IMG/VR virus record: IMGVR_UViG_3300027708_003081 | Length of the DNA: 64,000 nucleotides | Source: a virus | Taxonomy: Duplodnaviria; Heunggongvirae; Uroviricota; Caudoviricetes | Reading direction: 5' to 3' (one strand) | Position numbers and translations under genes: made by a program | In this document: in pieces, positions 1-64,000 of the stretch | Layout: each line of letters opens with the position of its first letter | How positions within the stretch are numbered: position 1 is the stretch's first letter | Notes under the pieces: generated by a model | The model's input: the letters and a program-made list of their open reading frames with translations, nothing else | Told to the model about the DNA's origin: nothing | The model's database searches: none

Positions 1-2
1 TT

Positions 3-482
3 TACTATAATAATAATTTAAGTGCTGGAGACATAATAAACGGAGATTTTTGTGAATGGAATGATTATGAGCAAAAAGAAAGAGTAATCTCCCCCTTTTA
101 TCATAAAGTAAAATTTAACCAAGATAATTTACAAACCAGTTTAAATCCAACAACCAATAGTGACGGTTATTATTATGAACCACATCATCCCATAACAATA
201 AGAGTCTATTCTGATTTTATTGAAACAGGTAATGTTGATAATGTCGATAATGTTCCTTTTTACTCTTTTTATTCAGAGTCAGACCAAGAATTTAGGTGGA
301 GAGATTTATATTCATACGGTATTATAGATAATTTAGGTAGAGGTGTTAATTTTCCTTTTTTAAATAAATCACACTATCCGTTTGATAATGTTATTTTTAG
401 GTTTATACCTGAAGGAACAAATGTCAATAATTATAATACAGGAATAAACATACCAGTAAAACCAAAAATAGATGGCTGTGAA
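3..482 (+). CDS. hypothetical protein, C-terminal part (gene begins upstream of window)
   Basis: Frame 3 translated by eye is open from the window edge to TAA 480-482 (~159 codons, no stop). It overlaps the next ATG by 11 nt. Confidence 0.4.
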
Positions 483-1278
483 TAATTATAGGATAATTTT
501 GAGTGGCTCAAGTAGTAAAGAAATTACAATACCTATCGAATTGGATTGGGATTTTGCAGGTCAAGACCAATCAATTGAAATATATGAGGAGGAGGTGGTA
601 AAACAAGTTATTGGTACTGGATATGATTTTGAGGTGGATAGATTTCCACACGATGTTGAACCAACAACAAATAAAACAGAAATAAATTATGAGTTTTATT
701 TTTATTCAGGAGGACCCTTAAATAATTTATCAAGTTGGAATAATAGTTATTTTTCACAAGGGTTTTTAACAAAAGAAATATATTATTTTACAAATGATTT
801 TACAAAGTCATTTTTTAAATTGGATTTTTACGATACGGTGGATGAGAAAAGACAAACTAACTATATAACAATTATTATACCGACACAACAAGGATATAAA
901 ACTACTGCTCTTTTGAATAATAAACCAGTTGAAATTAAAAAGCCAAAATTTACTTTGGATTATATTGGAGATAAAGAAGGGTTTTTTATTTATTGGTTGA
1001 AGAGTTTGGAATTTTTAAACATTAATACATTTTATATGAGTGCCAAATTTTATAATGCAAAAACAGGAGTGTTTACAAAAATGATGAATAAACCACAATC
1101 ATCATTAGCGGCGGGGGAGGAAAATAGTTTTGATGCTACTGATAATTTTTACTATAGAGTTGTTTGTGATTATGTGAATAAAGTGTATCGCGTATATAGA
1201 TTTAACACAAATACAAATGTGAATCAAAGGGTTGGAACAACAACACCCATAACTTGGTATCAATATGTAAACCCATAA
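472..1278 (+). CDS. hypothetical virion-associated protein
   Basis: ORF track 268 aa; ATG verified; part of packed co-directional array of large genes. Confidence 0.55.
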   Translation: MAVNNYRIILSGSSSKEITIPIELDWDFAGQDQSIEIYEEEVVKQVIGTGYDFEVDRFPHDVEPTTNKTEINYEFYFYSGGPLNNLSSWNNSYFSQGFLTKEIYYFTNDFTKSFFKLDFYDTVDEKRQTNYITIIIPTQQGYKTTALLNNKPVEIKKPKFTLDYIGDKEGFFIYWLKSLEFLNINTFYMSAKFYNAKTGVFTKMMNKPQSSLAAGEENSFDATDNFYYRVVCDYVNKVYRVYRFNTNTNVNQRVGTTTPITWYQYVNP

Positions 1279-1279
1279 T

Positions 1280-2359
1280 ATGGATTATTATAAAATAATA
1301 ATATCACCAGAGACCATTAAACGTGACCTAACAAAGGTTACGTATGATGGAAAAAGTGTTGGTATATATTCGGCGATGACCGAGGTTCTTACTGGAAATA
1401 CTAATGGAACATCTCTTCTAACAGGATTAACAATTCCAATTTTAATTACGGAGAATGTAAATGATATGGGATATTATGAACCATTTGATGGATATATGAC
1501 ACAAAAAGATGTTGTTACAAACTTCTTATTTTCATCTACAACCTCAAACCCATACGATGTTTATGTGTATAATACTTCTGATGAATATCAGAAATTTTTA
1601 GAACTTTCAAAATATACTGTGGATTGGGGAGACGGAACTACACCACAAACAGTAACAACATTTTCACCAAATTATGCGATGCATTCTTATCCGTATATGA
1701 TGAAAGATTATACAATTACTTTGACTCAAACAAATCCTTGGGGAATGATAAAAGTATCTAAAAAAATTAGTTTACCATATTCACTACCAACAATTTACAA
1801 CCCACAGGGAACGGCATATTTTACATCTAATGTTGGAAGTTGGTCAGGAACACCTGTTAGTTATGATTACATATTTTCTGGAGATTCAAATAACGAAGTA
1901 TCTGCACAAACATCTTCCAATTATGTGTCAACGCCATTTTATGTAACAGGAGAGACTGCTTCAAGACTACAAGATTTGGAACAATATGGTTCTGTAAAAT
2001 ATATCCAAGGAAAAAATGTTTATAAGAACAGAGAATTGTATGGTGTGATAAACTCCATTACACAAAATTATACGGGGTATACGATACAAGATGTAGATTA
2101 TTATGATTATAGTGATGGTACTACATTATTTTTTGCTCAATCATCTGGATTTACTACGGAAAATATAACCTCATTACCAATAACAAAACAAGAGGTTATG
2201 ATGGGGGTTATAGACCAACCACAAATACAAACTAACGTATATATTGAGAGAGGAAAAAATAGTGCTTATGAGAAAATACAAAGATTGGGGGAAGTCGATA
2301 ATGTGGGAGATTTAATAAATTACGGATATGGTTTTTTTAAAGTGGAAAAAAAGATATAA
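1280..2359 (+). CDS. hypothetical virion-associated protein
   Basis: ORF track 359 aa; ATG verified; 1-nt gap to previous stop. Confidence 0.55.
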   Translation: MDYYKIIISPETIKRDLTKVTYDGKSVGIYSAMTEVLTGNTNGTSLLTGLTIPILITENVNDMGYYEPFDGYMTQKDVVTNFLFSSTTSNPYDVYVYNTSDEYQKFLELSKYTVDWGDGTTPQTVTTFSPNYAMHSYPYMMKDYTITLTQTNPWGMIKVSKKISLPYSLPTIYNPQGTAYFTSNVGSWSGTPVSYDYIFSGDSNNEVSAQTSSNYVSTPFYVTGETASRLQDLEQYGSVKYIQGKNVYKNRELYGVINSITQNYTGYTIQDVDYYDYSDGTTLFFAQSSGFTTENITSLPITKQEVMMGVIDQPQIQTNVYIERGKNSAYEKIQRLGEVDNVGDLINYGYGFFKVEKKI

Positions 2360-2382
2360 ACTATTTATAATAAAGATTTAAA

Positions 2383-3291
2383 ATGGCAATTGGAACATAC
2401 GGGGCCACGCGACCCTCAGACGTAAGTCCTGAAGATGTAGAAATAATATTAAATTATACACCCACAAGGGATGTAACCGATAATTTTGTATTAAAAACCC
2501 TCAACGCACCAACGGTTTTAAGACCATATTTTCATAACGCTCAAACGGGTGGAAATACAAATATTGAAATCCTTGGGGGACTATATAATTTAACATTACC
2601 TGCAGATACATTTAACGCTTTAGGTTTTTATACATTATATGTAAGACCAGCCGAAATCAGAACAACAATTACCGATTGTGGTGTTTTAAGTGCGCTACCA
2701 AACGTTAAAGGTATTATTATTGATTTGGCAAATATACCATCACAATTTATTAATAAATTTGTGCCCCAAGGGTTAATTGGTTTTAGAATTGAATATCTCA
2801 ATCCTGATGGAAGTAAAATACCGAATTTTTTTAGAATAGTAACATCTTGTTTCTTTTGTGAACCCGTTGTTGTGAATCTAACAAACACAACTCAAAAGGC
2901 GGTTAGATATAGATATGTTGATGGAATATCTAATTTGCTATTTTTAACTTTAACACCATCATCATCACCAACAAACAAACCAAACGCAACACCATTCATA
3001 GGACAACCCGACCAAAATATTATAATAACAAATACTTTTTTTAATCCTATAACTATAGACATACAAATGGCCGAGTATGACATAGACACATTAGCAATTG
3101 CTCTTTATGGTAATCAAACCAAGTCAATTGATGACGGTATTTACACAATCTACGATTCTAATAATAATATCTTCAGACAATACAACTTATTTGAAGTTAG
3201 AGACCAATTCAATTCATTATTGTATGAGGTTAGACAAAGTAGAGGTAATGATATTGATTTTAGTAAAAGTTTTAACAATATAACAACTTAA
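2383..3291 (+). CDS. hypothetical virion-associated protein
   Basis: ORF track 302 aa; ATG verified; preceded by TATTTATAATAAAG motif. Confidence 0.55.
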   Translation: MAIGTYGATRPSDVSPEDVEIILNYTPTRDVTDNFVLKTLNAPTVLRPYFHNAQTGGNTNIEILGGLYNLTLPADTFNALGFYTLYVRPAEIRTTITDCGVLSALPNVKGIIIDLANIPSQFINKFVPQGLIGFRIEYLNPDGSKIPNFFRIVTSCFFCEPVVVNLTNTTQKAVRYRYVDGISNLLFLTLTPSSSPTNKPNATPFIGQPDQNIIITNTFFNPITIDIQMAEYDIDTLAIALYGNQTKSIDDGIYTIYDSNNNIFRQYNLFEVRDQFNSLLYEVRQSRGNDIDFSKSFNNITT

Positions 3292-6269
3292 TGGCAACTA
3301 CAATTAAAAAAACAAAATATTACTATCCGCCGAGACCTGGTAACGGTGCTGGGACTTTTTCCGACAATATTGTTGGTCTACAAATTGTAGATGGAGGAGG
3401 ACTTACGCAAGGTAATTTTGAATTTACTACAAATGTTGTTGACAAAGTTAATAGAACTTTCGGTGTAGGAGAATTTGCAAAACCTGTAAATCTTTCTGAT
3501 TTGGGTGTTGATAGCGTTATTCAAAGTGAAAGAATACAATCAAGTCAATTCAGAGTTCATCCAAACTATGATATTTCTCAAGTATTAAATTTTTCTTTGT
3601 ATGGTTCATTAGCGAAAAGACTTAGTACTTCTGTAACAAAAATTATTAATTATTTTCCTGCGTCTTTGGATGTTATGTTTACAACACCAACTTTTACAAC
3701 AGGAAACACAGCAATCAATATTTCTTATGATTCTGTAAATGACGAAACGTATTTTGAGGTTAATGTGGATAGGATTTTTAATCCAATAGGGGTTGATTAT
3801 ACTGTTAATGCGACAAATAATCTAATTTCAACAGGAAATACTGTTTCACCTTACAGAAACTTAAATAATACTTATCTTGACTATGCCGTGGTATTTGATG
3901 GCACAGAGTATAAAGTTTTATCTTTTCAACCATCAGATTCTTTATATACAGGATATATCGCTTTTTATGTTTCAGGTGCCCCATTTGGAAATACTGCAAC
4001 AACTTGGTCAAATGATTTTCAAATCAGGCCAAATGATTTTATTGTGGATAAAATATTTGCGGAGACATTTGATGAAATTGAACAGTTTTTATTGAATAGA
4101 TTAATACAACCAATATATACTGCAATATTTCAAATTCCAGCACAAAATCAAGACGGTCAATTTTATACTAATTATCAACAAGTTACTTGGCCAAAAGACG
4201 GACCGTGGAATTTAGATATTAGGTCGTTTGCATTTGACAACTATTTGACACAACTTCAATCTATTTCCGAAGAATTAGATACTTTTAAAACTAACTTGAT
4301 ATCAAGATTTTTGACTGCAGGTTCTTTAAAAGAATTTGATACTTTAGGTAGAAAAGTCGAACGAGTTTTTCAAATATATGGAAGAAGTTTTGATGATTTA
4401 AAAAAATATGTTGACGGTCTTGCGTTTGCAAACTCAGTTAATTATAACCCATCAAACGATATTCCATCAGAACTTTTATCTGATTTGGCTCAAACATTAG
4501 GATGGAACGGAAATTTTTCACCAATAACAAATGAAGATTATCTAACATCTATTTTTGGTAATCAAACTAAATCTAATTACCCTGGTTATGCAAGAGCTCA
4601 AACACCGACAGAATTAAACTACGCATTTTACAGGAATTTAATTTTAAATTCGGCGTATATTTTTAAATCAAAAGGTACAAGAAGGTCTGTTGAGTTTTTA
4701 TTAAATTTAATAGGAGCTCCCGAATCTTTAATTGAGTATAACGAATATATATATCTTGCAGACCAAAAAATTGATATTGAAAATTTTGATAAACAATTTG
4801 GTAAAATATCAGGAGGAACATACGTTGAAGAAAAACCGGCATTAGACTCAACAAACACTTTTAAAATTAGGGGTAGGGTGTTCACAGGTTTTACTACACA
4901 AGATAGTTATACGGACGTTAATGTTAGTTTATCGGAGTATCCAATTGATTATGATGGATACCCATACGCACCAAAACCAACTGAATCAAACTTTTTTCAA
5001 AAAGGTGCGGGATGGTATGAACAAACACCATCTCACAGGAGCCCTGAAGAAGTGGTGGTAACAGGAAATGTATATAAAGGACAAAACACTCAAATACAAA
5101 GTCAATTAACACCATTTAGTTACGGTCAAGAATATTTAAATACCTATAGAAATTTTCCATATATAAATGATGGATTTAAATTATTAAGGATTATTGATAA
5201 TAATAAATCTTGGTTAGAAACTGATGATAAGTTAAGAAGTGCAAGTCAAGGAAATTACAACGCTTATTATTATCTTGATAACGAAAGATTAGTTTTAAAT
5301 GTAAAAAATACTGACATATTTTTAAATCCTGGACAAGGACTTACATATGAAATATGGGAACAATCGAGACTTTATAATTACCCAATCCCTGAAAGCGGCT
5401 TAACAGCGTATTATCCTGTACCGGGTGGGGTTGATTCTACCTTTATTGACCCAAAACCACAAAGAAAAACATTCTTTGAATTTTCAAAAACTTTCTGGCA
5501 GAATATGATTAATACCAGAAATCGCCAATTTATAACTGATGGAAAAACAGGAGGATACCCAACGTTACAATCACTTTGGTGGAATTATTTATTACAAGAA
5601 GAAAATATTGGAATACAAAATAATCAATACACATATCAAAAATTGATTGATTACGTTATTGGTATGGGACCATATTGGTTGAAATTAGTAGAACAAATGG
5701 TTCCCGCAACAACAATTTGGCAGGGAGGAATTAGGTATGAGAACTCTGTATTACAAAGACAAAAATTTGTATATAGAAGAAATAGAGGTTGTTTGGTTGA
5801 ACCAAAACTAGCAAAACCTTGTTCAATTGTTACATCTTTGAATAACTATAGCCAATCAACAGAATATATTAATTTAAATATTTTTCCTTGGTTAAATGGT
5901 AATACAACATATACTAACTTTAATGGGGTGTTGACTCAGGCGGTTAATAGTGCAATTAGTCCAACCTATACAATACAAACTTGTAATGGTGCGAATTCAC
6001 TTACATCTACTTGGTATGTTGATTTATCAATAGGAAATAATAGAATTATACATAAACCATTCTACTATGGAACAGGTTTGAACAATTCACCATCAAATGG
6101 TGACTGGAGAGCGGCATTAATTTTAGCATTACCGGCCTTATTAAATTATAATTTGAATTATAATATAAGTGGTAATCAATTAACAATAACAAATTTAGGC
6201 ACACAGCCATTAAACCTAAATCAAACATTAACTTTGAGTGTGGGAATAAATGTAAACATAACGTGTTAA
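3291..6269 (+). CDS. large hypothetical structural protein (992 aa)
   Basis: ORF track; ATG overlaps previous stop (TAATG); the only other ORFs in this span are short opposite-strand or alternate-frame ones. Confidence 0.6.
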   Translation: MATTIKKTKYYYPPRPGNGAGTFSDNIVGLQIVDGGGLTQGNFEFTTNVVDKVNRTFGVGEFAKPVNLSDLGVDSVIQSERIQSSQFRVHPNYDISQVLNFSLYGSLAKRLSTSVTKIINYFPASLDVMFTTPTFTTGNTAINISYDSVNDETYFEVNVDRIFNPIGVDYTVNATNNLISTGNTVSPYRNLNNTYLDYAVVFDGTEYKVLSFQPSDSLYTGYIAFYVSGAPFGNTATTWSNDFQIRPNDFIVDKIFAETFDEIEQFLLNRLIQPIYTAIFQIPAQNQDGQFYTNYQQVTWPKDGPWNLDIRSFAFDNYLTQLQSISEELDTFKTNLISRFLTAGSLKEFDTLGRKVERVFQIYGRSFDDLKKYVDGLAFANSVNYNPSNDIPSELLSDLAQTLGWNGNFSPITNEDYLTSIFGNQTKSNYPGYARAQTPTELNYAFYRNLILNSAYIFKSKGTRRSVEFLLNLIGAPESLIEYNEYIYLADQKIDIENFDKQFGKISGGTYVEEKPALDSTNTFKIRGRVFTGFTTQDSYTDVNVSLSEYPIDYDGYPYAPKPTESNFFQKGAGWYEQTPSHRSPEEVVVTGNVYKGQNTQIQSQLTPFSYGQEYLNTYRNFPYINDGFKLLRIIDNNKSWLETDDKLRSASQGNYNAYYYLDNERLVLNVKNTDIFLNPGQGLTYEIWEQSRLYNYPIPESGLTAYYPVPGGVDSTFIDPKPQRKTFFEFSKTFWQNMINTRNRQFITDGKTGGYPTLQSLWWNYLLQEENIGIQNNQYTYQKLIDYVIGMGPYWLKLVEQMVPATTIWQGGIRYENSVLQRQKFVYRRNRGCLVEPKLAKPCSIVTSLNNYSQSTEYINLNIFPWLNGNTTYTNFNGVLTQAVNSAISPTYTIQTCNGANSLTSTWYVDLSIGNNRIIHKPFYYGTGLNNSPSNGDWRAALILALPALLNYNLNYNISGNQLTITNLGTQPLNLNQTLTLSVGINVNITC

Positions 6270-6272
6270 TAT

Positions 6273-8414
6273 ATGGAAACTTTTGGTTTAAATTATAATG
6301 TTATATTGACGGGAGACTGTTCTTCAACAAACTCAGGTGCAATAATCATTATTCCAAATGGAGGGACACCAAAATATAATGTACAGTGGTTGGACCCTGA
6401 TTTAGGTGTAGATGCAAGTACAGACTTATCTTCAAGAACAGGACTTAGTGCCGGTACATATACAATACTTATAACAGACTCATCGGCACCTACTAATAAT
6501 CAAATATTTGTTAATGTACCTGTTTCAAGCGGTGTTTCTTGTTTTTTAACAAGTGTAACAAATACAACTTGTGATTTAAATAATGGAACTGCAACAGTTA
6601 GTAGTTCTTCCAATTTTTCTTATACCGAAATTTATCTATACAATTCAGACAATACTTATGTTACTTCATCAACAACAAGTGTAAACAACACAACATTCCA
6701 AAATCTTACTGCAGGAACTTATTATATGATTGCTCAAGATTTAGGAGGATGTACAGGAAGAAGTGAGAGTTTTATCATAGAAAAATCGCCAACACTTGAT
6801 TACGGATTATATGTTGTTCCAAACGCCGCGTGTGGATATACACCAATTGGTAAGATTTATGTAACAGGATTAACGGGAACACCACCATATACGTATAAGT
6901 GGAACACAGGTGATGAGACAAATTATATTACAGGATTAACTGCCGGAGATTATAGTGTTGATGTTAGAGATTATTATAATTGCTCTGTTATAAAATCGGG
7001 AACCATAGTAAATTTAAATCCCGTCCAACTTGTTGCATTCACAGCAAATCCTCCCTCTTGTTTAACTAATGATGGTAGTTTAACGGTTCAGTTAACTGGA
7101 GGAACACCACCATACTATTACTCGGCATCTACGGGATATGTTGAAATTTCTTATTTAAGTACATTTACATTAGAAAATATTGGTGCTGGACCATATACAG
7201 TTCAAGTAACAGATGCCGCTTTCTGTAGTGATTCAATTGGAACTACTTTGAATACACCATCAGGTATGACATCCGTTAATATTGAAACAAAAAATACAAA
7301 TTGTTCTTTCTCCGAAGGTGCGATAACCGTATCAATTCAGGGTGGAAACAATCCTTTTTTATATTCATTAACTTATCCTGATTTGTCAGTTAAGGAGGTT
7401 AATACTGATTTAATGTATAATTTATTTTCAAATTTATCTGCAGGGACTTATAACTTATCTGTTTCGGACTCTTCTGGTTGTACTTATATGAATGATTATA
7501 CGATTTATAATCAAGAATCCTTTTCAATATCTGCGGTTTCTACATCAGCAACTTACGGTCAAAAAAACGGGACAGTTACGGTTACAAAATCAACAGGGGG
7601 TACAGAACCATATGCTTATATATTAGACAATAAAACTAGTATTTCAAATAGTATATTATCTGCAGTTACGTTTTATGATTTATCTTCAGGACAACACGAA
7701 GTTGTTGTGGTGGATTCGGTGGGGTGTAAACAAAATGTTAATGTGTATGTGGAGTATGTTCCGGTTGTAGATTTTTTATTAATACCAACAACCGCAGGTT
7801 CAAATAGTGGAGGAACAATAACTGCTCTTATATCCTCAGGTAAACCACCATTTACGTATAGTTGGTCTGATAACGTAATGGATAACCCACAAACAATAAC
7901 TGTCACAGGATTAACTGCAGGTACGTATAGTTTGATTGTTATTGACTCAAATGGGTCATCTTTGAAAAGAACCACAACAATCAACGGAAGTACTTCTTTT
8001 GATTCATATCAATCTTATACTGTTGGAGAACAAACATTTGAATTAATTACAAATACAAAATATAGTTTATCAAAAATGTTAAATGAGGGATTCCAAGATT
8101 TAACATCTGGAGAAACGGGATGTAATTTATCTTCCGCAACATTTACCACAAGAGTAAAGGTTAACCCACTTAGTCCTGAAGTAACTGAAGTATTTTATAC
8201 AACATATTCATTACTTGATGTACCTCAAGATAACTTATTTTATAATTCAATACAAAATTTATTATCAAGTTCAATTGGTGTTGGTGAGGTAATCATAGAT
8301 GAAATCAATAATGAAATAACAATTTTGAGTGATGCTGGCAGACAAGATTTGGTTTCATCACTTGATGTAAAAGTTTATTTGACTATAGATTATGATATTT
8401 ATTGTACAGGATGA
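6273..8414 (+). CDS. SprB-type Ig-like repeat protein (structural/adhesin-like)
   Basis: At least six ~80-aa repeats carry the signature GG(T/N)xP(Y/F)xY..W ... LTAG(T/D)Y ... D..GC, e.g. TGLTGTPPYTYKWNTGDETNYITGLTAGDYSVDVRDYYNCS and GGTPPYYYSAS. This is the hallmark of Bacteroidetes SprB repeats. Confidence 0.65.
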   Translation: METFGLNYNVILTGDCSSTNSGAIIIIPNGGTPKYNVQWLDPDLGVDASTDLSSRTGLSAGTYTILITDSSAPTNNQIFVNVPVSSGVSCFLTSVTNTTCDLNNGTATVSSSSNFSYTEIYLYNSDNTYVTSSTTSVNNTTFQNLTAGTYYMIAQDLGGCTGRSESFIIEKSPTLDYGLYVVPNAACGYTPIGKIYVTGLTGTPPYTYKWNTGDETNYITGLTAGDYSVDVRDYYNCSVIKSGTIVNLNPVQLVAFTANPPSCLTNDGSLTVQLTGGTPPYYYSASTGYVEISYLSTFTLENIGAGPYTVQVTDAAFCSDSIGTTLNTPSGMTSVNIETKNTNCSFSEGAITVSIQGGNNPFLYSLTYPDLSVKEVNTDLMYNLFSNLSAGTYNLSVSDSSGCTYMNDYTIYNQESFSISAVSTSATYGQKNGTVTVTKSTGGTEPYAYILDNKTSISNSILSAVTFYDLSSGQHEVVVVDSVGCKQNVNVYVEYVPVVDFLLIPTTAGSNSGGTITALISSGKPPFTYSWSDNVMDNPQTITVTGLTAGTYSLIVIDSNGSSLKRTTTINGSTSFDSYQSYTVGEQTFELITNTKYSLSKMLNEGFQDLTSGETGCNLSSATFTTRVKVNPLSPEVTEVFYTTYSLLDVPQDNLFYNSIQNLLSSSIGVGEVIIDEINNEITILSDAGRQDLVSSLDVKVYLTIDYDIYCTG

Positions 8415-8638
8415 CAAGACTAGAAATAACATATTTTACGGGGTACACGCCTACAGATGTATATATTGCAGACTCCTATGGTAATAATAGATATTATTTG
8501 GGACAATTGAGCGCGGCAACGCCTCCGACAGTTTATGAATATCCTCCTTCTTTATTTAATTCTGCACCTCAGGTGATGGTTATAATGAGTGGTGCTAATG
8601 GATACGAAACGTTCAAAATTATTGACGCTTCTTTGTAG
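8411..8638 (+). CDS. small conserved-domain protein (paralog of 15627..15848 and of the N-terminus of 15845..16492)
   Basis: Track start 8402 is TTG; the ATG at 8411 overlaps the previous stop (ATGA). Shares TP.DVYI...PP..F..P.......KIID pattern with two other small ORFs. Confidence 0.45.
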   Translation: MTRLEITYFTGYTPTDVYIADSYGNNRYYLGQLSAATPPTVYEYPPSLFNSAPQVMVIMSGANGYETFKIIDASL

Positions 8639-8819
8639 ATTTTTCTTCTTTAATTTTGTAGAGTTTTAATAATTTCAGAGAATCTTTGTAGTTCTTTTCC
8701 AGTCTATCAAGCTCATCAAAACTAACACTACCTTCACAAGCAAAATTATAATGTTGTTCTGCTTCTTCGATTATCTTTTTTATTGTTTTAAGTAATTTCA
8801 TATAATATAAATATTTCAA
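8619..8819 (-). CDS. small hypothetical ORF in 272-nt gap (doubtful)
   Basis: 66-aa minus-strand ORF lying mostly in the only sizeable intergenic gap of the structural block. Confidence 0.2.
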   Translation of the reverse strand: MKYLYYMKLLKTIKKIIEEAEQHYNFACEGSVSFDELDRLEKNYKDSLKLLKLYKIKEEKSTKKRQ

Positions 8820-8910
8820 ACATCAGTTGTTTATTAAAGTCAAACAAATTCTATAATTATTATTAAATAAAAACCAGATTTTGGGTTATTTATAGATAGA
8901 AATTTTAAAT

Positions 8911-11900
8911 ATGGCTTGTACCGCATTATCTCGTAGGTTAACCTATACGTCTTCAAGTTGCACAGACGCTTGTAATTTAGTGTCTAATAATACATATTAT
9001 TCACCTGATTCACCAATACAAATTGGTAGTTTATTGTATTCTAATGCGGAGTGTAGTACTCGGGCAAGACCTGGTTATTATTCAGACCGTTCTGATGGAG
9101 GAGACACTTGTTATGAGGTTGATTTATCAGGTATACTTATTGCAACGGGAATTTGTTTTTCAACAACAATAAAATTTCAAGATTGTTATAACTCTTCAAA
9201 TGTTTTTAGATTTAGCGGAGTTGGATTACCAGATACAATTGGTAATACATATTACATTTCTAATACAGGTTTTTTTGAAGGGTGTGCAACATTAGTAACA
9301 AATGATGATGTTGGAGACTTATATGATAGTTCGGGTGTTATTTTTACACTTGTAACAGGTTGTAGCGATGGTCTTTGTCCATCGTGTAATTATATTGAAT
9401 TTTGTTTTGGAACGAGTAATCCAACACTATCAGGTTATAGTGGTAATTTTGTATCGGCAGACACTTACAATTTAAAAAATTCATTTACTGGTGATGGAAC
9501 ATCAGGTGGAGTAATTTACTTCACAGGTGATAGATGGTGTTTAAGTAATAGTTTAGGTGGCGCTTGTTTACTTGAGGGTAAATCTCCTTGGTACTCTGAC
9601 TGTCCTGATTTAGCATTTAATTCTTTTGATTTTGGACCTTGCCCAACACCTACACCAACACCTGTTGGTAATTTTGCTATTGATTTTAATGCGTATTTTG
9701 ATGCCGCATACGTTCCACCAGTTACGCCAACAGTATCTACTGATTGTGTAGTTGTTAATTTTGATTTCACAAATTCACCAATACCACCGACACCATCTGC
9801 AAGCCCTGTATATAATGTAGGCGTAAATTTTTCAATATTTTATTCATCGCCAACACCGACACCGTCAGTAACTGCAACACCAACTTTAACACCAACAAAC
9901 ATATTAGAAATATTGGGTAAGGCAACATTTACAATTATTGACCCACCATTTGACTGTTCAACAGTTAAAGTTTTATTGGAGTGCGGAACTTTAAATAACT
10001 ATTATTATGTTTCAGGACCAATACTTTATAATTCAGTTCAATTGGTTATTGGAACAGTATTTAATGCAAATGTAACATCACCAAATGGAACAAAATGGAC
10101 TTGTGTTCAATATTTAAGAGATGACCTAAATTTAAGTCCTGATACGACAATTAATAATGTTTATTCTTTATTTAGTAAATGTGATGATTGTTTACCGTTA
10201 CCAAGTCAAACGTCAACTCCAACACAAACTATAACACCAACACCAACAACTACCACAATACCTTCTACACCACCACCAACGCCGACACAAACACCAACTA
10301 ATACTCAAACGCCGACACAAACACCAACTAATACTCAAACGCCGACACAAACTCAAACTCAAACACCGTCACAAACTCAAACTCAAACACCTACAAATAC
10401 TGAAACACCGACACAAACACCTACGATGACACAAACTCCATCACCAACAAATTATGCGGATTGTGATTTATCGGGTTACACATTTGGAGGGTATATACCA
10501 CCGACACCACCAGTAACTCCATCACCAACTCCATCACCAACTCAAACACCTACAAATACACCAACTAATACAGAAACGCCGACACAAACACCTACAAATA
10601 CACCAACAGAAACAACTACTCCAACTCCAACGACAACTAGACCTTTAGATAATTTTACAGGTAGATTTACAACAACATTCACAGGTACTGGTTCAAGTAA
10701 CATTAATCAAGTTAAATTACCATTTGTTAATACATCGGATTCAAATTATAGTTGTATTATAGATTGGGGAGATACAAATACTGATTATGTGAATGTGTGG
10801 TCAGCGTCTTCATTAACACACACATATTCATCACCTGGAACATACACAATTAATATTTATGCTGACCCAGGTAATTTGAGAGGGTGGTCATATAATAATT
10901 CGGGAGATAAATTAAAAATTGTGGAGGTGTTAAGATGGGGACCATTACAATTGGGAACCGGACAAACCGCACATTTCTATGGATGTTCTAATTTAGTGTT
11001 AACAGGAGTTACTGATGTTATTAATTTGAGCGGAACCACTAAATTGACATCAACTTTTAATAGTTGTACTTCTTTAACAACAATAAATAATGTTGGTTCT
11101 TGGGATATGTCAAAAGTAACTGACTCGAGTGGTATGTTTGCATCTGCGAGTAATTTTGATGATGATTTGGGTAGTTGGGATATGAGAAACAATCAAAACT
11201 TATCAAGTATGTTCCAAGATGCTGTCAAGTTTGACAACAAAGGAAGTAATTCAATTAATAATTGGATAACTAGCGCCAATACAGTATTTTCTTATATGTT
11301 CTATTCTAATTCTGCGGGAGTTGCAAAATTCAATAGAAATATTGGAAATTGGAATACCAGTAAGGTGCAACAATTCAATTATATGTTCCACAGACAGTAC
11401 TTGTTTAATAACAACGGAAGTCCTTCGATAAGTGGTTGGACTATGTCTGCGGCGACAAATTTAGGTCATATGTTCTATCAGTGTAGTTCTTTCAATCAAC
11501 CAGTTGGTAGTTGGGATGTTAGAAATGTTACCGACAATAGTAATTTTGGTGGTATGATGAATTTATTTGGTGGATGTAGTTCATTCGACCAAGATTTATC
11601 TAATTGGAATGTAAGAAATGTTGTAAAAATGCAAAGTATGTTCCAAGCCTCAGCATTTAAAAATTCTGGATTTACAGGAATAGATAATTGGGTGACATCA
11701 GCAGTTACAAATATGAGTGCTATGTTTGCATCCACACCATTTAATCAGCCAATCGGAAGTTGGAATGTTTCGGGTGTTACTAATATGTCATCGATGTTTG
11801 CAAGTGCGTCGCAATTCAACCAAGATATTGGCTCTTGGGATGTATCTAAAGTACAAAATATGTCTGCTATGTTTGGAAGTGCGGTTAATTTTAATAATGG

Positions 11901-12564
11901 AGGAAGTCCATCGATATCTGGTTGGACAACAACAAGTCTGCAGAATACTGCATCAATGTTTGCAACTGCTAGTAACTTTAACCAACCGATTGGTTATTGG
12001 AATATGTCAGGAGTTACAAGTATGAGTAGTATGTTCTCAAACGCAGTTAAATTTAATAATAGTGGTGATACATCAATATCTGCTTGGACAATTAATAGTG
12101 GCGTTACAAATATGGGTTCTATGTTTAGCGGAGCCGCATTATTTAACCAGCCAATTGAAAATTGGAATGTTTCTAAAGTACAAATTATGGCGAATATGTT
12201 CCAATTAACATCAGCATTCAATCAACCATTAGCAGGTTGGGATACTTCATCTGTTTCAAATATGAATGCTATGTTCAGTTCGGCAAATGCGTTTAACCAA
12301 CCGATAGGAAATTGGAACGTTTCGGGAGTTACTAATTTTACAGGATTTATGGCAAATAAAACACCATCAACATTCTCGGCAACTAATCTAACAGATATAT
12401 ATACAGGTTGGACATCAGGAGGTAAAACTGTTAAAACAGGACTTACAATAAGTTTTGGTACTGCAAAATACACCGCTGATGGACAAGCCGGTAAAGATTT
12501 GTTAACAGGAGCAACACCAACGGGATATGGATGGACAGGTATAACAGATGGAGGACAAGAATAA
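8911..12564 (+). CDS. giant repeat protein: Cys-rich N-terminal region, PT-rich linkers, C-terminal DUF285-type tandem repeats
   Basis: 1217 aa. [10 protein letters not shown] linker runs. About 17 tandem ~25-aa units of the form FNQ(P/D)IGSWDVS.V.NMS.MF, matching the DUF285 repeat recalled from Mycoplasma/Listeria/chlorovirus proteins. Confidence 0.7.
   Translation: [1217 protein letters not shown]
10279..10400 (+). repeat. tandem 30-nt coding repeat (ACGCCGACACAAACACCAACTAATACTCAA x2 plus degenerate copies) encoding [10 protein letters not shown] linker
   Basis: exact direct duplication read in sequence. Confidence 0.8.
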
Positions 12565-12582
12565 AAATAAAAAAAATAATAT

Positions 12583-14826
12583 ATGGCGACTTTTTCGGCG
12601 GCAACTTGCTTAACTTATACGGGAACAACACCATTAAGTGGAACTTTAAACATCTATTCAAATCTTGATTATGGTACTCCAGTAATGAGTAATGTTGCTT
12701 TGTCGGACATTACAGGTGGTAACTGCCCTTATTATATAGAAGTTGGAATTGGTACCACATCAATTAGAATTGTGGATATTGGTACTCGTTGTGAGGTAGA
12801 TATTCCTGTAGTGTCAAATGATTTATGTGTGAGTTGTAATTTAGATTTTGATATTCCTTTATCAGGAACTGTTGGTGTACTATCAGTTGGAAATTTAACT
12901 GGTAGTTGTGAAAATCCTGTTTCAGATTATTTGTTTAGATGGTATGGACCAAATGATTTAACTACATCGGCTTTCACTAGCGGACCATCCTATAGTTCAT
13001 ATCCACATCAATTTAATCATCCTTTAACAGGAACATCTCAACCACCTGTACTTGCGGGGACATATAAACCTATTTTAGAAAAAATTGTGGTTAGTGGATA
13101 TACTTTTATACCAACAGTACAAAATGGTTCAATTTATGCGAATCTTGATTGTTTTGGAACAGTAACTGTTAGTCCATACACTTGTGATAATGGTGTGGGA
13201 TATAGTTTGGCGTCAGGAGTTAATGGAGTTCAACCGGGTTCCTACGAACATAGATTACAATATCAAACAGATTATCAATCTGTTGCACAACCATTAAGTG
13301 CGACATTTGTTTTATCTTCAACAACTAATTATTTTCCGTTTGCTTTTAAAGGAGAATCAGTTCCGGATACATTAAAAATAACATATTTTGGGGTTAATTA
13401 TCCTCAACCGTATATATTAGAATATATAACTGTTGGTAGTGATTTAAGTGCCAGTAACTTAAATTTGAATGTTATGCCAAAGTCTGCAGATACTTCTACT
13501 TACCATAGAAGAGTTTTATGTTTTACTGGTTTTACAAATAAACAAGACGGTGATTTATTAACAATAACGGTTGAACCATTTTCGGGTAACACAAACTGGG
13601 ATTTATATTTTAGTTGTCTTGAAACCTTTAATTGTGAGCCTTTATTCAATCAATTTAAAAATAGTTCGTATATGATAAGTGGTTCGACAATTTCTGCCGG
13701 CACCGCTACCGATGGACTTGCAACAAGTGTGTTATTAACATTAAGCGGAGCAACATTTAGAACTAATGTACCTGGTTCAGTTGGATATTCTGATTTTTGT
13801 AAATACACTAATGTTGGTAATCTAGGTGAGTATTTAATAACTGATGCAAATGGATTTAGAAGTAGAACATTTAGTGATATGTTTTTTCCGGGAACTTATG
13901 TAAGAAGTTGCACTCCTGCGATATATCCATCAGACCCTGCACCAGCATCTGGATATACTTGTACACAAACTCTTGGAAATTATATTAGATTTCGTAAATA
14001 TAGAATATTAGGTATTGGACAAATTGATATTGAATTTGAAGATATAAATGATTTAAATGTATATTATAATAGTTATTTAAAAATTATGCAATATAGTGGA
14101 ACTCCATTTAATTCTTTAGACCCAGATTATTATCGATACTTTGCGTTAAATATCCCAACCGCAACTAGAAATCAAAAATGTGGGGATGGATTTTCAAACT
14201 CGCAGTTTAGAATACATACGTCTAGTGTTGTGACAACAGGGACAACTACTACAGGATATACTATGAGTTTGACGATGCCGACAATTACAAATGATTTAGG
14301 TGCTTATGATGGATACAATTGCAACCTTTGGTTTAATGGTATTGTTTCTCAAGTTAATAGTTATTCAACAAATGCTAGTATATTTGATTATACTACATTA
14401 AACGGTATAAAATATAACCAACCATTTATACAAATGTTAGCAGTAAATTCAACAGGAACACCACCTGGAGGAGGTGTTACCGCATCAACGATATATAGTG
14501 AATTTAGTTGTGTTCCATATTGTTTAGAGACATATGCATATACATCGACAACTGCAAGTTCATTACTAACAACATATTCTGCGGTTACTTGTGACAATTA
14601 TAATAGATATTATGGAGTTACTACTGGTAGAATTTATCCTTACGTATTACAAGCCAGATTAACAAATTCTGCCGACACTAACGATTTTCAAATATGGGCA
14701 TCACCAATAAATAATTATGTGTATTCAGGATTTCCCGCATCATACTTGAGTGCAAATTTTGAATTGGCGTATGATTATTCAGGAGGAAATGTTGTTTATA
14801 GTAGTTCAACATATATAATAGGATAA
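12583..14826 (+). CDS. hypothetical structural protein (747 aa)
   Basis: ORF track; ATG verified. Confidence 0.55.
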   Translation: MATFSAATCLTYTGTTPLSGTLNIYSNLDYGTPVMSNVALSDITGGNCPYYIEVGIGTTSIRIVDIGTRCEVDIPVVSNDLCVSCNLDFDIPLSGTVGVLSVGNLTGSCENPVSDYLFRWYGPNDLTTSAFTSGPSYSSYPHQFNHPLTGTSQPPVLAGTYKPILEKIVVSGYTFIPTVQNGSIYANLDCFGTVTVSPYTCDNGVGYSLASGVNGVQPGSYEHRLQYQTDYQSVAQPLSATFVLSSTTNYFPFAFKGESVPDTLKITYFGVNYPQPYILEYITVGSDLSASNLNLNVMPKSADTSTYHRRVLCFTGFTNKQDGDLLTITVEPFSGNTNWDLYFSCLETFNCEPLFNQFKNSSYMISGSTISAGTATDGLATSVLLTLSGATFRTNVPGSVGYSDFCKYTNVGNLGEYLITDANGFRSRTFSDMFFPGTYVRSCTPAIYPSDPAPASGYTCTQTLGNYIRFRKYRILGIGQIDIEFEDINDLNVYYNSYLKIMQYSGTPFNSLDPDYYRYFALNIPTATRNQKCGDGFSNSQFRIHTSSVVTTGTTTTGYTMSLTMPTITNDLGAYDGYNCNLWFNGIVSQVNSYSTNASIFDYTTLNGIKYNQPFIQMLAVNSTGTPPGGGVTASTIYSEFSCVPYCLETYAYTSTTASSLLTTYSAVTCDNYNRYYGVTTGRIYPYVLQARLTNSADTNDFQIWASPINNYVYSGFPASYLSANFELAYDYSGGNVVYSSSTYIIG

Positions 14827-14830
14827 AAAA

Positions 14831-15625
14831 ATGAATAAAGTTTATATATATCAAAGTTGTTCGCCCGTTGCATCTTATGCAACTTACAACACGCAAATCA
14901 TACAGACAAGTAAATTGGACTTCACTAATTTACCGAACACTTTTTTTAAAGATAGTTCAGGTAATTGTTGGAACTATTTGGGTGAAAGTAATGATTCATA
15001 TATTCCACCAATTAATGTTTTATCATTAAGTTATAGTGGAAACTATTTTACAAATGTTGTAGATATTGTATATCCAACTTGTGATGATTGTATTTTAACT
15101 ACGGTTAGTGCTTGTACAACAGTTGTATTTAGCGCTCTTACTTGTGATAGCGGAGATACTGTTTATGTAAAGGTTTGTAATGTTGGACCAACATCAGGAA
15201 TATTAAAATTAATGCCGACAATTCAACAAGTTGTTGGAGTTAATAACCCTGATGGAGATGACTTTTGTGTAACATTAAAATCTATTGTAACAACACCAAT
15301 AGATACAGAATATGAGATTAATACACCTGCGTGGAATGATTATACTTGTACGACTTGTCCTTTATATAAAAAATATATTGTAGATGCTTGTGACGGTTCT
15401 ATATCAGGATTAACTGTTTATAGTCCATCAACATCATCAACTTTAGATATATCATCAGTTGTTAATATTGATATTGATAATATTTGTTATACTATAATAT
15501 CATACGAAGGAATTGTTTCGGAGTATAATTATATAGAAGGAATTACGGCGACAATAACACAAAGTTTTGATACTTGTGATAATTGTCTTTTAAATTATTA
15601 TAATACAAATAACCAATTTATTTAA
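14831..15625 (+). CDS. hypothetical Cys-rich protein
   Basis: ORF track 264 aa; ATG verified; many CDDC/CDNC pairs. Confidence 0.5.
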   Translation: MNKVYIYQSCSPVASYATYNTQIIQTSKLDFTNLPNTFFKDSSGNCWNYLGESNDSYIPPINVLSLSYSGNYFTNVVDIVYPTCDDCILTTVSACTTVVFSALTCDSGDTVYVKVCNVGPTSGILKLMPTIQQVVGVNNPDGDDFCVTLKSIVTTPIDTEYEINTPAWNDYTCTTCPLYKKYIVDACDGSISGLTVYSPSTSSTLDISSVVNIDIDNICYTIISYEGIVSEYNYIEGITATITQSFDTCDNCLLNYYNTNNQFI

Positions 15626-15626
15626 T

Positions 15627-15848
15627 ATGGGAATTGAGGTTCAAATAAATGAAATAACAGGACAAACACCATTTGATGTTTATATATGCCAAAGTGGAGG
15701 AACAAGTTGTTTTTATATTACAAGAATAACGGAACCTCCTTATACATTTACAATACCATATCCATATGATGTATCAACAGCTTATATGTTAAAAATAATT
15801 GATGCAAATAATAGCATAATCTCGGGAGAAACAGTAGTATCAGAATGA
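15627..15848 (+). CDS. small conserved-domain protein (paralog family)
   Basis: 73 aa; similar to 8411..8638 and to the N-terminus of the next gene; ATGA overlap with next gene. Confidence 0.45.
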   Translation: MGIEVQINEITGQTPFDVYICQSGGTSCFYITRITEPPYTFTIPYPYDVSTAYMLKIIDANNSIISGETVVSE

Positions 15849-16492
15849 GTCAAAGTGTAACCATATCAACCGTAACGGCTAATACGCCCGTAGACATATA
15901 TTATTGTGATGCGATGAGCGCAAATTGTGTTTATGTATCAACAGAATCATCTTTTCCATATTCATTTGAGGTTCCATCACCATATTCTGATACAAACTTT
16001 GTACTTAAAATAGTGGATTCTCAATTATGTGAAATAGGAGAAAATGTTAACATAACACCTATGCCAACACAGACACCAACCCAAACTCAAACCCCAACTA
16101 ATACTCAAACTCCAACAGAAACGCCTACCAATACACCAACACCCACACAAACTCCAACTAATACAGAAACTCCAACACAAACTCCAACCACAACTCAAAC
16201 ACCAACTACAACACCTGTTATTGCAAGTCATTTAATTGGCAGGTCAGTTTATTCATCAAGTGGTTTTACTTGTAATGATGAATTAAGTTTAAACTACCTT
16301 TATACTTATATAAGTGATTCCAACACAGTTCCTGTGATTGGTATCTTTGTTTATCAAACATACATAAATGGGGTGTTATATACACCATATAATGGAAACA
16401 ATAGATATATAAAAATGAAATTTGGTAATGATTTTTACATAGTTCAAATAGATAGGTTTGGACGAATAAATAGTTTTGAAATTTGTCCATAA
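15845..16492 (+). CDS. hypothetical protein: paralogous N-domain + PT linker + C-terminal domain
   Basis: 215 aa; PT linker [24 protein letters not shown]. Confidence 0.5.
   Translation: [215 protein letters not shown]
16060..16220 (+). repeat. PT-linker coding repeat related to 10204..10640
   Basis: CAAACNCCAAC-type reiterations encoding TPTQTPTNT. Confidence 0.6.
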
Positions 16493-16493
16493 T

Positions 16494-18947
16494 ATGGTTA
16501 GTTGTATTAATTTATCTTTATCCTCAGGGCAAACGGCATATATCGCGGTAAATGCGGTTGCAAGTAGTTATTCTGTTACATCATTTGTTCAAAATGGAAT
16601 AATATATGTTGGTTCGGGATGTTCAGGACCTACGGTACCTGATGGATATTATTATAATGGTACTAATTGGGCTTTAGTTACTGGTGGTTCAGGTGTTATT
16701 TCTTTAATAGGAGTACCAACGTTTACTAATTATAGGTTTATTGAATGTGGTGGCTCAAATGAATTTATTTTATCGGCGTCAACAGACACATTAATATTAG
16801 GTAAAACATATTTAATTGAAACTTATGATACAAGATATGGATTTACACAAAGATGTGTAACCGTTATTGAAAATACTTTATCATACGCCGCACCATTTCT
16901 ACAATCAAAACCCACACAACTAACTGCGAATTGCGATGATTGTAATTCTAGAGTGAGTTGTACAGTTGGATATTCTCAAACAGGGCAATATGTTTATTAT
17001 TATGATTGTTGCGGAAATTACACGGCATATACTTATAACAATACTGTTGGAACCTTTAATTTTAATCCATCCTTAAGTCATTCATCAAATATTGTTACAA
17101 TACCGACAGCAGGATTCAATCCTTGTGTTACACCATCACCAACTGCAACAAACACTCCAACACCAAGTTTTACTCCAACACAAACAGTTACACCAACTTA
17201 TACATCAACACCGACATCAACACCTTCTTTTACACCGGCACCACCACCAATACCTGTTTATGTTTATGATAATAATTGTAGTGTTATTGTTAGTATTCCT
17301 ATGACGATACAGTGTCAGGTAACAAATACAACAACTCAAACGACAAATAATGGTTCAGTATCAATTATTGTTAATGGGGGAACAAGTCCTTACTCATATT
17401 ATTGGAATACAGGTGCAAGGACAAGTACTATTAACAATTTATTACCTGGTAGTTATACCTGTACGGTTATTGACTATTATGGCGATTATACGGCGACAAC
17501 AACTTGTTCAATAGTTGCACCAACACTTAATTGTAATCTTAATGGTGCAGCAAGTCAAATATTTGAAACTCCAACTCCGACACCAACTATGACTCCAACA
17601 ACCACAACCACAACTACACCGACTCCAACTCCAACATTAACTCCTACAAATGTATTGGAAAAAATGAAATTAGGGGCTATTGGATTAACCACGGTTAGTA
17701 TGGTTTTATCATCAACTACATATGGTTATTTGGTTACTTGGTCGGGAGCGACATCAACATATTATTCTCCTGGTGCAGAACGAACGGCGTCGTATACATA
17801 TTCATCACCATATACAGGAGATATTTTTGTGGAATCTTTGGACTTATCAACGATTGGAAAATTTTTCGCGGCTACGGTTACTACAGGTTCGATGACATTA
17901 ACCACAACTGAATTTAAAAAACTAGATGGATTAATTAATACCACTTTAAATAGTAATATTTTGTTAAGTGGAATTGTATCAGAATTACCAATAAATTTAA
18001 CTTATTTATTCACATCAAATAATAGATTATCAGGCTCAACATATGATTTACCTATTGATTTGACAAGTACAACGATTACTTATAATAACAAAATTTCAGG
18101 AAGTACTTATGGTTTGCCAAGAAACTTAACAATTTTGGATATTGAAGGTAGTAATACAATTTCAGGTGATGTTGCGGGATTACCAACAGGAATAACAAAC
18201 GCGTTTATTACTGGTAACAATACTATCACCGGAAATATTTCGGGATTACCAAGAGTGGCAATCGCATATAGTATACAAGGAAACAATACAATTTATGGAA
18301 ATACTTCAGATTTACCTCCAGTATTGACATTCTGTTCGATGTATGGAAATAATCAAATAAGTGGAGATACATTTGGATTACCAAGAAGTATAACTAAACT
18401 TTATGTTTATGGAAATAATACAATAAGTGGAGACACATACGGATTACCAAACGGGTTAATAGATTTTGAATTAACGGGAGATAATAAAGTTGGTGGTGAT
18501 GTTGCTGGATTACCAAGAACAATAAAAAATATGTATTTATTTGGTAGTGGGGTAACAATTAATGAAATTCCTTATGGTGATGTTGGTGATTTACCACCAA
18601 ATATTGAAAGTTTTTATATTGGTAGTCGTAATGTAATATCAGGAGATGCTGCAAATATACCACAAAGTGCGTATAATATTTCTATAGAAGGTAATAACAC
18701 AATAAACACTTATACTTATCCTCATCAGTGGGCTACCACCAAAATGACACAACTCAAGATTGCTGGGTCAGTTACGAATAATGCTCTATTTGTAGATAAT
18801 ATTTTAATAGATTTAACAGGGTCAACTTGGAATAACCCTGACACTAATATAAAGAAAATAACCTTGAAAGGTATTTCTAGTTCAACAGCAACCGCAGCGG
18901 TTGCACAGTTAATAAGTAGTGGTATTACAATAACAATAACACCATAA
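16494..18947 (+). CDS. hypothetical structural protein with PT linkers, one SprB-like repeat and C-terminal ~22-aa LRR/beta-helix-like repeats
   Basis: Track start 16476 is TTG inside the previous gene; the ATG at 16494 follows the previous stop. Contains [15 protein letters not shown]...[14 protein letters not shown] and a reiterated [13 protein letters not shown] unit. Confidence 0.6.
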   Translation: [817 protein letters not shown]

Positions 18948-18958
18948 AAAAAATAATT

Positions 18959-20338
18959 ATGTCAGTAAATTATAGAGTTAGTTTAACAACGGGAGATAAT
19001 ACGGCAACATATGATATTAGTTATTTAGACCAATCATCTCAAGCAACAGTTGCGACTTTTGTTAATGGCGGTGCACCCACACTTAATGTACCTTACTCAC
19101 AATTATTTAGTGGTGTGGATATTGTTGTATCAAACAACGCAGTAAATATTCTAATAAAAAGTAATGGAGATTGTAAAAATCAAACAATAATACCAATAAC
19201 ACCCCAATTACCAACACCGACACCACCAAATTTGTGTATGACTTTTATTTTGGAAAAAAAGACATTTAATTTTGCATTCACACCAAATGGAACCGAAAAT
19301 GGTAAAACAAAATGGGAATATTTTGATGGAACAACAACATATAAAATTTCTTGGAATCCAAGAGTTTCAAACACAGGTTCAGGTAGTGGTAGATGGGAAA
19401 TGACTTATAGAGTTGGATTAGTTTTTACCACATTAAATGTTTCTGATATACCAGATAGCGGATGGTATGCAACAGGAAATAATGCCGCATTAATTTTAAA
19501 TCTACAGGTAATACAAGGGAGTTGTCCTACTGTATCACGATTAGACGCGGAATTAATTACTACAAATACAACTTGTAAAAATACAACACCTTGTAATGGT
19601 AGTATTGCAGTTTATCCTACAGGAGGTTCAGGAATATATTCATATTCAATCGATGGAATTAATTACCAACCATCAAACATTTTTAATGGGTTATGTGAAA
19701 ATAATTACCTTGTTAATGTTCAAGATAGTCTTGGTAGTATACTTCAACTTAATGCAACTATTGGTTATGATGGAGTACCGAAAGTATATACGGGTTCAAT
19801 TTCTATCACATCCCAAAGAGTTTTGGTTGATACTTATAATCCTCAAAGGAAAAGAATTATTCTTACTGATTGGGAATTAACCTTTGATAACCCAATTGAT
19901 GTTGGTACATACATAAACTTTGTATTATCCTTTAGTGATGTTCAATTAGTTAATGGGCCCGGAGAAGGAATAGTTTCTGGTCAAACATTAGTTTATTTAA
20001 ATAGTACTTTACAAACACCATCAGTAAGCAGAACCTCAACTTATACAGTACCAAGACCGAATTGCGGAAGTGAAAATATTACAGGTACTACAATAAACGA
20101 GAATTATGTTATTTCTATGACAAACGCAGATAGAGTAACCGGAACATCAATATCTGAAATGACTATAACAGTACCTGATGCTAATGCTTCAGGATGTGCG
20201 ACAACACTAGACCAAACAATAGATGTTTTTGCGTCATCTAATTTACAAAATCCAATAACGGGTTGTCAGTGTTGTAATGTTAATTTTGGTAAAAATAACG
20301 AATCATTTATTATCGTTAAAGATGAAATTCAAATATAA
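18959..20338 (+). CDS. hypothetical structural protein
   Basis: 459 aa; contains CNGSIAVYPTGGSGIYSYSIDG (SprB-like unit). Confidence 0.55.
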   Translation: MSVNYRVSLTTGDNTATYDISYLDQSSQATVATFVNGGAPTLNVPYSQLFSGVDIVVSNNAVNILIKSNGDCKNQTIIPITPQLPTPTPPNLCMTFILEKKTFNFAFTPNGTENGKTKWEYFDGTTTYKISWNPRVSNTGSGSGRWEMTYRVGLVFTTLNVSDIPDSGWYATGNNAALILNLQVIQGSCPTVSRLDAELITTNTTCKNTTPCNGSIAVYPTGGSGIYSYSIDGINYQPSNIFNGLCENNYLVNVQDSLGSILQLNATIGYDGVPKVYTGSISITSQRVLVDTYNPQRKRIILTDWELTFDNPIDVGTYINFVLSFSDVQLVNGPGEGIVSGQTLVYLNSTLQTPSVSRTSTYTVPRPNCGSENITGTTINENYVISMTNADRVTGTSISEMTITVPDANASGCATTLDQTIDVFASSNLQNPITGCQCCNVNFGKNNESFIIVKDEIQI

Positions 20339-20364
20339 AAAAATAAAAAAGATATTTATAAAAG

Positions 20365-22545
20365 ATGTCGTACATAATAAAAAATACTTCAGGTTTAATT
20401 AATACAAGGGTAACCGACGTAGGTAGAAGAAGAATATCACAGGGTAATTTTAACATTTCTTATTTTCAAATTGGAGATAGTGAAGTTAGTTATACTGCGG
20501 TTCCAAATTATAATCAAGTGAATAATAACATTTTGATGCCTGCTTTCTGTGCTCAAAACGATAGAGGGACGCCACAATCAAACAAACAAAATATAAAATA
20601 TCCTTATTTTGTGAGTGGTGGAGATGGTAATACTTATGGTATTCCATTCCAAGATAGTGGTATTGATGAGGTATTTAATTCTGCTGGTTCAAAAGGATTT
20701 TTTCTAACAGGTAATACAACACCTTGGGTTGTTAATGATTCAACAGGGTATACAATCAATTCAAATTATTGGGTTGATATGAGTACATTATCAGGACAAA
20801 CAGATATTATTATTGATTTAAATTTCTGTTTTACAACAACAGGAACACCTGAAGTAAATGATTTTGTAACAATATATTTAGACGGTATTGGTTCTTGTAA
20901 TGATATTGAAACAGTACCTATTTTAACTTATAAGATACAATCAATAACTGCATATACAAATAGTTATGGCATAACTTTAGATAGGGCGGTACCTAATTAT
21001 ACAGCAAATACTGTATCAGGACAGTACGCAAAAGTTCACGTTTATCCATCAGGAATGACCCAACTTTATGATACAATTACACCATTTTCATATTGGCAAT
21101 TGGACACAATAAATTTTGAATCACCTTGTGATGTTATTAATAGAGAAAATACTGTTATTTGGAATATGAATATTCCTTGGACTGAAAGTCCGGCTGGTTT
21201 GTTTAGTTCTACGTATGAAGATTATTCAAAATTTGGTTCGGTTACATATGTAGGAACTAAAGAATATTTGGGATATAATGAGGCGACAGGACAAACAGAT
21301 ACAAGCGAAGTGTTTTATTATAACTCATTTGATGAAAAAATTACGGTAAAACCAAAAGACCAAAAAGCTATTGCAATTATACACTATACAAATCAAGATA
21401 TTGATTTTGTCTATGGTGAGAAATTCGCAACAGAACCATTTGACCCACAAAACCCAACAGATAGTACTGGTTTGGCGAGACACTTTAAAATAAACATACC
21501 AACCCTAATGTGGCACAAAACCACAGGAACAACAATAGGTGCTGACTTTTTTATTGACCCAATAAATTATGATTTATGTACACCTTATTACATTAAGTCA
21601 AATGAAAATAGTGATATGAATGACCCAGGAATTAGGTATTATCACTTATGGGATAATAATCCTGATTCTAACTCTAAACTTAATAGAATTGGTAAAGTAT
21701 TTCCGGACCAACAAATTATTGTAATAGATGATGAGGAAGTTGTTGCGGCTTTATCTTATAAGTCAAATAGAAACTGGACTTTACCTGCACCTAAATTATC
21801 ACTAATCACACCAAATACTTGTTTTAGTAATGCCGAGTTAAACGGAATTATGGCATCAAGTGCAGAAACTATGTGGGTGACGTATAGATTTGATAATACA
21901 GGTTTTACAAATTCACTGCACTGTAATTATTATTCGTCAATATTAGGGCCTGACACAGGTTGTACTACAAGTTCTCAAAATGTTGCAATTAGATTTGGAG
22001 CTGAATTTCCATTCTTAACTCAAGGAAGCCTTTCAGGTTTTTCTGCAAACAAATTACAAATACTTTGCCAAAAAAGAGTTGATACTTTAAGACCGGACCC
22101 AACGCAGTGGAAGATGATTGATGTTACAGATATGATAAGTGCGACCACAGTAAACGGATTTTTAACTATGAGCGGAATAACAGGAACAACATTTGAAATA
22201 TCACCAACAAATTATAATTCTGCCCCTACGTATAACTTAAATAATTACATTAATTTGGTTCCAAATGGCTCACCTGATATAATGAACTTCGGTGATGAGT
22301 TTTATTTTTATGGTAATGTAGAAACCGATATAATGGCAACTATTTACGAAATGAGATTTTTATGTAATCTTGGTAGGAACCAATTTAGTAATACTTCAAA
22401 CCCAACTTGGGCTTCAGGAACAACATCTTACATCACAGAAATTGGTTTATTAAACGAACAAAAAGAACTTTTGGTTGTAACAAAATTACAATCACCTGAA
22501 TTAAGACAGGGTATACAACAGTTTGTTGTGAAGTTAGATTTTTAA
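20365..22545 (+). CDS. hypothetical structural protein (726 aa)
   Basis: ORF track; ATG verified. Confidence 0.55.
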   Translation: MSYIIKNTSGLINTRVTDVGRRRISQGNFNISYFQIGDSEVSYTAVPNYNQVNNNILMPAFCAQNDRGTPQSNKQNIKYPYFVSGGDGNTYGIPFQDSGIDEVFNSAGSKGFFLTGNTTPWVVNDSTGYTINSNYWVDMSTLSGQTDIIIDLNFCFTTTGTPEVNDFVTIYLDGIGSCNDIETVPILTYKIQSITAYTNSYGITLDRAVPNYTANTVSGQYAKVHVYPSGMTQLYDTITPFSYWQLDTINFESPCDVINRENTVIWNMNIPWTESPAGLFSSTYEDYSKFGSVTYVGTKEYLGYNEATGQTDTSEVFYYNSFDEKITVKPKDQKAIAIIHYTNQDIDFVYGEKFATEPFDPQNPTDSTGLARHFKINIPTLMWHKTTGTTIGADFFIDPINYDLCTPYYIKSNENSDMNDPGIRYYHLWDNNPDSNSKLNRIGKVFPDQQIIVIDDEEVVAALSYKSNRNWTLPAPKLSLITPNTCFSNAELNGIMASSAETMWVTYRFDNTGFTNSLHCNYYSSILGPDTGCTTSSQNVAIRFGAEFPFLTQGSLSGFSANKLQILCQKRVDTLRPDPTQWKMIDVTDMISATTVNGFLTMSGITGTTFEISPTNYNSAPTYNLNNYINLVPNGSPDIMNFGDEFYFYGNVETDIMATIYEMRFLCNLGRNQFSNTSNPTWASGTTSYITEIGLLNEQKELLVVTKLQSPELRQGIQQFVVKLDF

Positions 22546-22546
22546 T

Positions 22547-23143
22547 ATGAAAAAAGACATATCAAAAGAGTCCCCAAAGATATTGGGGCTGGACGTATCA
22601 ACCAAGACAATAGGTATTTGTTTATTTGATATTGAAACAAAAAACCTACTTGAATTAACCCACGTTTCACCAAAGGTTAAAACGGAAAATAAGATTGAGG
22701 AGTTACTTCTCAAGGCGGAGGTTTTTAGAGAAAAAATAAAATCTTATGTTGGACTTGGAATAACTACTGTAGTTATTGAGGAACCATTATTAAATAGTAA
22801 TAACGTTTTTACGGTTGGCACTCTTATGAGGTTTAATACTCTTGTATGTAAAGAAGTTTATGATATTCTTGGTGTTATTCCTGAATTCATTACAACATAT
22901 AATTCTCGCAAATTCGCATTCCCCCACTTTGTAAAAGAAAATGATAAAGGTAAATTTGTCTTGTTTGGTGGATATCCAAAAGATATAGACAAAAAAGTTT
23001 TAATTTGGGAACAAGTGGCAAAAAGGGAACCACAAATCACTTGGTTATATACCAAAAACAATACTCTCAAAAAGGAAAACTACGATATGTCTGATAGTTA
23101 TGCCTGTGCTCTCGGTTATTTAAAATCAAAAAATATTTGGTAA
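22547..23143 (+). CDS. RuvC-like Holliday junction resolvase
   Basis: N-terminal ILGLDVSTKTIGICLFD (RuvC/RNase-H-fold catalytic Asp motif); VVIEEPLLN acidic motif; C-terminal DMSDSYACALGYL (D..D/A..A motif). Confidence 0.5.
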   Translation: MKKDISKESPKILGLDVSTKTIGICLFDIETKNLLELTHVSPKVKTENKIEELLLKAEVFREKIKSYVGLGITTVVIEEPLLNSNNVFTVGTLMRFNTLVCKEVYDILGVIPEFITTYNSRKFAFPHFVKENDKGKFVLFGGYPKDIDKKVLIWEQVAKREPQITWLYTKNNTLKKENYDMSDSYACALGYLKSKNIW

Positions 23144-23185
23144 TCTCAAAATGATTATTTAATTTTGTTTCATAAATCAATCAAT

Positions 23186-23353
23186 ATGAAACGAAATCTT
23201 ATTTTTATTCTCATCACACTAGTTTACATTTTTTTAATGCGTGATTGTTATTACGACATTAATATTATCTCACTCATCGATATGTTATTTATAACTTTGA
23301 TGTATATTTCACTTTTTATTGCAGTTTATTTAATTGATTACGACAAACTTTAA
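23186..23353 (+). CDS. small two-TM membrane protein
   Basis: Track start 23165 is TTG; ATG at 23186; product is two hydrophobic helices. Confidence 0.3.
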   Translation: MKRNLIFILITLVYIFLMRDCYYDINIISLIDMLFITLMYISLFIAVYLIDYDKL

Positions 23354-23502
23354 AATTATGAGAATAACTATCCCCCGTATTAAAAAGGCAGTATGGTGCT
23401 ACAAATGCTGCAGACAAAAAAAATTGACTATAAAATTATCTTTAAGATATAGTTCTTGGTATTTTGATTCTGAAATGGTTTTAGATTAAAAAATTAAATG
23501 AT

Positions 23503-23844
23503 ATGAAAGAGTTAATTGAAAAATATGAAAAGGCTAAAGAAAAAGCCGACAAACTTTATATGGAGATATTGGATACTCCTGATGGGTTCTTATATGTAAC
23601 CTGTTTAAGGTGTTATGGTTCCATAAGATGGCAAACCCACAAAAATGAGTTTTCTGTTATGGAACTTTGCGATTACTATAATGGAGACAACGGGATTGTG
23701 GATGTGTATACTAACAACCCAAATCACAAAATTGATTCATATGGTAGTGTTATTGTTAAGACATATGATGAAATTATTGATATGTCGAAGGAGGATATAT
23801 CTATGTCTAATGCAATATGTAATTGGATTACCAGAACTTTATAA
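23503..23844 (+). CDS. hypothetical protein
   Basis: 113 aa; ATG verified. Confidence 0.4.
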   Translation: MKELIEKYEKAKEKADKLYMEILDTPDGFLYVTCLRCYGSIRWQTHKNEFSVMELCDYYNGDNGIVDVYTNNPNHKIDSYGSVIVKTYDEIIDMSKEDISMSNAICNWITRTL

Positions 23845-23851
23845 AATAAAT

Positions 23852-23881
23852 TTTGCGGTAACAAAAAAAGGAGTATCTTTG
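23852..23881 (+). promoter_or_regulatory. Bacteroidetes sigma-A type promoter (TTTG -33, TATCTTTG -7)
   Basis: TTTG 23852-55, TATCTTTG 23874-81, spacing 18; ATG at 23901. Confidence 0.55.
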
Positions 23882-23900
23882 TATTCTAAATCAAAACAAA

Positions 23901-24215
23901 ATGAAAAAAATATTATTATCATTAACAATTATCAGTTCTTTTTTAGTGGGATGTGAAGATATAAATCCCGAAGAACAGTGGAGACCAATCGTAGTCAAAG
24001 AAAAGTATGCCGAAAATCAAGTAACCAAAGACCTTGTTTTTGGAACAGGAAATTGGCACGAGAACGCTCATATCATACTTGATGAAAATAACGAAATTTG
24101 GGATAATGTTAATTTAAAAGTATACTTAATATGTAAAAAAGGTGATACGTTATGGGTTAAAAATAGAATGGAATGGATTAGATTAAAAAAAGACGAGAAA
24201 CAATTTACCTATTAA
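23901..24215 (+). CDS. lipoprotein
   Basis: MKKILLSLTIISSFLVGCED: signal peptide with lipobox Cys. Confidence 0.5.
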   Translation: MKKILLSLTIISSFLVGCEDINPEEQWRPIVVKEKYAENQVTKDLVFGTGNWHENAHIILDENNEIWDNVNLKVYLICKKGDTLWVKNRMEWIRLKKDEKQFTY

Positions 24216-24247
24216 TTAAAATAATTTTGGCAGTTTCAAAACTATTA
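24216..24247 (+). promoter_or_regulatory. Bacteroidetes-type promoter variant (TTTGGCAG ... TACCTTTA)
   Basis: TTTG 24216-19, TAnnTTTA 24240-47, spacing 20; ATG 24262. Confidence 0.45.
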
Positions 24248-24261
24248 TATACCTTTACATT

Positions 24262-24723
24262 ATGAAACAACTACCATACATCAACCGAACAGAAGGAATT
24301 ATCGGATATTCCGAATCAGTAATTGCACAATCCGAATCTAATGACTGCTTTGTAAGAGCCGTCGCATCCTCATATGAAATCCCATATGACGAAGCTCATA
24401 CTTGGGTTAAAGAAAAGTTTAATAGACAAAATAGAAAGGGAACAATGTATGTTTCTTCTAAAATGGACCAGTTCTCAAAAGAGGGAAAAACATTAAATGG
24501 AAAAATCATTAAAGAAATTTGGTTTTTAAAAACTGTTGATAAAACAACCAATAAGCTTAAAAGAACAACTCTTAATCAATTTATTAAAAAGTATCCAACA
24601 GGAACTTATATCCTTATTGTTAAAGGACACGCATTCACATTAAAGAATGGTTCTGTAATTGGTAATACTGGTGATGCAACATCTATGAAAAAGATTGTTC
24701 ACAACGCATATCAAATTTGTTAA
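24262..24723 (+). CDS. hypothetical protein
   Basis: 153 aa; ATG verified. Confidence 0.45.
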   Translation: MKQLPYINRTEGIIGYSESVIAQSESNDCFVRAVASSYEIPYDEAHTWVKEKFNRQNRKGTMYVSSKMDQFSKEGKTLNGKIIKEIWFLKTVDKTTNKLKRTTLNQFIKKYPTGTYILIVKGHAFTLKNGSVIGNTGDATSMKKIVHNAYQIC

Positions 24724-24732
24724 TATTGTATT

Positions 24733-25623
24733 ATGTCTGATGAAGTAGAAGTAGTATTAGAACTTATTGAGGAAGTCCTTGGGGAGCCGAGGAAGGTATA
24801 CGACAGCAAATTGCAGTACGGATATAACTGCGTTGAATGTGATGAAGGTAGAGGTAAAGGTAATTTGGAAGTCAGTTTGGAGAAGTATGTCTATCACTGT
24901 TGGAGTTGTGGTATAAGTGGTCCAATAGGTAAGTTATTTGATGAGTACGGAACAAAGAAACAAAAGAAAACATTTTTACTTATCCGACCCGATGAATTCA
25001 AGGTACAAGAGAAGAAAAAGAACATATTAAGATTACCCCAAGGTTACACAAAAGTATTGGAAGCGAGCCCGATATATCCCCCACATAAGGAGGCTTTTAA
25101 TTATCTTAAAAGCCGTGGAATAACAGATGAGATTTGTGAGAGGTGTAATATCGGGCTCACCACGACGGGGGACTTTCAGGGTAGAATAATTATCCCATCT
25201 TATGATAAGGATGGGAAACTTAATTATTTTATTGCCCGTTCTTGGAACTTGAGGGCAAAGATGAAATACAAAAATCCTGCAGTTGAAAAAGACCAAATAA
25301 TCTTTAATGAAAATCTAATTAATTGGGATGAAGATATTTATTTGGTAGAAGGTGCGTTTGATAGCGTCTTCGTTAAGAACTCAATTCCGATGCTTGGAAA
25401 ACACCTATCCGAGCTTTTATTTACTAACCTATATAACAAAGCAAAAAAGAATGTGATTATCTGTCTTGACGCCGATGCGTTCAATAACGCCGTTGAATTA
25501 TATCACACCTTAAATGGTGGTGTTTTATATAACAGGATTAAGTTGGTTAAACTACCTGATGAAAAAGATATCGCAGATTTAAGAGGTGAAATAAGAGACG
25601 AATATTACTTTGAAATAAAATAA
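24733..25623 (+). CDS. DNA primase (zinc-ribbon + TOPRIM)
   Basis: CVECDEG...HCWSCG zinc-binding motif as in T7 gp4 primase; YLVEGAFD (TOPRIM Glu) and ICLDADAFNN (DxD). Confidence 0.7.
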   Translation: MSDEVEVVLELIEEVLGEPRKVYDSKLQYGYNCVECDEGRGKGNLEVSLEKYVYHCWSCGISGPIGKLFDEYGTKKQKKTFLLIRPDEFKVQEKKKNILRLPQGYTKVLEASPIYPPHKEAFNYLKSRGITDEICERCNIGLTTTGDFQGRIIIPSYDKDGKLNYFIARSWNLRAKMKYKNPAVEKDQIIFNENLINWDEDIYLVEGAFDSVFVKNSIPMLGKHLSELLFTNLYNKAKKNVIICLDADAFNNAVELYHTLNGGVLYNRIKLVKLPDEKDIADLRGEIRDEYYFEIK

Positions 25624-25639
25624 AAAAAACAAGAAAAAA

Positions 25640-27469
25640 ATGAAAAAGATTATGTTATTGGGTATGTTATTTATTACCCAAATTTTGAGTGCTCAAACTG
25701 CACAAACAATTAAAAGCGGAAAATGGACTGATAAAAGTGTATGGGTTGGTAAGAAAGTTCCTGTTACAGGTGCCGCAATTACCGTAAATTCAGGACACGT
25801 TTTAACCCTTGATACAACCGTAGAAGTTGGTGGGTTACAGATTATGAAGAGAGGAACTCTTCAATTTCTAACTAGCAGGTCAAATACCCTTTATTCAACT
25901 GAAAATATAAATGTGTTTGGAAAACTTATTATGTCTCCATTACTAATGAGTTATATTCATACCATAGTTTTCAAAAATGTTGATGAGAGTAAATTCATCG
26001 GCGGGGGTATGGATATATTTAGAACGGATGTTGGGTTATGGGTAAGAGATAGTGGTACAGTATCACTATTTGGAAATGATAAAACGCCATATGTTTATTT
26101 GAAAGATTCTGCGGTTAAAGGCTCAAATCAAATAGTATTAAATAGAATACCAGCAAATTGGAAAGCGGGAGATGTTATTGCAATCACTCCAACTGAAGAT
26201 AATAAACAACCAAATTTTTATAATGGTTTTGATACAAGAAAAATTGTTAGTGTTGTAAGTAATGTCGTGACTCTTGATAGCCCAATTATATATAACCATC
26301 CAAGAGTTTATAATCCATTCAAAAAAATTTATTTAACTTCGGAGGTATTAAACCTAACAAGAAATGTTAGAATTGAGGGGACACCAACAGGTAGAAGTCA
26401 TATTAATATTGGAATGGTTAATACGCCTTTTACTATGAAAAATGTGCAGATAAGATATATGGGGCCAAGAAAACCAGATGGTTCTGGTTATACAACAAAG
26501 GTTACGGGTAGATACGCACTTCACCTACATATGAACGGATATGCAACCACAGGTTCTTATGTTAAAAATGTTGTGGTTAGTGATTGTGGTTCACACGCAT
26601 ATGTTCCTCACGCATCTCACGGAGTTTTATTTGAGAACTGCATAAGTTATAACACATTTGAGGAGGCTTATTGGTGGGACTTTCCAACAAGCGATAAAGA
26701 TACAACAAATAATAGTCACAATACAACATACACAGGTTGTGTTGCTGCGATGACTAAATGCGACCCACCATTTAGAGGTTATAGATTAACAGGTTTCTAT
26801 TTGGGTTCAGGTAGAGATAATACCGCAAAAAGATGTATTGCGGTTGGTAATTATGGTAGTGGTTCTGCCGCAGGGTTTTTGTGGCCCGAACCATCAAATT
26901 TCACAGATAATGTTTGGATATTAGATAGTAATATATCTCATAACAATAGATGTGATGGTATTTTTACTTGGCAGAACGACTCACATAGTCATATAGTTAA
27001 AGGATTTACCATTTATAATAATGGGTTATATGGTTTGGAACACGGGGCTTATGTAAATGCTTACAAGTACACAGATTTAAGTTTATTTGGAAATAAGTAT
27101 GGTGTATTTATTCACGCCAATCCATCAGGTTCAGTTAATGTAATATCTGATGAGTGGGGATATAATGCACATATCATCAATAGTAAAAGTTCTGATAGTT
27201 TATATATAACAAAACATACACTACCGGGTGGAGGACCATTCTTATTTAAAGATTGTTATTTTCCTGGTGTGATTGTGAATGAATTACCTCCAAGAGTACC
27301 GACACCACCACCAGGATTATTTGATTTTGTAAATTGTGGATTAAGTGAGAAAAGTTTCTTAATTTTGGGGATGGAAAAAGGTTCTCTTATTAGAGTTCAA
27401 AATGGAACAACAGCGTTTCAAATTGATAGTAACGGAACAATAACAACAATTCCACCATTTTTTAAATAA
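25640..27469 (+). CDS. secreted G8-domain / right-handed beta-helix protein (candidate glycan depolymerase)
   Basis: Sec signal MKKIMLLGMLFITQILSAQTAQ. KWTDKSVWVGKKVPVTGAAITVNSGHVLTLDTTVEVGGLQIMKRGTLQF and PANWKAGDVIAITPT resemble the G8 domain. Downstream Cys/His-rich parallel beta-helix-like repeats. Confidence 0.5.
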   Translation: MKKIMLLGMLFITQILSAQTAQTIKSGKWTDKSVWVGKKVPVTGAAITVNSGHVLTLDTTVEVGGLQIMKRGTLQFLTSRSNTLYSTENINVFGKLIMSPLLMSYIHTIVFKNVDESKFIGGGMDIFRTDVGLWVRDSGTVSLFGNDKTPYVYLKDSAVKGSNQIVLNRIPANWKAGDVIAITPTEDNKQPNFYNGFDTRKIVSVVSNVVTLDSPIIYNHPRVYNPFKKIYLTSEVLNLTRNVRIEGTPTGRSHINIGMVNTPFTMKNVQIRYMGPRKPDGSGYTTKVTGRYALHLHMNGYATTGSYVKNVVVSDCGSHAYVPHASHGVLFENCISYNTFEEAYWWDFPTSDKDTTNNSHNTTYTGCVAAMTKCDPPFRGYRLTGFYLGSGRDNTAKRCIAVGNYGSGSAAGFLWPEPSNFTDNVWILDSNISHNNRCDGIFTWQNDSHSHIVKGFTIYNNGLYGLEHGAYVNAYKYTDLSLFGNKYGVFIHANPSGSVNVISDEWGYNAHIINSKSSDSLYITKHTLPGGGPFLFKDCYFPGVIVNELPPRVPTPPPGLFDFVNCGLSEKSFLILGMEKGSLIRVQNGTTAFQIDSNGTITTIPPFFK

Positions 27470-27475
27470 ATAATT

Positions 27476-27664
27476 ATGGAACAACAGACATCCGAATATC
27501 CTGAACTTGAAGGAACATTAGCATTATGTAATGATAAGATTTGGGACGACATATATGAAGAATACTCAAAGGAACAATATCCAGCATTTGGTGGGCCATT
27601 TACGGACTCAATATCATTTATAGATTGGTTAAAATTATACTATAAATCACCTGAAAGAATATGA
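27476..27664 (+). CDS. small hypothetical protein
   Basis: 62 aa; ATG verified. Confidence 0.4.
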   Translation: MEQQTSEYPELEGTLALCNDKIWDDIYEEYSKEQYPAFGGPFTDSISFIDWLKLYYKSPERI

Positions 27665-27891
27665 CGAATACAGAACTTGAAGAACTTGGGTTTATAACCG
27701 TTGTAACCGATATAAACTCCTTTGTATCAAAGAAAAATGGAGATGACGTGTGGTTGGAGGTGTTCTATTCAAACGAACCAGAATACCTCCAAATAATGAG
27801 GGGAACAAAGGGTGATAGTGGGGAAATATTAAGAAATACTATATATGAGGGACAGGGTAATATTGGGGTGATAAAACAATTTTTAAAATAA
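27661..27891 (+). CDS. small hypothetical protein
   Basis: 76 aa; ATGA overlap. Confidence 0.4.
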   Translation: MTNTELEELGFITVVTDINSFVSKKNGDDVWLEVFYSNEPEYLQIMRGTKGDSGEILRNTIYEGQGNIGVIKQFLK

Positions 27892-27892
27892 A

Positions 27893-27924
27893 TTTGGCTG
27901 GTATTCTGGAAAGGTATATCTTTG
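27893..27924 (+). promoter_or_regulatory. Bacteroidetes sigma-A type promoter
   Basis: TTTG 27893-96, TATCTTTG 27917-24, spacing 20. Confidence 0.55.
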
Positions 27925-27945
27925 TATTCTAAATCAATCAAAGAT

Positions 27946-28131
27946 ATGAATAAGATATACAAAATGATGTTGAAATTAAAACAATCAATTTGCTCTCACC
28001 GTTGGGAGGAGATATGGGTTTATGGATGGACTGCTGATTACCGATGCACACGTTGCAAAAAACACGGAAAAGGATGGTACGGCGACAAAAAACCTTTAAA
28101 AAAGTTAAATAAACTTTTGGCAGTTAAATAA
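27946..28131 (+). CDS. small zinc-ribbon protein
   Basis: Track start 27922 is TTG lying in the -7 box; ATG at 27946; C-x-H...C-x2-C. Confidence 0.4.
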   Translation: MNKIYKMMLKLKQSICSHRWEEIWVYGWTADYRCTRCKKHGKGWYGDKKPLKKLNKLLAVK

Positions 28132-28147
28132 TAACCCCTTATCTTTG
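28116..28147 (+). promoter_or_regulatory. Bacteroidetes sigma-A type promoter
   Basis: TTTGGCAG 28116-23, TATCTTTG 28140-47, spacing 20. Confidence 0.55.
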
Positions 28148-28169
28148 TATTCACAAAACAACCAAAGAT

Positions 28170-28346
28170 ATGACCAAAACAATTTCATTCAAGAAAGGAA
28201 CAACAGTAAGAGTTTTAATGGGAGAACACGCTGGACAATTGGCCGTAGTTATTAGAAGCACTAAATTTCATGTGGTTTGTCAATCACCCAATCAACTTTA
28301 TCAATGGTGTTACCTTAAAACTCAACTTGAGAAATTGGAAAGTTAA
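28170..28346 (+). CDS. small hypothetical protein (58 aa, below ORF-track cutoff)
   Basis: ATG 22 nt downstream of the promoter -7 box; translated by eye MTKTISFKKGTTVRVLMGEHAGQLAVVIRSTKFHVVCQSPNQLYQWCYLKTQLEKLES. Confidence 0.35.
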   Translation: MTKTISFKKGTTVRVLMGEHAGQLAVVIRSTKFHVVCQSPNQLYQWCYLKTQLEKLES

Positions 28347-28353
28347 AAAAACT

Positions 28354-28385
28354 TTTGGTAGAACCAAAATAACCCCTTATCTTTA
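28354..28385 (+). promoter_or_regulatory. Bacteroidetes sigma-A type promoter (TATCTTTA variant)
   Basis: TTTG 28354-57, TATCTTTA 28378-85, spacing 20. Confidence 0.5.
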
Positions 28386-28406
28386 CATTCTAAAACAATC
28401 AAATAT

Positions 28407-28883
28407 ATGACAACAACTACCACCACCCCAACAACAACAGTAATTAACCTTACAACTGGCACTATGGCTGGCGACGTATTCTACGGAACGTACAATACAA
28501 TGGTTAAAGGAAAACCTTGTCGTATTATGGTGTCTAATCACCTTAAAGAAGATAAACAATATGAGTTCCGTGTGGCGGCTAAATGTCAGGCAGGATTCAT
28601 CAATATCTCTGATTGGACTACAACACCGAAAGAAGTTATTTCAGGATTCAAGAAAAATTCTTTGGTTAACATTCAAGTGAAACACACCTACGATAACGGA
28701 AAAATTACTTGGATGAATGTATTCACAACCAAAGGTGGCAAATGGTATTCTATTGATAAAGGATTTTTGGATGTATTGACTGTAGGTGATATGAGACAAT
28801 CACATCCTGATATGTGTGATATGGAGTTGTGGGGTAGAATGGGTGCTAAAACTTGGGCGGACAAAGCGTTCGTTCAGAACTAA
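28407..28883 (+). CDS. hypothetical protein
   Basis: 158 aa; ATG verified; promoter upstream. Confidence 0.5.
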   Translation: MTTTTTTPTTTVINLTTGTMAGDVFYGTYNTMVKGKPCRIMVSNHLKEDKQYEFRVAAKCQAGFINISDWTTTPKEVISGFKKNSLVNIQVKHTYDNGKITWMNVFTTKGGKWYSIDKGFLDVLTVGDMRQSHPDMCDMELWGRMGAKTWADKAFVQN

Positions 28884-28889
28884 AAATAT

Positions 28890-29019
28890 AGTCAGGTGGC
28901 GAGAGGTACACGCACCGAAACATTGGAATAGGTTCTGCCATGAACCTCAAACAACGGAGTATCTGCTTTAACCAATGTGCTGATGGATACTATCACAGGT
29001 TCAAATCCTGTACTGGCTA
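28890..29019 (+). tRNA. oversized tRNA-like gene, copy 1 (~130 nt)
   Basis: 5' AGTCAGG pairs with 3' ACTGGCT (6/7). Canonical T-arm ACAGG-TTCAAAT-CCTGT. D-arm-like GCG-AGAGGTACA-CGC. Core is far too long for a standard cloverleaf. Overlaps the 5' part of track ORF 28940..29482. Confidence 0.4.
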
Positions 29020-29029
29020 CAAAAAACTT

Positions 29030-29482
29030 ATGAAAAAACTTCTATATAAAATCTTTAATTGTAAAAAACAAAAAATAAAAACTATGGTAGGAAAAAAAGT
29101 AAAATTACAACCAACGCCTAAGGGTAAACGAAAGTCGGGCAACCCAAATCTTACAAGTTCTATTGGATTCACTATTACCGCTTGTTATAATGAAAATCCT
29201 AAAGCTTGGGTTATTAGTTTTGATAATGGCACCGAAGCCGGATGGGTATATGAGTGGGAAATGATTGACTACAAAGTTACTCTTGAAGAACTCCGTGATG
29301 AGTATACAGAAAAGGAAAATCAAATGAAAGAAATTGGTGTCAAAATTGAATGGATGGAAGAAACTAACTCAACTGAATTTAACGAAAACGAGTTTAAGGT
29401 GTATCAGACCCTGAAGTTATTTGAAAACAAGGAACTGACAATGGTTGAAAAGAGTAGATTAATTGCCAATTTAATAAAATAA
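29030..29482 (+). CDS. hypothetical protein (start re-assigned downstream of tRNA-like element)
   Basis: In-frame ATG at 29030 (alternative 29084), just after the tRNA-like element that overlaps the track start 28940. Confidence 0.4.
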   Translation: MKKLLYKIFNCKKQKIKTMVGKKVKLQPTPKGKRKSGNPNLTSSIGFTITACYNENPKAWVISFDNGTEAGWVYEWEMIDYKVTLEELRDEYTEKENQMKEIGVKIEWMEETNSTEFNENEFKVYQTLKLFENKELTMVEKSRLIANLIK

Positions 29483-29590
29483 AAGTTATGAAAATAGTGT
29501 TAATAATAATCGGAGTGATGTTAGTTGTTAAATTAGCCTTTTTTATGGCAGAGGTTCACGGAAAAAGTCCTAAATAAAAAAATAAAAGTT

Positions 29591-29902
29591 ATGGTACAAT
29601 ACAGAATAATAGAAAACAAATGGGTAGATAGTCACGGTAAATTATTCACCGGAAAAACTCACTATACCATAATGTATAAAAGAAAGTTTTTGTTTTTGGG
29701 CTACTGGGAAACTGTAAAGCACGTAGTCGAAAACCCTGATTGTAGTGTGGTAGAAAGATTACATGGCGGTACTGGTAGATTGGTACCAACCAAATTTAAT
29801 TCACTCTTGGAAGCTAAAGAATTCGCGGAAAACTATGTTGCAAAAGGTATAGAAACAAATAGATGGGTTAATAAAATTGTGCTTTCCAACGCATTACAAT
29901 AA
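29591..29902 (+). CDS. hypothetical protein
   Basis: 103 aa; ATG verified. Confidence 0.45.
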   Translation: MVQYRIIENKWVDSHGKLFTGKTHYTIMYKRKFLFLGYWETVKHVVENPDCSVVERLHGGTGRLVPTKFNSLLEAKEFAENYVAKGIETNRWVNKIVLSNALQ

Positions 29903-29912
29903 AAAAACAAAT

Positions 29913-30017
29913 AGTCAGGTGGCGGAATGGTAGACGCAACGAAAGTAGAGAAAGATGGCCCAATCCTTTTAGGAGCGAATAAGCTACTCTGTACAAGTTC
30001 AAATCTTGTCCTGGCTA
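29913..30017 (+). tRNA. oversized tRNA-like gene, copy 2 (~105 nt)
   Basis: AGTCAGG/CCTGGCT 7-bp acceptor helix (one G-U); D-arm GCG-GAATGGTAGA-CGC; T-arm ACAAG-TTCAAAT-CTTGT; discriminator A. Confidence 0.4.
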
Positions 30018-30031
30018 CAAAATTAAAAACT

Positions 30032-30136
30032 ATGGAAGTATTGATTATGTTTATTGTAATTGCAATTGGATTTGCTTGGGCGTGGCCTGAAGAAGAAATA
30101 GAAGAACTTGATAAACGTCTTGGTAAAAAGAAATAA
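30032..30136 (+). CDS. possible 34-aa membrane peptide (doubtful)
   Basis: MEVLIMFIVIAIGFAWAWPEEEIEELDKRLGKKK; the part of track ORF 29927..30136 that lies downstream of the tRNA-like element. Confidence 0.2.
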   Translation: MEVLIMFIVIAIGFAWAWPEEEIEELDKRLGKKK

Positions 30137-30139
30137 AAT

Positions 30140-30275
30140 AGTCAGGTGGGCGTAATGAGGGAAGGTACCCGAGTCCCCAAGATTGGCGGTTACCGACACT
30201 AGGGTGGCCGTTGCGTCGTAAGGTTGTCTAATCCGTCTTGAACGGTATTCGGTTCGAGTCCGACCCTGGCTACCC
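30140..30275 (+). tRNA. oversized tRNA-like gene, copy 3 (~133 nt)
   Basis: Same AGTCAGG/CCTGGCT acceptor halves; T-loop GGTTCGAGTCC; 3' ...CTGGCTACCC. Confidence 0.4.
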
Positions 30276-30329
30276 TATATAATTAGACTTTTTTGTACAT
30301 AGTGCATATTTATATAGAAATGTATAGAT

Positions 30330-30959
30330 ATGCCTAGAAAACAAAAAACAATTCATTATCTCTATAAAACCACTTGTTTGATTACGGATAAATATTATAT
30401 AGGAATGCACAGCACCAGTAATCTTGAAGATGGTTATATGGGAAGCGGAAAACGTCTCAGATATAGTATAAGGAAATATGGTAAAGAAAACCACGTTAAA
30501 GAGATACTAGAGTTCTTTGATTCAAGAGAGAGTTTAGTTGAAGCTGAAAAGCATTTGGTAACGAAAGATTTAATCAGTCAAGAAAATTGTATTAACTTAA
30601 AAGAAGGTGGAACAGGCGGTTTTTCAAGCGATGAACATCGTAAAAAATTTTTTGAGACTACGAATGTTAAGAATTCTCATGATAGAATTAAATGGTTAAG
30701 AGAAAATGACTTAGAGTGGTATTATAAATGGATTGACAAAATCAAAGATGGTAGGAAAACTGGAAAGTACAACCCGAGTTTTTTAAATAAAAAACATTCT
30801 GATACATCTCGAAAAAAAATTAGTGAGTCATTGAAGGGGTTAGGTATTGGTGCTCGTAATTCGCAATATGGTACTAAGTGGATAACCAACGGTGTAAAGT
30901 GTAAAAAAATAAAAAAAGAAGACCCGATATCAGAAGGTTGGCATTTGGGTAGAAAATAA
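30330..30959 (+). CDS. GIY-YIG homing endonuclease with NUMOD3-like C-terminal motifs
   Basis: IHYLYK...DKYYIGMHS...GYMGSGKRLRYSIRKYGKENHVKEILEFF (GIY-YIG core with the Y.GSG / KYG.ENF subfamily pattern); C-terminal HSDTSRKKISESLKG. Confidence 0.75.
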   Translation: MPRKQKTIHYLYKTTCLITDKYYIGMHSTSNLEDGYMGSGKRLRYSIRKYGKENHVKEILEFFDSRESLVEAEKHLVTKDLISQENCINLKEGGTGGFSSDEHRKKFFETTNVKNSHDRIKWLRENDLEWYYKWIDKIKDGRKTGKYNPSFLNKKHSDTSRKKISESLKGLGIGARNSQYGTKWITNGVKCKKIKKEDPISEGWHLGRK

Positions 30960-30971
30960 AAAACATATAAT

Positions 30972-31172
30972 ATGGAAATAGGAGATTGGATTGAATATCC
31001 CGGACACGACAAGGCTTGGATTGGGTGGGAAACGACAAGTTCGTATCTAATATACAGGATTAAAAATGTCCTCAATGAGGAAGGTAAAACTTCACAAACT
31101 TGGTTATACAAACAATTAGAATTAGAGTGGATATTAAAAACTGATTTTAATTATAAAACAAAAAACATATAA
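30972..31172 (+). CDS. small hypothetical protein
   Basis: 66 aa; ATG verified. Confidence 0.4.
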   Translation: MEIGDWIEYPGHDKAWIGWETTSSYLIYRIKNVLNEEGKTSQTWLYKQLELEWILKTDFNYKTKNI

Positions 31173-31173
31173 T

Positions 31174-31458
31174 ATGGAAGAAAAATTAACACCAACAGAA
31201 AGAGTAATTGCAATTGCATTATTCACAATCGTATTCCTTGCATTGTTGTCGGGACTTGTAAGTTGTAGCCAACCGGTACTTAATAAGAATGAATATGTTA
31301 TAGTAGATACGTTAAATGTGTCGCGTAATGGATTTGGAAAGGTTCTTGAATATGAAGTGATTGTTGAGATTGATAGTTCTTATCATTATGGGACTATTAA
31401 CGGAGATGGAGAACTAACGAATATTAATATAAAAAAGATTAAAAAAGAAATAAAATAA
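31174..31458 (+). CDS. small membrane-anchored protein
   Basis: 94 aa; N-terminal TM IAIALFTIVFLALLSGLV. Confidence 0.4.
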   Translation: MEEKLTPTERVIAIALFTIVFLALLSGLVSCSQPVLNKNEYVIVDTLNVSRNGFGKVLEYEVIVEIDSSYHYGTINGDGELTNINIKKIKKEIK

Positions 31459-31460
31459 AT

Positions 31461-31491
31461 TTTGGCAGAACCAAAATTATCCTTATCTTTG
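31461..31491 (+). promoter_or_regulatory. Bacteroidetes sigma-A type promoter
   Basis: TTTGGCAG 31461-68, TATCTTTG 31484-91, spacing 19; ATG 31520. Confidence 0.55.
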
Positions 31492-31519
31492 TGTTCTAAA
31501 CAATTAAAAAATATAAATT

Positions 31520-32488
31520 ATGTTAACAGTATTATCAGTTCTCGCATTTATTGGAATTATCTATGGTGTAATTTCCAAAGTTCAAAAGAGTATGGACTCT
31601 GAATTTGTTTTACCCGCAGGTGGTAAAATATTAATCATATCCGCAATTGCATTTGTATTATTCGTTTCAGTGAACACAACTCTCTACAAAATCGGAGCTC
31701 AAGAAGTTGGTGTGGTGGTTACACCAAGAGGTGTGTCGGATGAAGAATTAACCACAGGTTGGAACTTCGTTGCACCTTGGAACTCCGTTAAACTTATGGA
31801 TAAGACGGTATGGGTTTATACCTTAACCTCAAACCCAAAAGAAGGTGCTAAACCAACGGATGATGCCATTTGGGCTCCAACATCTGATGGTATTAAAATG
31901 GGTTTTGATATTTCCGTGAATTGGCGTATTGACCCAAACCAAGCATCTTGGATATATGGTAATATTTCCGCAGACCAAGACGGAGAAGGTAAATACCATT
32001 GGATAGAAGAGAATATCATAAGACCAGCAATCAAATCAATTATGCCACTTACAGTATCCAAATACACACCGATTGAGTGTTATTCAGACAAACGTTCAGA
32101 GATACAATCAAAGGTTCAGTTGGCACTTAAAAAAGAATTACAGAATAATCATCTTATTGTGGATGTTGCACAAATCAGAGAAGTTTATTATAATCCGGCA
32201 TATGAAGCAAGTATCAATCAAAAGAAACTTGAAGAACAAAAGGTTTTGACTATGGTTCAGATTACTCGTCAAAAAGATGAGGCTTTGAAACAAGCTATGA
32301 TTGATAAAGATATTGCAATACAGAAAGCGGAAGGTGAAGCGAAAGCTTTACAGATTAAAGGTTCATCCATCGCAAGTAATCCAAAAATTATCCAATTGGA
32401 ATGGATACAAAAATGGGATGGTAAATTACCTAACTATATGATGGGTAACGGACAAGGTGTTATTATGAATATGCCTAACAAAGATTAA
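31520..32488 (+). CDS. SPFH/band-7 (prohibitin/HflK-like) membrane protein
   Basis: N-terminal TM, then QEVGVVVTPRGV...GWNFVAPW...DGIKMGFDISVNWRI typical of the SPFH domain; C-terminal coiled coil. Confidence 0.7.
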   Translation: MLTVLSVLAFIGIIYGVISKVQKSMDSEFVLPAGGKILIISAIAFVLFVSVNTTLYKIGAQEVGVVVTPRGVSDEELTTGWNFVAPWNSVKLMDKTVWVYTLTSNPKEGAKPTDDAIWAPTSDGIKMGFDISVNWRIDPNQASWIYGNISADQDGEGKYHWIEENIIRPAIKSIMPLTVSKYTPIECYSDKRSEIQSKVQLALKKELQNNHLIVDVAQIREVYYNPAYEASINQKKLEEQKVLTMVQITRQKDEALKQAMIDKDIAIQKAEGEAKALQIKGSSIASNPKIIQLEWIQKWDGKLPNYMMGNGQGVIMNMPNKD

Positions 32489-32516
32489 TCCCGTAAGGGT
32501 GGAGCCACGGCAAGAA

Positions 32517-32545
32517 CCTCATCTTAGGATGGGGTTTTTTATTTT
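32517..32545 (+). terminator. intrinsic terminator
   Basis: CCTCATC-TTAG-GATGGGG hairpin followed by TTTTTTATTTT. Confidence 0.6.
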
Positions 32546-32564
32546 ATAATAGTATTTATATCAT

Positions 32565-32879
32565 ATGAGGATTTTAATAACAGAGAATCAAATGAGGAAA
32601 GTTCAGTTTAAGTATTTGGATTACTTATTTGAGGGTATGTATGAGGTGGAATCAAAAAAATTTCGGGGTTCAAGATTTTGGAAGAAAGGAGATAAGGTAA
32701 TATTAGAATTGGGAAAATCAGGTAGATTATGGGTTTTACATTCAATTTGGAGAAATATTTCCAATATGTTTTCATTAGATTATAATGAAATTAAACAACT
32801 TATAAAAGATTGGGCGGAACAACATTTAGAATTGGAGGGGGTAATACCACACGAACACGGAAAGGATATTGATTTCTAA
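32565..32879 (+). CDS. tandem-paralog family A, member 1
   Basis: MRILITENQMRKVQFKYLDYLFEG...; shares >50% identity by eye with the next two genes. Confidence 0.5.
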   Translation: MRILITENQMRKVQFKYLDYLFEGMYEVESKKFRGSRFWKKGDKVILELGKSGRLWVLHSIWRNISNMFSLDYNEIKQLIKDWAEQHLELEGVIPHEHGKDIDF

Positions 32880-32905
32880 ATGGGACAACATTTAAAATAA
32901 AAATT

Positions 32906-33241
32906 ATGAAGATTTTAATTACGGAAAATCAAATTAGAAGACTGCAGTTTAAGTATTTGGATTACTTATTTGATGGGATGAGTGAGATTAAATCCACAAA
33001 ATATCCTGGTGACATACGTTGGAAAAAAGATGGTAAAATAATATTAGAATTGGGAAGAACAGGAAAATTTTGGGTTTTATATTCAATTTGGGATAATATA
33101 TCAAATATGTTTTCATTAGATTATGATGAAACTCAACAACTTATAAAAGAATGGGTGGAACAACATTTAGAATTGAAGGATATAACACCAAAAACTAATA
33201 AATTCAGGGTTCCGGTTCTGGTGGAAGGGCGTTTAAAATAA
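32906..33241 (+). CDS. tandem-paralog family A, member 2
   Basis: MKILITENQIRRLQFKYLDYLFDG... Confidence 0.5.
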   Translation: MKILITENQIRRLQFKYLDYLFDGMSEIKSTKYPGDIRWKKDGKIILELGRTGKFWVLYSIWDNISNMFSLDYDETQQLIKEWVEQHLELKDITPKTNKFRVPVLVEGRLK

Positions 33242-33246
33242 AAATT

Positions 33247-33576
33247 ATGAAGATTTTAATAACGGAGAATCAGTTAAGGAAAGTTGAGTTTAAGTTTTTG
33301 AATTACTTATTTGACGGCATATATGAAGTTGAATTAAATGAGTATCCGGATTTAAGATTTTGGAAAAAAGATAATAGGGTGGTGTTAGAATTGGAAAAAT
33401 CAGGTAATTTAATAGTTTCAATTTCAATTTGGGAAAATATTTCCAATATGTTTTCGTTAGATTATGATGAAACTAAACAACTTATAAAAGACTGGGCTGA
33501 ACAACATTTAGAATTGGAGGGAATTACACCACTAATGGCGTGGGTTTCTAATGAAGAATGGTGGAAAAACATTTAA
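33247..33576 (+). CDS. tandem-paralog family A, member 3
   Basis: MKILITENQLRKVEFKFLNYLFDG... Confidence 0.5.
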   Translation: MKILITENQLRKVEFKFLNYLFDGIYEVELNEYPDLRFWKKDNRVVLELEKSGNLIVSISIWENISNMFSLDYDETKQLIKDWAEQHLELEGITPLMAWVSNEEWWKNI

Positions 33577-33586
33577 TATAAAAATT

Positions 33587-34702
33587 ATGAAGATTTTAAT
33601 AACAGAAGAGCAATACGAAAGATTATCAGGTGAGATGGAAGAAGCATTAGGAGTTCCCGAAGGAATACTTGATGCGGGAGAAGAGATATATGATTTAATA
33701 GTCCAAGAGTTGGATGATTTTAATGGTGATATTGAGGACTTAAATAAAGATGGGTTTGAGATAGATAAAGAATTTACAATAGGAGGACACGACTTTAATA
33801 AAGTAACCGTTAAATTTGATATTGAAGAACATCCTGAAGCAAAAAATGTTGATATGGCAGGAATGAGTTCAGAGAATGAGTCAGAACTTGATGATACATT
33901 TGTATTACAGAGCGTTAGAGACCCACAGGAAGTTATAATAGGTTTTAAGTTTTATATTGAACCGGGAAAAGGAGTTGAGGAAATTACCGACTACCTTAAA
34001 AAATATAGAAATGAAGATGTACCATCTCTTAGTCACGAATTAAAACACGCATTTAGAGATGTTAAACAAAAAGGAGATAAATTATCAAGTAGGGCATCAT
34101 ATATTGCAAATCAACAAGTAAGAGATATGTTTGGTTTTATCCCTGAAATGAGAGATTTCGCATTTAACTCATACTTTATTCATGCGGTGGAAAATATTGT
34201 TAGACCAACGGAGATGGCATCCGAGATGAGAATGAATAATGTCTCAAGAAAAGAATTTTTAAAGTTTTTCTTAAATACGGAAATAGTTAAAAGATTAAAA
34301 GAGATACAAAATTTTAGTTATGATGAGTTAAAAGAAAAACTTTTATCGGAAGAAAATATTAAAAATATAAAAGAACTATTTGATGCAATTGATGATGATT
34401 ATGAAGGAAAAACTGACGAAGAGATTTTAGGAAGATTTTTAAGATTATATCTTGTTAATATAACAAATAAGAAAAATGAGATAGTTAATAGACTACTAAC
34501 CTCAAATGTATTTGAGCAAATGTTTGGATTTGAAGGTGATAAAGACAAGTTCTTCAGAAAGTATGTGGCACAAACAACCAAATTCAAAGATGACTACGAT
34601 GCTTATTTTAGGAATGAGGAACAGTATTTCCACCGAGTCGCCACGATGATGATTAAAAAACTCGCAAAATTATACGCAATGGCTAAATATTTGCCAGAAT
34701 AG
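33587..34702 (+). CDS. hypothetical protein with family-A-like N-terminus (371 aa)
   Basis: Track start 33551 overlaps previous gene. ATG at 33587 gives MKILITEEQYERL and is preceded by the same AAAAATTATGAAGATTTTAAT context as the paralogs. Confidence 0.5.
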   Translation: MKILITEEQYERLSGEMEEALGVPEGILDAGEEIYDLIVQELDDFNGDIEDLNKDGFEIDKEFTIGGHDFNKVTVKFDIEEHPEAKNVDMAGMSSENESELDDTFVLQSVRDPQEVIIGFKFYIEPGKGVEEITDYLKKYRNEDVPSLSHELKHAFRDVKQKGDKLSSRASYIANQQVRDMFGFIPEMRDFAFNSYFIHAVENIVRPTEMASEMRMNNVSRKEFLKFFLNTEIVKRLKEIQNFSYDELKEKLLSEENIKNIKELFDAIDDDYEGKTDEEILGRFLRLYLVNITNKKNEIVNRLLTSNVFEQMFGFEGDKDKFFRKYVAQTTKFKDDYDAYFRNEEQYFHRVATMMIKKLAKLYAMAKYLPE

Positions 34703-34703
34703 A

Positions 34704-34720
34704 GATATTTATAATAAAAA
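34704..34720 (+). promoter_or_regulatory. GATATTTATAATAAAAA motif (TATAAT-containing) just upstream of ATG
   Basis: One of at least five near-identical motifs 0-8 nt upstream of start codons. Confidence 0.3.
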
Positions 34721-34727
34721 AATAATT

Positions 34728-35024
34728 ATGGCAAAAATAGTAAGATTAACCGAAAATGATTTAACAAGATTGGTTAGAAAAGTAATTAATGAAGGAAATA
34801 AATCTGATTTTAAAAAATATGAAAAAATTATTGATAATTATTCCAATGAACTAGATGCCGTGGATTGGGACGATGAAAATTTGAGTGAAATTTTCAAAGA
34901 GTTAGAAGAATTACAAGAAAAAATTTATAAAAATTCCGAGTTGTCTAAAAAAGAGATTAAAAAACTTGATGATGAAATTGAGTATTTAATGGACTATATT
35001 ACAGATGTACTTGATTCATATTAA
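34728..35024 (+). CDS. small acidic protein with LTEN.L.RL N-terminal motif
   Basis: MAKIVRLTENDLTRLVRK... Confidence 0.45.
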   Translation: MAKIVRLTENDLTRLVRKVINEGNKSDFKKYEKIIDNYSNELDAVDWDDENLSEIFKELEELQEKIYKNSELSKKEIKKLDDEIEYLMDYITDVLDSY

Positions 35025-35052
35025 TAAAAAAAATCATAACTAATTAACAACC

Positions 35053-35078
35053 CCCCTGAATAGAGGGGTTTTTTATTT
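35053..35078 (+). terminator. intrinsic terminator
   Basis: CCCCT-GAATAG-AGGGG followed by TTTTTTATTTT. Confidence 0.6.
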
Positions 35079-35087
35079 TATAAAATA

Positions 35088-35119
35088 TTTGGCTGGTAAT
35101 TTATTATTTCATATCTTTG
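35088..35119 (+). promoter_or_regulatory. Bacteroidetes sigma-A type promoter
   Basis: TTTGGCTG 35088-95, TATCTTTG 35112-19, spacing 20; ATG 35141. Confidence 0.55.
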
Positions 35120-35140
35120 TATTTCTAAACAACCTAAATT

Positions 35141-35341
35141 ATGAATAGCGTAGAATTGTTACAAAGAAAAATGAAAATATATGGTTTATCAAGAGCCAAA
35201 AAACTTGAAATTGTTACACTATTTGAAGAAGCCAAATTCTTACACAAGCAAGAGATAATAGAGGCTTGGGAGATGGGAAGATTTAATATTGATGCCATTG
35301 GAAGCGGAGAAGAATATTACAACGAAACTTATAAAAAATAG
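35141..35341 (+). CDS. small hypothetical protein
   Basis: 66 aa. Confidence 0.4.
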   Translation: MNSVELLQRKMKIYGLSRAKKLEIVTLFEEAKFLHKQEIIEAWEMGRFNIDAIGSGEEYYNETYKK

Positions 35342-35344
35342 ATT

Positions 35345-36208
35345 ATGAACCTAAAAGATATAGCCCAAGAAATAAGGGATGTTATTTCACAGAAACAATT
35401 AGAGTTAGGGTTGGAGTTTTTTGAGGAGGAACACAAATACCATATGAAAGATATGGATGGGAATGTTAGAAGTGACTTCCCATCTGTATCAAAGGTATTA
35501 AAGTGTTTTTATGATGAGTTCCCAACCGAAGAAGCTGCATATAAGAAATCAGGGGGAGACCCTGACGAACAGGAACGACTCATTAAGGAATGGGCTGACG
35601 CAGGTGATTACGCAACCAATATGGGTAGTAGAACTCACTTTATATTGGAGAAAAAATCTCTTGATATGTTTGATATTAACAAGGAAGTAAGACAACCCGT
35701 ATTTAATTGTGATATCCTCCAAATACAGAAAAGTGATAGTATGGTTCAGGCGGGTGAGAAATACCTGAAACTTATGGAACAGAGAGGTGCGGTGTTAATT
35801 GATACGGAGATGGTATTGGGACATCCTGAATTAGGATTTGTGGGTCAACCCGACAAATTTTGGATGATGGAGAACAAAGATAAATCAGGTTATGGTTTGG
35901 CAATCACTGATTGGAAGACGAATAAGGTTAAGAACTTCCAAAAAACCCGATATACCAAGAAAATGAAATCGCCATATCACTTTGTGGATGATTACGCCTT
36001 GGGTCATTATTATGTACAATTATCTTTATATTGTAAGTTGTTCTTGAAGATGTTGGAGGGCAGTAAGTACGAAGGTTTAAACCTGTATGGTGGTGTTGTA
36101 GTCCTATTAAAAGATGACTCGGATTTCACCGAATATAGAATACCAAAGGAGGTTATAACAACCACTATGGAAATGAATGTAAAAAATTATTTAACCAAGA
36201 AAAAATAA
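35345..36208 (+). CDS. PD-(D/E)XK family nuclease (YqaJ/lambda-exonuclease-like, tentative)
   Basis: GHPELGFVGQPDKF ... LAITDWKTNK: the D...(D/E)xK arrangement. Confidence 0.45.
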   Translation: MNLKDIAQEIRDVISQKQLELGLEFFEEEHKYHMKDMDGNVRSDFPSVSKVLKCFYDEFPTEEAAYKKSGGDPDEQERLIKEWADAGDYATNMGSRTHFILEKKSLDMFDINKEVRQPVFNCDILQIQKSDSMVQAGEKYLKLMEQRGAVLIDTEMVLGHPELGFVGQPDKFWMMENKDKSGYGLAITDWKTNKVKNFQKTRYTKKMKSPYHFVDDYALGHYYVQLSLYCKLFLKMLEGSKYEGLNLYGGVVVLLKDDSDFTEYRIPKEVITTTMEMNVKNYLTKKK

Positions 36209-36211
36209 ACT

Positions 36212-37072
36212 ATGTCTAAAGTAGATGAATTAAGGGCGAAATACCCAAGAGTTACCACATCAGTTTTTAATAAATTAGTTGATGGGGACAAAACAAAAAC
36301 AAAAAAATATCTCCCATTTATGTTAAAAACTTGGGTTGATAGAACTTCAGAGATTACAAACTCAACTCATTTAGTTCAACTTGTTAATATGTTTGATGAA
36401 TTACTACCATATATTGAGAACAAGGACATTTATCACAAAGATTATGAAAGTATAACTCATTTTTTGAGTGTATTAGATAATGCGATGGAGGATAAAGAAG
36501 AAAATACTTTTGTTAGAGAAGAACACGCAGAAGTTATTGAAGAAACGGATGACTATATACTTCTCCGTCCAAAAACCCATAAAGGTTCATTAAAATATGG
36601 CGCAAATACCAAATGGTGCACCGCATCAAAAACGGCGCCAACAACATTTAATTCATATTCAAAAAGTGGATTTTTGGCTTATTTAATCTCAAAAAAAGAT
36701 AAAGGCCCCGTATATACAAAATTAGCATTTTACATCAGGAAACATCACGATATGTTAACAGGACATATTGAATGTTATAATATGGCGGATAATAATTTTG
36801 AAACAGAAGTTTTAATAGAAGGTAATCATTGGGATGCAGATACACTATTCAAGTTAATAACAAAAATTAGATTGAAAGCGTACCAGTATCAAAAACTTAT
36901 GATTTCAAAAGAAAGAATTGAAGATGTTATTATTAGATTAGAAAGTGTAAACTTTGAAAATTTAACAAGTTCAATTGAGGTACTTGAAAAAATGAATAAT
37001 ATTGATTATATTTTAAATGCGAAGAATAAAATAAATGACTTCGTATCAAAATTAGAAAAAATTAAAATATGA
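36212..37072 (+). CDS. hypothetical protein (286 aa)
   Basis: ORF track; ATG verified. Confidence 0.5.
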   Translation: MSKVDELRAKYPRVTTSVFNKLVDGDKTKTKKYLPFMLKTWVDRTSEITNSTHLVQLVNMFDELLPYIENKDIYHKDYESITHFLSVLDNAMEDKEENTFVREEHAEVIEETDDYILLRPKTHKGSLKYGANTKWCTASKTAPTTFNSYSKSGFLAYLISKKDKGPVYTKLAFYIRKHHDMLTGHIECYNMADNNFETEVLIEGNHWDADTLFKLITKIRLKAYQYQKLMISKERIEDVIIRLESVNFENLTSSIEVLEKMNNIDYILNAKNKINDFVSKLEKIKI

Positions 37073-37290
37073 GCGAATTAGTAAAACCCCAAATTGACCT
37101 GAAAGAAATCCCAAACATTAAATGTGAGGAGTGTAGTAATCAAGTATTCAAAGAAGTAACCATTCTTAAAAAAGTATCAAGATTACTTACAGGTTCAGCA
37201 GATGATACGATTGTTCCATTTCCCACATATTCTTGTGATAAGTGCGGACATATAAACGAAGAATTTAGAATTTTTGGAAAAGAAGATTAA
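37069..37290 (+). CDS. small zinc-ribbon protein
   Basis: CEECSN...CDKCGH. Confidence 0.45.
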   Translation: MSELVKPQIDLKEIPNIKCEECSNQVFKEVTILKKVSRLLTGSADDTIVPFPTYSCDKCGHINEEFRIFGKED

Positions 37291-37291
37291 T

Positions 37292-37492
37292 ATGATTTAC
37301 GAAGCAGAATACACAATTAAAATCAAGTTGGATAAGTTATTTATGCCACCCGGACATTCATCTGATGAATTACAAGAAGAAATAAAATTAAGAGGTGCTG
37401 AAAACCTGAAAAGATATTTTAACGGAGTTTTATTTGAACCCGAAAAAAAGATTATCTTTGAGGAAATCAATTTTGAACTTATAAAACCATAG
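37292..37492 (+). CDS. small hypothetical protein
   Basis: Track start 37274 is TTG within previous gene; ATG 37292. Confidence 0.4.
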   Translation: MIYEAEYTIKIKLDKLFMPPGHSSDELQEEIKLRGAENLKRYFNGVLFEPEKKIIFEEINFELIKP

Positions 37493-37493
37493 T

Positions 37494-37742
37494 ATGAGAG
37501 AAAAAGATGAATTAGAAGATTTTATCATTAATGGAAAATTAACCATTAAGGGACTTTATGAACTTGCAAAAGAAGGAGGATTTGAGGATAGACACTTATT
37601 CTTTTCAATTAAAAATCCAATAACAAAACAACATTTTAGTACAAGTCACGTTATTGATTTTGGAAAAGGATGGACAAAAGATACTGCAATAATGCATTTG
37701 ACTTGGGATGATGTCCCTGAAATGGATTCTTGCCCGGGTTAA
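37494..37742 (+). CDS. small hypothetical protein
   Basis: 82 aa. Confidence 0.4.
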   Translation: MREKDELEDFIINGKLTIKGLYELAKEGGFEDRHLFFSIKNPITKQHFSTSHVIDFGKGWTKDTAIMHLTWDDVPEMDSCPG

Positions 37743-37754
37743 AAATAAAAAATA

Positions 37755-37964
37755 ATGGAAGTTGGAAAAATATATGAATGTTATGGTACTTTTGTATTAT
37801 GCACAGGTACCAAACAGGTATTTGATATGGCAGGACGCACCTTTCAGGGTGTGGTTATTGAAACTGATGGAGACGAAGATTCTTATTACGCACAATACTC
37901 CGACACTTGGAGTTCAGACCAATTCAAGGAAACAAACAAAAAAATCAAATTAAAAAAGTTATGA
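37755..37964 (+). CDS. small hypothetical protein
   Basis: 69 aa; preferred over the alternate-frame ORF 37762..37953. Confidence 0.4.
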   Translation: MEVGKIYECYGTFVLCTGTKQVFDMAGRTFQGVVIETDGDEDSYYAQYSDTWSSDQFKETNKKIKLKKL

Positions 37965-38428
37965 ATAACGAACAACAAGAATTATTGAGTGAGGCGTATG
38001 AGAATTACTGTACCACTTTAATAGGTTCAATTACTTTTAGTGAGAGGGGTAAACATTTCAAATCAGATGGACTTGAATTTAATAGCGGATATCCTAATTA
38101 TGTTCATTACACAAAAGAAGAGTTCATCAACAAATGTAAAACTGAGGAGGCACTATCCATAAAGTGGATAAAAGAATATGGAGACCTCCGACATGGTTCC
38201 AAAGAAGAAATAGAACATTTAAGCAAACATTATAAAACAGACCCAGAGTTCAGTGAAAGGTGGGGATTAAAGATTGAGGAGAGGGAGTTGAGTGAAGGTG
38301 AGAGTATTTTTCATTATGAAAAAGAATTATATTCACCGTTAAGAATTATTGACCAAAAGATTCCTGTTATACCAACCAAACTAATCACAATAACATACAA
38401 CAATAAAACAATAGAAAGTTATGAATAA
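37961..38428 (+). CDS. tandem-paralog family B, member 1
   Basis: Track start 37907 overlaps previous gene; ATG 37961 (ATGA overlap). MNNEQQELLSEAYENYCTTLIGSITFSERGKHF... ending ITITYNNKTIESYE. Confidence 0.5.
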   Translation: MNNEQQELLSEAYENYCTTLIGSITFSERGKHFKSDGLEFNSGYPNYVHYTKEEFINKCKTEEALSIKWIKEYGDLRHGSKEEIEHLSKHYKTDPEFSERWGLKIEERELSEGESIFHYEKELYSPLRIIDQKIPVIPTKLITITYNNKTIESYE

Positions 38429-38759
38429 AGAACAACAACAGATTATTGACAAGGTATATGAAGATGCTCTTATGGAATATGGATTCGAATCATTACCATC
38501 TACTCCAGAGGGTACTTGGTTTGAAACGATAGAGACCTTTATCCACAAATGCAAACTAGATAATGAGTTCTATGAAAAGTGGGGATTAAAGATTGAGGAA
38601 AGGGAGTTGAGTTTGGAAGAGAGACAAGAATTTGCGGTAAATAAACATCCGTTTATATCGCCCGATTTAATGAGTACTGATTTATTAAACTCAAATAACA
38701 TCCCAACCAAAGTAATCACAATAACATACAACGATAAAACAATAGAAAGTTATGAGTAA
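38421..38759 (+). CDS. tandem-paralog family B, member 2
   Basis: MNKEQQQIIDKVYED...WGLKIEERELS...ITITYNDKTIESYE. Confidence 0.5.
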   Translation: MNKEQQQIIDKVYEDALMEYGFESLPSTPEGTWFETIETFIHKCKLDNEFYEKWGLKIEERELSLEERQEFAVNKHPFISPDLMSTDLLNSNNIPTKVITITYNDKTIESYE

Positions 38760-38877
38760 GAAAAAGAAAAAATGTTTAACACCACTCGGCTATCAATTAG
38801 AGTTAATAAAAAAAGAATTACCTGACGAGTATAAGAAGTTAATGGAATTGTTAAGGACAACAAAACAATAGAAAGTT

Positions 38878-39099
38878 ATGAATAATCATTTAGATTTTTG
38901 TAAAAAATATCCTCAAACAATAGAGGGATATGAAGATGGAATGAACTTATTACAGCATCAGATTGATAATAATATAACTCCAGTGGTTGATTATTTTAAG
39001 GTCGGTGAGTTAGTTCAGATGTATAATAATCATCCGGAAGTTTTTATTGAGTATAGAACATTAAAAGAAGATTGGAACAATTTAATTTCACCAAACTAA
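38878..39099 (+). CDS. small hypothetical protein
   Basis: 73 aa; preceded by the same ACAATAGAAAGTTATGAATAA junction. Confidence 0.4.
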   Translation: MNNHLDFCKKYPQTIEGYEDGMNLLQHQIDNNITPVVDYFKVGELVQMYNNHPEVFIEYRTLKEDWNNLISPN

Positions 39100-39132
39100 T
39101 CACAATAACAAAAATAACAAAAATAGAAAGTT

Positions 39133-39516
39133 ATGAATAACGAACAACAACAGATAATTGATAAGGTGTATGAGAATTACTGTAACACTTTAATAGGTTC
39201 AATTACTTTTAGTGAGAGAGGTAAACATTTCAAATCAGATGGACTTGAATTTAATAGCGGATATCCTAATTATGTTCATTACTCACAAGAAGAGTTCATC
39301 AACAAATGTAAAACCGATACAGAGTTCAGTGAAAAGTGGGGATTAAAGATTGAAGAAAGGGAGTTGAGTGAAGGCGAGAGAGGATTATTGTTACAACCTT
39401 TGGGATTAGACCCTTTAACAAAAGAAGGTAGAGATAGATTATGGAAAGAAAATAACCTACCAACCAAACTAATTACAATAACATATAACAATAAAACAAT
39501 AACGAGTTATGATTAA
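39133..39516 (+). CDS. tandem-paralog family B, member 3
   Basis: Near-identical to member 1 over the first ~70 aa. Confidence 0.5.
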   Translation: MNNEQQQIIDKVYENYCNTLIGSITFSERGKHFKSDGLEFNSGYPNYVHYSQEEFINKCKTDTEFSEKWGLKIEERELSEGERGLLLQPLGLDPLTKEGRDRLWKENNLPTKLITITYNNKTITSYD

Positions 39517-40288
39517 AAAACTAGTACATTTTAGCGACTTACATATTAGGTTGTTTAAAGACCACGAACTTTACAAAAAAATATTGGAACAAGCATTCTC
39601 GGAGTGGAAATCAATTGCTCCTGATAGAATTGTATTTACAGGTGATTTAGTTCATAGTAAGAATCAAATGACTCCTGAACTAATTGAGTTTGTTGCTTGG
39701 GTATTAAATGAATGTTCCAAGATTACAAAAACAATTGTAATCATAGGTAATCACGACTTCCTTGAAAATAACGTTCAGAGATTGGATGCCCTCACACCTA
39801 TTATTGATTCATTACAGAATGAGAATGTTGTCTATTTAAAAGACAGAGGTGTATATGAAGATGAGAATGTTAATTGGTGTGTCTATTCATTAGTTCAACA
39901 TAACATTCCCCCCGATATTATGAAATCCGATAAAAAAAATATTGGATTATTTCACGGACCAGTTATTGGATTATCAACAGACATCGGACACAAGTTTGAA
40001 GATGGATTTGATGTTGCCAAGTTTAAAGGTTGTGATTTGGTTTTATGTGGAGATATTCATAAGCGTCAGGTGTTTGATATTCCCGGTAAAAAGAAAGCAT
40101 ATATGATTGGTTCAACCATCCAACAAAACTTTGGTGAGACAATCAAAGCACACGGATATGGTGTATATGAACTTGAAAAGGATGAATATACCTTTATTGA
40201 CTTACCAAACCCTAAACCATTCCTTAAATTTTATATCAATTCAATTGATGCACTTGTTGAAGGAACGGAATCTTTAATTAACTACTAA
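39509..40288 (+). CDS. sbcD: SbcD/Mre11-like calcineurin-type phosphoesterase (nuclease domain only)
   Basis: All five phosphoesterase motifs present: SDLHIR, FTGDLVHS, IIGNHDF, GLFHGPV, CGDIHKRQ. Confidence 0.75.
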   Translation: MIKKLVHFSDLHIRLFKDHELYKKILEQAFSEWKSIAPDRIVFTGDLVHSKNQMTPELIEFVAWVLNECSKITKTIVIIGNHDFLENNVQRLDALTPIIDSLQNENVVYLKDRGVYEDENVNWCVYSLVQHNIPPDIMKSDKKNIGLFHGPVIGLSTDIGHKFEDGFDVAKFKGCDLVLCGDIHKRQVFDIPGKKKAYMIGSTIQQNFGETIKAHGYGVYELEKDEYTFIDLPNPKPFLKFYINSIDALVEGTESLINY

Positions 40289-40911
40289 TGGAAATTAAAC
40301 TCAACCTATCTAATACAGAACACAAAGAACTTGTTTCTTATTGTAATCTTAATGACTTATTGATTAGTGAAGTAGTCAAGAAATCCTTTACAACTGGTTT
40401 CAATATTGAAAGATATGGATTACTTTCAGGGAGTGATGAAGTGGTAGAGAAAGTAGTGGAAAAGATTGTGGAGAAAAGAGTTGAGATTCCGGTGGAGATT
40501 GAGAAAGAAGTTATAAAGATAGAGTATGTAGAAGTGATTAAAGAGGTTATAAGGGAGGTTGAGAAGATAGTTGAAGTTCCTGTGGAGGTAATCAAAGAAG
40601 TTGAAAAAATCGTCTATAATGAGGGTGAGGTTATAGAAGTAATCAAGGAAGTTCCCGTGGAAGTAATAAAGGAAGTAGAGAAAATTGTTGAGGTTCCTGT
40701 TGAAGTTATAAAAGAAGTTATTGTGGAGAAAGAACCTGACGATACAAAACTCAAAGCATTAGAACAAACCTTACATAAACTCAAATCAGAGAATATTGAT
40801 AAGGATAAAAAAATTAGAGAATTAGAACAAACAATAAACAATATTCAGTTTAACCAAAAAAACTCGGCAACATATTTGAGGGGTTCAAACTTGAATGATA
40901 AACTTTTTTAA
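40288..40911 (+). CDS. EV-rich tandem-repeat / coiled-coil protein
   Basis: ~9 tandem units of (V)EVIKEVEKIVEVP encoded by a 33-nt DNA tandem repeat; C-terminal heptad-like segment. Confidence 0.5.
   Translation: MEIKLNLSNTEHKELVSYCNLNDLLISEVVKKSFTTGFNIERYGLLSGSDEVVEKVVEKIVEKRVEIPVEIEKEVIKIEYVEVIKEVIREVEKIVEVPVEVIKEVEKIVYNEGEVIEVIKEVPVEVIKEVEKIVEVPVEVIKEVIVEKEPDDTKLKALEQTLHKLKSENIDKDKKIRELEQTINNIQFNQKNSATYLRGSNLNDKLF
40440..40740 (+). repeat. coding tandem repeat (~33-nt unit) inside 40288..40911
   Basis: GAAGTTCC(T/C)GTGGA(A/G)GT(A/T)AT(C/A)AAAGAAGT(T/A)GA(G/A)AAAAT(C/T)GT reiterated. Confidence 0.7.
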
Positions 40912-40925
40912 ACTATATTTTAATT

Positions 40926-41282
40926 ATGACGCAACTTGTATTATGGATGATTATGGCTTACGGATTAAGCAACATCGTCGTTTATTCAAAAATCTTCTCA
41001 GGAGTTAGAAAAATCTTCTCAGAAATGGCAGAAATGCCACTACCAATGATTCAATCAATAGGTAAGTTTTTACAAGGTATGACTTCCTGTATGATGTGTT
41101 TTGGTTTCCATTGCGGTTGGTTTTTAGCACTTTTAGTGTATTCACCTGTACACGAATTACTTGGAGTTAGTTCTTGGTATTCTTGGTTCTTTGATGCGTT
41201 TTTAGCATCAGGGGCGGTATGGGCAATCAACTCAATTATAGAATGGTTTGAGCAAAACAGACCTAGTAACAATCAAATATAA
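40926..41282 (+). CDS. multi-pass membrane protein
   Basis: 118 aa with four hydrophobic helices. Confidence 0.45.
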   Translation: MTQLVLWMIMAYGLSNIVVYSKIFSGVRKIFSEMAEMPLPMIQSIGKFLQGMTSCMMCFGFHCGWFLALLVYSPVHELLGVSSWYSWFFDAFLASGAVWAINSIIEWFEQNRPSNNQI

Positions 41283-41287
41283 AAATT

Positions 41288-41452
41288 ATGGCAAAGTCAA
41301 AACAAAGAAAAGGACACAAACAAAAAATTGCAACAAGAAACAAAATCGCAAAGGCCCAACAAAAAATGTTTCAAGAACAAATGATGAGACAACTTGAAGA
41401 GTTGAAAAAGAAATTTGCTGCAGAATCAGGAACAACACAAAACCCCGAATAA
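41288..41452 (+). CDS. small highly basic protein (54 aa)
   Basis: MAKSKQRKGHKQKIATRNKIAKAQQKMFQEQMMRQLEELKKKFAAESGTTQNPE; stop overlaps the SbcC-like ATG (TAATG); below track cutoff. Confidence 0.3.
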   Translation: MAKSKQRKGHKQKIATRNKIAKAQQKMFQEQMMRQLEELKKKFAAESGTTQNPE

Positions 41453-43830
41453 TGAAATGGGATTTATTCAATCCAAAACCAGAATTTAATACAAAAACTA
41501 TGGCACACAAATTAGATGTCTCAACATTAGACAATCCCTACATTCAGGTTATTTGGGAAGACACCCCCGAGAATTTCACGCAGGAGAGAATCAAATCGGT
41601 GAAACAATATTTCCAAAAGAAATATGCGTCCAACAACATTAATGTAATCACAAAGGTTAAAACAACGGATGACGTTCAGCAAACCATAGATGTTTCTGTA
41701 AACATTATGGATAAGAACTATCAAAGAGAGTTAGTTAGAAGTTTGGTTGAAGCCAAAGGACACGAAAACTTACTTGATAGTGTTATGAATATTGACTCGG
41801 CGGTTGAATCAAGAATGATTACAGATGAAGTTGAAATTTCTCCATTCAAGAAGTGGTATATCAAAAAGATTGAATTTAGCAACTTCTTATCTTATGGTGA
41901 GAACCAAGTGATTGATTTTGAGAAATGTAATGGTATTACCGTAGTTGAGTCAGACCCCCCTAATTTCGGGGGTAAGACAGTCCTGAGTGTGGATTTGCTT
42001 ATGTTCTTATTTTTCAATACAACCACCAAGACACAGAAGGCGGAGGAGATATTTAATAGATTCTCCGACAGCAACAAAGTAAGTGTAAAGGGTGAGATTA
42101 CAATTGATGGTGAGGATTATATCATCGCCAGAAGTATTGAAAGAAAGAAGAACAAAGCCGGAGAATGGAACGTCAAGAGTGAACTTGATTTCTTTAAAAA
42201 ACTTGCTGACGGACAACTTCAAAACTTCACAGGAGAACAGAGGAGAGAAACAGAGAACTTCATCAAAAATTCCATCGGGAATATGGATGATTTTCTTATG
42301 ACGATTCTAACAACCGCATCCAATCTTGAAGATTTAATTGAAGCAAAACCAACGGCAAGAGGACAGGTTTTATCAAGGTTCCTTGGACTTGAATTTATCA
42401 AGAAGAAGGAAGAAACCGCAAAAGAAATCTATTCGGAGTTCTCAAAGGGAATGATGTCTAATGTCTATAACACCGAGTCGTTGAGACAACAGAACGAGTC
42501 CTCAAAGGAGGAAATTAAAACTTTGGAAAGTGAGATTGAAAACGCCGACAAGCAGATTGTGGACGTGGACAACAGGTTAAAGAAGGGACAGGATTACAAG
42601 GACGGACTTATCGGTTCCAAGTATACAGACCTAGACCAAGAGTTGGTTATATTAAATCCTGATACACTTAAAACACAAATCTCAGGGGCAGACAGCACAA
42701 TCAAAGACCTTGAAAGAAACATCCAATCCGTTGATGTTGTTGAACCAAAGAAGTATTACCACGAAGACAAGCACGATGAGGTTAAAGAGAAACTTCTTAA
42801 CACCAAACTTGATAAGAACAGAGCTTGGGACAAGGTGGAAGATATCTCTGATATGGTTACCAAGTATGGTGATGGGATGCAGTGTCAACACTGTGGCATT
42901 AAGTTAATGGAAGCGGAACTCACAAAGAAGAAAATCTCTGAACTCGGAGAGTGGAAAGAGAAACACAATAGTTTAAGTGATGATGTTACAAAACTTGAAT
43001 TGGAAGAGAAATCATTTGTTGAACTCAAAAATGAATTTGATAAGTATGAGAAAAACAAACTCATTAAAGAGAAGTATGAGATTAGTCTTGAAAGTGCCGT
43101 AAATAAGAAACAACAACTTGAAGATAAGTTGGGAAGATACGAGAAGGTCCAAGAGAAAATCAAAAAGAATAATGAGATTGAAGCTCAACTTGTTAAGGCA
43201 AATATGAGAATAAACGAACTGATTGATGAGAAGAGAAGTTATGACAGAATTAAAGTTTCTAATCAACTCAACATCAAAAATCACACCGAGAGAATTGAAA
43301 AGAACAATGAGATTATCACGATGATTGCAGAAGAGTTTGAGAGAGAAAAAGTTTATAAAATCTATATGGATGTGTTCGGAAAGAACGGGATATCCAAGAT
43401 GATTATGAAAACTATGATGCCTCTAATCAATCAGGAACTTCAAAGGCTTCTTATGGATTCTTGTTATTTCAATTTAGAGATTAGAATTAGCGACAAAAAT
43501 GAAGTTGAGTTTATGATGATTGATAACTCAACAGGTATTGAGAAACTGATGGCGTCAGGTTCGGGGTATGAGAGGACAATTGCAAGTATGGCTTTAAGAG
43601 CTGTATTAAGTAAGGTTTGTTCTTTACCAAAACCAAATATCATAGTGTGGGACGAAGTGTTCGGTAAGGTTAGTAATGAGAACCTTGATATGGTTGGAGA
43701 GTTTTTCAATAAAATGAAGGAGTATTTTGAGAAAATCTTTGTAATCACACATAACCCGCTTGTTAATAATTGGGCGAATAATGTGGTTAAGATTAGTAAA
43801 GTAGACAATATTAGTAGAGTAAAACAATAA
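41452..43830 (+). CDS. sbcC: SbcC/Rad50-like ATPase
   Basis: N-terminal P-loop DPPNFGGKTVL; long central coiled coil carrying a CxxC zinc-hook (MQCQHCG); C-terminal signature-like ASGSGYERTIASMAL and Walker B IIVWDEVFG. Confidence 0.7.
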   Translation: MKWDLFNPKPEFNTKTMAHKLDVSTLDNPYIQVIWEDTPENFTQERIKSVKQYFQKKYASNNINVITKVKTTDDVQQTIDVSVNIMDKNYQRELVRSLVEAKGHENLLDSVMNIDSAVESRMITDEVEISPFKKWYIKKIEFSNFLSYGENQVIDFEKCNGITVVESDPPNFGGKTVLSVDLLMFLFFNTTTKTQKAEEIFNRFSDSNKVSVKGEITIDGEDYIIARSIERKKNKAGEWNVKSELDFFKKLADGQLQNFTGEQRRETENFIKNSIGNMDDFLMTILTTASNLEDLIEAKPTARGQVLSRFLGLEFIKKKEETAKEIYSEFSKGMMSNVYNTESLRQQNESSKEEIKTLESEIENADKQIVDVDNRLKKGQDYKDGLIGSKYTDLDQELVILNPDTLKTQISGADSTIKDLERNIQSVDVVEPKKYYHEDKHDEVKEKLLNTKLDKNRAWDKVEDISDMVTKYGDGMQCQHCGIKLMEAELTKKKISELGEWKEKHNSLSDDVTKLELEEKSFVELKNEFDKYEKNKLIKEKYEISLESAVNKKQQLEDKLGRYEKVQEKIKKNNEIEAQLVKANMRINELIDEKRSYDRIKVSNQLNIKNHTERIEKNNEIITMIAEEFEREKVYKIYMDVFGKNGISKMIMKTMMPLINQELQRLLMDSCYFNLEIRISDKNEVEFMMIDNSTGIEKLMASGSGYERTIASMALRAVLSKVCSLPKPNIIVWDEVFGKVSNENLDMVGEFFNKMKEYFEKIFVITHNPLVNNWANNVVKISKVDNISRVKQ

Positions 43831-43834
43831 AAAA

Positions 43835-44518
43835 ATGGAAAAAAAAATTAGAGAAGAACTTAAAAAAGTTGATTTAATTCAAGAAGGGCTCAGAATAGTT
43901 GAAAAGAATTTATGCAAATATTTATGGAGAGCATATAAGAATAAGTTAACTATTTCAGAATTATACAAATATGAAGAAACAAACCAAATTACCGGTAAAT
44001 TTACGACAAATGTTTGTGATTATTTTATGCAATGGATTATACTAGAAGGAAATGAATACTTAAAAAGTAAAAATTCTCCTTTACGAATAATTGATAGAAA
44101 AAAACCAATTAAAGAAAAAGGTAAAGAAAAAGAAATGTCTTTTGATATTATCTTTGAATATGATGGAGTGGAGGTAAAGTACGAAATTAAATTTTCACAA
44201 GGAGATAATGTGTTTCAGGGTTCTACTCATGGAAAAAATAAAGTACCAAATTTCATATTAATTCAATTTTCTGCAAATTTAAATAGAATAATTTTAGAAG
44301 ATAATAAAAATATATTGGGGTATGTTTGGGTAGGATGTCTGAATAAAAAACCTGAATTTGACGGAACCCCAACAGAGAAAAGTTCAAGAACAGGATTTTC
44401 ACTTACTAAATATGACTATGATATTGACGAGATGATAGAATTAACTATACTTGGTGATGTAAAACCACAAACCCGCAATTGGAAAAAATGGTGGCTTGTT
44501 GGTGATAAAATTAATTAA
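43835..44518 (+). CDS. hypothetical protein, possible PD-(D/E)XK nuclease
   Basis: FDIIFEYDGVEVKYEIKF contains a D...E.K arrangement; gene abuts the methyltransferase gene. Confidence 0.4.
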   Translation: MEKKIREELKKVDLIQEGLRIVEKNLCKYLWRAYKNKLTISELYKYEETNQITGKFTTNVCDYFMQWIILEGNEYLKSKNSPLRIIDRKKPIKEKGKEKEMSFDIIFEYDGVEVKYEIKFSQGDNVFQGSTHGKNKVPNFILIQFSANLNRIILEDNKNILGYVWVGCLNKKPEFDGTPTEKSSRTGFSLTKYDYDIDEMIELTILGDVKPQTRNWKKWWLVGDKIN

Positions 44519-44528
44519 TAAATTAAAA

Positions 44529-45485
44529 ATGAACAAAATATTTTTAGGGAATTCAATTGAGGTGATGAATAATTTACCTGAAGAATATGTTGATTTGACA
44601 GTAACGTCACCACCATATGATAATTTAAGAACTTATAATGGTAAGATAAAAGATGAGGTTGTTTATGAGGATGGTTTTAGTTTTCCTTTTGTTGAAATGG
44701 CACGTCAATTATATCGAATTACTAAAAAGGGAGGTGTAGTTGTATGGGTTGTTAATGACCAAGTAAAAAATGGCGGTGAAACCGGCAGCTCATTCAAACA
44801 AGCACTTAAGTTTATGGAAATTGGTTTTACATTGTATGATACAATGATTTACCATAAAAATGGTGCACCGTTTCCTGAAACAGGTAGATATTCTCAAGTG
44901 TTTGAATATATGTTTGTTTTTAGTAAGGGTACTCCAAAAACAATTAATTTATTAAAAGATAAACCTAATAGATGGGCGGGACATACAAATTTTGGAGACC
45001 CGTCTAAAAGAGAAAAAGATGGTGGGTTGAAAAAAGTGGATAAATTTGTAATATCGGAATATGGAACAAGATATAATGTTTGGTATATAAACAATGGAAA
45101 AGGATTTTCATCTAAAGATGAAATAGCATTTCAACACCCCGCAATATTTCCTGAATCTTTGGCAGAAGACCATATATTATCTTGGTCTAAAGAAGGCGAT
45201 TTAATTTTGGACCCAATGTGTGGAAGTGGAACTACTTTAAAAATGTCGAAAATTAATAATAGGAATTATTTAGGGATAGATATAAATGAAGAATATGTTA
45301 ATATATCTGAGAAAAGAGTTGAGAATATAATTCCATATACTGAAGAAAATCCAAACCCTAAAACATCTTTTTTATTATCTAAAGAAGATGCATTAGCTAA
45401 AAGAAAAAAAACAGAAAAAACCGAGAAAAAAACAAAAATTCAGAAAAAAATTGAGCAAAAAATAGAACAGCAAAAACTTTTTTAA
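44529..45485 (+). CDS. DNA methyltransferase, beta-class N6-adenine/N4-cytosine type
   Basis: Motif IV TVTSPPYDNL precedes motif I DPMCGSGTT (beta-class order); K-rich tail. Track start 44496 overlaps the upstream gene; ATG at 44529. Confidence 0.8.
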   Translation: MNKIFLGNSIEVMNNLPEEYVDLTVTSPPYDNLRTYNGKIKDEVVYEDGFSFPFVEMARQLYRITKKGGVVVWVVNDQVKNGGETGSSFKQALKFMEIGFTLYDTMIYHKNGAPFPETGRYSQVFEYMFVFSKGTPKTINLLKDKPNRWAGHTNFGDPSKREKDGGLKKVDKFVISEYGTRYNVWYINNGKGFSSKDEIAFQHPAIFPESLAEDHILSWSKEGDLILDPMCGSGTTLKMSKINNRNYLGIDINEEYVNISEKRVENIIPYTEENPNPKTSFLLSKEDALAKRKKTEKTEKKTKIQKKIEQKIEQQKLF

Positions 45486-45498
45486 CTATATTTGTGGT

Positions 45499-46008
45499 AT
45501 GCAAACATTCTTACCATATTCAGACATTAGACAATCGTTAAAAGTATTAGACAACAAAAGACTTGGAAAACAACGAGTAGAAGCTTATCAAATAATAAAT
45601 GCAATCACCGGAAGACCAAAGTTAGACGGAACACCTTACAAAGGATGGATTAACCATCCTTGTTCTGTTATGTGGAGAAAATTTGTTCCGGCACTAAAAT
45701 TTTACTATAATTGTTGTATTGATGAGTGGGTTAGTAGAGGTTTTACCAATACTATGAAGAAAGAAATAATTGATGAAGAAATTGTTTTACCCGATTGGAT
45801 TGGTGTTGAAAGTTTCCATTCATCTCACAGGGCAAATTTATTAAAAAAAGAACCGGAGTTTTATTCACAATACGTATGGACTGAAAATCCTCAGGACCCG
45901 TATGTTTGGTTAGATAAAGACGGAAAATGGTATAAACAACAATCAGGACAAAAAGGTAGAATTTATTTTGAAGAAAAAAGATTTTTATCAAATTGTGTCA
46001 CATTCTAA
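45499..46008 (+). CDS. pyrimidine-dimer DNA glycosylase-like protein (tentative)
   Basis: MQTFLPYSDIRQSLKVLDNKRLGKQRVEAYQI...GWINHPCSVMWRKF...RGFTN resembles the N-terminal pattern of the T4 endonuclease V / Pyr_excise family, as recalled from memory. Confidence 0.4.
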   Translation: MQTFLPYSDIRQSLKVLDNKRLGKQRVEAYQIINAITGRPKLDGTPYKGWINHPCSVMWRKFVPALKFYYNCCIDEWVSRGFTNTMKKEIIDEEIVLPDWIGVESFHSSHRANLLKKEPEFYSQYVWTENPQDPYVWLDKDGKWYKQQSGQKGRIYFEEKRFLSNCVTF

Positions 46009-46019
46009 AAGAGTTTAGT

Positions 46020-46027
46020 TATCTTTG
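46020..46027 (+). promoter_or_regulatory. TATCTTTG -7 box
   Basis: 15 nt upstream of ATG 46042; weak -33. Confidence 0.35.
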
Positions 46028-46041
46028 TAAAAATAAAAAAT

Positions 46042-46557
46042 ATGAAAAAATATCTGTTGACGGTTTTTGGTGATTTTAGTAGTAAAGAAATTATCGCAAG
46101 ATTAGGTAAGGGAATGGCTCCGATTGTTGATTCGCAGCAATTAAAATTTCAATATATAAAAGGGGCAATTGTATTTCACTTTGGTTCTGAAGTAAGCGCT
46201 GATGAAATTTATGATTATGTTGCGGGAATTTTTTATGGTATGTCAGATTCATTCATTCTGACAGAAATGACTGACAAAACGTCAGTTTATATGCCTGACG
46301 ACATTAAGGCACACTTGTTGGATTTGGAAAATGAAAGTGAAGGACTTGACATTAGAATTGAAATACCAAGAATGGGTAAATCAGTTGATGATATGTCAGA
46401 AATGGCGGAAGACTTTGTTAGTTTTTTATTGGAAGAAATGGAAGATGAAATAAAAGTTCCAACTTTGAATCAAATTCTTGATAAAATCAACGAAAACGGA
46501 ATATCTTCACTTTCAGGATTTGAAAAAGAAATACTTGACGAATACAGTAAAAACTAA
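46042..46557 (+). CDS. hypothetical acidic protein
   Basis: 171 aa. Confidence 0.45.
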   Translation: MKKYLLTVFGDFSSKEIIARLGKGMAPIVDSQQLKFQYIKGAIVFHFGSEVSADEIYDYVAGIFYGMSDSFILTEMTDKTSVYMPDDIKAHLLDLENESEGLDIRIEIPRMGKSVDDMSEMAEDFVSFLLEEMEDEIKVPTLNQILDKINENGISSLSGFEKEILDEYSKN

Positions 46558-46566
46558 AATTAAAAT

Positions 46567-47367
46567 ATGAAAGATAAAAATCAGTTAATTCCTATAAATC
46601 AGGAAGAAATCTCGTCTTATTTAAAAGACATTAGAAAACTTAAAGTGATGACACCCGACAGAGAGAGGGAGTTAGCTAAATTAATGTTATCGGGTCGTCT
46701 TGATGATAGCCAGCGTGAAGAAATCAAAAAAGAGTTACTTGAGGGTAATTTGAGGTTTGTGATTACAGTTAGTAAGCAGTATCAAAACCAAGGGTTGGAA
46801 TTATGTGATTTAATCTCTGAAGGTAATTATGGGTTATTAAGGGCGATTGAGAGTTTTGATTGGTCCAAGAACTTAAGATTTATATCTTACGCGGTTTGGT
46901 GGGTTAGACAAGCAATCTTACAGTCTCTTAACGAAAACGCAAGAACCATTAGATTTCCTGTGAATGTGGTTCAAGACTATCAAAAGGCCAAAAAAGAACA
47001 AGATATTACTGGCTTGGATTTACCCGATAAATTTACAAATCTACCTTATACTGTTAATTTAGATAATCCATTAAATGAAGAGGGCGATACACTATTAGAC
47101 GTTATTGTTAATCCAAATGCCGATAGACCTGAGGCGGGATTCTCAACAGAAGAAACTCTTAAAGAAAAGTTAATGTCAATTCTTAACATATTGGATGATA
47201 GAGAAAAAGTTATAATTGAAGACTATTTTGGTTTAACTGGTAGTTCAAGAACTCTTGAAGACATTGGGAATGATTTTGATTTAACTAAAGAGAGAGTCCG
47301 ACAGATAAAAGAGAAGGCACTACGGAAACTTCGGAATGAGTCAAGTATACTTTTTGACTATATGTAA
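46567..47367 (+). CDS. sigma-70 family RNA polymerase sigma factor (regions 2-4)
   Basis: Region 2: LRFVITVSKQYQNQGLELCDLISEGNYGLLRAIESFDWSKNLRFISYAVWWVRQAI. Region 4.2: LEDIGNDFDLTKERVRQIKEKALRKLR. Confidence 0.85.
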   Translation: MKDKNQLIPINQEEISSYLKDIRKLKVMTPDRERELAKLMLSGRLDDSQREEIKKELLEGNLRFVITVSKQYQNQGLELCDLISEGNYGLLRAIESFDWSKNLRFISYAVWWVRQAILQSLNENARTIRFPVNVVQDYQKAKKEQDITGLDLPDKFTNLPYTVNLDNPLNEEGDTLLDVIVNPNADRPEAGFSTEETLKEKLMSILNILDDREKVIIEDYFGLTGSSRTLEDIGNDFDLTKERVRQIKEKALRKLRNESSILFDYM

Positions 47368-47389
47368 TTTATTAATTTAGGGTGTATTT

Positions 47390-47421
47390 ATTAGATACAC
47401 CCTTTATTTTTAAAACAAAAA
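47390..47421 (+). terminator. intrinsic terminator
   Basis: GGGTGTAT-TTATTAG-ATACACCC perfect 8-bp hairpin followed by TTTATTTTT. Confidence 0.65.
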
Positions 47422-47424
47422 ATT

Positions 47425-47709
47425 ATGAAAAAGTTTATTACAGAAAATTTTACAATTATTGTATTGGTAATTGCAGTTCTCACATTATTCAAAAGTTGCG
47501 GAGATTCAAGAGAATTATCAAACATTAAAAAAGAAATTAAATCAATTAAAGATTCAACATACAATAAAAAAGAATTAGGTGTTGAATTAAAGATTATGGG
47601 ACTTGAAGCCGAAAAAAGAATGATTCAAGCCACAGATAGAAAAATTCTTGATGTACAAAGACAAACTCAAATTGAAGAAGAGATAAAAAAATTAAAATCA
47701 AGTAACTAA
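47425..47709 (+). CDS. membrane-anchored coiled-coil protein (spanin-like?)
   Basis: N-terminal TM IIVLVIAVLTLF, then a charged helical segment. Confidence 0.4.
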   Translation: MKKFITENFTIIVLVIAVLTLFKSCGDSRELSNIKKEIKSIKDSTYNKKELGVELKIMGLEAEKRMIQATDRKILDVQRQTQIEEEIKKLKSSN

Positions 47710-48626
47710 TGAATTGGTTTCAGAGAAACTTTAAGACAATTATTTATTGTGCTTTTTTGGTACCTATCTTAACGGTTGCCATAGTATCAATATCTCACGT
47801 AACAAAATGGTACGGTATATCAAATCCAGTTAGTTGGGCGGTATACCTTTCTATTGGTATTGAGATTGCAGCTTTATCTGCACTTGCTGCAATATCCGCA
47901 CAGATGGGAAAGAAAGTTTATTTTCCATTTGCAATTGTAACACTTATTCAGTTTATTGGTAACATATTTTTTGCTTATCAATATATCGACATTAATAGTG
48001 TATCATTTAAAGACTGGGTTGATATGGTTGACCCTTTAGTTTCCTTTCTTGGTGTTGAATCGGGCAATATTATAGGACACAAAAGATTTTTAGCGTTATT
48101 TGCAGGAGGTATGTTACCTCTAATATCATTATCATTCCTACATATGTTGGTTAAATTTGAGGAAGAAGAAAAGAAAAAAACAAAAGAAATTAAACCATCT
48201 GAAGTAGATGTGGATATTGATGAATTAAGTAAAGAGGCGGGAAAGATTGAAAGAATGGCGGATATGGAGAAATGGGTACCAAGTGATGAGGATTTAGAGA
48301 TATTGGAAAAAATGTTATTTAAAGAGAAAGATACTGATTTAGCTTTGGATGAAGAATCTTATTACGATATGTTAGATGAAACTTATAGTCCAAAAGAATG
48401 GGATATATCGGTAAAAAATACAGAACCGTCAATTACACCACAAACTTCATCTGAAATGATAATAACAACCAACGAGGATATTATTGAGTCAATACCATCG
48501 GATGATGAAGTATCAGATTGGGATGTGACATTACAGGAAGGATTAGAAGAAGAAATATTAGATGAAGATATTCCACAAGAGGAACCGAAAATAAACAGAT
48601 TAGTTTATACAAAACGTGATGGTTAA
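47709..48626 (+). CDS. membrane protein (4 TM) with acidic C-terminal tail
   Basis: Four hydrophobic helices in the first 150 aa, then a D/E-rich tail. Confidence 0.45.
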   Translation: MNWFQRNFKTIIYCAFLVPILTVAIVSISHVTKWYGISNPVSWAVYLSIGIEIAALSALAAISAQMGKKVYFPFAIVTLIQFIGNIFFAYQYIDINSVSFKDWVDMVDPLVSFLGVESGNIIGHKRFLALFAGGMLPLISLSFLHMLVKFEEEEKKKTKEIKPSEVDVDIDELSKEAGKIERMADMEKWVPSDEDLEILEKMLFKEKDTDLALDEESYYDMLDETYSPKEWDISVKNTEPSITPQTSSEMIITTNEDIIESIPSDDEVSDWDVTLQEGLEEEILDEDIPQEEPKINRLVYTKRDG

Positions 48627-49227
48627 TATTATACAATACGGAAAATTTAAACCAGTAGGTAAACAAAAAAATAAGAAACAAATAATCTTATGCCATACTT
48701 CAAGGGATGTTGAGGAATACTTAACATCCCTTAAATTTAGGTACAACGAGGGATATGATAAAATTCCTCACTTTGTTATATCTCAAAAAGGGGATATATT
48801 ACAACTACTTCCTGAAACAGGATATTCAAATTTCTTTTATGATGGAGGAATAAATCAAAACTCCGTAATAATATGTTTAGAAAATTTGGGTTGGTTAGAA
48901 AAGAAACCTTTATCAAATCAATACATTAATTGGAATGGAGGTATTTATATTGGTGAACCTTATGAAAAAAAGTGGAGAGATTACTTCTTTTGGCATCCCT
49001 ACACGGAAATTCAAATAGAGAACACATTAATACTTTGTGAAAAGTTATGTACGGAATTAAAAATACCAAAAAAATTTTCGGGACGAAACACGAAAATAGA
49101 TGGTATTATAAAATTTGATGGGATTGTTTCAAGAAGTAATTACGATAGTAGATTTACTGATTTAAACCCATCATTTGATTTTGAAAAATTTATTAAACAA
49201 ATAGAATATGAGCAGATATCACGATGA
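48619..49227 (+). CDS. N-acetylmuramoyl-L-alanine amidase (Amidase_2/PGRP-type endolysin)
   Basis: QIILCHTSRD, PHFVISQKGDILQLLPE and NQNSVIICLENLGW parallel the T7 lysozyme motifs AIFVHCSAT, GYHFIIKRDGTV and NHNSIGVCLVGG. Track start 48616 is GTG; ATG at 48619. Confidence 0.7.
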   Translation: MVNIIQYGKFKPVGKQKNKKQIILCHTSRDVEEYLTSLKFRYNEGYDKIPHFVISQKGDILQLLPETGYSNFFYDGGINQNSVIICLENLGWLEKKPLSNQYINWNGGIYIGEPYEKKWRDYFFWHPYTEIQIENTLILCEKLCTELKIPKKFSGRNTKIDGIIKFDGIVSRSNYDSRFTDLNPSFDFEKFIKQIEYEQISR

Positions 49228-49771
49228 AAAATATGATGAAATAAAATCATTAGTTAACAGGGCAAGAATGTTAAATGAACAACCTGAAAGAATTAATGTT
49301 GCAAAAAGTATTGAAAATAAAATTAATCAGGACACTGAGTATGAAACCGCTGAAGACCCAGAAAAAGAAGGGGAAGAAGCACCCGACGATAAAGTACAGA
49401 AGTATAGAATATCAGGAGGTATTTTAGCGTTACACGGAAAAGAAAAAGAGAAACTTCAAATAACTAGTGACGATAAATTAGCTTTCCAAGAAACTATGGA
49501 TGAATTTATTGAAGAAGTTTCTGACCTAGTTGATTTTAACGAATTAAATGTTTATACTAATAACGTTGAATGGTCTGGTAAAATTATAGACCAGGATATG
49601 GATTTTATTTTTACAATTGGTGAAAATAATGGTATTTATATTAACGGAAATGCAGTCAAGGTAGACCCCGAGTTCCTTGATATGATAAATAAACTACAAA
49701 AATATTACGAAAAATTTAAATCAAAATGGTCGAAAATAGTAGCATCCAGAAAGAAAACAAAACAGGATTAA
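49208..49771 (+). CDS. hypothetical acidic protein
   Basis: 187 aa. Confidence 0.45.
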   Translation: MSRYHDEKYDEIKSLVNRARMLNEQPERINVAKSIENKINQDTEYETAEDPEKEGEEAPDDKVQKYRISGGILALHGKEKEKLQITSDDKLAFQETMDEFIEEVSDLVDFNELNVYTNNVEWSGKIIDQDMDFIFTIGENNGIYINGNAVKVDPEFLDMINKLQKYYEKFKSKWSKIVASRKKTKQD

Positions 49772-50121
49772 AAGATACGTTTGATAGTGTATTCAAATTA
49801 GTAATCTTATTAGGAATAATCTATGTTATTTGGTTTTTATTAAAACCAAGTGCGAGTACAAAAATTGATAATAGTTATAAGAAAGATATTGATTCTTTAA
49901 CCAAAGTTATTGAGAACGTTGAAAAGAAACAAGAAATCTTATATCAAGAGATTAAAAATTTAAATGACGACATCTTACAAACAGATGTTAAAATCTCAAA
50001 CATAAAACAACAAAAAACAATAGTAAAACAAATTTATCATGAAAAAATTAACGCTGTTGACACTTACAATGATACTGAGCTTGATAGCATTTTCGCAAAA
50101 AGATACTATTATCCCAACTAA
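49726..50121 (+). CDS. N-terminal-TM coiled-coil protein
   Basis: TM VFKLVILLGIIYVIWFLL then a heptad-rich segment; overlaps the next gene by 83 nt. Confidence 0.4.
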   Translation: MVENSSIQKENKTGLKDTFDSVFKLVILLGIIYVIWFLLKPSASTKIDNSYKKDIDSLTKVIENVEKKQEILYQEIKNLNDDILQTDVKISNIKQQKTIVKQIYHEKINAVDTYNDTELDSIFAKRYYYPN

Positions 50122-50449
50122 GTGTTTTCCTGCTCCAATTGTTAAGTTAATCGCTAAAGATTTAATAAGCGGAGACCAAGCAAAAGAAGAGTTAAAATTA
50201 ACTTTAAAAGAATTAGAAGAAACACAACTAAAAGTTTCTTTGAAAGATAGTATCATTTTAAAAATGAATGAGAAAGAAGTTAATTATAACAGAGTAATTA
50301 GTGAGCAAACTAAACAATATGCTATCTTACAAACACACTCAACCGAAGTTGAAAAAAGTCTGAAGGCTATGAAGTCAAGAAATATTTTCACTAAAGTGTT
50401 CTCAACTATGATAATTGGAACATTAACTTATTTTATAATAACTAAATAA
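50039..50449 (+). CDS. signal-peptide / C-terminal-TM protein overlapping 49726..50121
   Basis: MKKLTLLTLTMILSLIAFSQ signal; C-terminal TM. Confidence 0.4.
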   Translation: MKKLTLLTLTMILSLIAFSQKDTIIPTKCFPAPIVKLIAKDLISGDQAKEELKLTLKELEETQLKVSLKDSIILKMNEKEVNYNRVISEQTKQYAILQTHSTEVEKSLKAMKSRNIFTKVFSTMIIGTLTYFIITK

Positions 50450-50694
50450 TGGCACTAACTAGTTCAGAAACTAAAGAGATTGAAGTTTTAATTCGTAAAG
50501 AAATAAGAAACTTTATGGATGCAAATACAATTAAACAATTTGAGGATAAGTTTATGGAAAAAATATTGAAAGATGTTAAAAGAGGTAAACTTGAAGGTGA
50601 AATGAAAGAAATAACATTAAAAATGTTCCGTGAATTTTATCAATTTATGTGGATGAATAGAAGTTATTGGGAACCAAGACTAAAAAACGCTTAA
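50449..50694 (+). CDS. small hypothetical protein
   Basis: 81 aa. Confidence 0.4.
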   Translation: MALTSSETKEIEVLIRKEIRNFMDANTIKQFEDKFMEKILKDVKRGKLEGEMKEITLKMFREFYQFMWMNRSYWEPRLKNA

Positions 50695-50695
50695 A

Positions 50696-51352
50696 ATGGA
50701 AAATCAAAAAGAAATGTTTAAAAAATCGCTCGATAAAGCATTTTCAAGTCTTCCTAATTTGAATACCGACATTATGTTGGATAATATCAAATATAAGGAT
50801 ATGGTTAAAGAAGATGGTGAGATAGAAGAAAAATGGAGCGAAAAGTATAAAAAAAGTATTAATTGTAGTCACCCTAAAGGGTTTAGTGAAAGGGCTCACT
50901 GTCAAGGTAAGAAAAAGAAAAGTGAAACAAAAGAGGCAACAAGTTCAGGTGGTGGAGTAGGTGCGTTTGAAGGACCTATTGCATTTGCGGATAGTGAGTT
51001 TCTTAGAAGGAGTAATGCAGAAAATGCCGAGGCTAAAAAAATTGAAGCAACTGAGGCAACAGGTTCAGGTTCTGTTGGCGCTTATGCAACACCCGCGGCT
51101 TGGGCAAAATCAACTAAGGCAAAAGATTGGAGAGGTAAATCTAAAACACAGATTCCTGGAGGTGCATTTGTATCAGTCAAGAAAAAATGTAAAAAATTTC
51201 CATATTGTAATCAAGGAGATATTAAAGCACTTAACATTTATCAGAATGAAAGTGTAAGAGATGCAATAAAAAGTGTTTCAGAAAAATTTAATTTGAATGA
51301 GACTACAATAAAAGCGATTTTGGAATATGAATATGAAAAATTAAATAAATAA
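50696..51352 (+). CDS. hypothetical protein
   Basis: 218 aa. Confidence 0.45.
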   Translation: MENQKEMFKKSLDKAFSSLPNLNTDIMLDNIKYKDMVKEDGEIEEKWSEKYKKSINCSHPKGFSERAHCQGKKKKSETKEATSSGGGVGAFEGPIAFADSEFLRRSNAENAEAKKIEATEATGSGSVGAYATPAAWAKSTKAKDWRGKSKTQIPGGAFVSVKKKCKKFPYCNQGDIKALNIYQNESVRDAIKSVSEKFNLNETTIKAILEYEYEKLNK

Positions 51353-51353
51353 A

Positions 51354-51371
51354 GATATTTATAATAAAAAG
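51354..51371 (+). promoter_or_regulatory. GATATTTATAATAAAAAG motif
   Basis: 4 nt upstream of ATG 51376. Confidence 0.3.
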
Positions 51372-51375
51372 AAAA

Positions 51376-52899
51376 ATGAGTACATATCAAAATAAAATAG
51401 ATAAATTGGTTGAGAAAATTCTTAACGAAGAGATTGATAAAAAAGTTTTTGTTGTTTTAGAAAGTCTCAAAGGTGGTCAAAATAAATTAGATGTTGCAGA
51501 ACCAAAAGGTAAATTAACCGCAGCAGATTTTAAAAAGTTAAGACAAAAAAAATCCTTTAAAAAAGAAGTTGATGAATCTTGGGAAGAGTTAGATGAATAT
51601 GGTAATCATTCTCCAAGTGATAATGATATGGATGAACTTTTACATAGATATGAAATAGACAAACTTAGAGAAAAACAACAATCTAATAAAAATGATTTTG
51701 AAGATACAAAAAGTGATATGAGCGATGATGATAAAAAACCTTCATTTATGAGTAGATTAAAAAATAAATTAGGGTTTGGGAAAAACAAAGAATTTGATGA
51801 AGAAGTGGAAGAAGGTAACGCATTTTCAGGTGCATTAGAAAAAGCAAGAAAACAACACAAAGATAGTTTTGAAGTTGATGGAGAAACTTACCCTGTAAGA
51901 GAAGGTAAAGAAAAATGGATTCAAAAAACAAAAATGCATAAAGGTGCATTACATAAGAAATTAGGTGTTCCTGAAGGAGATAAAATACCTGTTGCAAAAT
52001 TAAAATCTTTGAAAAAAGAATTAGAAGGTAAATCTAAAGGAGATAAAAAATTATCGGCATCAGATTTAAAATTACTTAAACAAGTTAATTTAGCTCTTAA
52101 TCTTAAAAGTCTTAAAGAAAGTTCAAACTTAACTTTAACCGAAGATGAACTTATTGATATGATTGAAAAAATTATTGTCGAAGAGAAAAAACAAAAAGAA
52201 GAAGATGTTAAAGTTTCAAAAGTTACAGAAAAATTAAAAGATAATATCAGTAAAAAATACGTATCGGGATTGGCTAAAACTAAAAAAGCTCAAGATGGTA
52301 GTAAAAAAGAAAACGATGATTATATCTCATCTGTAACTAAAAAAATAACTGATTACCTAAAGGATGGTTCAAAAATTAAATTTGAAATGAATACCGACAA
52401 ATTCCCTGAAGGAAATGGACAAAAAGAAAAAGACGATACCAAGGCTTATCATAAATCAGATGCAGTAGACGAATACATTGATGCTTTTGCATATCCAGGT
52501 ATGACTAATTTGGTTTATGATGAAATTAAACCCGAAGACGAAAAAATTGAAATGTACCTTAAAGGTAATTCAAAAACAGGTAATGCAGAAGTTGATGAAA
52601 GTGGTAAGGCGTTAGGTAATGTTGTTCCAAGTGAAGTTGGTGAAAAATTTATGAATAATTATAAAAATAATTATTATGGACAGGAACAAATGAAATCTTC
52701 TTATAAGAGATACCCACAAGACACAAGAGAAGTTGCGGGTGACCAAACTAAAAAAGGTAATTTAAATTATGGAAAAGGAAAAACCGCACAATCAATTATT
52801 GATAAAGTTGAAGAATCAGAAACTAAATCTCAAAAAGTAATAAATGAGGAAATGGAAAAAATGAAAAACCTTATTTCTTACAATAAGAAGACACAATAA
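51376..52899 (+). CDS. K/E-rich low-complexity protein (507 aa)
   Basis: Long lysine/glutamate-rich sequence. Confidence 0.5.
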   Translation: MSTYQNKIDKLVEKILNEEIDKKVFVVLESLKGGQNKLDVAEPKGKLTAADFKKLRQKKSFKKEVDESWEELDEYGNHSPSDNDMDELLHRYEIDKLREKQQSNKNDFEDTKSDMSDDDKKPSFMSRLKNKLGFGKNKEFDEEVEEGNAFSGALEKARKQHKDSFEVDGETYPVREGKEKWIQKTKMHKGALHKKLGVPEGDKIPVAKLKSLKKELEGKSKGDKKLSASDLKLLKQVNLALNLKSLKESSNLTLTEDELIDMIEKIIVEEKKQKEEDVKVSKVTEKLKDNISKKYVSGLAKTKKAQDGSKKENDDYISSVTKKITDYLKDGSKIKFEMNTDKFPEGNGQKEKDDTKAYHKSDAVDEYIDAFAYPGMTNLVYDEIKPEDEKIEMYLKGNSKTGNAEVDESGKALGNVVPSEVGEKFMNNYKNNYYGQEQMKSSYKRYPQDTREVAGDQTKKGNLNYGKGKTAQSIIDKVEESETKSQKVINEEMEKMKNLISYNKKTQ

Positions 52900-52927
52900 A
52901 ATATACATTTGAAATAATTTAATTATA

Positions 52928-52958
52928 TTCTCCATAGAAAACTATGGAGAATTTTTTT
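52928..52958 (+). terminator. intrinsic terminator
   Basis: TTCTCCATAG-AAAA-CTATGGAGAA perfect 10-bp hairpin followed by TTTTTTT. Confidence 0.6.
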
Positions 52959-52964
52959 AATTGG

Positions 52965-53402
52965 ATGGCAAAGCCTGTTCCCCCCGATGAGGTGATAGTA
53001 TGGTTCAACGTTCATAATATGAGTTATGAGAAGATTGAGCTATGTGGAGACATATTTAAGTCTCTACATCAAATCGTATTGGATACCTATTTAGGGGATG
53101 AAAATAGCGAAACTAAAATTATATTATCTGAAGATGATAATGGGAAACATTTTGAATGGTGTTGGAAGAAACTTGTGGAATATTTTAGAAAGGAAAATAT
53201 ATTAATAAAATCTGAAGGTACATACAAAGATTATTTAAAATCTTTTTTTCTTGATACATTTTACAACTCAAAAGAAAAAAATATAAAAACTGCCATACCA
53301 AGTTTTTTGGACGATGTTTTTAGTTTGGACAAACCGTTTAGCAAATCTGATTTGGATATTCTCACAGAACTTTATAACTTGATGGAAAAAAATTTTGAGT
53401 AA
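52965..53402 (+). CDS. hypothetical protein
   Basis: Track ATG 52944 lies inside the terminator hairpin; the next in-frame ATG at 52965 is preferred. Confidence 0.45.
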   Translation: MAKPVPPDEVIVWFNVHNMSYEKIELCGDIFKSLHQIVLDTYLGDENSETKIILSEDDNGKHFEWCWKKLVEYFRKENILIKSEGTYKDYLKSFFLDTFYNSKEKNIKTAIPSFLDDVFSLDKPFSKSDLDILTELYNLMEKNFE

Positions 53403-53461
53403 AAACCTCATTTCTATTTACACCAGCAATAAAAAAATTAAAATTTAAAAAAACAATTAAA

Positions 53462-53644
53462 ATGGAAACATTAGAACAAATCAAAGTTTTAACAGAAACT
53501 CTTTCTTTAGACGTAACTAAATTTTACGCAGGAAATAAAAGTGCAGGGACAAGAGCAAGAAAAAGTGCTCAAGAACTTAAAGCTCTTTTACAGACATTAA
53601 GAGGTGAGATTCTTGAAAACAGAAAAACAACTGAAAATGCTTAA
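53462..53644 (+). CDS. histone H1-like DNA-binding protein (Bacteroidetes Hc1-like)
   Basis: FYAGNKSAGTRARKSAQELKALLQTLRGEI closely resembles small Bacteroidetes histone-H1-like proteins (..FYEKGNKAAGTRVRK..QE.K.LAQE.R..), as recalled from memory. Confidence 0.55.
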   Translation: METLEQIKVLTETLSLDVTKFYAGNKSAGTRARKSAQELKALLQTLRGEILENRKTTENA

Positions 53645-53822
53645 TATAGAAAATTTATTTTTCTTTTTATTCGTTTTCTCAAGCCTAATCTTGTTAAGAA
53701 GTTTGGGTAAATTAACGAGCACCCTGTTACAAAGAGAGCCTAAACCACTTTATTTAAGTGACAGGGAGCTTATTTTATTAGGAACATCAATCAGTTATAT
53801 TACAACTTATATTTTTAAATAA
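53637..53822 (+). CDS. small membrane protein
   Basis: ATG 53637 overlaps previous stop; TM LFFFLFVFSSLILL. Confidence 0.35.
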   Translation: MLNIENLFFFLFVFSSLILLRSLGKLTSTLLQREPKPLYLSDRELILLGTSISYITTYIFK

Positions 53823-54271
53823 TGAGTATCTATAAAGAATTACTACCATATATTGACTACATACATTCAATAAGAAAACTTGAAAACTATTTGAGTTTTG
53901 ATATGAAATTCCCCGTTAAATGGGTGATGATTAAAAGTGTTATGGAGGAGAGTCAAATTGTCCCTTTTGATGTTGGGATTGAAAATTTAAAAGGTTTGTC
54001 CTTTGTATCAAAAATTGATGAGACAGAGATTGATTTATGTCTCTCAAGAATCCAAAAGGTTATTAAGGTTAATAAGGAGAAGGAGATTAAAGAAAGACTA
54101 TTTAAAGATACGGTAGATAGGTTAAAATCTACTTTTGAGAAAACAGATTTAGATAAGTTACAAAAACTATATTTTGATTTTGAAAATGATTATGACGAAA
54201 ATTCTTTAGAAGATGACACAGAAGAAACAACAAATCTTGAATTGGCTGGACAAGGAGATGCAAAGGGATAA
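53822..54271 (+). CDS. hypothetical acidic protein
   Basis: 149 aa. Confidence 0.45.
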   Translation: MSIYKELLPYIDYIHSIRKLENYLSFDMKFPVKWVMIKSVMEESQIVPFDVGIENLKGLSFVSKIDETEIDLCLSRIQKVIKVNKEKEIKERLFKDTVDRLKSTFEKTDLDKLQKLYFDFENDYDENSLEDDTEETTNLELAGQGDAKG

Positions 54272-54370
54272 TTTAGAAATAAAGTCAACCAAGCAAAAAT
54301 TTATAAGTGAAATTAAGGGTTTAAAAAAAGAGGACCTTTTTGAACAACCAAAAGAAGTAAAACTAACATT

Positions 54371-54601
54371 ATGGCAGAGAATAAAAATAGCGCTCCTGGG
54401 GAGTTAGAAAAATTGGCATTAATTGCTGATTCGCTGCAAACATTATTTAGAGGTAAATCATCTGTTGTATTTGAATTAAATAAGGAAGAGTATGTTAAGA
54501 TGATTAATCACTTTAGAGAGATTGATAGACACCACAAACAATTTACAATAGATATGTCAGGGACTGACTTAATTTTTATTTTGAACGAGGATATGTTGTA
54601 A
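54371..54601 (+). CDS. small hypothetical protein
   Basis: 76 aa; 3' end overlaps the convergent minus-strand gene. Confidence 0.35.
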   Translation: MAENKNSAPGELEKLALIADSLQTLFRGKSSVVFELNKEEYVKMINHFREIDRHHKQFTIDMSGTDLIFILNEDML

Positions 54602-55223
54602 ACTTCCTGTATAATACTTTTTTATCTACCCCAAATTTTTCAAGTAATTCAAACAAATATTTTCTCTGTGCGGAGGAATAATCTTTCACAAAAATACAAT
54701 CCATTCTTTTTATCTTAAAGAAATGCGATGTTAGACAATCAATAAATCTACTGGATTCTTGTTCGTTCTTTAAAGAGAACATACTGAATTTTTCATCCTG
54801 TTGAATTATAATTTTATTATGAAGGGTTGAAATCATTTTAACACCATCACCTTTTATGTATTTTTTAATCAGGATGTGAGTATCAATTTTCTCTTCGGTT
54901 TGAATATCATATAATAACTCCTCCATCTTATATGGGGTTATCTCAACAAGAGTCATATTATCATCTTCAAGTTTCACTTTAACATTCCTACCCATCTCAT
55001 CAGTCATATAGATTGGGAATAACTGTTTTGAACTTAATTCAATTAAACCAATTTCAAATTTACAATCTTTACCGTTCTCAACTTCTTTAGAAAAGATGAC
55101 TTTATCACTTTCATTTTTTATCTTTGTATAAAATGATTTAGCCTTGGTATAAGTTACGAATTTCTTTATTATTCGTTTTTTAGTTTTATTCTTAAACAAG
55201 GTAACAAAAAAGTTATATTCCAT
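54576..55223 (-). CDS. hypothetical protein (only minus-strand gene inside the + array)
   Basis: 215 aa; its start codon complement at 55221-23 lies 1 nt from the DnaJ ATG. Confidence 0.5.
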   Translation of the reverse strand: MEYNFFVTLFKNKTKKRIIKKFVTYTKAKSFYTKIKNESDKVIFSKEVENGKDCKFEIGLIELSSKQLFPIYMTDEMGRNVKVKLEDDNMTLVEITPYKMEELLYDIQTEEKIDTHILIKKYIKGDGVKMISTLHNKIIIQQDEKFSMFSLKNEQESSRFIDCLTSHFFKIKRMDCIFVKDYSSAQRKYLFELLEKFGVDKKVLYRKFTTYPRSK

Positions 55224-55224
55224 T

Positions 55225-56142
55225 ATGAAAAATTACTATGAAATTTTAGGAATTGAAGAGAATTCTTCTCCAGAAGAAATAAAAAAAGCATATAGGAAAC
55301 TTGCAGTTCAATATCACCCTGATAAAGGTGGGGATGAAAACAAGTTTAAAGAGATTAATGAAGCTTATGAAGTGCTCGGTGATGAACAAAAAAAGGCTCA
55401 ATATAATAATCAAAAGAATAACCCGTATGGTGGAACAGGATTTGAGGATTTGTTTGCAAGTATGTTTGGTGGGGGAAATCCTTTCGCTCAACAGAGAAGA
55501 CAACCAACCGCGCCCCCAAAGATTATAAAACTAAAAATAAATCCAATTGAATCTTATTTGGGTTCGGAGAGAACTATCCATTATGTTAAGGAAACTCAGT
55601 GTATGGGTTGTCTTGGAGGTGGTGGAGAACAACAAGCGTGCGGAACCTGTAGAGGTAGTGGGTTTGTTGTTAAAACATTTGGAACAGGGTTTATGGTTCA
55701 ACAAGTTAGAAGTGCTTGTGATACTTGTGGTGGTAGAGGATATACGTTAGTTCATAGATGTAATAAATGTAATGGAAAGGGAACAAAATCTGAGGCACAA
55801 GAGATAAACATTAAAATACCTGTGGGTTCTGATAACGGGCAGTATATGAAACTACAGAGTTATGGTGATTATAATAATGGCGCGTATGGTGATTTGGTAA
55901 TCCAAGTTGAACTTGAACCTCAAGACGGGTATGAGAAGATGAATAATGATTTAATTTATAACTTATATCTTAATTTGGAAGAAGCCAATAGTGAGACATA
56001 TAGAATTCCACACCCAAGTGGAGATTTAAACACCACGGCTCCAAAACTATTTGATAGCTCAAAGCCTTTGAGATTAAAAGGTAAGGGATATAATGGGGGA
56101 GATATGTATGTTAAACTCCACGTAAGGTTTGAAAGAAATTAA
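55225..56142 (+). CDS. dnaJ: DnaJ-family co-chaperone
   Basis: J domain with HPD (YYEILGI...YHPDKGGDENKFKEINEAYEVL), G/F region, and four CxxCxGxG zinc-finger repeats (CMGCLGGG, CGTCRGSG, CDTCGGRG, CNKCNGKG). Confidence 0.85.
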   Translation: MKNYYEILGIEENSSPEEIKKAYRKLAVQYHPDKGGDENKFKEINEAYEVLGDEQKKAQYNNQKNNPYGGTGFEDLFASMFGGGNPFAQQRRQPTAPPKIIKLKINPIESYLGSERTIHYVKETQCMGCLGGGGEQQACGTCRGSGFVVKTFGTGFMVQQVRSACDTCGGRGYTLVHRCNKCNGKGTKSEAQEINIKIPVGSDNGQYMKLQSYGDYNNGAYGDLVIQVELEPQDGYEKMNNDLIYNLYLNLEEANSETYRIPHPSGDLNTTAPKLFDSSKPLRLKGKGYNGGDMYVKLHVRFERN

Positions 56143-56364
56143 CCCATCAAATGTTTAATGAGGTGAATTGTTCCGTAGATAGATGTTCCTAACATATAGA
56201 AACCTAATACAATCAAACCCCATTCTTTAATGTCTAATTTTTCTTTTTTGCAACTACTGCATTTTTTTTCTTTTTCCATAATATGAAATATAAATTGTAA
56301 TTAAAATCTTGTAAATAATTTGCCTTTCTGATTTTTTTTTATTATATTTTTAAAAAATAATAAT

Positions 56365-57204
56365 ATGTTAAGTTGGATTGGAGGTAAGAGCCGAATAGGT
56401 GCTTGGTTAGTGGATTACTATCCACAAGATATGGAAATAATGACTGAAAGTTTTGGGGGAATGATGTGGTGCTACTTTAATATGGATTTAAGTAAGTATC
56501 CAAATCTTAAAAAGATTGTCTATAATGACTTCAACCCCCTCAATTATAATCTATTTAAATGTGTCCAAAATCCCTCTGAATTACAGAGGGCGTTAGATAG
56601 TATACCCGTACAACAAATAGGGGTTTCTAACACACCGGAAGACTTCAGGAATAGATTTTTAGAATATCAGTCGGAGGTATTTAATTCAGGATTTACAACA
56701 AATTCCCCTGATTACTTAACAGCGGCAAAATACGTTTATATTGTTACTCAAGTTTTTAGTGGAAGTAAACCTGAAACATCTTCATTTATTGACTTAAAAG
56801 GTAAGTATCGTTGCAAATATCTCTCATTTAGAGATAAATTAAGTAAACCTGATTGGGTGGAACATTTCTTAAAGATTACGGATGTTGAGAATATGGATTT
56901 TGAGGATTTAATTATTAAATATGATTCACCAACAACTTTTCATTATGTTGATGCCCCCTATTATAAAACAGAAAATTATTATTCCAACCACGATTTTGAT
57001 AGACAAGACCACGAAAGATTGGCAAATGTTTTACAACAAGTAAAAGGTAAATTTGGTATGTCGTATTATGATTTCCCTGATTTACACACTTGGTTCCCTG
57101 AAAATGTATATAGGTGGGAAAGAAAATTATTTGCTAAAGCGGCTGCCGCCAAAAAAAATACAAAACAAAATATGGGAGAAGAGCTATTCATATTGAATTT
57201 TTAA
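56365..57204 (+). CDS. Dam-like (D12 class) N6-adenine DNA methyltransferase
   Basis: N-terminal LSWIGGKSRIGAWLVDYYPQD...ESFGG parallels Dam (AFLKWAGGKY...EPFVGAG); catalytic HYVDAPYY (DPPY-type) motif. Confidence 0.7.
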   Translation: MLSWIGGKSRIGAWLVDYYPQDMEIMTESFGGMMWCYFNMDLSKYPNLKKIVYNDFNPLNYNLFKCVQNPSELQRALDSIPVQQIGVSNTPEDFRNRFLEYQSEVFNSGFTTNSPDYLTAAKYVYIVTQVFSGSKPETSSFIDLKGKYRCKYLSFRDKLSKPDWVEHFLKITDVENMDFEDLIIKYDSPTTFHYVDAPYYKTENYYSNHDFDRQDHERLANVLQQVKGKFGMSYYDFPDLHTWFPENVYRWERKLFAKAAAAKKNTKQNMGEELFILNF

Positions 57205-57221
57205 GTATTTTTGCATTCTCA

Positions 57222-57240
57222 ATATATTTATAATAAAATA
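57222..57240 (+). promoter_or_regulatory. ATATATTTATAATAAAATA motif
   Basis: 8 nt upstream of ATG 57249. Confidence 0.3.
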
Positions 57241-57248
57241 ATTCAGTA

Positions 57249-58604
57249 ATGAAATTTACAAATCTTTTAAAAAACATCATTTTAGAGGCTCAATCGAAGT
57301 ATCTAATTAATTTAGAAAAAGTAACCAAACCTTTAACTAATAAGGAAGGTAAGAAGTTAAAACCACTTATGACTAAGGAGGTTTACAATGAATTGGTTAA
57401 AGCTGACCCAGGCACTAATCTTAATGATATTGATTTAGATACACAAGATAAGAATGAACTTGAGAAAGTTAAAGCCGGAAGTTACGTTCCTTGGTTAATC
57501 AAACAATACCTATCAATCCCAACGGAGGCTGAAAAAGGTACTCCTATGTATGAAAGAGAGTTGAAACAAGCTCAAGCAACATTCCTTGAGGATTTGTATA
57601 AAGTTACAAATGACTTGAAAAAGTTTGAAAGATTTAAAAGCAGAATTCCACAGGAAAGTAGAGATGTTAATAAATTGACTGTTCAATCTCTTTATGAATT
57701 GGTTAAAGATTTTTCATTAGAAAAAACTAAAGCAAGTAAAGAAGAGAAAAAAGCTGCATCAGAAACTTACGAACATCCTGGTGGTGAGATTGCATACAGA
57801 GGTGATAAATGGACTGTTGCAAAAATTGAAGATAAAGGAAAATTGGGTAAGGACGCGGCTTGTTTCTATGGTGGTAATTACCTTGAACCAAGTAAGGGTG
57901 AGACAAGATGGTGTACATCTTCACCTGGTTTAGATTGGTTTAGTAGATATATTAAAGACGGCCCATTATATGTTGTAATACCTAACCAATGGGAGGGTAA
58001 AAGAGGTGAATCAAGCGGATTACCTGCAACAAGGTATCAATTCCATTTTCCATCTAATCAGTTTATGGATGTTGCTGACCACGGAGTTGATTTGGTTAAA
58101 TTACTTAATGGTGAAATGTCTGAACTTAAAGATTTCTTTAAACCTGAATTCGCAAGAGGTTTAACTCTTGATGGAACTAGTTTGAAAATTGATAGTTTTA
58201 GTCACGGAGCAATTGGTAAATTTGTTGGACTTTACGGTATTCACGATTTGTTTGAGAACTTACCAACAAGTTTAGAAACACTTACAATCAAAAATAATGA
58301 GAAAAATGATATTATAATTCATATTCCTGATGATATTGATAGATTTAGCAATTTAAATTTCTTACATTTTGAAAACTGTATTGATAGTTTACCTGAAACA
58401 GTTTGTAATTTGAAAAAATTAAGGTTCCTTACAGTTCAAAACAATCCTAAATTAAGAACCGTTCCAGGTTGTATTGTAAATTTACCTGAATTAGTATTCT
58501 TAAATGCTAAAGAATGTCCTAATTTAGATGTTCCACAAGAAATTAGAGATAAGGGTGCGGATTTTGGTAATGGAATGTGGGATTTCACCGAAGACGAAGA
58601 TTAA
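57249..58604 (+). CDS. hypothetical protein with C-terminal leucine-rich repeats
   Basis: C-terminal L..L.L..N-type repeats (LETLTIKNNEKN..., FSNLNFLHFENC, LKKLRFLTVQNNPKL, LPELVFLNAKEC). Confidence 0.5.
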   Translation: MKFTNLLKNIILEAQSKYLINLEKVTKPLTNKEGKKLKPLMTKEVYNELVKADPGTNLNDIDLDTQDKNELEKVKAGSYVPWLIKQYLSIPTEAEKGTPMYERELKQAQATFLEDLYKVTNDLKKFERFKSRIPQESRDVNKLTVQSLYELVKDFSLEKTKASKEEKKAASETYEHPGGEIAYRGDKWTVAKIEDKGKLGKDAACFYGGNYLEPSKGETRWCTSSPGLDWFSRYIKDGPLYVVIPNQWEGKRGESSGLPATRYQFHFPSNQFMDVADHGVDLVKLLNGEMSELKDFFKPEFARGLTLDGTSLKIDSFSHGAIGKFVGLYGIHDLFENLPTSLETLTIKNNEKNDIIIHIPDDIDRFSNLNFLHFENCIDSLPETVCNLKKLRFLTVQNNPKLRTVPGCIVNLPELVFLNAKECPNLDVPQEIRDKGADFGNGMWDFTEDED

Positions 58605-58615
58605 AAATTTTACAT

Positions 58616-58894
58616 ATGAATGTGGATGTTGAAATTTATATGAGCAGCATTTTAAAGTTCTTCAAGGATAATCCTGAAGAACTTATTAATTTAGTTCCTT
58701 TAACAAAGAAGGATGAGTTTTTTGTTAAATTAAGAGAAGTTGCCATAACAAATTCAGAGAAAGGGGATGAGATTAGTTTAACAAGACAACAACTAATCGA
58801 TGTTTGTTTGGAGATTAACGGAAACCCACTACGTATTGAAAATAATTCTAATGTAATAATTCCTACAATTTTTGGAGAATATTCTTTAAATTAA
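58616..58894 (+). CDS. small hypothetical protein
   Basis: Track start 58577 overlaps previous gene; ATG at 58616. Confidence 0.4.
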   Translation: MNVDVEIYMSSILKFFKDNPEELINLVPLTKKDEFFVKLREVAITNSEKGDEISLTRQQLIDVCLEINGNPLRIENNSNVIIPTIFGEYSLN

Positions 58895-58926
58895 TTTGGC
58901 AGTTTGAATAGAACCAATTATCTTTG
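58895..58926 (+). promoter_or_regulatory. Bacteroidetes sigma-A type promoter
   Basis: TTTGGCAG 58895-902, TATCTTTG 58919-26, spacing 20; ATG 58946. Confidence 0.55.
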
Positions 58927-58945
58927 TGTTCTAAATCAAAATCAT

Positions 58946-59701
58946 ATGTCTATAACATTAGAACAAGTAAGGGCACAAGCACCCGCAGTTTTCACCACAC
59001 AGGCTTCACCGAAGCTTACACAGAAATACAATTTAGCACCAACCGTTGAAATCCTTGAAGGTTTTCAGAGAGAAGGTTGGGAAATCTCAAGTGCTAAACA
59101 AATGGGTAATAACCCCTACGGTATTCACGAAGTTAGATTAAGAAACGGAGCACTTCCACAAGTTGGAGATTCACTTGTTGAGGCAATTATCAGAAACTCC
59201 CACAACGGACTTTCAAGCCTTAATATTGGTGCCGGACTCCACAGATTAGTATGTTCCAACGGACTTACGGTTCCAACGGGAATTGCATCATCAATCAGAG
59301 TTCGTCATATGAAAGTTGATATGGGTGATGTTCGTAGATTAACCGATGAGTTCGCAGAGAACCTACCTTTAATTGGAAATGCTATGGGTAAAATGAACTC
59401 AACCATTATGACTGATGAACAGGTTAATGACTTCGGAACTAAGGCGAAAATCATCCGTTGGATTCCTGGTTCAGTTCCAAGTTCTTTAAGTATTGAAGAG
59501 TTGGTAAGACCGGTTAGAGTTGAGGATTCTAAACAATCTGTGTGGAATGTGTTTAACAGAGTTCAGGAGAAGTTTGTTCGTGGGGGTATATCTTACCACA
59601 CTCAAAAGGGTAGATTTACTACTATGAGAGAACTTAAAAACATCTCATCACTCCAAAAGGTTAACACACAACTTTGGGAACTTGCAGAAACTTATTGCTA
59701 A
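58946..59701 (+). CDS. DUF932/YfjQ-like phage-plasmid family protein (tentative)
   Basis: MSITLEQVRAQAPAVFTTQASPKLTQKYNLAPTVEILEGFQREGWEISSAKQ resembles the N-terminal pattern of DUF932 proteins, as recalled from memory. The ATG at 58946 sits 20 nt after the promoter -7 box; track start 58904 is upstream of the promoter. Confidence 0.5.
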   Translation: MSITLEQVRAQAPAVFTTQASPKLTQKYNLAPTVEILEGFQREGWEISSAKQMGNNPYGIHEVRLRNGALPQVGDSLVEAIIRNSHNGLSSLNIGAGLHRLVCSNGLTVPTGIASSIRVRHMKVDMGDVRRLTDEFAENLPLIGNAMGKMNSTIMTDEQVNDFGTKAKIIRWIPGSVPSSLSIEELVRPVRVEDSKQSVWNVFNRVQEKFVRGGISYHTQKGRFTTMRELKNISSLQKVNTQLWELAETYC

Positions 59702-59707
59702 AAAAGT

Positions 59708-59735
59708 GGGGACATTATGTCCCCATTTCAATTTA
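59708..59735 (+). terminator. probable intrinsic terminator
   Basis: GGGGACA-TTA-TGTCCCC hairpin followed by ATTTCAATTTAATTT. Confidence 0.4.
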
Positions 59736-59754
59736 ATTTATTATCTTTGTTATT

Positions 59755-61416
59755 ATGAGAAAAGAGCTATATAAAGTTAGTTTTGCTAAATACGATTGCA
59801 CGGAGTATCTACCTTATACGGTACTTGCGGATAGTATGTTTTATAATAAAACAAGTAATCCTAATTATGAGCATAGAGGTAAAAAAAAGGTTAATACCGA
59901 ATTCACATTTAAGTCCAATCACTTAACTGAAAAGGCGTTTGTGGATAATTTTGCAAATCCTTTATGGGGTGTTTTTAGACACAACTTATTGCTTGTTGTG
60001 GAACAAGAAGGACATAAATTATCTATAAAATTATTTCATTCACATCAGACTAGGAGGGTCGGAACTAAATATTTTACAAAATCTAAAAATGTTGATTATG
60101 TTACAATTAACACAATAACAGGTGATATATACTGCGGTTTTCTTCACAACTACCAGAAAAAAAGAAAGTTCTCAAGAAGAATAAGAAAAAATTCATTTCA
60201 TTTTGATTTTTTCAATAACTTTAAATATCAAACGAGAAGTTTGTTAAATCATTTTGTAAAAAATTATGAGAATTCTAATACCGATTTGATTATGAATTCG
60301 GCTTTAAATAAGTTTTTTGAAACTATTGATGGTAATAATGAAACAAAGTTAAGTCACGGGGAAAGGTTGTATAGATACTATATGATGAAAAGGAATATTA
60401 AATTCCCAAACAACTTCGGTGTGTTTTTAAATTCAGAATTACAAGTTCCAAATTTAAAGATACTTCGAAAAAATGATATGAAGTTGGTGGATTCATTTAT
60501 GAAATTTCATAATATAACGGGAAAGAAATTAAGAAAGGCTCTTCATATATGTGAGAACATAAATCTTGGAATGTATAAAAACGCTATTAATTTCTTTGGA
60601 GAAGATTGGGTAAACCAAAATGAAGATATTCTTTTAAAGTGTTTAAATTTCAGGGGGGCTACTTGGAATAGACCAACAACGACAGGTAGAGAAATATTCT
60701 CGCCAGATGAACTAAAAAGAGCTTTCAGTATGTTTGAGTTAGTTCTGAATGAGCAGTTGGATTATAACACTTACTTTGACCACGTAATCACTTATGTTAG
60801 ATTAAAAACATTTGGGGAGGAAGAAGTAAGATGGTATTCAACATCTATTACTGAATTTAGACAAGAGCATTTGGATTGGACGGATAAATTACAACACTAC
60901 ACTCAAGGAACTTATTACAGAATATATCCTGAATATATGATGAATGAGGTTGTAAAACCAATAACCTGTGAGGGCGAAACGTATTATCCCGTTTTATTAA
61001 CAAACTCATCTTTATATAATAATGAGAGTCAACAACAATCAAATTGTGTTAAAGGATATGTAGGAAGAGTTAGTTCAATTATTGTTTCATTTAGAAAAGG
61101 AGATGTTGAATCTGATAGTAGAGCGACAATTGAATATCAGTTATCAAAAGAAGAAGATAAAATTAAGGTAAAAAACGTTCAGTGTCTTGGAAGATTTAAT
61201 GGTTCTTTAACTTCGGAGTGGTATAAACCTGTTGAAATACTTAATGAGAGAATGAATAAGATTGTGAAAGACAAAAGGTTTGATACGGTGAAACTTAAAA
61301 AAGTTTGTACCAACGGGGTTGAGTTATTTTCAGATTCAGAGTGGAAGGACAATAGATTAGTTTGGAATGTTGAGGGTATTGATGCAAGTTATAGTAGTAT
61401 GTATATAGATTTTTAA
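59755..61416 (+). CDS. hypothetical protein (553 aa)
   Basis: ATG verified; TATCTTTG box at 59742-49. Confidence 0.5.
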   Translation: MRKELYKVSFAKYDCTEYLPYTVLADSMFYNKTSNPNYEHRGKKKVNTEFTFKSNHLTEKAFVDNFANPLWGVFRHNLLLVVEQEGHKLSIKLFHSHQTRRVGTKYFTKSKNVDYVTINTITGDIYCGFLHNYQKKRKFSRRIRKNSFHFDFFNNFKYQTRSLLNHFVKNYENSNTDLIMNSALNKFFETIDGNNETKLSHGERLYRYYMMKRNIKFPNNFGVFLNSELQVPNLKILRKNDMKLVDSFMKFHNITGKKLRKALHICENINLGMYKNAINFFGEDWVNQNEDILLKCLNFRGATWNRPTTTGREIFSPDELKRAFSMFELVLNEQLDYNTYFDHVITYVRLKTFGEEEVRWYSTSITEFRQEHLDWTDKLQHYTQGTYYRIYPEYMMNEVVKPITCEGETYYPVLLTNSSLYNNESQQQSNCVKGYVGRVSSIIVSFRKGDVESDSRATIEYQLSKEEDKIKVKNVQCLGRFNGSLTSEWYKPVEILNERMNKIVKDKRFDTVKLKKVCTNGVELFSDSEWKDNRLVWNVEGIDASYSSMYIDF

Positions 61417-61418
61417 TT

Positions 61419-61736
61419 ATGGATAAACATTATTATATTAAACACATAGAGAAAGCTACCGCACCTCTATCAAAAGTTTCAATTGATGATATTCAATTGA
61501 CCGATGAAAAATTAGACATAACAAAGTATGAAACTTTGTTTATGACTTCTGGTTATAGTGGTGGTAAATTTATGTGGAAAGATATTATTTTAAAAACTAA
61601 ACAAGGGTTCTATCTATTTATAAGGAGACATTCATTACACAAAAATATAATTGATGTTGATATATATTATAGACAAGAGCAACATAATGAACTATTGATA
61701 TTCATTAAACCATTTGTAAACTTATTAACAAAATAA
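61419..61736 (+). CDS. small hypothetical protein
   Basis: 105 aa. Confidence 0.45.
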   Translation: MDKHYYIKHIEKATAPLSKVSIDDIQLTDEKLDITKYETLFMTSGYSGGKFMWKDIILKTKQGFYLFIRRHSLHKNIIDVDIYYRQEQHNELLIFIKPFVNLLTK

Positions 61737-61743
61737 AAAAAAT

Positions 61744-62061
61744 ATGGAAATTACATCACAAGAATTAAAAGAAAAAATTAAAAGTGGGGAAAAAATTTTA
61801 GTTGACTGCTTCGCCAGTTGGTGCGGACCCTGTAAAGTTATGAAACCTTGGTTTGAAAAGGTTGCAAAAGAAATGAAGGAATCTGACGGAACCAAATTAT
61901 ATCTTTTCAATATTGAAAATGATAAAGATTTTGCGGTAAATGAACTTGGAATAAGAAGTGTCCCAACAATCAAAGGATTTAGTGGTGGTAAAGAAGTATA
62001 TCATAGCACAGGTGTTCTCAGAGAAGAACAAATAAAATCGGTTGCAGGTCAAATAATTTAA
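61744..62061 (+). CDS. trxA: thioredoxin
   Basis: VDCFASWCGPCKVM active-site WCGPC motif in a ~105-aa protein. Confidence 0.85.
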   Translation: MEITSQELKEKIKSGEKILVDCFASWCGPCKVMKPWFEKVAKEMKESDGTKLYLFNIENDKDFAVNELGIRSVPTIKGFSGGKEVYHSTGVLREEQIKSVAGQII

Positions 62062-62062
62062 T

Positions 62063-62347
62063 ATGAAAAACTTATCCGTTGTTGTTTATACGATGAAAAA
62101 TTGTCCGTTTTGCCAAGATTTTAAAGATATGTTGGTAAACGAAGGTATTGAGTTTTTTGATAGGGATATTGATGAGTATGAGGAAGAGTATAATCTTTTC
62201 TCGGAAATCACAGATAATGATATGGTTCCGGCACTTTTAATAATTGAAGGTACTGAAGAGGAACACGAATCATTCCTTTATGCCCCCGAAAGAAACTATA
62301 ATGAACTTACGGAAGCGGTGGATATTATTAAGGGACACCTTATGTAA
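62063..62347 (+). CDS. glutaredoxin/NrdH-like redoxin
   Basis: VVVYTMKNCPFCQDFK: CPFC active site near the N-terminus of a 94-aa protein. Confidence 0.75.
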   Translation: MKNLSVVVYTMKNCPFCQDFKDMLVNEGIEFFDRDIDEYEEEYNLFSEITDNDMVPALLIIEGTEEEHESFLYAPERNYNELTEAVDIIKGHLM

Positions 62348-63083
62348 ATAAGAAATCTTTAACTTTTTTATTCAAAAAATCATATTCAGAAAGTGGGTTG
62401 GTAACTTCAATAGTCCAATCCACTTTTTTTAGTTCTGACTCAATCCAAGTCATATCAAAATCAAACATATCTAAAATTGCGGAGCGTAATCTATTATCTT
62501 CATTCTTATAGAATCCATCATATACAAAAAACTTATCTTCATCTTTACTGATACACATCGTTAATTCAACCACAGGATAGTTGGTTGGGATGTTATACAT
62601 AATATACTTCCCGTAGTAATAAAATAATCTTCCTTGTGATAGAGAATACCCGTGGGGGAACTCGGAGGTTGCTATAAGGTTCGTATTGTCTTTAATCGTA
62701 TTTAAATAGTAATCATCACCATAAGAGGTGGTGTTGTCCGAAATAAAGCTCTCAATTTGATTACCATTATAAGAACAGTTAATTGTATTATAATAGTTGT
62801 GAATGATTTGTTCTGGTTCGGTCATCTCAATATTATATTCAATTAAATCTATTGTGTGAGTAAGTTTTCTCCCGTCAGGTAAATTAATTTTTGTTTTAAA
62901 TTCATCAAGGATTTCTCCCATATTTAATACATCACCATAAGATGTTTTTCCTTTAATAACAAAGAAATTAATACAATCTGCAACCTGAATAATCGTATGT
63001 TTTTTATTTGGTATTTTTGATAAAATGAAATCGGCAAATAAATTTACAATTGCCGTTCTGCTATTAGGTGATTTTAATATCAT
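62340..63083 (-). CDS. hypothetical protein
   Basis: 247-aa minus-strand ORF; start of a minus-strand block. Confidence 0.5.
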   Translation of the reverse strand: MILKSPNSRTAIVNLFADFILSKIPNKKHTIIQVADCINFFVIKGKTSYGDVLNMGEILDEFKTKINLPDGRKLTHTIDLIEYNIEMTEPEQIIHNYYNTINCSYNGNQIESFISDNTTSYGDDYYLNTIKDNTNLIATSEFPHGYSLSQGRLFYYYGKYIMYNIPTNYPVVELTMCISKDEDKFFVYDGFYKNEDNRLRSAILDMFDFDMTWIESELKKVDWTIEVTNPLSEYDFLNKKVKDFLFT

Positions 63084-63135
63084 AATAATAATTTTTTAGA
63101 AACTTACTAAAAATTAAAATATAATTAAATAGTTT

Positions 63136-64000
63136 TTAGGAGATATAGTCACCAAACATTTCATTAATATTATTTTCAACTTTTCTATAATCTGAGTAGT
63201 CAGGAAATCTAACTCTTAAACAATCACCAGCATCTTTAAGCAAGTCAATATAGCTTCCGTGATATTCAAGAGTTGAATTACTATATTTTTTATTATTATC
63301 AAGATAATCAATAATAAATCTATCAAAATCTCTTATTGGTATTCTAATCATATCAACAAATCTATCTTTTTTACTACCATCTTTATCCCAACTATAACCT
63401 CTTTTAACTGAAACCCATTTTCTATCACCTGTATAGAAAAACTCGTCAAGTTTATCCCAAACTTCTTCATAATAATCATCTGATAAGGCACTTTGTTCGG
63501 CACTAAAATATAAACTATTCAATTCGGATTCTATGTTAGAAAGTTCATCATTAAGTATTAGTTTTACAATATCACTATCTCTGAATATCTCATCTATATT
63601 TTCGCTGGTTACTTCAAAGGACTCACCATCATATTCAATTTCTTTTCCTGAAAGTTCTCTAATAAAAATTTCTTTGAGTTTACGAAGATTTTCTATATTT
63701 AATTCGTGAATAACATTATCATATATATCAATATCATAACTATGCCAATCAAAATCTAAATCACCCGATAATATGTTGTCTATTGTTTCTATACTAACAT
63801 CTCTACTATCACAAAATAGGACTGAAAAATATCCTGGGTCACTAACGATATATGGTTTCCCATCAACAAACTCTACATCATTTAATAAGTCATTACACCA
63901 ATGATGGAATACATCAATGTTTGTATTGTGAAAATAAATTAATAATTCATTTTGATATTCATCTGCGAGAGAACCTTTTGGGTCTATATCAATTAGTTTA
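63136..64000 (-). CDS. hypothetical protein, C-terminal part (gene starts beyond window end)
   Basis: By-eye translation of the minus strand is open in one frame from 64000 down to the stop at 63136, with no ATG. Track entry 63136..63522 merely starts at an internal TTG. Confidence 0.5.
   Translation of the reverse strand, partial: KLIDIDPKGSLADEYQNELLIYFHNTNIDVFHHWCNDLLNDVEFVDGKPYIVSDPGYFSVLFCDSRDVSIETIDNILSGDLDFDWHSYDIDIYDNVIHELNIENLRKLKEIFIRELSGKEIEYDGESFEVTSENIDEIFRDSDIVKLILNDELSNIESELNSLYFSAEQSALSDDYYEEVWDKLDEFFYTGDRKWVSVKRGYSWDKDGSKKDRFVDMIRIPIRDFDRFIIDYLDNNKKYSNSTLEYHGSYIDLLKDAGDCLRVRFPDYSDYRKVENNINEMFGDYIS

What the first reader, a model, noticed from the sequence alone, without database searches (positions are those of the whole stretch)
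28890..30959. Three oversized tRNA-like genes with identical acceptor-stem halves, interleaved with small ORFs and followed by a GIY-YIG homing endonuclease
Elements at 28890-29019, 29913-30017 and 30140-30275 all begin AATAGTCAGGTGG and end (C/A)CTGGCTAC(CC). AGTCAGG pairs with CCTGGCT to give a 7-bp acceptor-like helix. Each has a textbook T-arm (GGTTCAAATCC, AGTTCAAATCT, GGTTCGAGTCC) and a D-arm-like GCG-N9/10-CGC. The cores are 105-133 nt, too long for any canonical tRNA including class II. Copy 1 contains an extra long helix (ACATTGG...CCAATGT enclosing AGGTTC-TGCCAT-GAACCT). They could be intron-containing or otherwise interrupted tRNAs, tRNA-derived structured RNAs, or decoys/targets linked to the adjacent GIY-YIG endonuclease (30330..30959). 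Homing endonucleases sit in the tRNA cluster of T4-like phages. The ORF-track proteins 28940..29482 and 29927..30136 begin inside these elements and are probably mis-started.
Basis: seen in the sequence. Interest (0 to 1): 0.7.

Follow-up and report, generated by a model that had tools for sequence, protein, structure and literature searches.

The report
Phage tRNA-like RNAs without anticodons
Three neighbouring genes in a phage genome encode oversized tRNA look-alikes that keep the top half of a tRNA but replace the anticodon part with exchangeable structured modules. They belong to a large family found so far only in viral and metagenome contigs, for which I found no description and whose role is unknown.

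Summary
Three + strand elements (28890-29020, 29913-30018, 30140-30273) share the acceptor AGUCAGG/CCUGGCU, an A73-C74 end and a textbook T arm, which no shuffle reproduced. They are not decoding tRNAs: ARAGORN and Rfam find nothing in the window, and none has an anticodon arm.

They belong to a large family. Exact-pattern scans hit hundreds of viral and metagenome contigs, often inside phage tRNA clusters and in arrays of up to about 12. They hit none of 185,579 prokaryotic species genomes (only the G70/UGG form was tested) and none of 50,697 deposited phage records.

Elements 1 and 2 have a tRNA-Leu-like D arm with a 55-80 nt structured "cargo" where the anticodon and variable arms would be. 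Element 3 is an expanded member of a second, covariation-supported fold ("type K").

The scaffold is conserved and its helices covary. The cargo is hypervariable (132 classes among 169 cargos). It is conserved between phages whose flanks do not align, yet replaced between close relatives.

The endonuclease is a mobile insertion that starts exactly at the 3' end of element 3.

Most likely these are tRNA-processed, non-decoding RNAs with exchangeable modules. Their function is not shown; a role in phage-host conflict is a guess. I found no prior description.

The parts
28890..29020 (+). Element 1 (131 nt to C74), Leu-type scaffold. Acceptor AGUCAG(G)/(A)CUGGCU, D arm GCG-AGAGGUACA-CGC, T arm ACAGG-UUCAAAU-CCUGU, then A73 C74. 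The 80-nt cargo has a helix ACAUUGG/CCAAUGU, an inner hairpin AGGUUC-UGCCAU-GAACCU and a pseudoknot AGUAUC:GAUACU.
   Evidence: Homologues in L330 and L045. The structure count gives 97.6% of cells paired and 5 compensatory double changes, including the long helix and the pseudoknot.
29913..30018 (+). Element 2 (106 nt), Leu-type scaffold. D arm GCG-GAAUGGUAGA-CGC, rare T arm ACAAG-UUCAAAU-CUUGU. The 55-nt cargo has a probable stem AGUAG/CUACU around the hairpin AAAGAU-GGCCCA-AUCCUUU.
   Evidence: The orthologous scaffold in L025 (same T arm) carries an unrelated cargo: 50.8% identity against 50.2% for shuffles. The cargo fold is predicted only, because no diverged homologue was found.
30140..30273 (+). 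Element 3 (134 nt), expanded 'type K' scaffold. Acceptor, P2 (GGGC:GUCU), a D-like hairpin H1 with tandem G.A pairs and GG in its loop, H2 expanded by about 45 nt, an extra hairpin CCGU-CUUGA-ACGG before the T arm, and a 4-pair T stem.
   Evidence: The 5' motif CAGGTGGGYGTAATGAG occurs in 96 viral stretches. The fold of the 75-85 nt basic form gives 97.2% of cells paired, 7 pairs with double changes, and 0 of 500 shuffles reaching the covariation score. The covariance model R1 hits element 3 in two pieces, 24.2 and 19.8 bits, and nothing else credible in the window.
30274..31150 (+). Mobile cassette: homing-endonuclease ORF 30330-30959 plus most of the 66-aa ORF 30972-31172. It is absent from near-identical contigs.
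   Evidence: L280 is 99.97% identical to the window up to 30273, and again from 31151 (99.45%). It has 67 nt in place of these 877 nt, and L283 (99.85%) also diverges after 30273. phrog_314 homing endonuclease at 1.9e-38, and NUMOD3.
28407..28883 (+). Upstream ORF (158 aa, ...AFVQN*) that anchors the syntenic slot. Its stop codon lies 6 nt before element 1.
   Evidence: No Pfam or PHROG hit.
29030..29482 (+). ORF between elements 1 and 2 (150 aa from 29030, or 132 aa from 29084). The 180-aa version starting at 28940 begins inside element 1.
   Evidence: JGI gene calls of 150 and 132 aa. No family hit.
29489..29902 (+). A small hydrophobic 29-aa ORF (29489-29578) and a 103-aa ORF (29591-29902).
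   Evidence: The 29-aa ORF is conserved in L005.
30032..30136 (+). A 34-aa hydrophobic ORF between elements 2 and 3. The 69-aa version starting at 29927 begins inside element 2.
28339..28395 (+). Promoter-like repeat (TTTGG-N-TATCTTT(G/A)) upstream of the operon that holds the three elements. The next copy is at 31451-31491.
   Evidence: No copy lies between 28400 and 31450, and there is no excess of sigma-70-type promoters or terminators.

Best explanation
The three elements are genes for non-decoding, tRNA-derived structured RNAs. They belong to a large family found only in viral and metagenome contigs.

Each keeps the tRNA 'top half':
- a 7-pair acceptor stem with an A73-C74 end;
- a T arm;
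- a D-type arm with GG in its loop, which could form the elbow;
- U8, and U48 in the Leu-type.

The anticodon and variable region is replaced by a family-specific structured module, the 'cargo'. Elements 1 and 2 use a tRNA-Leu-like D arm. Element 3 uses a second core fold, type K, with two expansions.

Proposed mechanism:
1. The elements are co-transcribed with the flanking + strand ORFs. (Inferred: no promoter motif lies between 28400 and 31450.)
2. They are cut out by the tRNA maturation enzymes, RNase P at the 5' end and RNase Z or exonucleases plus the CCA-adding enzyme at the 3' end. (Inferred from the conserved minihelix and elbow, and from their place in tRNA arrays.)
3. They accumulate as stable L-shaped RNAs that cannot read codons. 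(Shown to the extent that no anticodon arm exists.)
4. The tRNA frame acts as a processing, stability and docking platform, and the exchangeable module provides the specific activity. The module moves between phages by recombination within the conserved scaffold ends. (Supported by the sequence comparisons.)
5. The biological role is most likely trans-acting binding or decoy activity in phage-host conflict. (Speculative.)

My confidence differs by step: about 0.9 that these are tRNA-derived RNA genes, 0.85 that they do not decode, 0.7 for tRNA-type processing, 0.5 that the cargo is the specific functional part, and 0.3 for a role in phage-host conflict. The overall figure of 0.5 refers to steps 1-4 taken together.
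For: Scaffold:
- Among 176 distinct oversized Leu-type members, every acceptor, T and D pair is kept, and the acceptor and T pairs show several pair types. For example 1:72 is AU 127, GC 29, UA 4, CG 2. A73 is present in 89%, C74 in 94%, U48 in 92%.
- An acceptor-agnostic scan still gave AGUCAGG in 36 of 78 distinct sequences. The other acceptors were fully compensated.

No decoding:
- ARAGORN found 0 tRNAs and Rfam 0 hits in the window.
- Only 1 of the members of 90 nt or more has a 5-pair, 7-nt anticodon arm.

tRNA context:
- The elements sit inside phage tRNA arrays on the same strand.
- Their 3' ends (A73-C74 followed by an A-rich trailer) resemble those of the normal tRNAs nearby.
- Some members pass the Rfam tRNA gathering score.

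Cargo is functional and modular:
- There are 132 non-redundant classes among 169 cargos.
- Cargos fold better than shuffles: mean z = -0.74, p = 3e-15.
- Between loci whose flanks do not align, only the element aligns, at about 90% identity including the cargo (L013 vs L122, L139 and L143; L112 vs L134; L003 vs L035).
- In the same slot of related phages (upstream flank 94% identical), the cargos are as dissimilar as shuffled sequence: 40-47% against 45%.
- The cargo of element 1 has compensatory changes in a helix and in a pseudoknot. The type K fold covaries.

Arrays: 4 elements in the 1.3-kb locus L025, and at least 12 in 5 kb in L037, next to 13 normal tRNAs with diverse acceptors.

Distribution: 0 hits in 185,579 species genomes, and none in 50,697 deposited phage records.
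Against: - There are no expression, processing or binding data.
- No target was found. The cargos of elements 1-3 show only chance-level complementarity to the 64-kb window. Cargos matched only other family members in 3.2 Mb of fetched DNA.
- A pure scaffold role does not explain why one acceptor sequence dominates and is shared by two different core folds.
- The basic type K form (75-81 nt) has almost no cargo, so part of the function must lie in the tRNA-like frame itself.
- Canonical-looking tRNA-Ile(GAU) and tRNA-Lys(UUU)-like genes share the same acceptor. The family therefore grades into possibly functional tRNAs.
- Cargo identity between unrelated phages could reflect recent transfer rather than selection.
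- All censuses rest on exact-match patterns, which inflate the apparent conservation.
- The genome scans tested only the G70/UGG form, so a host tRNA with the commoner A70 acceptor is not excluded.
Confidence: 0.5

Rival explanations
1. Aminoacylated but non-decoding tRNA mimics. The frame carries an identity, leucine for the Leu-type, so the RNAs are charged and used off the ribosome or as tmRNA-like adaptors. The cargo adds specificity.
For: The D arm GGUGGCGGAAUUGGUAGACGC matches the E. coli tRNA-Leu D arm as I recall it (memory, not tested here). A73 (89%) and U48 (92%) are kept. From established knowledge of E. coli LeuRS, the enzyme needs A73 and the tertiary core but neither the anticodon nor the variable arm. 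One acceptor sequence is shared by two core folds, as expected for an identity element.
Against: Type K lacks the Leu-type D arm, and its position 73 is either A or G. Position 3:70 varies between U-A, U-G and C-G, and there is no G3:U70. No tag ORF exists, and ARAGORN in tmRNA mode finds nothing. No aminoacylation data exist.
Confidence: 0.15
2. RNA punctuation. The elements exist mainly as RNase P and RNase Z cleavage sites that cut the polycistronic transcript and set the stability of the flanking small mRNAs. The excised RNA is a by-product.
For: The window's elements lie 3-12 nt after stop codons and in front of small ORFs, inside one promoter-less stretch from 28400 to 31450. Only the minihelix and elbow are conserved family-wide.
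Against: Many members lie in pure RNA arrays with few or no ORFs between them (L025, L037). Cargo conserved at about 90% between otherwise unalignable phages, with compensatory changes, is not needed for punctuation.
Confidence: 0.1
3. A DNA-level phenomenon. These are decaying or remodelled paralogues of a phage tRNA gene. Their ends are kept uniform by gene conversion and homing-endonuclease-driven recombination, and the RNAs have no function of their own.
For: The endonuclease cassette abuts element 3 exactly, with a G70/A70 difference at the junction. An endonuclease lies beside the element in 4 loci. Cassette-like replacement occurs between conserved ends. Canonical-looking tRNA-Ile(GAU) genes carry the same acceptor.
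Against: Compensatory changes in the acceptor, T, P2, H1 and cargo helices show selection on RNA structure. Cargos fold better than shuffles. Most loci have no endonuclease nearby. The tertiary-contact nucleotides (GG of the D loop, U8, U48) are kept.
Confidence: 0.1
4. Interrupted tRNA genes. The extra sequence is an intron, and splicing yields ordinary tRNAs.
For: Intron-permissive ARAGORN calls element 2 as tRNA-Ser(aga) with a 15-nt intron. It also of 176 Leu-type members.
Against: The element 2 model has a 4-pair A-U/G-U anticodon stem and a poor variable arm. Elements 1 and 3 and all type K members are never called. The 119 calls scatter over nearly all anticodons, including rare A34 ones, although the frame is Leu-type. 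The inserts are far too short for group I or II introns, and no intron family is hit. Some inserts lie in the D loop.
Confidence: 0.05
5. A miniature insertion element whose shared ends are terminal inverted repeats.
For: AGTCAGG and CCTGGCT are imperfect inverted repeats at the ends of each copy.
Against: The ends covary as RNA helices with many different sequences. Internal D and T arms are tRNA-standard. All copies share the strand of the neighbouring tRNAs. No target-site duplications are visible.
Confidence: 0.02

Closest known systems
Phage T4 species 1 RNA (rnaC) and species 2 RNA (rnaD)
   Same: Stable small RNAs encoded in a phage tRNA cluster next to a GIY-YIG homing endonuclease (segB). 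rnaC is 139 nt, with an acceptor-like pairing CGAUUCG/CGUUUCG, a textbook T arm CCGGGUUCGAAUCCCGG, a large non-tRNA interior and no anticodon. Its function is still unknown (from my own knowledge).
   Different: I saw no shared sequence when reading rnaC and rnaD, and rnaC has no Leu-type D arm. T4 has single copies. No family with exchangeable interiors or arrays has been described, and no shared acceptor class.
Class II tRNA-Leu
   Same: The D arm, U8, the GG of the D loop, U48, the T loop and A73 of elements 1 and 2 are tRNA-Leu-like. Genuine phage tRNA-Leu genes lie in the same clusters.
   Different: There is no anticodon arm and no regular variable arm. The acceptor differs from the real tRNA-Leu genes nearby. 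The window's copies fall below the Rfam tRNA threshold.
tmRNA tRNA-like domain
   Same: An acceptor plus T arm joined to a non-tRNA body through a helix that closes the interior, as in type K P2. No anticodon.
   Different: No G3:U70 and no tag reading frame. The size is 75-190 nt rather than more than 230 nt. Rfam tmRNA scores 9.7 bits against a gathering score of 47, and ARAGORN -m finds nothing.
Bacterial and phage Y-RNA-like YrlA
   Same: A modular RNA that combines a tRNA-mimicking module with another functional module, and is also found in phages (from my own knowledge).
   Different: In YrlA the RNA termini lie in the Ro-binding stem and the acceptor-like stem is closed by a loop, so the topology is permuted. 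It is linked to the rsr gene. No Rfam hit here.
Engineered 'tRNA scaffold' RNAs, and viral tRNA-linked RNAs such as the tRNA-miRNA genes of murine gammaherpesvirus 68
   Same: A tRNA frame is used to get a foreign RNA processed by tRNA enzymes and stabilised. In the engineered scaffold the insert replaces the anticodon arm, as it does here (from my own knowledge).
   Different: One is man-made and the other eukaryotic. Natural bacterial or phage examples with many interchangeable inserts have not, to my knowledge, been described.
Irregular tRNAs and allo-tRNA-like polycistrons from metagenomes (Mukai et al. 2017, as summarised in PMC7609411)
   Same: Arrays of non-canonical tRNA-like sequences of unknown use.
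   Different: Those have 8/4 or 9/3 acceptor/T geometry and keep their anticodon arms. Here the geometry is 7/5 (or 7/4 in type K) and the anticodon arm is missing.

Membership tests
tRNA (Rfam RF00005 / canonical cloverleaf) | 7-pair acceptor stem with a single discriminator base | tested here: met
   AGUCAGG/CCUGGCU plus A73 in all three elements, with 6 pairs plus G.A in element 1. The helix covaries across the family.
tRNA (Rfam RF00005 / canonical cloverleaf) | T arm: 5-pair stem and a 7-nt UUCRANY loop | tested here: met
   Elements 1 and 2 are canonical. Element 3 has 4 pairs plus U.C.
tRNA (Rfam RF00005 / canonical cloverleaf) | Anticodon arm: 5-pair stem and a 7-nt loop with U33, at positions 27-43 | tested here: not met
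   Absent in all three elements. Only 1 of the family members of 90 nt or more has one, and it has C33.
tRNA (Rfam RF00005 / canonical cloverleaf) | Score at or above the curated threshold, or a detector call | tested here: not met
   Rfam gathering search of the window gives 0 hits. ARAGORN gives 0. Some relatives do pass at 29.7-41.5 bits.
tRNA-Leu (class II) | Leu-type D arm and A73 | tested here: met
   Met by elements 1 and 2. Not met by element 3.
tRNA-Leu (class II) | Leu anticodon (NAG or NAA) and a regular long variable arm | tested here: not met
tRNA-Leu (class II) | Charging by LeuRS | not testable with these tools
   Needs an aminoacylation assay.
Intron-containing tRNA gene | Removing one contiguous insert restores a canonical tRNA of a consistent isotype | tested here: not met
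   ARAGORN -i calls only element 2, with a weak model. The family calls scatter over nearly all anticodons, and type K is never called.
Intron-containing tRNA gene | A recognisable group I or II intron core | tested here: not met
   No Rfam intron hits. The inserts are 38-117 nt.
tmRNA | G3:U70, a tag ORF with a resume codon, pseudoknots, and a detector call | tested here: not met
   Position 3:70 is U:G or U:A. ARAGORN -m gives none. Rfam tmRNA scores 9.7 bits against 47.
Type K tRNA-like fold (defined here) | UGGGYGUAAUGAG 5' core, P2 pairing 9-12 with GYUU before the T arm, a GG-loop hairpin with tandem G.A pairs, and a 4-pair T stem | tested here: met
   Element 3 carries all of these features. 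Model R1 hits it at 24.2 and 19.8 bits, split by its two expansions.
GIY-YIG homing endonuclease (free-standing, Seg-like) | Homology to homing endonucleases and a DNA-binding NUMOD module | tested here: met
   phrog_314 at E=1.9e-38. NUMOD3 at E=1.8e-5. A weak match to the I-TevI DNA-binding domain, 1i3j, at E=0.086. The Pfam GIY-YIG domain itself was not hit, and the motif was read by eye.
GIY-YIG homing endonuclease (free-standing, Seg-like) | Presence/absence polymorphism between otherwise identical genomes | tested here: met
   L280 and L283 lack window 30274-31150.
GIY-YIG homing endonuclease (free-standing, Seg-like) | Cleavage of the endonuclease-free allele near the insertion point | not testable with these tools
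   Needs an in vitro cleavage assay on L280-type DNA.
Miniature inverted-repeat element | Terminal inverted repeats with target-site duplication, and empty sites | tested here: not met
   No duplications flank the copies. The ends behave as covarying RNA helices.

The most novel reading that the evidence does not exclude
Phages carry arrays of 'tRNA-framed RNA cassettes'. A constant tRNA top half, often with the signature acceptor AGUCAGG/CCUGRCU, docks to one common tRNA-binding factor and ensures processing. Dozens to hundreds of interchangeable inner modules act as specific decoys, inhibitors or guides against host systems such as tRNA-targeting or RNA-sensing defences. The cassettes are shuffled between phages by recombination in the conserved halves, helped by homing endonucleases. 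This would be an RNA counterpart of anti-defence gene islands, organised like a repeat-and-variable-unit array.
Probability: 0.15. Interest if true: 0.9.

Novelty: new variant of a known kind. Interest (0 to 1): 0.75.

Why it matters
tRNA-like RNAs of unknown function have sat in phage tRNA clusters since T4 species 1 RNA was found in the 1970s (from my own knowledge).

This locus leads to a family with hundreds of members. It has a conserved, covarying tRNA frame, more than 130 different structured inserts, arrays of up to a dozen copies, and clear signs of horizontal exchange. That makes an old question testable. There are now defined RNAs, defined folds and natural variants to assay for processing, charging, binding partners and infection phenotypes.

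The finding has three practical consequences:
- Phage "tRNA counts" from ARAGORN and similar tools both miss these genes and mislabel them. Family members were called tRNA-Ser(gga), tRNA-Glu(ctc), tRNA-Asp(atc) and tRNA-Phe(aaa).
- Gene callers place false protein starts inside the elements.
- If the inserts prove to be functional modules carried on a natural tRNA scaffold, this would be a new principle of phage RNA biology and a ready source of stable RNA parts.

Tried and rejected
- Unconstrained MFE folding of the three elements is not better than shuffles (z = -1.26, +0.26, -0.68). It is uninformative for RNAs with tRNA-like tertiary folds.
- Rfam E-value mode on 28700-30500 gave only noise: PreQ1 on the T arm plus A-tail, and tmRNA at 9.7 bits.
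- blastn of the locus against 50,697 deposited phage records found no match. Scaffold consensus queries found only generic tRNA similarity or nothing.
- Clustering of neighbouring genes in about 62 loci found no protein family in more than 6 loci, so there is no obligate protein partner nearby.
- The cargos of elements 1-3 against the window gave chance-level hits only, so antisense action on the phage's own 64 kb is not supported.
- All cargos against 3.2 Mb of fetched DNA gave only other family members and a few short matches of 17-22 nt that I did not examine. I saw no clear protospacer-like source or target.
- No motif is common to all cargos. GUGGUA and GGUUCG are only mildly enriched.
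- Loop-to-tail pseudoknots are not enriched as a general feature (6 observed against 3.5 expected), although individual classes have them.
- A k-turn reading of GUAAUGA...GA with a GGGC:GUCC stem was rejected because it shows no covariation. P2 (GGGC:GCUU) is supported instead.
- An 8/4 'allo-tRNA' geometry for element 3 was rejected because position 8 is U opposite C.
- Comparison with the 97%-identical relative L029 has too few differences to measure constraint.
- Six literature searches, by sequence string and by keyword, returned no description of the family. Fremin et al. 2023 (PMC10690425) mention only generic tRNA-like candidates in IMG/VR.


Full report
**Observation.** The sequence shows three + strand elements at 28890-29020, 29913-30018 and 30140-30273.
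- Each begins (AT)AGTCAGGTGG and ends CTGGCTAC.
- Each has a T arm just before the 3' strand of a 7-pair acceptor helix.
- The composite pattern occurs 3 times against 0 in 100 shuffles.
- The 12-mer ATAGTCAGGTGG occurs 3 times against 0 expected.
- A relaxed scan of both strands found no further copy in the 64 kb.
- Details to correct: element 1 has a G7.A66 mismatch, the T stem of element 3 has 4 pairs plus U.C, and element 3 has no GCG...CGC D arm.

**They are not ordinary tRNAs.**
- ARAGORN finds no tRNA or tmRNA in the whole window.
- Rfam at gathering thresholds finds nothing, and E-value mode gives only noise.
- None of the three has a 5-pair, 7-nt anticodon arm.
- Intron-permissive ARAGORN calls only element 2, as tRNA-Ser(aga) with a 15-nt intron and a 4-pair A-U/G-U anticodon stem. 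I do not regard that model as credible.

**Genomic setting.**
- Nearly all large ORFs of the window are on the + strand.
- Recognisable proteins include an SbcC-like nuclease, a primase-like protein, a DNA methylase, a sigma-70 factor, DnaJ, a Band-7 protein and a protein with SprB repeats.
- Start codons lack Shine-Dalgarno sequences.
- A repeated intergenic motif, TTTGGCNG-N18-TATCTTTG, fits the Bacteroidota promoter consensus as I know it (TTTG...TAnnTTTG). It occurs at 23852, 27893, 28116, 31461, 35088, 37433 and 58895, with a variant at 28354, always on the + strand.
- I infer a phage of a Bacteroidota host.
- No copy of the motif lies between 28400 and 31450, and sigma-70-type promoters and terminators are at chance level there.
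- The three elements are therefore probably co-transcribed with the small ORFs around them.
- The ORF versions that start at 28940 and 29927 begin inside elements 1 and 2. In-frame ATGs at 29030 or 29084, and at 30032, are the likelier starts, and JGI gene calls use 29030 and 29084.

**A large family.** Exact-pattern scans returned the following.

| Pattern scanned | Collection | Result |
|---|---|---|
| Acceptor + T arm, gap 74-104 | viral contigs | 35 stretches |
| Acceptor + T arm, gap 43-73 | viral contigs | 29 stretches |
| 3' half only | viral contigs | 43 stretches |
| 5' core of element 3 | viral contigs | 96 stretches |
| Acceptor + T arm (G70/UGG form), gaps 74-104 and 40-70 | 185,579 prokaryotic species genomes | 0 |
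| Scaffold consensus queries | 50,697 deposited phage records | none |

- Only the G70/UGG form was tested in the genome scans, which is a stated limitation.
- In several loci the elements lie inside phage tRNA arrays on the same strand.
- They carry the same A73-C74, A-rich 3' ends as the ordinary tRNAs there.
- In L037, 13 normal tRNAs with diverse acceptors are followed by at least 12 AGUCAGG-type elements of 69-141 nt.
- L025 has four elements within a 1.3-kb locus.

**The scaffold is under structural selection.** Among 176 distinct Leu-type members of 90 nt or more:
- every acceptor pair shows several Watson-Crick types (for example 3:70 is UA 106, UG 44, AU 12, CG 10, GC 4);
- four of the five T-stem pairs show several pair types, and the D-stem pairs vary mainly on one side;
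- A73 is present in 89%, C74 in 94%, U48 in 92%;
- U8-G9, which the finder required, is present in all, and the D loop keeps its GG.

In the acceptor-agnostic set, 36 of 78 distinct sequences carry AGUCAGG. The rest carry unrelated but fully compensated acceptors. Only 1 member has a canonical anticodon arm.

**The inner module ('cargo') is hypervariable but not junk.**
- It spans 38-117 nt, with a median of 58.
- It falls into 132 non-redundant classes among 169 distinct cargos, with no common motif.
- It folds better than shuffles (mean z = -0.74, p = 3e-15).
- In 84 of 132 classes a helix of 5 or more pairs starts where the anticodon stem would. The median is 6 pairs with a 24-nt loop.
- Between loci whose flanks cannot be aligned, the element alone aligns at about 90% identity, cargo included (L013 vs L122, L139 and L143; L112 vs L134; L003 vs L035).
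- Conversely, the slot right after the ORF ending ...AFVQN* holds three unrelated cargos in the window, L005 and L025. Their identity is 40-47%, against 45% for shuffles, although the upstream flank is 94% identical.
- Element 2 and its L025 counterpart share the rare T arm ACAAGUUCAAAUCUUGU but have unrelated cargos (50.8% identity against 50.2% for shuffles).
- This is a cassette-like pattern. Whole modules are exchanged within conserved ends and move between phages.

**The three elements individually.**
- Element 1 has homologues in L330 and L045. The proposed fold has 97.6% of cells paired and five compensatory double changes. One is in the helix ACAUUGG/CCAAUGU and one in a pseudoknot AGUAUC:GAUACU.
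- Element 2 has no diverged homologue, so its cargo fold is only predicted.
- Element 3 belongs to a second scaffold, here called type K. Its basic form is 75-81 nt.
- The type K fold is: acceptor; P2 (GGGC:GCUU, with 12:58 as CG 19, UG 6, UA 5); a D-like hairpin with tandem G.A pairs and GG in the loop; a small hairpin H2; and a 4-pair T stem.
- That fold has 97.2% of cells paired, 7 pairs with double changes, and no shuffle reaching its covariation score.
- Larger type K forms carry expansions in H2 and before the T arm. Element 3 has both. A covariance model of the basic form hits it in two pieces.
- Type K and the Leu-type share the acceptor AGUCAGG/CCUGRCU and occur together in 22 of the fetched loci.

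**Relation to real tRNAs.**
- Metagenome contigs also hold canonical-looking tRNA-Ile(GAU) genes with this acceptor.
- They also hold near-canonical Lys(UUU)- and Arg(UCU)-like genes and many irregular forms of 68-82 nt.
- The acceptor (A1:U72, C4:G69, A73) is Ile-like, from general knowledge of tRNA-Ile.
- The family probably radiated from a phage tRNA gene and grades from possibly functional tRNAs to the anticodon-less forms seen in the window.

**The endonuclease.**
- ORF 30330-30959 matches homing-endonuclease PHROGs at 1.9e-38 and has a NUMOD3 motif.
- Contig L280 is 99.97% identical to the window up to 30273, the C74 of element 3, and resumes at 99.45% from 31151. It has 67 nt in place of the 877-nt cassette.
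- Contig L283 (99.85% identical) also diverges after 30273.
- The last difference before the junction is G70 in the window against A70 in L280.
- This is the behaviour of a free-standing homing endonuclease inserted next to a conserved target, as with T4 segB beside the T4 tRNA genes.
- An endonuclease neighbours the element in only 4 of about 62 loci, and no other protein family is consistently adjacent.

**Interpretation.** Three points are well supported:
- these are tRNA-derived RNA genes;
- they cannot decode;
- both the frame and the cargo are under structural constraint, and the cargo is exchangeable.

Maturation by RNase P, RNase Z and the CCA-adding enzyme is inferred. So is a division of labour in which the frame serves processing, stability and docking while the cargo gives specificity.

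A role in phage-host conflict is speculative. It rests on the array organisation, the turnover between relatives and the horizontal spread.

Two facts are unexplained by a pure scaffold model. One acceptor sequence dominates across two different folds, and the near cargo-less type K basic form exists. Both suggest that the frame itself is recognised by something specific.

**Closest known and novelty.**
- The closest natural analogue is T4 species 1 RNA (rnaC). It is 139 nt, with an acceptor-like stem, a T arm and a large interior. It lies in the tRNA cluster next to segB, and its function is unknown.
- tmRNA, YrlA and engineered tRNA scaffolds share the principle of a tRNA frame joined to another module, but they fail the membership tests.
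- Six literature searches found no description of this family. A 2023 survey lists only generic tRNA-like candidates in IMG/VR.
- I rate it a new variant of a known kind, with high interest for phage RNA biology.

Noticed in passing
window 23852-23881, 27893-27924, 28116-28147, 28354-28385 (variant), 31461-31491, 35088-35119, 37433-37460, 58895-58926, all + strand: A repeated intergenic motif TTTGGCNG-N18-TATCTTTG. It fits the Bacteroidota promoter consensus (-33 TTTG, -7 TAnnTTTG) and lies upstream of ORF starts. It is probably this phage's host-type promoters and supports a Bacteroidota host.
   Followed up: partly
window 30962-30974 and 31164-31176; also L005 about 1285-1300 and 1629-1643, and L025: The identical string AACATATAATATG, ending in the start codon, precedes two consecutive small ORFs and recurs in related phages. 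It may be a translation-initiation or regulatory signal.
   Followed up: partly
window 29489-29578 and 30032-30136; L005 1202-1294; L280 about 2895-2970: Very small hydrophobic ORFs (25-34 aa, for example MKIVLIIIGVMLVVKLAFFMAEVHGKSPK) are repeatedly interleaved with the tRNA-like elements in this phage group. The 29-aa one is conserved in L005.
   Followed up: no
L065 about 700-815, L075 about 1820-1933, L071 (minus strand, upstream of 12518): A conserved, apparently structured sequence of about 110 nt (...GGUGGAGUACCGAAUACGCAGAAACGAGAC...CUCCACC) lies immediately 5' of a 77-83 nt AGUCAGG-type element. It may be another unannotated RNA.
   Followed up: no
L025 about 1130-1160 (minus strand), and upstream of elements in L042, L069 and L072: A hairpin motif CAACACAGAGGAYUUCUCAUCCUCAA recurs just upstream of family members in several unrelated contigs.
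   Followed up: no
L007 1917-2046, L015 11610-11726, L030 3002-3109, L023 7561-7691, L063, L064, L074: Some Leu-type members also carry a hairpin inserted in the D loop, several with the shared motif GGGGUGUCC. This is a second insertion site that leaves the GG of the D loop intact.
   Followed up: partly
L094 13023-13125 and L023 7561-7691: Rare members keep a true 5-pair, 7-nt anticodon arm but with C33 instead of U33 (loops CCGCAAA and CCUAAAA), plus a very long variable arm. They may be intermediates between tRNA-Leu(UAA) and the anticodon-less forms.
   Followed up: no
L286, L294, L310, L319, L330, L366, L377, L401: A conserved 71-72 nt class with the same acceptor is called by ARAGORN 'tRNA-Stop(tta)' (loop UUUUACC or UUUUAUC). 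It could be an ochre-suppressor-like tRNA or just another irregular member.
   Followed up: no
L015 8770-8843, 9669-9745, 10000-10072: ARAGORN calls one tRNA-Pyl(cta) and two tRNAs with abnormal anticodon loops, reported as a 4-nt (ttag) and a 2-nt (ga) anticodon, in a contig that also holds family members.
   Followed up: no
window 32565-33576: Three consecutive ORFs of 104, 111 and 109 aa give overlapping, shifted BLAST alignments to single regions of L005 and L029. They look like tandem paralogues.
   Followed up: no
window 46567-47367, 55225-56142, 6273-8414: The phage encodes its own sigma-70 family factor, a full-length DnaJ, and a 713-aa protein with SprB repeats. The SprB repeat is named after the Flavobacterium gliding adhesin.
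   Followed up: no
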